Made by a program: the position numbers and the translations under genes
In this document: positions 1-24,375 of the stretch, piece after piece
Layout: every line of letters begins with the position of its first letter
Position numbering within the stretch: position 1 is the stretch's first letter
Notes under the pieces: model-generated
The model's database searches: none
The model's input: only the letters and a program-made list of their open reading frames with translations
What the model was told of the DNA's origin: nothing
From: a virus
Lineage: Duplodnaviria; Caudoviricetes
DNA: 24,375 nucleotides
Reading direction: 5' to 3' (one strand)
Virus record (IMG/VR): IMGVR_UViG_3300021425_000188
Span: 1 to 24,375 of that record

Positions 1-1412
1 ACTAATGAAGTACCGCTTATGGTATAATCATCTACAGCCTTTTGTTTTGCACCATTAAGCCAAACTTCTATTTCATCGTACCTATAAGCTTTGGTCATAG
101 TAACAGTATCTGATCCAGCTGTCACTGAGGGGAATTCATTTATATAAGAATTGTTTACAGCTATGTTTTTATATACGTGTATTTCTACAAGATCATTTGT
201 AACTAGTGGACTATCGAATGCAAGAGTAGTTCCGTTTACTGAAAAGTCTTCTACTTCTTTTAATCTGATACCATTTAGATAGACTGCAATTTCATCTAAT
301 CTATAGGCTGCACTCATTTGGACATTTGTGCTGGCATTGGTTACAACAGGATATTCAATAGCATAAGCTTTAGCAAGACCTGACTTTGTATCTACTACCG
401 TAACAAGATCTGCAGCGTCTAATGTTTCACCAAATGTTATTGTTGTGCCGCTCAGCGTGTAGTCGCTGTTGATACGCATAAGTGCACCGTTTAAATATAC
501 GTATAAAATTTCATTTGCTGCAAGTGCTGCACTAATTGTTACATCAGCTGAGCCGCCTGTTACAGTTGGATATTCAATATTGTAATCATTTAGAGTTACG
601 CCAAGTCTATCAAGATCTGCCAAAACATCTGCAAGGGTGCTACTCGTACTGTTTATAAATGCAGACGTATCAATTGCCACAGTATCTTCATCTACTGTGA
701 TAATTCCGTTACCGTCAATAGATACTCCTGCACCAGTGGTGGCTTCTTTGTATTTTGAACCGTTAAAGAATATAAGGGTATTAGTAGTTTGTCCTGCTAC
801 ATCTGTATCGTCAAGATCTACAAAGCTGGTAGTTGTACTGATACCTGTTAAGTTAGAACCATCTCCATAGAATGCACCTGCGTAAATATCGTTGCCTGTA
901 GCATTGCCACGTGACGTAACAGAGTCTAGTGTGCTAGTACTTGAAAAAGTAACAATGTTATGCACAGAGTCACTGCTGGTTACAACACTCATGTCATCGC
1001 CGTCTGTCAGCCTAAGTGTGGAATTTAATCTAACGTCGATTGTTGAACTAGTATCGTCTGATATAGTAAAGCCATCGTTGTAACCAATAATGTCGCCTGT
1101 TACTTCTAGATCGCCTATAACTACCGTGCGGTCAGATGCAGTTGCAGGTTGAAGTTCTAGATTTGCCACAGTGCTGGTTATATTAACATTACCGATATTA
1201 TAATTGTCCGCTACAGTGAGAAAATCTGTTTCAATTCTACTTGAATGAATAGTACCGTTTACATCTAAAGTGTACGCAGGCGAAGATTGTTTTACGCCTA
1301 TTCTGTTGTTTGTTACGTCAATATAAAGTAGATCGGTTTCAACTGCAAGGTCAATACCGTTTCTCTCAAGATTAGCTTTAAGTAACGGTCCTGATATACG
1401 ACCTACAGCCAT
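1..1412 (-). CDS. Virion/tail (fiber or baseplate-like) protein, 3' end outside window; not in ORF track
   Basis: Manual translation from ATG at 1412: MAVGRISGPLLKANLERNGIDLAVETDLLYIDVTNNRIGV...; open to the window edge; GGAGAG SD; 'AFYGDGSNLTGI' tail-fiber-type motif; at least 3 ~65-70 aa repeats E[YF]PxVT...V[YW]LNG...D[YF][TS]xxGT. Confidence 0.85.
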   Translation of the reverse strand, partial: MAVGRISGPLLKANLERNGIDLAVETDLLYIDVTNNRIGVKQSSPAYTLDVNGTIHSSRIETDFLTVADNYNIGNVNITSTVANLELQPATASDRTVVIGDLEVTGDIIGYNDGFTISDDTSSTIDVRLNSTLRLTDGDDMSVVTSSDSVHNIVTFSSTSTLDSVTSRGNATGNDIYAGAFYGDGSNLTGISTTTSFVDLDDTDVAGQTTNTLIFFNGSKYKEATTGAGVSIDGNGIITVDEDTVAIDTSAFINSTSSTLADVLADLDRLGVTLNDYNIEYPTVTGGSADVTISAALAANEILYVYLNGALMRINSDYTLSGTTITFGETLDAADLVTVVDTKSGLAKAYAIEYPVVTNASTNVQMSAAYRLDEIAVYLNGIRLKEVEDFSVNGTTLAFDSPLVTNDLVEIHVYKNIAVNNSYINEFPSVTAGSDTVTMTKAYRYDEIEVWLNGAKQKAVDDYTISGTSL

Positions 1413-1481
1413 GCACTCTCTCCACGGGGATCCTGTCCCTCCAACCACCTTGCATTGCGGGTTGACCACAGTTTGTAATAG

Positions 1482-1511
1482 TATTTATGCACAAGGCGGT
1501 ATTGATAAATA
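1482..1511. promoter_or_regulatory. Divergent pair of T4-like late promoters (TAAATA)
   Basis: gcaTAAATAc on - strand (1482-1487) and tgaTAAATAc on + strand (1506-1511), each upstream of a gene; matches the core of T4 late consensus TATAAATA. Confidence 0.7.
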
Positions 1512-1539
1512 CTGATATAAGAAGGCAGTAGAGGTTATC

Positions 1540-1812
1540 ATGCGAGCACGAGAGTTTACAATTAACATACCCATAAACATAAAAATTAATGGGGACGGTG
1601 AGCCTGAAATTGATATGGGCAATAGTGACACTGATCATGATGAACTTGACCAGAATCCTGTGTTTACTCCGCCTTTGCAACAAAATACAGAACTTGCAAA
1701 AGCCGCAAACGGAAAACGCAGCGGAGTGATTGATAAATTGCTAGCAGATCAATCAGACCATGGTTACGAAGAAGCTGAACAAGAAGTAGGCGATCCGAGA
1801 AGTCAGCAGTGA
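1540..1812 (+). CDS. Hypothetical acidic phage protein (90 aa)
   Basis: ATG with GAGGT SD after late promoter; N-terminus MRAREF resembles the shared N-terminal motif. Confidence 0.75.
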   Translation: MRAREFTINIPINIKINGDGEPEIDMGNSDTDHDELDQNPVFTPPLQQNTELAKAANGKRSGVIDKLLADQSDHGYEEAEQEVGDPRSQQ

Positions 1813-1822
1813 GGTAACTGCG

Positions 1823-2200
1823 GTGTCAGACTTTACACAAGATATATTTTCAAGTAGACGTAATGTAGGGGACGGTAACACTCGCATCGGCCAAAAAGGC
1901 AGGATATGGTATGATTCTATTACAAACACTATTAGGATATCAGATGGCGTAACACCAGGAGGAACAACTATAGCAAGTTTCTCCGGTGCATCTTCACGTA
2001 CAAAAGAATATCCAACTGTCACAGATGGCCAAGCTACAGTAGAACTTGGGGGGGCTGCTTATGATATTGATTCAATAGATGTATATCTTAATGGAGTGCT
2101 TCTAAGAGAAAATAGTGATTTTTCTTTATCAGGTACTACTCTCACATTCGCAAGTGACCTTGAGACAGGCGATTTAGTAACTGTTGTATCTCATGGTTAG
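1823..2200 (+). CDS. Small virion/tail-associated protein
   Basis: GTG start with GAGGT SD; N-terminal 'GRIWYD..TIRISDGVTPGG' (Mtd_N-like tail motif) plus one copy of the EYPTVT..VYLNG..DFSLSGTTLTF module found in the 1-1412 gene. Confidence 0.8.
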   Translation: MSDFTQDIFSSRRNVGDGNTRIGQKGRIWYDSITNTIRISDGVTPGGTTIASFSGASSRTKEYPTVTDGQATVELGGAAYDIDSIDVYLNGVLLRENSDFSLSGTTLTFASDLETGDLVTVVSHG

Positions 2201-2234
2201 AACATCAAAGTAATATTGCTGCAAAAAAATCTTT

Positions 2235-3077
2235 CTAATTGTCGACCAATAAGATGTCAAACGTACAAGTATATCTACCGTTGTTAGACAGCGTGTGCAT
2301 TCGAGCATCAATGTCTGTCTTTTCAGGGAATGATTGCGGAATAGGATATTCTAACTGATAAGGACTACCGCTTCCAACTACTTCAGCAATGTGTTTTACT
2401 TGAAAACTGCCTGCGCCACTTGCACGAGCATACAGTTTAAAGCTGCCTGAAGCAGATGCTTGCGCTGTGACATCAAGACGCATTAAGTAACCTGTTTTGC
2501 CTGCAGGTATGGTATAGATACTCATCAGTGTCTGGCCTATATTCTCTAGTATCTTTGCCACTGTGGTGCCGCCTGACTTGATCAGTATGCGTTTTGTGTT
2601 TGGATCAAAGCCGCTAGCAGCAGTAAATCTTGCTCTGTAAATTCTCTTGTAGTTGTTTGTTGTAGTAGCACTTGAACCTGAAATAGTTACAGTTTCAGTT
2701 TGAATGTTAAAGTTGCTGTCCAGTCCTTGTATTTCTACTGAATCGCCGTTGAGGTCTGTGCTAGAGTTATTCTCGTTGTTTGGCTCAACAACACTCACAG
2801 TAAGCACACCGTTAGAGTCAATAGTGCTCCAAGGATAGACAGTATCGTTCTCATCCCAAATAGTGCCATTAGTGTTTTGGCTCATAGCAGGCACAGCACC
2901 GAACTTGTGTATTTCGCCAAATCCAGCAGGCAAGTTAATACTGTTGTACAGGTCGCCGCCAACAGTTCTAATTACAGGCTGCCCAACAGCATTATAATCC
3001 ATAGCCTTGTGGATATTGACTTGATTAGGTTCATTTGAATGTGTATAACTAGTGCTGTTTGGTATGTGGTTAGGCAT
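2235..3077 (-). CDS. Putative virion structural protein (280 aa, beta-rich)
   Basis: Long ORF, TAATG coupling to upstream gene, Thr/Ser/Gly/Asn-rich, in a late operon. Confidence 0.75.
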   Translation of the reverse strand: MPNHIPNSTSYTHSNEPNQVNIHKAMDYNAVGQPVIRTVGGDLYNSINLPAGFGEIHKFGAVPAMSQNTNGTIWDENDTVYPWSTIDSNGVLTVSVVEPNNENNSSTDLNGDSVEIQGLDSNFNIQTETVTISGSSATTTNNYKRIYRARFTAASGFDPNTKRILIKSGGTTVAKILENIGQTLMSIYTIPAGKTGYLMRLDVTAQASASGSFKLYARASGAGSFQVKHIAEVVGSGSPYQLEYPIPQSFPEKTDIDARMHTLSNNGRYTCTFDILLVDN

Positions 3078-3538
3078 TAAGTCCAGGGTCTCCCTGCATC
3101 AAGAGTTCCGGTATTCTCGTCATCATCAGGATTATAAGCATTTGCTTCGTAAGGATTAGGAAGTCTTGTTTTGTTCCATGTGTTTGCTGCTCTATAATAT
3201 GCTGCGTTTGTATCTGCTGCTGCTAAACCTTTACGTTTAGCACTAGCAATTGCACCTCTATATTCTTGACGGACTTCTTTATTGCCAGATTGATCAGCAA
3301 CACAAATTACTAGATCTCCTTCAGCAATACCAGCTGCTGTAAGGGTATCACTGCCGTTATTTGTTTGATTGATCGAAGGATCACTATCAGCTCTGACATC
3401 ACCGTACATTGCAGTAGTTACAGGTGAACCTTCTACAGCCTGTGCTAGTGCAGTGAGGCCATTCATTGTTGTTGATCCCATAGTGACAGTAAGATCAAAC
3501 ACTACGCCTGTGAGTCCTTTGCACTTAATTGTTGCCAT
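3077..3538 (-). CDS. Protein with N-terminal ubiquitin-like (beta-grasp) domain
   Basis: IKCKGLTG..L.V...STTM..L.A..Q..EG.P and TL...GI.EGDLVICV align by eye to ubiquitin IFVKTLTG..L.V..SDTI..V.A..Q..EG.P and TL...NI.KESTLHLV; TAATG coupling on both sides. The CDS is solid; the fold call is inference. Confidence 0.7.
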   Translation of the reverse strand: MATIKCKGLTGVVFDLTVTMGSTTMNGLTALAQAVEGSPVTTAMYGDVRADSDPSINQTNNGSDTLTAAGIAEGDLVICVADQSGNKEVRQEYRGAIASAKRKGLAAADTNAAYYRAANTWNKTRLPNPYEANAYNPDDDENTGTLDAGRPWT

Positions 3539-3828
3539 TATTCGTAGCCCCTTGGATCTTTTACCCTAATATCTGCAGGGTGTTTCGGTCCATTTACTCC
3601 ACCGCCTGCATGTGTTGTAACACTAGCTACAGGTTCTATAATTTCATTTGGTGAATTATCGTAACCGCGATTAGGATCGTTTAACATTGAAAAAATCTGT
3701 TTAAAACGGCCCTCGGGCGGTTGCTCGCAAGGAGACACAGGAACAATCTCAACTTGCTCCTGTTCTTCGTGTGCTTCTAATTTATCTAAAAGGTCTAGTA
3801 CTGATCGTACAAGGTCTTTAGCTCTCAT
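3538..3828 (-). CDS. Hypothetical phage protein (96 aa)
   Basis: AGGAG SD, TAAATA promoter at 3848-3853; first gene of a 3-gene coupled operon. Confidence 0.8.
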   Translation of the reverse strand: MRAKDLVRSVLDLLDKLEAHEEQEQVEIVPVSPCEQPPEGRFKQIFSMLNDPNRGYDNSPNEIIEPVASVTTHAGGGVNGPKHPADIRVKDPRGYE

Positions 3829-3847
3829 TGCATACTCCTGTATGCAA

Positions 3848-3853
3848 TATTTA
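3848..3853 (-). promoter_or_regulatory. Late promoter TAAATA
   Basis: gcTAAATAtt on - strand, 20 nt upstream of the 3828 ATG. Confidence 0.6.
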
Positions 3854-3860
3854 GCCCTTT

Positions 3861-4043
3861 TTAGCGATCAGGATGAGGAACTAATTCGTAATCGCCGTTG
3901 GATTTTTCTCTATACTTTAAAAAACCATTTGCAATAAGGTTTGCTACAGTGTTTTCTGTAGCTTGATTTTTACCATCCAGCTTACCTAAAAAATAAGCCA
4001 AGGCGCTTACACCAACAAAAATTGCAATATGAGTTAGGGTCAT
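3861..4043 (-). CDS. Small membrane protein (60 aa, N-terminal TM helix)
   Basis: AGGA SD; hydrophobic IAIFVGVSALAYFLG; sigma70-like promoter upstream. Confidence 0.75.
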   Translation of the reverse strand: MTLTHIAIFVGVSALAYFLGKLDGKNQATENTVANLIANGFLKYREKSNGDYELVPHPDR

Positions 4044-4071
4044 TGTGTTTTCCTAAACGTTGTTCTAACTG

Positions 4072-4104
4072 TATTTACTTTAACACAATACAAAATTATG
4101 TCAA
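4072..4104 (-). promoter_or_regulatory. sigma70-like promoter overlapping a TAAATA element
   Basis: - strand TTGACA-N16-TAAAGT with extended TG, overlapping TAAATA (4072-4077). Confidence 0.55.
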
Positions 4105-4147
4105 GAAAAATTCAATAAATACCAGTGCTACAACGGAGGATTTTACA

Positions 4148-4357
4148 ATGTCATTAAAAAAAATTGCCTTAGAGTTGGAGCTTGGACAAGAAATACTAGT
4201 TGGTAAAAACAACGAACGTGCTAAAATCACAAAAATAGAATTTCACGAGAAAACAGGAGTTGTGTCACTAAACACAACTCGTGGTCCAAGATCTGCACTT
4301 ACTTTCAAACTTTCTCCACAAAAGTATTACGAGAATGTAGCAGACAAGTATCGCTGA
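4148..4357 (+). CDS. Hypothetical small beta-rich protein (69 aa; start revised from 4022)
   Basis: GGAGGA SD at 4135-4140 and TAAATA at 4116-4121 precede ATG 4148 (MSLKKIALELELGQEILVG...). Confidence 0.8.
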   Translation: MSLKKIALELELGQEILVGKNNERAKITKIEFHEKTGVVSLNTTRGPRSALTFKLSPQKYYENVADKYR

Positions 4358-4368
4358 TAAATAACAGT

Positions 4369-4644
4369 ATGAAAATTGTCGATATTACAATTCACGAAGA
4401 CGATATTGAAGAATGGAAAGCAAGTAAAGATACTTGCAAGAAAACCACTCCTATAGGTGCTAGTGCTGAAGCAAGTTGTAAAGCACAGGGTCTTCGTGCT
4501 AGAGATACTAAAAAAACACAGAAAATAGGCAGGCGCAGGGTTAAGCTAGGTGGCACTAGAAGGAAAAGCACTACATATGGCGGACCTGTAAAAGATTACG
4601 GTTCAAGAGATAGATTACCAGGTGGTCGCGGAAGACTCAGATAA
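4369..4644 (+). CDS. Basic putative internal head protein
   Basis: Acidic leader MKIVDITIHEDDIEE followed by a K/R/G-rich body with two Cys; TAAATA at 4358-4363. Confidence 0.75.
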   Translation: MKIVDITIHEDDIEEWKASKDTCKKTTPIGASAEASCKAQGLRARDTKKTQKIGRRRVKLGGTRRKSTTYGGPVKDYGSRDRLPGGRGRLR

Positions 4645-5363
4645 TGAGAAGTAAAGAATTTGTATTCGAGTCTGATCTTAAACTGCTTTATCACTCTATG
4701 ACTTATGAAAAGGCTGTAAGAATACTGATCAATAACGGTCTTGAAGTAAATGTAGAAGATGCAATTCCTGTTGCAAAAGATAGTTTTATAAGTTTTAGTA
4801 GATCACCTAGCAATCAATATGTTACTGAATTCTTAGACAGAGCAGTTACTTTTGAAATTAATCAAGAAAAATTAGAACAAGCACTGCAAACTAGACAAGG
4901 TAAGTCACCAGGTAGGTCCTATAAATTAGGGCCATTTACACTAGGACAAGTTTTCGACGATGAATTAGAAACTAGGTTAGACCTAGAAGGCAAACAACCT
5001 GTTATTGGTCTTAAAAAATTTGTTAGAGCAGTTCATGTATGGCCAACAGAAGCAATACAAACTGTTGCAAAATACGACGAAACAGGATATATACCTGACA
5101 GGTACAAAGACGGCACTGAACTTACAAAACAGAATTATGTAAAATACATAGATGTTGTAAGGAAACATTCACAGCCTGATTTAGAATTATTAGATCAAGT
5201 GTTAGAAATGGCAGAGAAAAGAGGCATAAGAACTCATGTGTACTTGAATAGAAAAGACTTCTTAGGAAAACGTATTCATAAAAGTCTAAGACCAAACGGT
5301 AGAACTCTAAGGCAAATTTTTAAAGCAGCATTAGCAATTGTAACAAGAGGTAGAATAAGATGA
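4644..5363 (+). CDS. Putative ADP-ribosyltransferase-like internal virion protein
   Basis: Motif order LYH ... ISFSRS ... VTFEIN ... ELE fits the ART fold strands (H/R, S-x-S, E-x-E); N-terminus MRSKEFVFE; CDS certain, function inferred. Confidence 0.55.
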   Translation: MRSKEFVFESDLKLLYHSMTYEKAVRILINNGLEVNVEDAIPVAKDSFISFSRSPSNQYVTEFLDRAVTFEINQEKLEQALQTRQGKSPGRSYKLGPFTLGQVFDDELETRLDLEGKQPVIGLKKFVRAVHVWPTEAIQTVAKYDETGYIPDRYKDGTELTKQNYVKYIDVVRKHSQPDLELLDQVLEMAEKRGIRTHVYLNRKDFLGKRIHKSLRPNGRTLRQIFKAALAIVTRGRIR

Positions 5364-6028
5364 GATTCAGTGAAATTATAACCGAGGACTGGTGGAATCC
5401 TTTTACCTGGGGTAAAAAAGATACTTATCCGCAAGACGCAAGAGACGAAATGGATGCAGCAGTAGCATCTTCTACAGCAAGAGCAGCGCAAAGTTCCGGA
5501 CGTGGCGACGGCGATGCCGAAGTAGCAAGGCGTAACGCACCTCCAATGCCCAAGCAACGACCAGACGTTGTAACAGCAGCTATTGCTAGAGCTGCTAAAG
5601 AGTTAGGTATAGCACCTAGCGCTCTGCGTGCTATTGTAAAAACGGAGTCTAACTTTGATTCAACCGCAGTGTCGCCAAGCGGGAATCACTACGGCGCTAC
5701 ACAAATACACAAGAATCACTTTCCAATGGGAGGTATGACTGCTGATGAATTTAGAGCAGCACCACTAGATGAGCAAATAGCAGTATATCCTCAGTGGGCA
5801 AAAAGCTATCGTATGCTAGAGAAGTTTCCTAACATAGGAACATATCAGCCGGCAGTACAAGCAGCTATAATGCAGGCATTTCAGTTTTCTCCAAACGGTT
5901 CTAAATGGCAGAAAGCATTTCACAATCAAAACTATGACGTGCCTGTTACAAAGAGTCAGCAAGCAGGTAAGCTAGGCACAACTAGTATACGTGATATGTA
6001 CACTTATTTTGTAGGATTGGGGTTGTAG
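5360..6028 (+). CDS. SLT-domain lytic transglycosylase, probably virion-associated
   Basis: AAKELGIAPSALRAIVKTESNFDSTAVS...YGATQI carries the SLT catalytic ES motif and a GxxQ motif; N-terminus MRFSEIITE; ATGA coupling. Confidence 0.8.
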   Translation: MRFSEIITEDWWNPFTWGKKDTYPQDARDEMDAAVASSTARAAQSSGRGDGDAEVARRNAPPMPKQRPDVVTAAIARAAKELGIAPSALRAIVKTESNFDSTAVSPSGNHYGATQIHKNHFPMGGMTADEFRAAPLDEQIAVYPQWAKSYRMLEKFPNIGTYQPAVQAAIMQAFQFSPNGSKWQKAFHNQNYDVPVTKSQQAGKLGTTSIRDMYTYFVGLGL

Positions 6029-6051
6029 ATTTCTTTAACCTAGTATATTAT
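6023..6051 (+). promoter_or_regulatory. Possible sigma70 promoter for the HNH gene
   Basis: TTGTAG-N17-TATTAT. Confidence 0.4.
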
Positions 6052-6088
6052 AAAAGCATTAACAATTTCTATTTAGGAAGCATGACAA

Positions 6089-6598
6089 ATGCCTGACGTT
6101 CTAGTGTTAAATGCCGATGCAAGACCGCTGTCATATCTACCGTTGAGTTTGGTAGAATGGAAAGAAGCTATCACATATATGTGTTTAGATAAGTGCGCAG
6201 TTTTAGAATGGTATGATGACTGGATTGTAAGTTCCCCAAGTTGGGAAACTCGTGTGCCTGCTGTGATCATGTTAAAAGATATGTATAAGCGAAAAACACA
6301 TCCTAGATTTTCAAAAAACAATGTGTACCTACGTGATATGAACACTTGCCAATACTGCGGGAATGAATTTTCAAAACATGATCTTACATTAGATCATGTA
6401 TTGCCAATATCTAAAGGTGGTAAAACAAATTGGACTAATATTGTAACTGCATGTAAAAGCTGCAATGTTAAAAAAGGTAGTCGGACTGATGTCAGTCCGT
6501 TACGACGGCCGTATAGGCCAGATTATTATGAGCTAGTACACAAAAGGAAACAATTAAAATTTGAACTGCGGCAAGAAAGTTGGAAGCAGTACATATAA
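6089..6598 (+). CDS. HNH endonuclease (McrA-like/HNH_5 type)
   Basis: VLVLNA N-terminus; RD..TCQYCG; TLDHVLP.SKGG; WTNIVTACKSCNVKKG. Confidence 0.92.
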   Translation: MPDVLVLNADARPLSYLPLSLVEWKEAITYMCLDKCAVLEWYDDWIVSSPSWETRVPAVIMLKDMYKRKTHPRFSKNNVYLRDMNTCQYCGNEFSKHDLTLDHVLPISKGGKTNWTNIVTACKSCNVKKGSRTDVSPLRRPYRPDYYELVHKRKQLKFELRQESWKQYI

Positions 6599-6624
6599 AA
6601 AAAGGAGCACTAGGCTCCTTTTTT
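6597..6624. terminator. Bidirectional intrinsic terminator
   Basis: aaaaaaGGAGC-actag-GCTCCtttttt between convergent genes. Confidence 0.85.
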
Positions 6625-6759
6625 ATTCTTATTATCCGTATCAGTAATACTTATACCGTGATAGTCTAGTATATGTTGATAACGAGCTAGCGCTCTACGT
6701 GCTCTAGCTTCGCCTACAGCTTTCATTGCGTTGCCAACGCCTTTCCAAAATGAGTTCAT
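6610..6759 (-). CDS. Microprotein (49 aa), DUF1127/YjiS-like
   Basis: Manual translation MNSFWKGVGNAMKAVGEARARRALARYQHILDYHGISITDTDNKNKKGA; TAATG coupling; RARRALAR..HIL..HGI loosely resembles the DUF1127 R.RR.L..L..H.L.DIG pattern. Confidence 0.65.
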   Translation of the reverse strand: MNSFWKGVGNAMKAVGEARARRALARYQHILDYHGISITDTDNKNKKGA

Positions 6760-6929
6760 TAGTTATGGTTCCATACATCTAGTGTTGTTTTATAATATTT
6801 TTGAAAAGGAGCTTCTCCCCTATTCAACATTTGCTGCCTATTCTCAAGATCATAAATGTCATGAGCATTAGCCAAATAACGTTCTTCGTCAGAACGTCTA
6901 TCAAAAAGAGACTTAATAAATTTACGCAT
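6759..6929 (-). CDS. Microprotein (56 aa), DUF3563-like
   Basis: MRKFIKSLFDRRSDEERYLANAHDIYDLENRQQMLNRGEAPFQKYYKTTLDVWNHN; E.YLA.A.DIYDLE.R pattern characteristic of DUF3563. Confidence 0.75.
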   Translation of the reverse strand: MRKFIKSLFDRRSDEERYLANAHDIYDLENRQQMLNRGEAPFQKYYKTTLDVWNHN

Positions 6930-7026
6930 CGTTGTCAGTTCCGATTATTGTGCCATGAAAATTTACTTCCCAAGGCATTTCAAATAGGGTTAAAAATTTT
7001 TTTATTTTTTGATGTATAATTTTCAT
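6922..7026 (-). CDS. Microprotein (34 aa)
   Basis: MKIIHQKIKKFLTLFEMPWEVNFHGTIIGTDNDA; TAATG coupling upstream and 8-nt overlap with the next start, filling the gap exactly. Confidence 0.55.
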   Translation of the reverse strand: MKIIHQKIKKFLTLFEMPWEVNFHGTIIGTDNDA

Positions 7027-7184
7027 TACTTTTTAATCCTATCACGAATTCCACGAATAGCAGTATCACGTGGAATGCCATTTTGCATCAAACTACGAAT
7101 TTCTCTGCCATATTCGAACGCTACATATTGGTCAAGGGCAGCGTCTCTTGCTCTTTTTTCGAAGAGCCGTCCTATGTTTAACAT
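7026..7184 (-). CDS. Microprotein (52 aa)
   Basis: MLNIGRLFEKRARDAALDQYVAFEYGREIRSLMQNGIPRDTAIRGIRDRIKK; AAGGA SD. Confidence 0.7.
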   Translation of the reverse strand: MLNIGRLFEKRARDAALDQYVAFEYGREIRSLMQNGIPRDTAIRGIRDRIKK

Positions 7185-7249
7185 CTATTAAGTCCTTTTT
7201 TGTAAGTTTAGTAGTAAAATCTAGAGAAAGAAAAAGTTTTTACTAACTC

Positions 7250-7325
7250 TATTTACATCAACTATAACATAAAAAAGGGGCTTTAATAGCCCCTTTTCAT
7301 GCAAACGATCTTTGCGTTACGTGCA
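7250..7325 (-). promoter_or_regulatory. Promoter region of microprotein operon: LysR-type dyad, extended -10, TAAATA
   Basis: TGC-N7-GCA (T-N11-A) at 7313-7325; TGT-TATAGT -10 at 7261-7266; TAAATA at 7250-7255. Confidence 0.45.
7271..7297. terminator. Intrinsic terminator downstream of the lipase gene
   Basis: aaaaGGGGCT-ttaat-AGCCCCtttt with a U6 tail on the - strand. Confidence 0.8.
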
Positions 7326-7343
7326 TAAGTTACAGTAATATTA

Positions 7344-8090
7344 CTAATTTGCTTTGCAGTGCTTTGCGTATAGGCTACAAGTGTGGTCGTTTATCATATC
7401 CATTTTGTTGCCCATTAAGCCATTCCAACGATCTATGAGTTTTTTTACAAAGTCTACTTTTACTACAAGACCATCGGAATTTATATATTTTTCAGTACCT
7501 GCATGTTTGAAGCCCATAAACGCTGGCGGAACCATCGTAACAATATCATTATTGTTTACCCAACGATAATGCGTTTTGTCTTTCATGCTGTCTGCAAATA
7601 CTGCGTCGCCTGCTCTTGGAGATCCAAAAGTATGTAGTTCAAGCGGATCTGGCAATGCGTCATCATCCCACGCTCTACTTGCCATAATAGTAATCATTGC
7701 AGCACCTAAGCTGTGTCCAGTAAACCATAAGTTTCTTTTATCCTCATTGAGAGCAATTAAATCTTCGTAAATCATCTCCCAAATGTCGTCAGCTTCACGT
7801 TTGAAGCCTTTATGTACTTTACCTACTGTTTCGCTGTCTTCTTTTCTTGCATCTAAATCTGCAAGCATATCATTAAAATTACCTGGTTCAGTACCACGGC
7901 ATGCAAACACTACATCTGAATCACTTTCAAATCTATATGCTTGTGCCCCGTCTCTGTTATAATATTCAAAAGTATGAAAACCAAATTCTTTAACTAATTT
8001 TTCTGCTTCTTCCGGTTCTTGATAAACAAACTCAGATAGTTTCGCAAGAACGTGGCCTCTTCCCGAGACCCGTAGTGATTTCATGTGCAT
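7344..8090 (-). CDS. Class 3 lipase (alpha/beta hydrolase); start revised to ATG 8090
   Basis: CRGTE, VHKGF, TGHSLGAA nucleophile elbow, TFGSPR.G, NNDIV, C-terminal DH; GGAGG SD and TAAATA at 8115-8120. Confidence 0.9.
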   Translation of the reverse strand: MHMKSLRVSGRGHVLAKLSEFVYQEPEEAEKLVKEFGFHTFEYYNRDGAQAYRFESDSDVVFACRGTEPGNFNDMLADLDARKEDSETVGKVHKGFKREADDIWEMIYEDLIALNEDKRNLWFTGHSLGAAMITIMASRAWDDDALPDPLELHTFGSPRAGDAVFADSMKDKTHYRWVNNNDIVTMVPPAFMGFKHAGTEKYINSDGLVVKVDFVKKLIDRWNGLMGNKMDMINDHTCSLYAKHCKAN

Positions 8091-8114
8091 TGGGTTGCCC
8101 TCCATTCCCAAAAC

Positions 8115-8138
8115 TATTTATGTAACAGCAGCTAAATA
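8115..8138. promoter_or_regulatory. Divergent pair of late promoters
   Basis: caTAAATAg on - strand (8115-8120) and gcTAAATAa on + strand (8133-8138). Confidence 0.65.
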
Positions 8139-8143
8139 AATGC

Positions 8144-8404
8144 ATGCGTAAAAAGACAAGATCCATCTTAGAAGAATTACAAAGTTATAGAAGTCAAGAT
8201 CCTGACTCTATGATAGAAGCATCAGCTGCAAACATTTTAGAAAGTGTTATAAATCTTATGTCTCGTATAGACAATCAGTATGGCACCGAAGTAGGCGTAA
8301 AACTAGAAAAAAAGTTTATCAATGCTTTGAAAACAGGTGACATTGAAAAATTTAATCGCAGTCTAAAACGCACAATAAGGGAAAGCAAAAATGAAAATCC
8401 TTAA
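8144..8404 (+). CDS. Hypothetical helical protein (86 aa)
   Basis: ORF starts 5 nt after TAAATA and overlaps the next gene by 14 nt. Confidence 0.8.
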   Translation: MRKKTRSILEELQSYRSQDPDSMIEASAANILESVINLMSRIDNQYGTEVGVKLEKKFINALKTGDIEKFNRSLKRTIRESKNENP

Positions 8405-9131
8405 TGAAGGCGGAAACATATTCAAAGATCCTGAAGGTAGAATATTAACACAGAGAATCAATAAAGCAGATGTATTACCTACTTTACAATGGCTAGAGCA
8501 AATTACAGGTTTACCACATGAAGATTTTATGTTAGGATCTACTGGACGTAAAGAAACCAGTGGAGACTTAGATGTGGCTGTAAATCAGCAAGATGTTTCA
8601 AAAGATGAACTTGTGAATAAATTAGCAGCTTGGTGTAAAAAGAATGGTAAAGATCCAAAAACATGGATTCGTAAGACAGGTATCAGTGTGCATTTTCTTA
8701 CACCTATTCTTGGTGATGAGTCAAATGGCTATGTACAAACTGATTTGATGTTTGGCGATCCAGAATGGATGAAATGGAGTATGGCAGGTTCTAACGAAGG
8801 TACAGCTTATTCTGGAGCCGACAGGCAAATACTGATGAGCAGTATTGCTACTGCGCAAGGAATGAAATGGAGTTCTCAAAACGGCTTGATTGATAGAGAG
8901 TCTAATCAAGTGATATCTAAAAATCCGCAAGAAATTGCGCAACACCTAATTGGTCCAAATGCACAAGCAGATGACTTAGAAAGTGTAGAAACAATTCTTA
9001 CAAAACTACGTAACCGTATAGATTACAGAGAATTAGTAGCCGATGCAGAAGCAACTTTTGCAAAAAAAGGTATCCAATTACCTGAAAGCAAAGATATAAC
9101 TCGTTTGCGTGAACTAGCCGGAGCTATCTAA
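8391..9131 (+). CDS. Pol beta/Pol X-superfamily nucleotidyltransferase
   Basis: LGSTGRKETSGDLDVAV (GS-x8-DxD), third acid in VQTDLMF, Pol X thumb-like A.AQGMKWS..GL.D; N-terminus MKILNEGG. Confidence 0.75.
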   Translation: MKILNEGGNIFKDPEGRILTQRINKADVLPTLQWLEQITGLPHEDFMLGSTGRKETSGDLDVAVNQQDVSKDELVNKLAAWCKKNGKDPKTWIRKTGISVHFLTPILGDESNGYVQTDLMFGDPEWMKWSMAGSNEGTAYSGADRQILMSSIATAQGMKWSSQNGLIDRESNQVISKNPQEIAQHLIGPNAQADDLESVETILTKLRNRIDYRELVADAEATFAKKGIQLPESKDITRLRELAGAI

Positions 9132-10324
9132 TGAAAGTTATAGAACTATTTGAAGATGTTAAGTTTACCTTGAATGAAGGTGCAGAAGCACGTATACAAC
9201 ACGCAGAAGATTTAATTTTTTGGGAAGGGTCTAAAGGTGCACTTCGTGCAGTTGATGCGCTAAAAGGTTTAGAACAAGGCAGGCACAAAGATGTTACTAT
9301 CAAGTGGGACGGATCGCCGGCTATAATTTTTGGACGCAATGAAAACGGTGATTTTGTTTTAACAGATAAAAGTGGCTTTGCAGCTAAAGGTTACGACGGT
9401 AAGCCCACAAGCGCTGCCGCAGTAAATGCAATGTTTAGTAGACGTAACCCAAATAACGCAGAAGCACAAAAAATATTTGCAAGTAAGATGTCTGCTCTTT
9501 ATAACCTTTATGAAAAAAGTTTTCCTCAGCATGTAATAGGATATTTAAAAGGTGACCTACTGTATTTTGATACTCCACCTCAACAAAATGGTAACTTTGT
9601 ATTCACGCCTAATATTGTTACCTACTCTATTGATGCATCGAGTGAAATAGGAAAAAACATAGCAGCTAGTAAAAGTGGAGTAGTGGTGCACAGGTTTATG
9701 ACACCCGACGGTAAAGATTCTACGGTGCCTCAAAGTATACTCAATCAAATGAATACAGGTGAAGTACTGTATTTTCCTCCTGTAACTGTTGAACGTGCAC
9801 CTAATGTCAACGACAGTCATGTAAATGATGCAAATAGTGGTATTACACAATATGGTGCACAAATCGACGATATGTTGAATACCGAACGATTAACAAGATT
9901 AAAGATGAAAGACCTGCCTATGATTTTCTATACCTATCTTAATAGAAAAGTAGACAGCGGTCTTACAAATCTAGGATCTGATTTTGTAAATTGGCTAGGA
10001 ACTAGCAAAGTGTCACCTGCTAAACAGCAGCGTATTCAACAGTATATTACTGAGCATCAAAGTGCGTTTAGTGGTATGTGGAAAATTGTAGATCAAATTA
10101 TGCAAATTAAAAATGATATAATCAAGCAGTTTGACTCACATAATACAGCTATTAAAGCGACAATTGGTGATGCTTCAGGCGGCGAAGGATATGTGTTAGA
10201 TCATAGTCAAGGTGCTATAAAATTAGTTGATAGATCGGGTTTCACTGCTGCTAATAGGCAAGTGCAAAGAGAAGCAAAGAGCATTGAGCTAAATCAAATC
10301 CAAAAGCTGAGCGGCATAAAATGA
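9131..10324 (+). CDS. Ligase-like covalent nucleotidyltransferase (DUF6267-like)
   Basis: HAEDL; motif I TIKWDG; motif III-like KGDLLY; motif IV GEGYVL; motif V IKLVDR; TAATG coupling. Confidence 0.75.
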   Translation: MKVIELFEDVKFTLNEGAEARIQHAEDLIFWEGSKGALRAVDALKGLEQGRHKDVTIKWDGSPAIIFGRNENGDFVLTDKSGFAAKGYDGKPTSAAAVNAMFSRRNPNNAEAQKIFASKMSALYNLYEKSFPQHVIGYLKGDLLYFDTPPQQNGNFVFTPNIVTYSIDASSEIGKNIAASKSGVVVHRFMTPDGKDSTVPQSILNQMNTGEVLYFPPVTVERAPNVNDSHVNDANSGITQYGAQIDDMLNTERLTRLKMKDLPMIFYTYLNRKVDSGLTNLGSDFVNWLGTSKVSPAKQQRIQQYITEHQSAFSGMWKIVDQIMQIKNDIIKQFDSHNTAIKATIGDASGGEGYVLDHSQGAIKLVDRSGFTAANRQVQREAKSIELNQIQKLSGIK

Positions 10325-11202
10325 TGGAGTTCATTAAAGAAATACACGAAGCACGAATGGTGCGAAATGAAAGTGATCAAAAATCACTTACATATTCCGA
10401 CTGCTGTGAAAAATTGTTTTTGACTGTATGTATTATTGAAGTAATGCGATACGATAATGAAAATGATAATTTTCTTAATAGGTATTTAGATAAAACTTTA
10501 GACTACAACGGTTATAAAATGTTTAAAATTGCAAATACTGACCTTTACAATTTCATATATTTTGTAACTGGCGATAACGCAGCAATGGATAAGTTGAAAG
10601 ATCCAGGTGCAGCTAAAAAAGTTAGACGTAATACACATTTACCTATCGCAACACTTGCTGGACATCTAACACAAATTAAAAATAATCCAAGAGATCCTAA
10701 AATAAATTCATACAGTTTATTTTATGAACTACAAAAAAGTCTTGCGGCACAGATATCAGATTATAGTTTTATACGTAGATTACTAGCAAACTATACAAAA
10801 ATTTCTGTGCAACAGCGCAAAGAAGTAGTAACCAAACTTTTATTTGCTGCTCGAGCAAAACTACGCTCTAGTGATATTATAGATGACTTTTCTCGATGGG
10901 TAGGCAAAAATCGTTTAGAAGTAAGTTCTGTAAGGGATACAGAAATTGAAATAAGCCAAGCTGACTTTGATGCAGGATCTACTAAAGATATGGCATACTA
11001 CAGAATGCTTGTAGGCAGCGACAACATGGTATTAGCTCACAAATTTGTTGAACGTTCATTCAAAAACACTAATTCTCCACTGAATTATATACAAAGTTAT
11101 TTGCCTATTATTAAGATGATTCATGACTTTATTCAAGCGGGACCAACAGCTATACAGCAGCTTAAAGTTCTACACAGTAGAATTAAAAAATCTAACAAAT
11201 AA
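10321..11202 (+). CDS. Hypothetical helical protein (293 aa), putative internal head protein
   Basis: Coupled to the upstream gene; N-terminus MEFIKEIHEA. Confidence 0.8.
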   Translation: MMEFIKEIHEARMVRNESDQKSLTYSDCCEKLFLTVCIIEVMRYDNENDNFLNRYLDKTLDYNGYKMFKIANTDLYNFIYFVTGDNAAMDKLKDPGAAKKVRRNTHLPIATLAGHLTQIKNNPRDPKINSYSLFYELQKSLAAQISDYSFIRRLLANYTKISVQQRKEVVTKLLFAARAKLRSSDIIDDFSRWVGKNRLEVSSVRDTEIEISQADFDAGSTKDMAYYRMLVGSDNMVLAHKFVERSFKNTNSPLNYIQSYLPIIKMIHDFIQAGPTAIQQLKVLHSRIKKSNK

Positions 11203-11288
11203 ATTAGTCAAAACCAGTTTTTTTTATTATCTTGCTAAATACTATTAACAAGATCATTCCGGTCTTGAAACATTTTAGGAGATAAAAA

Positions 11289-11645
11289 ATGGCTGTAACA
11301 TTTGACGTAACCCCAGCTAACGGTGGTACCCATGCGGTAAACTCACTGATTTCAACAAACCAGGTACAAAGCTTCCTGCTAACTGTTCGTTCTACATCTA
11401 ACGGCGACAACACAGCAGTTGACCTACGTGCTGTAGACGCTGCTTATGGTTCTGTATATGATACTATTCTAAGAGAACTTAACCCACTACTAGTGTTTGG
11501 TGCAAACGCTGGTACTGGTGTTGTACACCTAATTATGGATGCAAGCCACTCAGACGCAGCTTCTATTGCTGCACGAGTTGGTGCGCTAGATGGTTGTGGT
11601 ACAGACACAGCTTGTACACTAGGAACAAGCATCACTGTAGCATAA
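11289..11645 (+). CDS. Probable abundant small structural protein (head decoration-like)
   Basis: Own late promoter (11236-11241), strong AGGAG SD, own terminator, A/T/G/V-rich with no Lys. Confidence 0.7.
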   Translation: MAVTFDVTPANGGTHAVNSLISTNQVQSFLLTVRSTSNGDNTAVDLRAVDAAYGSVYDTILRELNPLLVFGANAGTGVVHLIMDASHSDAASIAARVGALDGCGTDTACTLGTSITVA

Positions 11646-11665
11646 TAAGCTTATTTGTGTTGAAT

Positions 11666-11699
11666 AAAAAAGCGTCACTTTTACAGTGGCGCTTTTTTT
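11666..11699 (+). terminator. Intrinsic terminator
   Basis: aaaaaAGCGTCACT-tttac-AGTGGCGCTtttttt (one G-U pair). Confidence 0.85.
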
Positions 11700-11715
11700 A
11701 TGACTTAAATAGTTG

Positions 11716-12099
11716 ATGCGCTTTCAAGTAAAAACCCTTGTTGACATTACTGACACAGGTATCCGTCGACGACATAATAAAGAATCTTTTCAACAAGATA
11801 ACTGCGACACAGTAATTCAAACCATTGGACTTAGAGCTAATCCTGAAAACATTCATTTTTTGATAAAAGACGAAGATTGTGATACGCAATTTGGATCGAG
11901 ATACAAAGGCACACAGAAAGTTTGGGTAATTGAATTTGAACCTAACATACCTGATTCTATTACATTAGACATGTTAATTAATGACTTTGATCTAGTGCCT
12001 TTTTTAATAGATCTAGACGAAACTGTGGAATTTGCTATTCCTTGCTTTTACACCCAAGACAATGAACTACAGAATATTCTTTTTCTAAATGTAGCATAA
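11716..12099 (+). CDS. Hypothetical phage protein (127 aa)
   Basis: ATG 11716, 4 nt after TAAATA (11706-11711); MRFQVKTLVDITDTG... Confidence 0.8.
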   Translation: MRFQVKTLVDITDTGIRRRHNKESFQQDNCDTVIQTIGLRANPENIHFLIKDEDCDTQFGSRYKGTQKVWVIEFEPNIPDSITLDMLINDFDLVPFLIDLDETVEFAIPCFYTQDNELQNILFLNVA

Positions 12100-12122
12100 A
12101 TATATTATCATTAGGAATATCA

Positions 12123-12377
12123 ATGAGCACTACAAGTTTAGAAAAAGAAAATTTAGAAGCGCATGTAGACTTATGTGCTCAACGCTACGAGTTTTTAGAA
12201 AGTAGACTAGAGCAGGTAGAGGAGAGTGTAACAAAAGTGCATGAATTGATTCAATCACAAAATGAAGTTATACAGCGTAATAATAAAACTGTGATTGGCA
12301 CTATTATTACAGCCTCTGGCACTATAATGGCAGGATTGTTATCTACTATAGTTGTGCTAATATTTCAGTTAGGATAA
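12123..12377 (+). CDS. Coiled-coil protein with C-terminal TM helix (XhlA-like, possible lysis accessory)
   Basis: H..LCAQRY..LE.RLEQVE coiled coil then hydrophobic IITASGTIMAGLLSTIVVLIF; TAAATA at 12097-12102, AGGA SD. Confidence 0.7.
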   Translation: MSTTSLEKENLEAHVDLCAQRYEFLESRLEQVEESVTKVHELIQSQNEVIQRNNKTVIGTIITASGTIMAGLLSTIVVLIFQLG

Positions 12378-12381
12378 GCAA

Positions 12382-12639
12382 ATGCAAGAAGCAAAACAAA
12401 TTTGGGGACGAAAAGGTCAAACTTTAGTACGTAAATATAGATGTAGTGGTGGAAAGCGACACGGACGCATTGTTTCTTCTCCCACAGCATGCCATGCTGC
12501 TCCTAACGTGGCACGAAGTGCACGAATGAAAGTTACTAGAGCAAGACTAGGCAAGGTAATGGCAAGACGAGCAAAGCGCACAAAACGCATTAATCCAGCA
12601 AGTAAAAGATTAGCACAAGGGTTGAATAAAAGAAGATGA
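12382..12639 (+). CDS. Highly basic putative DNA-binding core protein
   Basis: 85 aa, R/K-rich with a single acidic residue (E3), two Cys. Confidence 0.75.
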   Translation: MQEAKQIWGRKGQTLVRKYRCSGGKRHGRIVSSPTACHAAPNVARSARMKVTRARLGKVMARRAKRTKRINPASKRLAQGLNKRR

Positions 12640-12938
12640 AAGTTATAGATCTATTAAAAGAGCAAGAAGATGTGCTACAAGAGCAAGACCCTGTACTAGC
12701 AGCAAACACAGCTTTGCAGCAGGCGAGGGAGGCAGTGCGAGTCAAGCGTGATGAAATACGTAAAGCACAAACAGAAGAATTGCCAGAACTGCAACGCCAA
12801 GAAAGAAAGGCTGCACAGGCAGTGATAGCAGCACAAAATTCAAAAGCTGTTCAGCCGGCACAAACAACACCTACCACTGCGCCGACAGCACAAACTATGC
12901 CTACTGCTACTACACCAACCACAGGCGTAGCCACATGA
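12636..12938 (+). CDS. Hypothetical coiled-coil protein with T/P/A-rich tail
   Basis: MKVIDLLKEQE N-terminus; ATGA coupling; TTPT/TAPT/TMPT tail. Confidence 0.75.
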   Translation: MKVIDLLKEQEDVLQEQDPVLAANTALQQAREAVRVKRDEIRKAQTEELPELQRQERKAAQAVIAAQNSKAVQPAQTTPTTAPTAQTMPTATTPTTGVAT

Positions 12939-13168
12939 AGATCAACGAACTAATCCTTAGTTACGAGATTCAACGATCAAACGAAGAACAAGATCTATTG
13001 AATAAACTTGGATTGCCAGTTCCTATCGACAGTTTGACAGAACGTGAAGAAGTCATATTTAACACTCTAGAACGTAAAAATCTAGTAAATAAAATAAAAG
13101 AAGACGGACATATACTGGTAAAGCGAAATGAATACTGTCATACCCCATTTAAAAGAGCTCCTGAATAG
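12935..13168 (+). CDS. Hypothetical protein (77 aa, possible winged helix)
   Basis: MKINELI N-terminus; LTEREE..FNTLERKNLV.K pattern. Confidence 0.7.
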   Translation: MKINELILSYEIQRSNEEQDLLNKLGLPVPIDSLTEREEVIFNTLERKNLVNKIKEDGHILVKRNEYCHTPFKRAPE

Positions 13169-13535
13169 CGTAGATGTTTCCAATATTCCTTATCAAAAAG
13201 GAAATAACATCTACATAGGACGTTCTTGCGTAAGAAAAGTCAAATATGGGTATAAAACTTTTTATAACAAAAAATTTGTAGCTGAGACATTTTCAAAAGT
13301 AGCAGCAATTACTTTAGCAAAGTTATCTAATACTCACGAGGACAAACTTTTCCAAATAAAAAAATTAGATAATATTATACATAAGAATTTTAATGACTGC
13401 TTGTTTTATAAAAACGCAAGCAAGAAATCAAAAGATTCACTAGCACAATCTGTGCTTGATGTAAGAATAGATGTAAGTACTGCAAAAATTGATAATGCAG
13501 TATCTGAACTGTTAGATATTTTACATACAAATTGA
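13128..13535 (+). CDS. Hypothetical protein (135 aa)
   Basis: ORF in the same + strand run, overlapping the upstream gene by 41 nt. Confidence 0.7.
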   Translation: MNTVIPHLKELLNSVDVSNIPYQKGNNIYIGRSCVRKVKYGYKTFYNKKFVAETFSKVAAITLAKLSNTHEDKLFQIKKLDNIIHKNFNDCLFYKNASKKSKDSLAQSVLDVRIDVSTAKIDNAVSELLDILHTN

Positions 13536-13565
13536 TAAATATACTAAACAATTGGAAGCAGCACC

Positions 13566-14504
13566 ATGAACATAAAAGATATGAATAAAAAGCCAACTTT
13601 AACAAATTTAAAAGACAATCTTGTTGAAAGATTTAATATTGATGTTGAGTTAGACGAGTATTCTTTGAATCAACTACTAGCAATGCAGTCTACTCTACAA
13701 GAAAAAGTAAGTAAACTTGTAGAAGGAAATAATTTTGATTATACACAGTCAGATGTATATCAAAAGAATCAACTGTTTTTAGAAATACTCGAAGCTGAGA
13801 TAATAGATCGCAAAGCTTTAATAGAAGGCGCTGAAGACAGAGCTGGTATAGTAATGGCATCTAGAGACATGGTAAACAAAGTTACTAACTGGATGGAAGA
13901 CACAGCAGAAGCACAGAGTAAAGCTATGCTAGAACTAGCTGACGACATCCGTGATGAAATGGGAGCCGACACAGCACAACAATACCAAGACGTTGTAAAA
14001 CCTGCACTAGAAAGTTTATATGCTGCAATGGAACAATCTAGAGAACAGCTAGTTGCAAGTGTTGGTATACTTACAGGCGAAGGCGGCCCAGTAGAGCCAA
14101 TGGGCGCACCTGATATGGACATGGGTGCTGACATAGAAGGCCCAGGTGATGAAGATATACCTACAGACGATGAGTTTGGTGCTGCTGCTGCCGCAGCCGG
14201 TGGGGATGAGCCAGCAGACCGCACACGTAGAGAATCAGTTGATCTTTCACGTAGACTTGGCACTATAATGAGCGAAGGCTACGGCAAAAAGAAGAAGAAA
14301 AAAGCATATGAAGGTTACGGAAATCCTGACCCATATGGCCTTAGACCAATTATAAAAAAAGCTCAAAGTCAACCTGCAATGAGAGCAAAAATGTTATACA
14401 TGCTTGAAATGATGTTGAAAAAGCACCCAGAAGCTGAGAAACAAATTAACCTTGCAATTAAGGCTATAACAGATATGGGTATCAGCGGAAAGCAGTTCAA
14501 ATAA
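13566..14504 (+). CDS. Acidic coiled-coil protein, prohead core/scaffold-like
   Basis: TAAATA at 13536-13541; very acidic and helical; several possible Glu cleavage sites (LVEG, LIEG, RRES, MSEG, AYEG); acidic G/D/P linker. Confidence 0.65.
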   Translation: MNIKDMNKKPTLTNLKDNLVERFNIDVELDEYSLNQLLAMQSTLQEKVSKLVEGNNFDYTQSDVYQKNQLFLEILEAEIIDRKALIEGAEDRAGIVMASRDMVNKVTNWMEDTAEAQSKAMLELADDIRDEMGADTAQQYQDVVKPALESLYAAMEQSREQLVASVGILTGEGGPVEPMGAPDMDMGADIEGPGDEDIPTDDEFGAAAAAAGGDEPADRTRRESVDLSRRLGTIMSEGYGKKKKKKAYEGYGNPDPYGLRPIIKKAQSQPAMRAKMLYMLEMMLKKHPEAEKQINLAIKAITDMGISGKQFK

Positions 14505-14893
14505 TGCGCTTTGCAGAAATCCTGCGAGAAAATACAGATCTACTCTATCAAATTCTTGTGACTGTGCAAGGCAACGCCGATGCTGATGAAAAACCTGTGT
14601 ATCTTCACTTTGATGGAATTAAAAATCCTAAGCCTAATGTGATAAATTTAGATTTAAATCGTTTAATGACGAATGCAGGAGCGCAACAGTTTACTTTTGA
14701 TACATTTAACAACGCATACGATCAAGACAACCGAATTCAAAAAATTGTTAAACAATTTGATAAGGACGGAATAGAATTGAAAACAGATCAGCAAATGACT
14801 TTGCCTGCTGATCAAGAAAAGCGCATGCAGGATTATGATGCAAAAGATGATCCAGCAGCAGCACAAGCAGCAGCTAAACAACTAGAAGACTAA
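14504..14893 (+). CDS. Hypothetical protein, putative internal head protein
   Basis: MRFAEILREN N-terminus; TAATG coupling. Confidence 0.75.
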   Translation: MRFAEILRENTDLLYQILVTVQGNADADEKPVYLHFDGIKNPKPNVINLDLNRLMTNAGAQQFTFDTFNNAYDQDNRIQKIVKQFDKDGIELKTDQQMTLPADQEKRMQDYDAKDDPAAAQAAAKQLED

Positions 14894-14899
14894 TTTTAG

Positions 14900-14927
14900 T
14901 TGACTTTTAATTATTTTACCGTATAAT
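14900..14927 (+). promoter_or_regulatory. sigma70 promoter
   Basis: TTGACT-N16-TATAAT. Confidence 0.75.
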
Positions 14928-14933
14928 AGAATT

Positions 14934-15275
14934 ATGACTGAACGTAACCACGACGATATTGTAGCAGAGATTAAACTTCTTATTGAAGAAAAAGTCAAGC
15001 CGGCAGTTGCTGGCCACGGAGGCAATATTGAATTTTTAGAATTCAATGATGGTAGACTTTTGCTAGAGCTAGGCGGTGCATGTAGCGGATGTGCTGGCAG
15101 CACTATGACTCTTAAAATGGGCATTGAAAATATGTTAATGCATTATATCCCAGAAATTAAAGAAGTAGATGCACAAGACGATCCTAATAGTAATGTTGAT
15201 CCATTTTATTCTAGTATGGATTTTTATAATTGGGACGAAGACGAAATAGATGACACTAATAAAGAACAAGTTTGA
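14934..15275 (+). CDS. nifU: NifU/NfuA C-terminal-domain Fe-S cluster carrier
   Basis: VKPAVAGHGGNIEF...L.LGGACSGC..STMTLKMGIENML.HYIPE, the hallmark NifU_C CxxC. Confidence 0.92.
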   Translation: MTERNHDDIVAEIKLLIEEKVKPAVAGHGGNIEFLEFNDGRLLLELGGACSGCAGSTMTLKMGIENMLMHYIPEIKEVDAQDDPNSNVDPFYSSMDFYNWDEDEIDDTNKEQV

Positions 15276-15933
15276 TTATAAAGCAATAGATAGAACCAGT
15301 GTAAACGGGCAAAGAAAATACTTAACACCAGATGGTAATGCAGTAGCAAGTGTAACAACAATTTTAGATGCTACAAAAGACAAAACTCATTTAATCGCTT
15401 GGCGTAAAAGAGTCGGTGAAGCAAAAGCTAGAGAAATTACTACTGAAGCAGCAGGCGTAGGTACTCGAATGCACAAGTATTTAGAGGACTATGTGGAGCA
15501 TGGCGAATGGCCTAGCCCTGGCAGCAATCCTTATGCGCAGCAAGCATTCTCAATGGCAACAGAAATTAAAATGAATGCTTTGACTGATGTAGATGAAATA
15601 TGGGGCTCAGAAGTAGCACTGTATGTTCCTAATCTGTATGCTGGCACAACTGACCTTGTGGGTACTTACAAAGGCCAGCCCTCGATTATGGACTTTAAAC
15701 AGACAAACAAGCCTAAGAAAGTAGAATGGGTTGAAGACTACTTTTTACAATTAACTGCTTATGCAATTGCACACAATGAAATTTATGGCACTGATATAAA
15801 AGAAGGACATATTTTTATGTGCTCGCGAGCAGGAGAATACCAACAGTTTGATATTTGGCCAGATGAGTTTGAAGAATGGAAAAATGCTTGGTGGGACAGA
15901 GTATACCGATTCTATGAGCTAAACACTGCATAA
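15250..15933 (+). CDS. PD-(D/E)XK exonuclease (Cas4/lambda-exonuclease-like)
   Basis: SVTTIL, WRKRVG, GT.MH, AGTTDL, IMDFKQ, QL.AYA motifs. Confidence 0.88.
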   Translation: MTLIKNKFDYKAIDRTSVNGQRKYLTPDGNAVASVTTILDATKDKTHLIAWRKRVGEAKAREITTEAAGVGTRMHKYLEDYVEHGEWPSPGSNPYAQQAFSMATEIKMNALTDVDEIWGSEVALYVPNLYAGTTDLVGTYKGQPSIMDFKQTNKPKKVEWVEDYFLQLTAYAIAHNEIYGTDIKEGHIFMCSRAGEYQQFDIWPDEFEEWKNAWWDRVYRFYELNTA

Positions 15934-15977
15934 AATACTGATCCGCTAAATAGTATGTCATATATAGGGAGAATGAT

Positions 15978-16550
15978 ATGGCATATAAAGCTATTAAATA
16001 TTTTGTGGCTTTGTGTTTTGTATGTGCAGCATCAGTAGCTCATGCACAGACAGATCCAATAGTTACAGAGTCGACAACCGAAAGTACGGTTACAACCACT
16101 ACAACATCAGATACTACCATTACATCACCGCCGCCTAGTGCTATTTCGCCTGCAATAAGTGCATCGAATAGCGATTTATGCACAGTAGGTGTGTCGGGCG
16201 CTGTGCAGACGCAGATATTAGGACTATCAGCTGGCAGCACTGTGCGTGACATGAATTGTGAAAGATTAAAACTATCTAAAACACTTTATGACATGGGCAT
16301 GAAGGTAGCTGCTGTATCAGCGCTTTGTCAAGATGAAAGAGTATTCCAAGCAATGTGGTATGCCGGAACTCCTTGTCCGATTGATGGAAAAATAGGTGAA
16401 GATGCAAGAAACTTGTGGATTGATATAGACGAACCAAATGCTATCGTGTTTGATAAGGAAGAACCTAATGCTAAGAGAAATCCTGAGTCAGGTGAAATCA
16501 TTATACTTGGTTTCCTTGCTTTTCTCACTTTTAGTTTCCTCGGCGGCTAA
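15978..16550 (+). CDS. Cys-containing exported protein with C-terminal membrane anchor
   Basis: Signal peptide ending AHA, Thr-rich linker, 4 Cys in the core, C-terminal hydrophobic IIILGFLAFLTFSFLGG; TAAATA at 15947-15952. Confidence 0.8.
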   Translation: MAYKAIKYFVALCFVCAASVAHAQTDPIVTESTTESTVTTTTTSDTTITSPPPSAISPAISASNSDLCTVGVSGAVQTQILGLSAGSTVRDMNCERLKLSKTLYDMGMKVAAVSALCQDERVFQAMWYAGTPCPIDGKIGEDARNLWIDIDEPNAIVFDKEEPNAKRNPESGEIIILGFLAFLTFSFLGG

Positions 16551-17727
16551 TAGTCAATCATCTGAGACAGAGAATCTTCTTACAGGAACTTGGAGTGGGT
16601 CTTATACAGCTTGCACTCCGGGCGTTGACTGCTGGGCAGGCACTAGTGGCGGCAGCGTGCCTAACTATGGCGGAGGCACATTTTATTGGGGCTGGGGAGG
16701 CGGAGTGGTTAGGCAAACTATAGCAATAAATCAAGCCCTGCAAGAAGCAGGAATACAAGTAGACGGATATAGATATTCATGGACCATTAAAAACGGTAAC
16801 GCTAATCTTTTTGGTGATCAGCCTGGCACTGATCCATTTTACATTACAGTTAGCATCTATAACGCTGACGGTAGTTTATATAAACAATACACATACAACT
16901 ATAGTGGTTCATACGATTGGACAACGTTTTCGGGATCAACATATTTTGGCGATCCTTTTCTTGAACCTGCTTTCTTTGGAAACTTAGTAGTATCTGCTTT
17001 TGGCGACGATACAGGCAATTGGGCAGGATATTACGGCCCAGAATTTGCAACTGGAGCATCTTCATTAAACCTAATATATTCTGCAAATCCTTGTTATACA
17101 GATCCACTTGCCGATCCTTCGTGTCCTGGCTATGCTGAAGCTTTTGCTGAACAGCTTTTTACAACACAATGCACAGCGAATCCTCTGTATGATATGTCAT
17201 GTCCGGGTTACCAAGATGCATACTTTAACAGCATGTGTAATGCAGATCCACAATATTCACCGTTGTGTCCAAATTATACTCCGCAACAAGAATCTTCAAC
17301 AACAGTTGTAGTTGCAGCTTTACCTGTACAAAATACAATGCCTGATCCTATAGTTGTTATAGAAGCAACCGTAGAAGAGTCAACCGATAACGAATCAGAA
17401 ATGACTGAAGAATTAGATGAAGAAGGTAATGATTCAAAAAGAGAAAAAGTAAAAGAATTAGTAAAGGACAAACTCAAAAGTCTCGCTGAAGATTTAGCAG
17501 CGGCAGCAGATGCAGAAGCACAAATGGCTTTGCAAGCACAAATACTTGCACTTATGAGTTATGTCCCAGGGTTTAGTGCATATAACGCAACAGTTCCAGA
17601 TGGCTTGTTATATGTATCAGAAAACCCGTATGAAGATTTGTATGTTCCTGACAGTAGGCAGGGCTTACGAAATGGTCTAGCACAAGAGCTAAAGCATAGG
17701 GAGATGGTGCAAAGCCAATATAATTGA
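16468..17727 (+). CDS. Exported Cys-repeat protein; start revised to ATG 16468
   Basis: AAGGA SD at ~16455; signal peptide ..LLFSLLVSSAANS; W/Y/G-rich beta domain; 3 CxxD/NP-x4-CP[GN]Y repeats; acidic linker; C-terminal helices. Confidence 0.8.
   Translation: MLREILSQVKSLYLVSLLFSLLVSSAANSQSSETENLLTGTWSGSYTACTPGVDCWAGTSGGSVPNYGGGTFYWGWGGGVVRQTIAINQALQEAGIQVDGYRYSWTIKNGNANLFGDQPGTDPFYITVSIYNADGSLYKQYTYNYSGSYDWTTFSGSTYFGDPFLEPAFFGNLVVSAFGDDTGNWAGYYGPEFATGASSLNLIYSANPCYTDPLADPSCPGYAEAFAEQLFTTQCTANPLYDMSCPGYQDAYFNSMCNADPQYSPLCPNYTPQQESSTTVVVAALPVQNTMPDPIVVIEATVEESTDNESEMTEELDEEGNDSKREKVKELVKDKLKSLAEDLAAAADAEAQMALQAQILALMSYVPGFSAYNATVPDGLLYVSENPYEDLYVPDSRQGLRNGLAQELKHREMVQSQYN
17092..17277 (+). 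repeat. Three protein-level disulfide-type repeats
   Basis: CYTDPLADPSCPGY / CTANPLYDMSCPGY / CNADPQYSPLCPNY. Confidence 0.8.
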
Positions 17728-17745
17728 TATAATAAAGGAGAGGGT

Positions 17746-18180
17746 ATGTATCAATATAGAGCAAAAATTTTAAAAGTAGTTGACGGCGACACAGTTGACG
17801 TTGATATTGATCTAGGTTTTGGCGTATGTCTAACGGACGAACGAGTTCGAATTATGGGAATAGACACTCCTGAATCAAGAACTAGAGATTTAACAGAAAA
17901 AGCATTTGGATTAGCAAGTAAAGAACGGTTGAAAGAATTATTACCTGAAGGTTCTTATCAAGTCTTAAAAACCGAAGTAGCAAAAAACGGCGAAGATATG
18001 AAAGGCAAGTTTGGACGTATTCTTGGTGATTTTTTAATTGGCGAAAAACGTGTAACTGCTTATATGATTGAAGAAGGTCATGCAGTACCTTATCATGGTC
18101 AAAGCAAAGATGACGTACAAGAACAACACATGAAAAACAGAGAAAGACTACTTGCAGAAGGTAAAGTAGTCCTAGATTAA
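17746..18180 (+). CDS. Staphylococcal nuclease (thermonuclease)-like protein
   Basis: VVDGDTV, RVRIMGIDTPE, KFGRILG motifs; GGAG SD. Confidence 0.92.
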   Translation: MYQYRAKILKVVDGDTVDVDIDLGFGVCLTDERVRIMGIDTPESRTRDLTEKAFGLASKERLKELLPEGSYQVLKTEVAKNGEDMKGKFGRILGDFLIGEKRVTAYMIEEGHAVPYHGQSKDDVQEQHMKNRERLLAEGKVVLD

Positions 18181-18192
18181 GGAGATAAAAAC

Positions 18193-18744
18193 GTGGCTGA
18201 CAAAGATTTAGGAGAAGGCCTCGAACAACTAGAAGATAGTATCGAGAATTTAAAAAATAAAGAATTTAAAATACTTGGTATTAAAGTAACAGCAGTTACA
18301 GCAGGGGCAGCATTTGCCCTTGCTTCTAGCGTAGTAGGTGGTTTATATGGCGCTTTTACAGTATATAATGATTACATGGATATGAAAGAAATGATCCAAT
18401 CGTATGTAGCACCAGACCTGTCGGGAATAGAGCAACAGATGAGTGTGCTTGCAGAACAAATGGATGCTACTGAAGACGCTGTAATGCAAGCTACAGATTA
18501 TGCAAGAGACATACGTAATGATCTAAAAGATGATGTAGGCAGAGTGGAAGATCTAGTAGATAGAATTGAAAATCGTGTAAATGCTTCCGAAGCAGATGTG
18601 CGAGAAATGATTGATATTGCAGATCAAAGATTTGATACTAAGCGAGATCAATTATATGCAGATACAGATAGAAAAATCAATGAGCTCGAAAATCGCTTAA
18701 ACTCTAAACTACAATTAGCTTTGGATAACCCTTTAGCAAACTAG
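18193..18744 (+). CDS. Single-TM membrane protein with long coiled coil
   Basis: GTG start with AAGGAG SD; TM VTAGAAFALASSVVGGLYGAF followed by heptad repeats. Confidence 0.8.
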   Translation: MADKDLGEGLEQLEDSIENLKNKEFKILGIKVTAVTAGAAFALASSVVGGLYGAFTVYNDYMDMKEMIQSYVAPDLSGIEQQMSVLAEQMDATEDAVMQATDYARDIRNDLKDDVGRVEDLVDRIENRVNASEADVREMIDIADQRFDTKRDQLYADTDRKINELENRLNSKLQLALDNPLAN

Positions 18745-18783
18745 GAAAAGCTGATAAATAGCTTATATAGGTGAGGTAATCTA

Positions 18784-20415
18784 ATGGCTGTTGTTCAGAT
18801 CAGTAAAATACAAGTAAGACGTGGTAAAAAGAATTCAGGTTCAGGTTTACCACAATTAGCAAGTGGTGAGCTAGGTTGGGCTGTAGATACTCAAGAGCTT
18901 TTTATAGGTAATGGTTCTGTTAGTGAAGGTGCGCCAGCTGTTGGTAACACACAGATATTAACAAATGAGTCAAATATCTTTCAATTAGCAAATGAGTATT
19001 CATACAATTCAGATCTAGGCTATATTAGAACAGGCGTAACGGACAATACCAAACGCACGTTGCAAAATAAATTAGATGATTTTGCTTCTGCTGCTGATTT
19101 TGGTATGACTGGCACAAGCACACAAGATGTAACAACATTGTTACAGAACGCAGTTGACCAATTATATCTAAACACGTCTACTAAAGGCACGGAAAAGAGC
19201 AGAGTTGTGTTATATTTTCCTGCAGGTGTGTACACTATCACTAATACTGTATACTTACCACCCCATGTTAATATAGTAGGTGAGGGTATAGACAACACTG
19301 TTATTAGAAACACAGGATCTCAAACTGTTTGTTTTGTTACAGTAAACGAAGACAGCACCCCTGGATCACCAGCTGCACACAGTACCAGCACTACAGCAAA
19401 TCAAAGCAGTCATTTGTTATTCCGTAATTGTAATTTAGAAACTACGCAAAATAATACAATTTTACAAATGGATAGCTGTAAAGATAGCATATTTGAAAAT
19501 GTAAAGTTTAAAGGTGCATGGTCATCAACAGACGGTATTACATCTGCCAATAGTGGAATTGTTCTAAACAATTTGAGTGCCAGTGTAAAAAGCACTAACA
19601 ACAGATTTGTTAATTGTAAATTTGATCACTTGTCTTATGCTGTATACAGCGATTGGGATACTGAATTTAATCTTTGGGAAAGTTGTAATTTTTACGACTT
19701 AGGCGTTGGACTAGGATTCGGTGTAGGAGTTTCAACTTTAGATTCGTCCTCGTCAAGTGGTATTAGAACAGGAGCAATACAAAACAAAGTTGAAAATTCT
19801 ACATTTAAGGACGTAAGTCAGCAGGCAATTTATTTTAAGTTTGGTTACGATAATGTGAGCCAAGAAAACACGTTTGAATTTGTAGGAAATAACCACGGCG
19901 CTGATTATGAAGCAGCACATCCTGTTTTGCGATTTGATATTGCAGGTAATGCAAGCATAAATGATTACTTTTCTAGATCAAAAATTCTCAGTGATAACAC
20001 CTACGTAGGTTACCCGTACATAAATGAGATTCAAGGTAGTGTGAATCATACCAGCAGGTATTATATAGAACGACAAATAGGATCAAGTAGTACCTATGTA
20101 ACAAGACTTAGACTTCCTGCAGATACAGGTGTTGAAGCACAGCAGTTTAAAATTCGCTATCATCTAAACAGTTTAGACTTTAGTGCCACTAGATCGGGTG
20201 AACTTCGTGTTACTTGTAATGGAGTATCTAATACTGTAAGGATAAGTGACAGTTACGACTACGAAGGTGATGCAAACAAAGAATTAGATTTCTTGTTTAA
20301 TGCAACACTTACAGATGTTAACGGTGATAGCTCAGACGAAACAATTTTACTAGGCGTAAAAAACGATCTATTAGGAAGTTGTAAGTTTAGATATTCTGTA
20401 GAATTGATAAAATAA
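18784..20415 (+). CDS. Tail/baseplate protein with Mtd_N-like N-terminus and pectate lyase-like beta-helix
   Basis: IQVRRG...LPQLASGELGWAVDTQELFIGNG; DFG..G...DVT..LQNA; LYFPAGVY; GEG...TVI; NC.F repeats; TAAATA at 18755-18760, GAGGT SD. Confidence 0.8.
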   Translation: MAVVQISKIQVRRGKKNSGSGLPQLASGELGWAVDTQELFIGNGSVSEGAPAVGNTQILTNESNIFQLANEYSYNSDLGYIRTGVTDNTKRTLQNKLDDFASAADFGMTGTSTQDVTTLLQNAVDQLYLNTSTKGTEKSRVVLYFPAGVYTITNTVYLPPHVNIVGEGIDNTVIRNTGSQTVCFVTVNEDSTPGSPAAHSTSTTANQSSHLLFRNCNLETTQNNTILQMDSCKDSIFENVKFKGAWSSTDGITSANSGIVLNNLSASVKSTNNRFVNCKFDHLSYAVYSDWDTEFNLWESCNFYDLGVGLGFGVGVSTLDSSSSSGIRTGAIQNKVENSTFKDVSQQAIYFKFGYDNVSQENTFEFVGNNHGADYEAAHPVLRFDIAGNASINDYFSRSKILSDNTYVGYPYINEIQGSVNHTSRYYIERQIGSSSTYVTRLRLPADTGVEAQQFKIRYHLNSLDFSATRSGELRVTCNGVSNTVRISDSYDYEGDANKELDFLFNATLTDVNGDSSDETILLGVKNDLLGSCKFRYSVELIK

Positions 20416-20488
20416 TTTCACAAAACCCATTAAGCAGTGTTATAACACTACGCCAATTCGAGATACATATTATACCAACAAAATAATA

Positions 20489-20517
20489 TTGACTTTTGGC
20501 GGAATACCTACTATAAT
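20489..20517 (+). promoter_or_regulatory. sigma70 promoter of the nrd operon
   Basis: TTGACT-N17-TATAAT; GGAG SD before ATG 20538. Confidence 0.85.
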
Positions 20518-20537
20518 AATAAAAATTTGGAGCAGTT

Positions 20538-22850
20538 ATGAATCGAGATATAATGATTGTCAAGCGTGATGGTTCTCGAGAACCACTCGACATCGACAAA
20601 ATTCACTTCGTTGTAGAAGAAGCATGTAATGGACTAGCTGGTGTCAGTAGTAGTCAAATTGAAATGAATGCAAACATACAATTCTATAACGGTATGTCGA
20701 CTGGAGAGATACAAGAAGTACTTGTACGAAGCGCTAGCGATCTTATAAATCTTGAAACTCCAAACTATCAATATGCAGCAGCACGACTACTATCTTACGG
20801 CTTGTACAAGCAAGTGTTTGGCGGATACCAAACTATTACACTAAGTCAAATCATTGAGAAAAATATTTTCCGTGGTGTATACGATCGCGAAATTTTGTCA
20901 ATGTACAGTCAAGAAGAGATTGATAAATTAGATTCTTATATCCATCACAAACGTGATGAAAACTTTACATATGCAGGACTAAGACAAGTAGTTGATAAGT
21001 ACCTAGTACAGGATCGATCCTCTGGGGAAATTTTTGAAACGCCACAGTTTATGTACATGATGATTGCAGCAACACTATTTGCTGATTATCCTAAAGCAGA
21101 GCGCTTACAATATGTAAAGAAGTACTATGATGCAATTTCTCTATTCAAAGTTAACATTCCTACACCCGTTATGGCAGGGGTTAGAACGCCAATACGTCAA
21201 TTTGCTAGCTGTGTGCTTGTGGATAGTGATGACACTCTCAACAGCATTTTCTCTAGTGATATGGCTATTGGCCGCTATACCGCTCAACGTGCTGGTATCG
21301 GGATTAATGCTGGTAGAATTCGTGGAGTCAACAGTAAAATCCGCGGCGGCGAAGTTGCGCACACTGGGGTGGTTCCGTTCTTAAAAAAGTTTGAATCTAC
21401 TGTACGATGTTGTACACAGAACGGAGTACGAGGAGGTAGTGCTACTGTTCATTTCCCGTTGTGGCATCAAGAGATTGAAGATATACTTGTGTTGAAAAAC
21501 AACAAAGGCACAGAAGACAGTCGTGTAAGAAAATTGGACTATAGTATACAACTCAACAGGACAATGTACACTAGGCTGCTGAACGGAGAAGATATTACAT
21601 TATTTTCACCACATGATGTTCCAGGGCTCTACGAAGCTTACTTTGGCGATCCTGACGAGTTTGAAGAACTTTATCAGCAATACGAGAACAGTCGTTCTAT
21701 TCCGAAAAAGCGTGTTCCTGCAATGGAACTGTTTAGTGAGTTAATTAAGGAACGAGCTGAGACCGGACGTATCTACATTATGAATGTAGATCACGCAAAC
21801 ACACATAGTTCTTTTAAAGACAAAGTTTATATGAGTAACTTATGTCAAGAGATTACATTGCCTACGACACCTTTAGATCATATCGATGATAAAGATGGCG
21901 AAATTGCACTTTGTATTTTAAGCGCTATAAACGTTGGGCTTATCAAAGAACTAGACGATCTTGAAGATCTTTGCGATCTTGCAGTAAGAGCTTTGGAGCA
22001 GATTATTGATTACCAAAAGTACCCAGTACAAGCAGCAGAAATTTCCACTAAAGCACGTCGCTCACTAGGTATTGGTTATGTAGGGCTTGCCCACTTCCTT
22101 GCAAAAAATAAAGTTAGTTATGAAGATAATGAAGCAGCAGTGCTTGTACACAAACTTACCGAAAGTTTCCAGTACTATCTGCTTAAGGCATCAAACAAAC
22201 TTGCACAAGAACGTGGCCAGTGTGAATATTTCGAACGCACAAAATATGCAGATAACGTGCTTCCGATTGATACTTACAAACAAGACGTCGACGAAGCAAT
22301 CGGCGGCGTAGATCTACGACACGATTGGGATGCACTACGTGAAGATATTGCAACATGGGGATTGCGGCATTCTACACTGAGTGCTCAAATGCCAAGTGAA
22401 AGTTCAAGTGTAGTGTGTAATGCAACAAATGGCATCGAACCGCCACGTGGATATTTAAGCGTTAAGAAAAGTAAAAAAGGGCCATTAAAGCAAATTGTGC
22501 CACAGTATCAATCACTAAAGCAACACTATACTTTGCTTTGGGATATGAAAGGTAACGAGGGTTACATAAAGATTGTTGCTGCTATGCAGAAGTTTTTTGA
22601 TCAAGCAATTTCTGCAAATTGGAGTTATAATCCAATACAGTATCAGGACAATGAAGTACCAATGAGTGTAATGATGCAAGACTTGTTAACTACCTACAAG
22701 CTAGGTTGGAAGACAAGCTACTATCAAAACACTTATGATTACAAAGTTGATCCGTCTGAGATTACAGATGAAGAACCGAAAGTCGAAGAAAATATAATTT
22801 TAGAAGATCTTCCAGAGGAAGACGAAATGTGTGAGGCATGCGCAATATGA
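20538..22850 (+). CDS. nrdA: Class Ia ribonucleotide reductase alpha subunit
   Basis: ATP cone (IVKRDG), PTPVM, SCVL, NLCQEI, MPSESSS..NATNGIEP, YY pair, C-terminal CEAC. Confidence 0.98.
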   Translation: MNRDIMIVKRDGSREPLDIDKIHFVVEEACNGLAGVSSSQIEMNANIQFYNGMSTGEIQEVLVRSASDLINLETPNYQYAAARLLSYGLYKQVFGGYQTITLSQIIEKNIFRGVYDREILSMYSQEEIDKLDSYIHHKRDENFTYAGLRQVVDKYLVQDRSSGEIFETPQFMYMMIAATLFADYPKAERLQYVKKYYDAISLFKVNIPTPVMAGVRTPIRQFASCVLVDSDDTLNSIFSSDMAIGRYTAQRAGIGINAGRIRGVNSKIRGGEVAHTGVVPFLKKFESTVRCCTQNGVRGGSATVHFPLWHQEIEDILVLKNNKGTEDSRVRKLDYSIQLNRTMYTRLLNGEDITLFSPHDVPGLYEAYFGDPDEFEELYQQYENSRSIPKKRVPAMELFSELIKERAETGRIYIMNVDHANTHSSFKDKVYMSNLCQEITLPTTPLDHIDDKDGEIALCILSAINVGLIKELDDLEDLCDLAVRALEQIIDYQKYPVQAAEISTKARRSLGIGYVGLAHFLAKNKVSYEDNEAAVLVHKLTESFQYYLLKASNKLAQERGQCEYFERTKYADNVLPIDTYKQDVDEAIGGVDLRHDWDALREDIATWGLRHSTLSAQMPSESSSVVCNATNGIEPPRGYLSVKKSKKGPLKQIVPQYQSLKQHYTLLWDMKGNEGYIKIVAAMQKFFDQAISANWSYNPIQYQDNEVPMSVMMQDLLTTYKLGWKTSYYQNTYDYKVDPSEITDEEPKVEENIILEDLPEEDEMCEACAI

Positions 22851-23950
22851 GTAAAACCGTTTTTAATCAAGAGAAAGTTGATTTCACAAAACAAAATATG
22901 TTTTTTGGAGCTGAACAAAATACCCAGCGCTATGATGTATTTAAGTTTCCTGTGTTTGATAAACTTAACCAAACTATGCTTGGTTATTTTTGGAGACCTG
23001 AAGAAGTCAGTTTGCAAAAAGATCGAGCAGACTATGCAAACTTTAGGCCAGAGCAAAAACATATTTTTACAGCTAACCTAAAGTATCAAACTCTGCTAGA
23101 TAGTGTACAAGGTCGCGGACCATGTCTTAGCTTCTTGCCTCATGTTAGTATTCCTGAGCTAGAAGGCTGTATTGTGACTTGGGACTTTTTTGAAACTATT
23201 CACAGTCGCTCGTACACGCACATTATGAAAAATATCTACAGCGATCCAAGTGAAGTGCTAGACACAATCCTCGAAGATGATAAAATTATTGAACGTGCAG
23301 TATCAGTTACCAAAAACTACGATGCATTTAATGAAGCAAGTGATAATTGGTTCCATCACAAGAAAGGGTCTATGCATGAAGTTAAGAAAAAACTTTACTT
23401 GGCAATGATGAATGTAAACATCTTAGAAGGTTTGCGTTTCTATGTGTCTTTCGCATGTACTTTTGGTTTTGGTGAATTAAAGCTCATGGAAGGAAGTGCT
23501 AAGATTATTAGTCTTATTGCACGGGATGAGGCCCAGCACCTTGCATTAACTACGCATATTTTAAAACTTTGGGCTCAAGGCAAAGATGATCCAGAAATGG
23601 TAGACATCGCGAAAGAGTGCGAAGAAGAAGTTTATGATATGTGGCGAGAATGTGTAGACGAGGAAAAAGCATGGGCAACCTATTTGTTTAAGGACGGCTC
23701 AATGATCGGTCTTAATCAAACGCTGTTACATCAGTATGTAGAATACATTGCTAATCGCAGACTCAAGGCACTTGGATACAATGCAATTTTCGATGCACCA
23801 GTTAACACAAATCCGCTACCGTGGACACAGCATTGGTTAAGCTCAAACACACTACAAGTAGCGCCGCAGGAGACAGAAGTAGAATCATATATTGTAGGCG
23901 GTATTAAACAAGACGTAAATAATGACATGTTAAAAGGATTTAAATTATAA
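22847..23950 (+). CDS. nrdB: Class Ia ribonucleotide reductase beta subunit
   Basis: FWRPEEV, LDSVQ, ETIHSRSY (radical Tyr), EGLRFY, RDEAQH, APQETE..SY; ATGA overlap with the nrdA stop. Confidence 0.97.
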   Translation: MSKTVFNQEKVDFTKQNMFFGAEQNTQRYDVFKFPVFDKLNQTMLGYFWRPEEVSLQKDRADYANFRPEQKHIFTANLKYQTLLDSVQGRGPCLSFLPHVSIPELEGCIVTWDFFETIHSRSYTHIMKNIYSDPSEVLDTILEDDKIIERAVSVTKNYDAFNEASDNWFHHKKGSMHEVKKKLYLAMMNVNILEGLRFYVSFACTFGFGELKLMEGSAKIISLIARDEAQHLALTTHILKLWAQGKDDPEMVDIAKECEEEVYDMWRECVDEEKAWATYLFKDGSMIGLNQTLLHQYVEYIANRRLKALGYNAIFDAPVNTNPLPWTQHWLSSNTLQVAPQETEVESYIVGGIKQDVNNDMLKGFKL

Positions 23951-24240
23951 TGTTAATCGAAACACCATACAAAACTGGTGACACTGTATCATTAAAGCTC
24001 ACCGGTGGTGAAGAAGTAGTTGGCAGATTCGATAGTGAAAATGCAGATGGTGTGACACTATCAAAGCCAATGATGCTAATCATGCAAGGACAAGGCTTAG
24101 GTCTAGGTCCGTTTATGTTTAGCGCTAGTCATGATAGTAAATTTACTTTGAAAAGCAGTGCCATTACCTGTATTGTAAAAACTGAGAAAGATTTAGCAAA
24201 ACAGTATGTAAGCTCTACAACTGGCATTGCCTTGCCGTAG
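23950..24240 (+). CDS. Sm/Lsm-like fold protein
   Basis: VSLKLTGGEEVVG...VTLSKP beta pattern resembling the Sm1 motif; TAATG coupling. Confidence 0.6.
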   Translation: MLIETPYKTGDTVSLKLTGGEEVVGRFDSENADGVTLSKPMMLIMQGQGLGLGPFMFSASHDSKFTLKSSAITCIVKTEKDLAKQYVSSTTGIALP

Positions 24241-24252
24241 AAAGGACAAAAT

Positions 24253-24375
24253 ATGAACATTGTAATATGGAGTAGAGACCATTGTGGATATTGCGAATCT
24301 GCAAAAAAATTATTGCAGTCAAAAGATATATTGTATACTGAAAACAAAATAGGAAAAACACACACCCGGGAGCAG
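24253..24375 (+). CDS. grx: Glutaredoxin (3' end outside window); not in ORF track
   Basis: MNIVIWSRDHCGYCESAKKLLQSKDI... with CGYC active site; AAGGA SD; downstream of nrdAB. Confidence 0.9.
   Translation, partial: MNIVIWSRDHCGYCESAKKLLQSKDILYTENKIGKTHTREQ

Follow-up and report, generated by a model that had tools for sequence, protein, structure and literature searches.

What would a polymerase-like and a ligase-like protein do together in a late gene unit of a T4-like phage? The window, that is, the whole stretch analyzed here, comprises 24,375 nt of the IMG/VR record IMGVR_UViG_3300021425_000188 (Caudoviricetes) from an uncultured T4-like phage and contains four tandem ORFs on the + strand, which form a unit at 8144..11202. 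The following features were assigned:

8133..8138, + strand: TAAATA box, likely serving the unit as a T4-type late promoter, judging from its conservation upstream of gene a
8144..8404, + strand: ORF 8144 (ORF a), 86 aa; small conserved protein, likely virion component
8391..9131, + strand: ORF 8391 (ORF nt), 246 aa; minimal Pol X-like protein by prediction, with palm, thumb, and extra C-terminal helices
8391..8408, + strand: leader of ORF 8391, six residues ending in LxE; the predicted prohead-protease cut exposes Gly7 (8409-8411)
8565-8567, 8571-8573, and 8742-8744, + strand: codons for the predicted catalytic residues Asp59, Asp61, and Asp118 of ORF 8391, invariant in alignments
9131..10324, + strand: ORF 9131 (ORF lig), 397 aa; DUF6267, predicted ligase-type covalent nucleotidyltransferase without OB domain
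9131..9178, + strand: leader of ORF 9131, 16 residues; two xxE sequences are candidate cut sites, and the model shows it with low confidence (unfolded)
9302-9304, 10184-10186, and 10220-10222, + strand: codons for the putative motif residues Lys58, Glu352, and Lys364 of ORF 9131, from fold and motifs
10321..11202, + strand: ORF 10321 (ORF c), 293 aa; conserved, likely virion cargo

The unit is conserved and encodes a predicted stripped-down repair polymerase and a predicted unusual RNA-ligase-like enzyme. A sequence-only reading had described four coupled genes behind one TAAATA box, which was confirmed: successive junctions overlap by 14, 1, and 4 nt, and TAAATA was present upstream of the first gene (ORF 8144 homologs) in 79 of 81 distinct related loci. 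The corresponding counts for the homologs of genes 2–4 were 2/96, 4/89, and 0/58, an uneven comparison because the first region is intergenic and A+T-rich, whereas those before genes 2–4 lie in coding sequence, and over-long ORF calls were searched over an extra 60 nt. A single site proves nothing, because the hexamer alone is not rare in the window (16 on the + strand and 12 on the − strand; shuffling expects 24 ± 5 per strand); the full T4 late-promoter octamer occurred 0 times in the window. Late transcription of the four genes from the box is likely, judging from its conservation.

The two outer genes likely encode coexpressed virion proteins. ORF 8144 matched phrog_11854 (“virion structural protein”; E 2e-11), and in four cultured jumbo phages its homologs come after the primase/helicase gene; it is probably an anchor of the locus rather than a repair enzyme. 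ORF 10321 had 751 homologs, was present in 50 of 56 evaluable loci, and received no Pfam, PHROG, or Atlas assignment; its fold was not obtained (Atlas features < 0.9; poor model, pLDDT 0.37). Both had been counted as partners in a repair kit, and homologs of both do occur in virions (see below), but a repair role was not indicated for either.

For ORF 8391, the presence of GS..DxD plus a third acid and a Pol X thumb-like segment, and the absence of a lyase/HhH region, were borne out. The motif lies at positions 49-50 (GS), D59, D61, and D118; these three aspartates were the sole invariant columns in a 121-sequence polymerase alignment and were found in 145/145, 145/145, and 150/150 aligned domains of representatives, respectively. 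When the predicted structure (pLDDT 93) was compared with 48,161 chains, the nine best matches were all Pol X members (153–170 residues aligned). Residues 5-194 align to Pol beta 142-335 (Z 10.0, rmsd 3.5, 162 residues); thus, the palm/thumb fold anticipated for the model was recovered. The match to ASFV Pol X covered 153/176 residues (Z 8.4, rmsd 3.6). For terminal uridylyltransferases (TUTases), CD-NTases, MenT1, and CCA enzymes, mostly 80–100 palm residues were aligned; MenT1 and CD-NTases matched only the palm, with Z 5–6, and the 50 matches listed included no RlaP or AbiEii structure. Because the alignment starts at Pol beta ∼140, none of the lyase and fingers (HhH) domains of full-length Pol X is present, which makes the protein one of the minimal Pol X type, as ASFV Pol X is also devoid of them. 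Pol X thumbs carry an aromatic-Thr-Gly turn, which is missing from the polymerase family (0/121 sequences). The Pfam palm profile did not match ORF 8391 and matched 2 of the 121 family members weakly; the relative P0475 exceeds its cut-off, and one member matches PF14791 (thumb; E 0.009). Searches of PDB sequences, single or profile, yielded nothing meaningful for ORF 8391 or ORF 9131, and NCBIfam returned no matches. On the strength of the model, ORF 8391 is predicted to be a minimal family-X polymerase. Its identification as RlaP was rejected, as no PF10127 match was found in the window (the control profile matched in 2 of 14 genomes); neither was PF10127 among the 25/30 Pfam families listed for the 121 family members.

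ORF 9131 matched PF19782 (DUF6267) over residues 22-379 (E 1e-37; 130.5 bits versus a cut-off of 27) and, below cut-off, Pfam RNA_lig_T4_1 (E 0.018); PF01068 (DNA ligase) was not listed for it at E ≤ 0.1. Motifs I, III, IV, and V lie on the ligase fold: KxDG (motif I) starts at K58, EG (motif IV) at E352, and the motif V lysine is K364. Fused relatives keep K58, D60, and G61 in 50/50, E352 and G353 in 48/48, and K364 in 45/45 cases. The best match of the predicted structure (pLDDT 87) was Naegleria RNA ligase (Z 7.3, rmsd 4.4, 182 residues aligned), and all 50 matches listed by VIA were ligases or capping enzymes, that is, covalent nucleotidyltransferases. Foldseek gave no match at E ≤ 0.001, and all Z scores were < 8. 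Both the earlier assignment of the motifs to a covalent nucleotidyltransferase and the ligase fold expected for an adenylation domain held up. The model lacks an OB domain after motif V, where one helix is followed by the chain end; no more than 25 residues follow this motif in 108 of 120 close homologs, and no more than 45 in 115 of 120. Thus, ORF 9131 is modeled as an OB-less ligase of the covalent nucleotidyltransferase superfamily.

ASFV Pol X and ASFV DNA ligase have a repair role. The unit resembles this viral polymerase/ligase pair, including the reduction of the polymerase to palm and thumb, but ORF 8391 additionally has a leader and, at its C-terminus, ∼45 further helical residues, and the two genes are adjacent here and often fused. 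A parallel to an ASFV-type DNA ligase was not supported: ORF 9131 is without OB domain and matched the ASFV enzyme with only Z 5.0. The missing OB domain is instead shared with nick-sealing RNA ligases (Naegleria Rnl, Z 7.3; T4 Rnl2, Z 6.0; trypanosome REL1, Z 6.1), from which ORF 9131 differs by a helical insert of ∼110 residues (228-336) between motifs III and IV, Asp at motif III, an invariant N-terminal His-x-Glu-Asp and Lys327, and almost no C-terminal domain.

Which nucleic acid the pair would act on is the next question. RNA ligases took ranks 1–12 among the 50 listed structural matches of ORF 9131, several of their families being nearly tied (Z 6–7.3); together with the lack of an OB domain, the model fits RNA better than DNA. 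DNA ligases, however, followed within 1–1.5 Z of most RNA ligases, which weakens the case for an alternative that we consider somewhat unlikely, namely that the polymerase restores nucleotides at the 3′ end of a broken RNA, such as a tRNA, which the ligase then rejoins, as the pair of RlaP and RNA ligase does. Jumbo phages combine RlaP (PF10127) with ATP-grasp RNA ligases (PMC7824862, PMC12776372), and RlaP adds NMP to RNA 3′ ends (PMC12776372). As in those systems, large phages here link a Pol beta-fold transferase gene to one for an RNA-ligase-like enzyme (77 of 78 loci if DUF6267 counts as RNA-ligase-type), and tRNA genes were found immediately upstream of the unit in 5 of 20 loci (∼3 distinct). 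The weak matches of divergent ligase-type partners to Pfam RNA_ligase (E 6e-6, 6e-5, and 0.002) also speak for RNA. Yet the polymerase lacks a PF10127 match and has a Pol X-type thumb, whereas RNA-tailing enzymes match the palm only; the ligase is DUF6267 rather than Rnl1/Rnl2 by profile; a likely late promoter and protease-type sites set the unit apart; and it contains no kinase or phosphatase for end healing.

The sequence-only reading had treated the two enzymes as a linked pair. The survey of relatives agreed with this: ORF 8391 and ORF 9131 homologs were adjacent in 77 of 78 and 79 of 80 loci, and both domains were fused, in either order, in 52 of 149 representatives. The fused/unfused state changed 28 times on the tree, which indicates that fusion or fission recurred. 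The ligase stays adjacent even where neither gene is any longer recognized by its profile. A divergent KxDG...EG...K protein adjoins the polymerase or lies three genes away in Atu_ph07, Phosso, and PA5oct, and in P0483, P0494, P0500, and P0501 such a domain is fused to it. With a broad ligase profile, PA5oct gp228 (E 5e-4 at Z 1000) was the only divergent partner that scored; no link to DUF6267 was found for Atu_ph07 gp66 (E 6.3), Phosso 446 (E 46), or the four fused domains, so their kinship to DUF6267 rests on motif order and the weak RNA_ligase matches.

Fusions of the polymerase to unrelated cargo were found as well, namely to a HIGH transferase in 16 of 149 representatives, to ART-PolyVal in one relative, and to Tad3, NUDIX, NT5C, and Amidoligase_2; hence, fusion may reflect shared packaging only. 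This bears on a further explanation, which seems to us unlikely: the genes would be merely co-located late head genes, and the enzymes would place NMP on separate protein or small-molecule targets, either to take over the host or to interfere with signals. Protease-type sites indeed separate the domains of multidomain relatives, preceding 31/31 internal polymerase starts and 30/32 internal ligase starts, and cyanophage DUF6267 adjoins a virion-borne HIGH “cytidyltransferase.” Multidomain phage cargo is likewise typical of polyvalent proteins, for which PMC5512222 describes a minimal four-strand Pol beta domain from conjugative elements and predicts protein NMPylation by other Pol beta domains; the whole word “ligase” occurs 0 times in the main text of this source. 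The ligase is by far the commonest fusion partner, however, and the palm-only matches of MenT1 and CD-NTases do not favor independent targets either.

How would such proteins reach the virion? In T4, the prohead protease gp21 recognizes L/I-X-E, and internal proteins carry a short N-terminal propeptide ending in L/I-X-E, are expressed late, and in many cases are ejected (PMC9026906). Putative propeptides of this type are present in the unit's proteins, as had been suggested for ORFs 8391, 9131, and 10321. An [ILVMF]xE site occurred within the first 16 residues of 118/120, 119/120, and 103/120 homologs, respectively, compared with 6–16% of internal 16-residue windows, and ORF 8144 homologs, missing from the earlier list, likewise have one (79/81). 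Early protease-type sites are common in this genome, as 13 of 29 genes checked in the window have one. The leader of ORF 10321 ends at Glu10; in that of ORF 9131, for which pLDDT was < 50 over residues 1-20, Glu16 is kept in 119/120 homologs. The polymerase domain begins with Gly/Ser directly after the protease-type site in 118 of 133 cases and directly after Met in 11, so that a fixed mature N-terminus seems to be required, a feature that emerged newly from these sequence comparisons. The unit resembles T4 IPI-III and Alt in its putative propeptides and likely late expression but differs in that the cargo would consist of two nucleotidyltransferases, polyproteins with internal sites exist, and leaderless polymerase homologs still occur in virions.

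The latter was evident from published virion proteomes. In Atu_ph07, the polymerase homolog gp65 (10 peptides) and the homologs of ORF 10321 (gp64) and ORF 8144 (gp68) were detected by MS; in PA5oct, the polymerase homolog gp231 was found, and gp225 (ORF 8144 homolog) was not MS-flagged. The ligase-fold neighbors were absent from 3/3 virion lists (Atu_ph07 gp66, PA5oct gp228, and S-SZBM1_141), despite the fact that products of adjoining genes were detected in the same lists. Thus, distant homologs were found in virions for the polymerase in 2/2, ORF 10321 in 1/1, ORF 8144 in 1/2, and the ligase fold in 0/3 cases; the records of S-PM2 and Syn9 contained no virion notes. Because both virion-detected polymerase homologs are without any leader, the leader is not what packages them. 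Some Atu_ph07 entries may be carry-over, since the list includes single-peptide RecA and ribonucleotide reductase. Presence in virions is therefore supported for distant homologs of ORFs 8391, 10321, and 8144 but not for ligase counterparts, and of the proposed fill-and-seal kit, the folds, residues, and linkage were supported, whereas the ligase in the capsid so far was not.

The missing ligase would fit a quality control function in late infection or in the head, which we hold to be quite improbable: the pair would repair nicked progeny DNA while it is replicated or packaged, and the virion polymerase would be a non-ejected leftover. The likely late promoter and the position of the locus after the helicase gene in cultured relatives agree with this, and no DNA_ligase_A_M (PF01068) match was found in Atu_ph07, S-WAM1, or Syn9, the latter two being DUF6267 carriers. 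G001 and PA5oct, however, encode a separate canonical DNA ligase, so that the DUF6267-type or related ligase is an extra one and a replicative role was rejected for these phages. Some cyanophages lack DUF6267 at the corresponding locus, and the strictly conserved cut sites agree with internal proteins of the T4 type, many of them ejected.

We favor, tentatively and with slightly less than even confidence, a fill-and-seal pair acting on duplex nucleic acid with nicks or short gaps, most likely phage DNA that host nucleases have cut. ORF 8391 would likely be packed into the prohead and cleaved behind LxE, yielding a fixed N-terminal Gly, as its distant homologs in virions suggest; the ligase is probably loaded likewise in this clade, because it has a leader and often forms one chain with the polymerase. 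In the cultured distant relatives, with the ligase undetected in virions, it would be made during infection. The Pol X palm and thumb suggest that the polymerase would extend a 3′-OH by one or a few templated nucleotides, and the ligase, judging from fold and motifs, would adenylate Lys58 and join the ends. A more specific version, which we regard as decidedly doubtful, is that the mini-Pol X is made as a zymogen requiring a free N-terminal Gly, is activated in the head and injected, and uses ribonucleotides to fill gaps that nucleases have made in phage DNA, after which the RNA-type ligase seals the RNA-3′-OH/DNA-5′-phosphate nick. If true, a polymerase fold of DNA type would be combined with a ligase fold of RNA type in one counter-defence that precedes any phage gene expression in a large aquatic phage family. 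More generally, a pair that mended cut DNA or RNA of the phage upon entry would be a general counter-defence, repairing damage rather than blocking one defence protein. The OB-less ligase and the 240-residue polymerase could also serve as reagents.

The name DUF6267 was not found in the literature searched, and the supplement of PMC7824862 may already class these proteins; the fold assignment, steady partner, and predicted activation step now make the family testable. The S-SCSM1 “virion protein” ORF90, which lies beside NMNAT, is not DUF6267, and S-CREM2 has no annotated candidate beside its cytidylyltransferase (annotation only). A further point against a two-enzyme kit is that the ligase can stand without a detectable polymerase, as 248 records of cultured phages, mostly cyanophages, matched ORF 9131, and no cyanophage matched ORF 8391 in the phage record search. 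Aquatic T4-like phages commonly carry DUF6267, which accounted for 3,459 of 8,000 scored candidates; cultured carriers are Syn9, S-WAM1, and S-SZBM1 for DUF6267 and PA5oct, Atu_ph07, and Phosso for the polymerase.

The four ORFs of the unit (ORFs 8144, 8391, 9131 and 10321), their overlaps, and every motif named in the sequence-only reading were all found in the window, and the unit is real and conserved. ORF 8391, for which a Pol X-like fold had been proposed, had no sequence match in Pfam, PHROG, NCBIfam, or the PDB. Its homologs were numerous (854 among 1,474 candidates; 1,315 among 50%-identity representatives), and D59, D61, and D118 are invariant in the family. When a model of residues 7–246, built from 121 sequences (mean pLDDT 93), was compared with 48,161 PDB representatives, ranks 1–9 were all family X polymerases, which upholds the proposed fold. 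The best match was Pol β (Z 10.0, rmsd 3.5, 162 aligned), further ones being Leishmania Pol β (Z 9.4), Pol λ (9.3), TdT (9.1), Thermus PolX (8.8), and Pol μ (7.8); ASFV Pol X reached Z 8.4 with 153 of its 176 residues aligned. The family X matches span model residues ∼5–194, that is, palm plus thumb; TUTases, poly(A) polymerases, CD-NTases, MenT1, and CCA enzymes stayed at Z ≤ 7.1 and mostly matched the palm alone. In a second structural comparison, all 50 matches listed were Pol β, λ, or μ. No structural match covers the C-terminal ∼45 residues, an additional helical stretch. By its predicted fold, ORF 8391 is a minimal Pol X. The thumb turn of Pol X enzymes was present in none of the 121 family sequences, so the choice of nucleotide and sugar is not transferable from Pol X enzymes. 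By profile, ORF 8391 is not RlaP.

The ligase-like nature claimed for ORF 9131 (DUF6267, E 1e-37; weak RNA_lig_T4_1 match, E 0.018) was likewise borne out by modeling and conserved motifs, so that both predicted fold assignments hold. The model was built from a homolog, P0121, which is unlike the window protein at residue 39 (mean pLDDT 87). Foldseek returned nothing at E ≤ 0.001, its top 15 rows nonetheless all being ligases; VIA-align, run on Foldseek's 1,000 best chains, listed 50 matches, every one a ligase or capping enzyme. Naegleria RNA ligase came first (Z 7.3, rmsd 4.4, 182 aligned), next REL1, T4 Rnl1 and Rnl2, and archaeal and fungal RNA ligases (Z about 6.0), and lower still DNA ligases (Z 5.8–4.7) and ASFV ligase (Z 5.0). 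Values under 8 are middling, and the putative ligase fold rests on the uniform match list together with the invariant motifs. After motif V, ORF 9131 has a single helix and then ends; the distance from motif V to the C-terminus is ≤45 residues in 115 of 120 homologs, and of 17 longer fusions, 16 have a protease-type site ≤45 residues after it. Because chain ends or protease-type sites follow motif V so closely, the ligase has no OB domain. A helical insert (228–336) separates motifs III and IV.

The polymerase and ligase genes are linked. In the best 80 viral polymerase loci (595 confirmed of 600 scanned), the ligase gene lay 3′ of the polymerase gene in 77 of the 78 with room to judge it, directly coupled in 65, and gene a (the ORF 8144 family) lay 5′ in 79/79. 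The best 80 ligase loci contained the polymerase in 79 and gene c (the ORF 10321 family) in 50 of 56 with room. The loci being redundant and closest kin, these counts show clade-wide conservation alone. Polymerase and ligase form one chain, in both orders, in 52 of 149 polymerase-domain representatives, and a HIGH-type domain occurs in 16. Fusion, present at 51 of the 137 tips of a FastTree tree, takes 28 changes there, versus 41 in shuffles (minimum 33). Three cultured phages (Atu_ph07, Phosso, PA5oct) have, next to the polymerase or three genes off, a divergent protein with ligase motif order; its profile kinship to DUF6267 is weak. Cyanophage DUF6267 adjoins a HIGH "cytidyltransferase," and tblastn of ORF 8391 gave no match in cyanophages. 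Of five records searched, two (G001 and PA5oct) have a canonical DNA ligase gene in addition. In 85 related loci (e.g., L028:4876–5250), a ∼124-aa gene comes next after the ligase, in 77 of them standing between ligase and ORF c; it is fused to the ligase at L009:3168–4724, L021:2835–4376, and L142:1241–2761. This gene is missing from the window, and Pfam gave nothing above cut-off. Other additions to the unit in related loci (L) and proteins (P) were as follows:

L051:8057–9178, L075:8765–9781, L112:590–3529, L114:3918–6890: second, different Pol β-type domain, placed between the polymerase and the ligase or within a ∼990-aa ligase-NT2-NT1 chain
P0375, P0461, P0506, P0379, P0398, P0395, P0401: polymerase fused in long chains to Tad3 (anti-Thoeris), ART-PolyVal, NUDIX, Amidoligase_2, NT5C, or HIGH domains
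P0397, P0420, P0436, P0475, L002:4641–5660, L150:3459–4793: putative restriction-endonuclease-like domains (judged by eye), fused to polymerase or beside ligase genes

The polymerase fusions suggest a wide set of head-cargo polyproteins. Those to Tad3, ART-PolyVal, NUDIX, and HIGH domains keep independent cargo in play, in which each enzyme would act on a target of its own, an explanation we consider unlikely.

T4 late promoters are built around the core TAAATA. The boxes at the unit are:

8133, + strand: TAAATA box 5′ of the unit's first gene
8120, − strand: TAAATA box of a lipase gene, back to back with the box at 8133

The hexamer is not rare in the window (16 and 12 per strand versus 24 ± 5 expected). 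Of 81 distinct related loci, 79 have it 5′ of the first gene; for the later genes the counts are 2/96, 4/89, and 0/58. Intergenic DNA is here compared with coding DNA, so that the counts show conservation, not promoter activity. Of the late promoter claimed earlier, the box is present and conserved, and its activity is putative. The lipase gene (7344–8111, −), of class 3 (PF01764, E 2e-23), points away from the unit and has a TAAATA of its own in front.

According to PMC9026906, T4 gp21 cleaves after L/I-X-E, and internal proteins bear targeting propeptides of 10–19 residues. The T4 internal-protein-like N-termini noted for ORFs 8391, 9131, and 10321 were confirmed and extended to ORF 8144, an early L/I-X-E-like site occurring in all four families. 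Among 133 polymerase domain starts located in the 149 representatives, 118 directly follow a protease-type site (33 inside fusions), 11 directly follow the initiator Met, and four do neither (one a false motif match). Atu_ph07 gp65, Phosso 447, and PA5oct gp231 start with Met-Gly or Met-Ser; the Met-start state takes 10 changes for 14 tips. As the initiator Met is cleaved off when Gly or Ser follows it, both routes would yield the same free N-terminus. Residues 1–10 of the model are ordered (pLDDT 88), and folding or activity probably depends on the fixed N-terminus. Several other window genes begin with leaders of this kind, ending in xxE (4369–6028, including an SLT-domain protein gene at 5360; 12636–13168; 14504–14893), which are candidates for further head cargo.

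In the accessible part of the Atu_ph07 virion list (Table S5, PMC6102473; gene numbers assigned by length and mass), the polymerase homolog gp65 (tblastn E 5e-14) is represented by 10 peptides, the ORF c homolog gp64 (E 3e-10) by four, and the ORF a homolog gp68 by five; ligase-like gp66 does not appear there. In the PA5oct record, the weak polymerase homolog gp231 (E 3e-3) is flagged ESI-MS/MS, and ligase-like gp228 and the ORF a homolog gp225 carry no such flag. The DUF6267 match of cyanophage S-SZBM1 is gene 141; the virion paper's text and table, as far as available, name 139 and 140, not 141. In both distant relatives the polymerase thus belongs to the virion proteins, and the ligase-fold protein went undetected in all three lists. 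Failure to detect a protein is weak evidence, and among the three undetected ones two lack a clear leader, unlike ORF 9131. Capsid delivery, proposed for the whole module, is supported for the polymerase by distant homologs in virions; for the ligase it is unproven, with some evidence against it, and leader and fusions make co-packaging plausible in the window's clade.

A thumb of the Pol X type suggests templated filling in a duplex, and a ligase with no OB domain suggests RNA-type nick sealing. We tentatively favor, as the foremost reading, that the pair fills and seals nicks, phage DNA being the first guess. RNA repair by the same pair is the second reading, which we regard as rather unlikely. 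Ribonucleotide insertion is a property of some Pol X enzymes, and ligases of the Rnl2 type require RNA on the 3′-OH side. A hybrid route, in which an RNA-type ligase closes ribonucleotide patches in DNA, would fit both the DNA-type polymerase fold and the RNA-type ligase fold. The analysis shows sequence, conservation, linkage, fusions, predicted folds, and the occurrence of distant homologs in virions; from these we infer that the unit is expressed late, that its products are cleaved and ejected, and what their activity, substrate, and target are. Its way of working most likely resembles that of ASFV Pol X with its ligase or of RlaP with an RNA ligase, yet the unit is a member of neither pair. 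RlaP is paired with RNA ligases in jumbo phages (PMC7824862). In the literature searched, no account of the present pair was found and the name "DUF6267" was absent; the supplement of the jumbo-phage paper may be relevant.

ORF 8144 homologs lie ≤2 genes after a primase/helicase gene in four cultured jumbo phages (L001, L146, L147, and L148), in two of which tblastn found no polymerase homolog. A scan of 20 loci placed transfer RNA genes just 5′ of the unit in five (L017, L020, L071, L076, and L079; about 5100–7700). The window record is a linear virus of 24,375 bases, 11% complete (CheckV), with phage-type genes including an exonuclease and class Ia ribonucleotide reductase (20538–23950), and a NifU-like gene (PF01106, E 7e-25) at 14934–15275.
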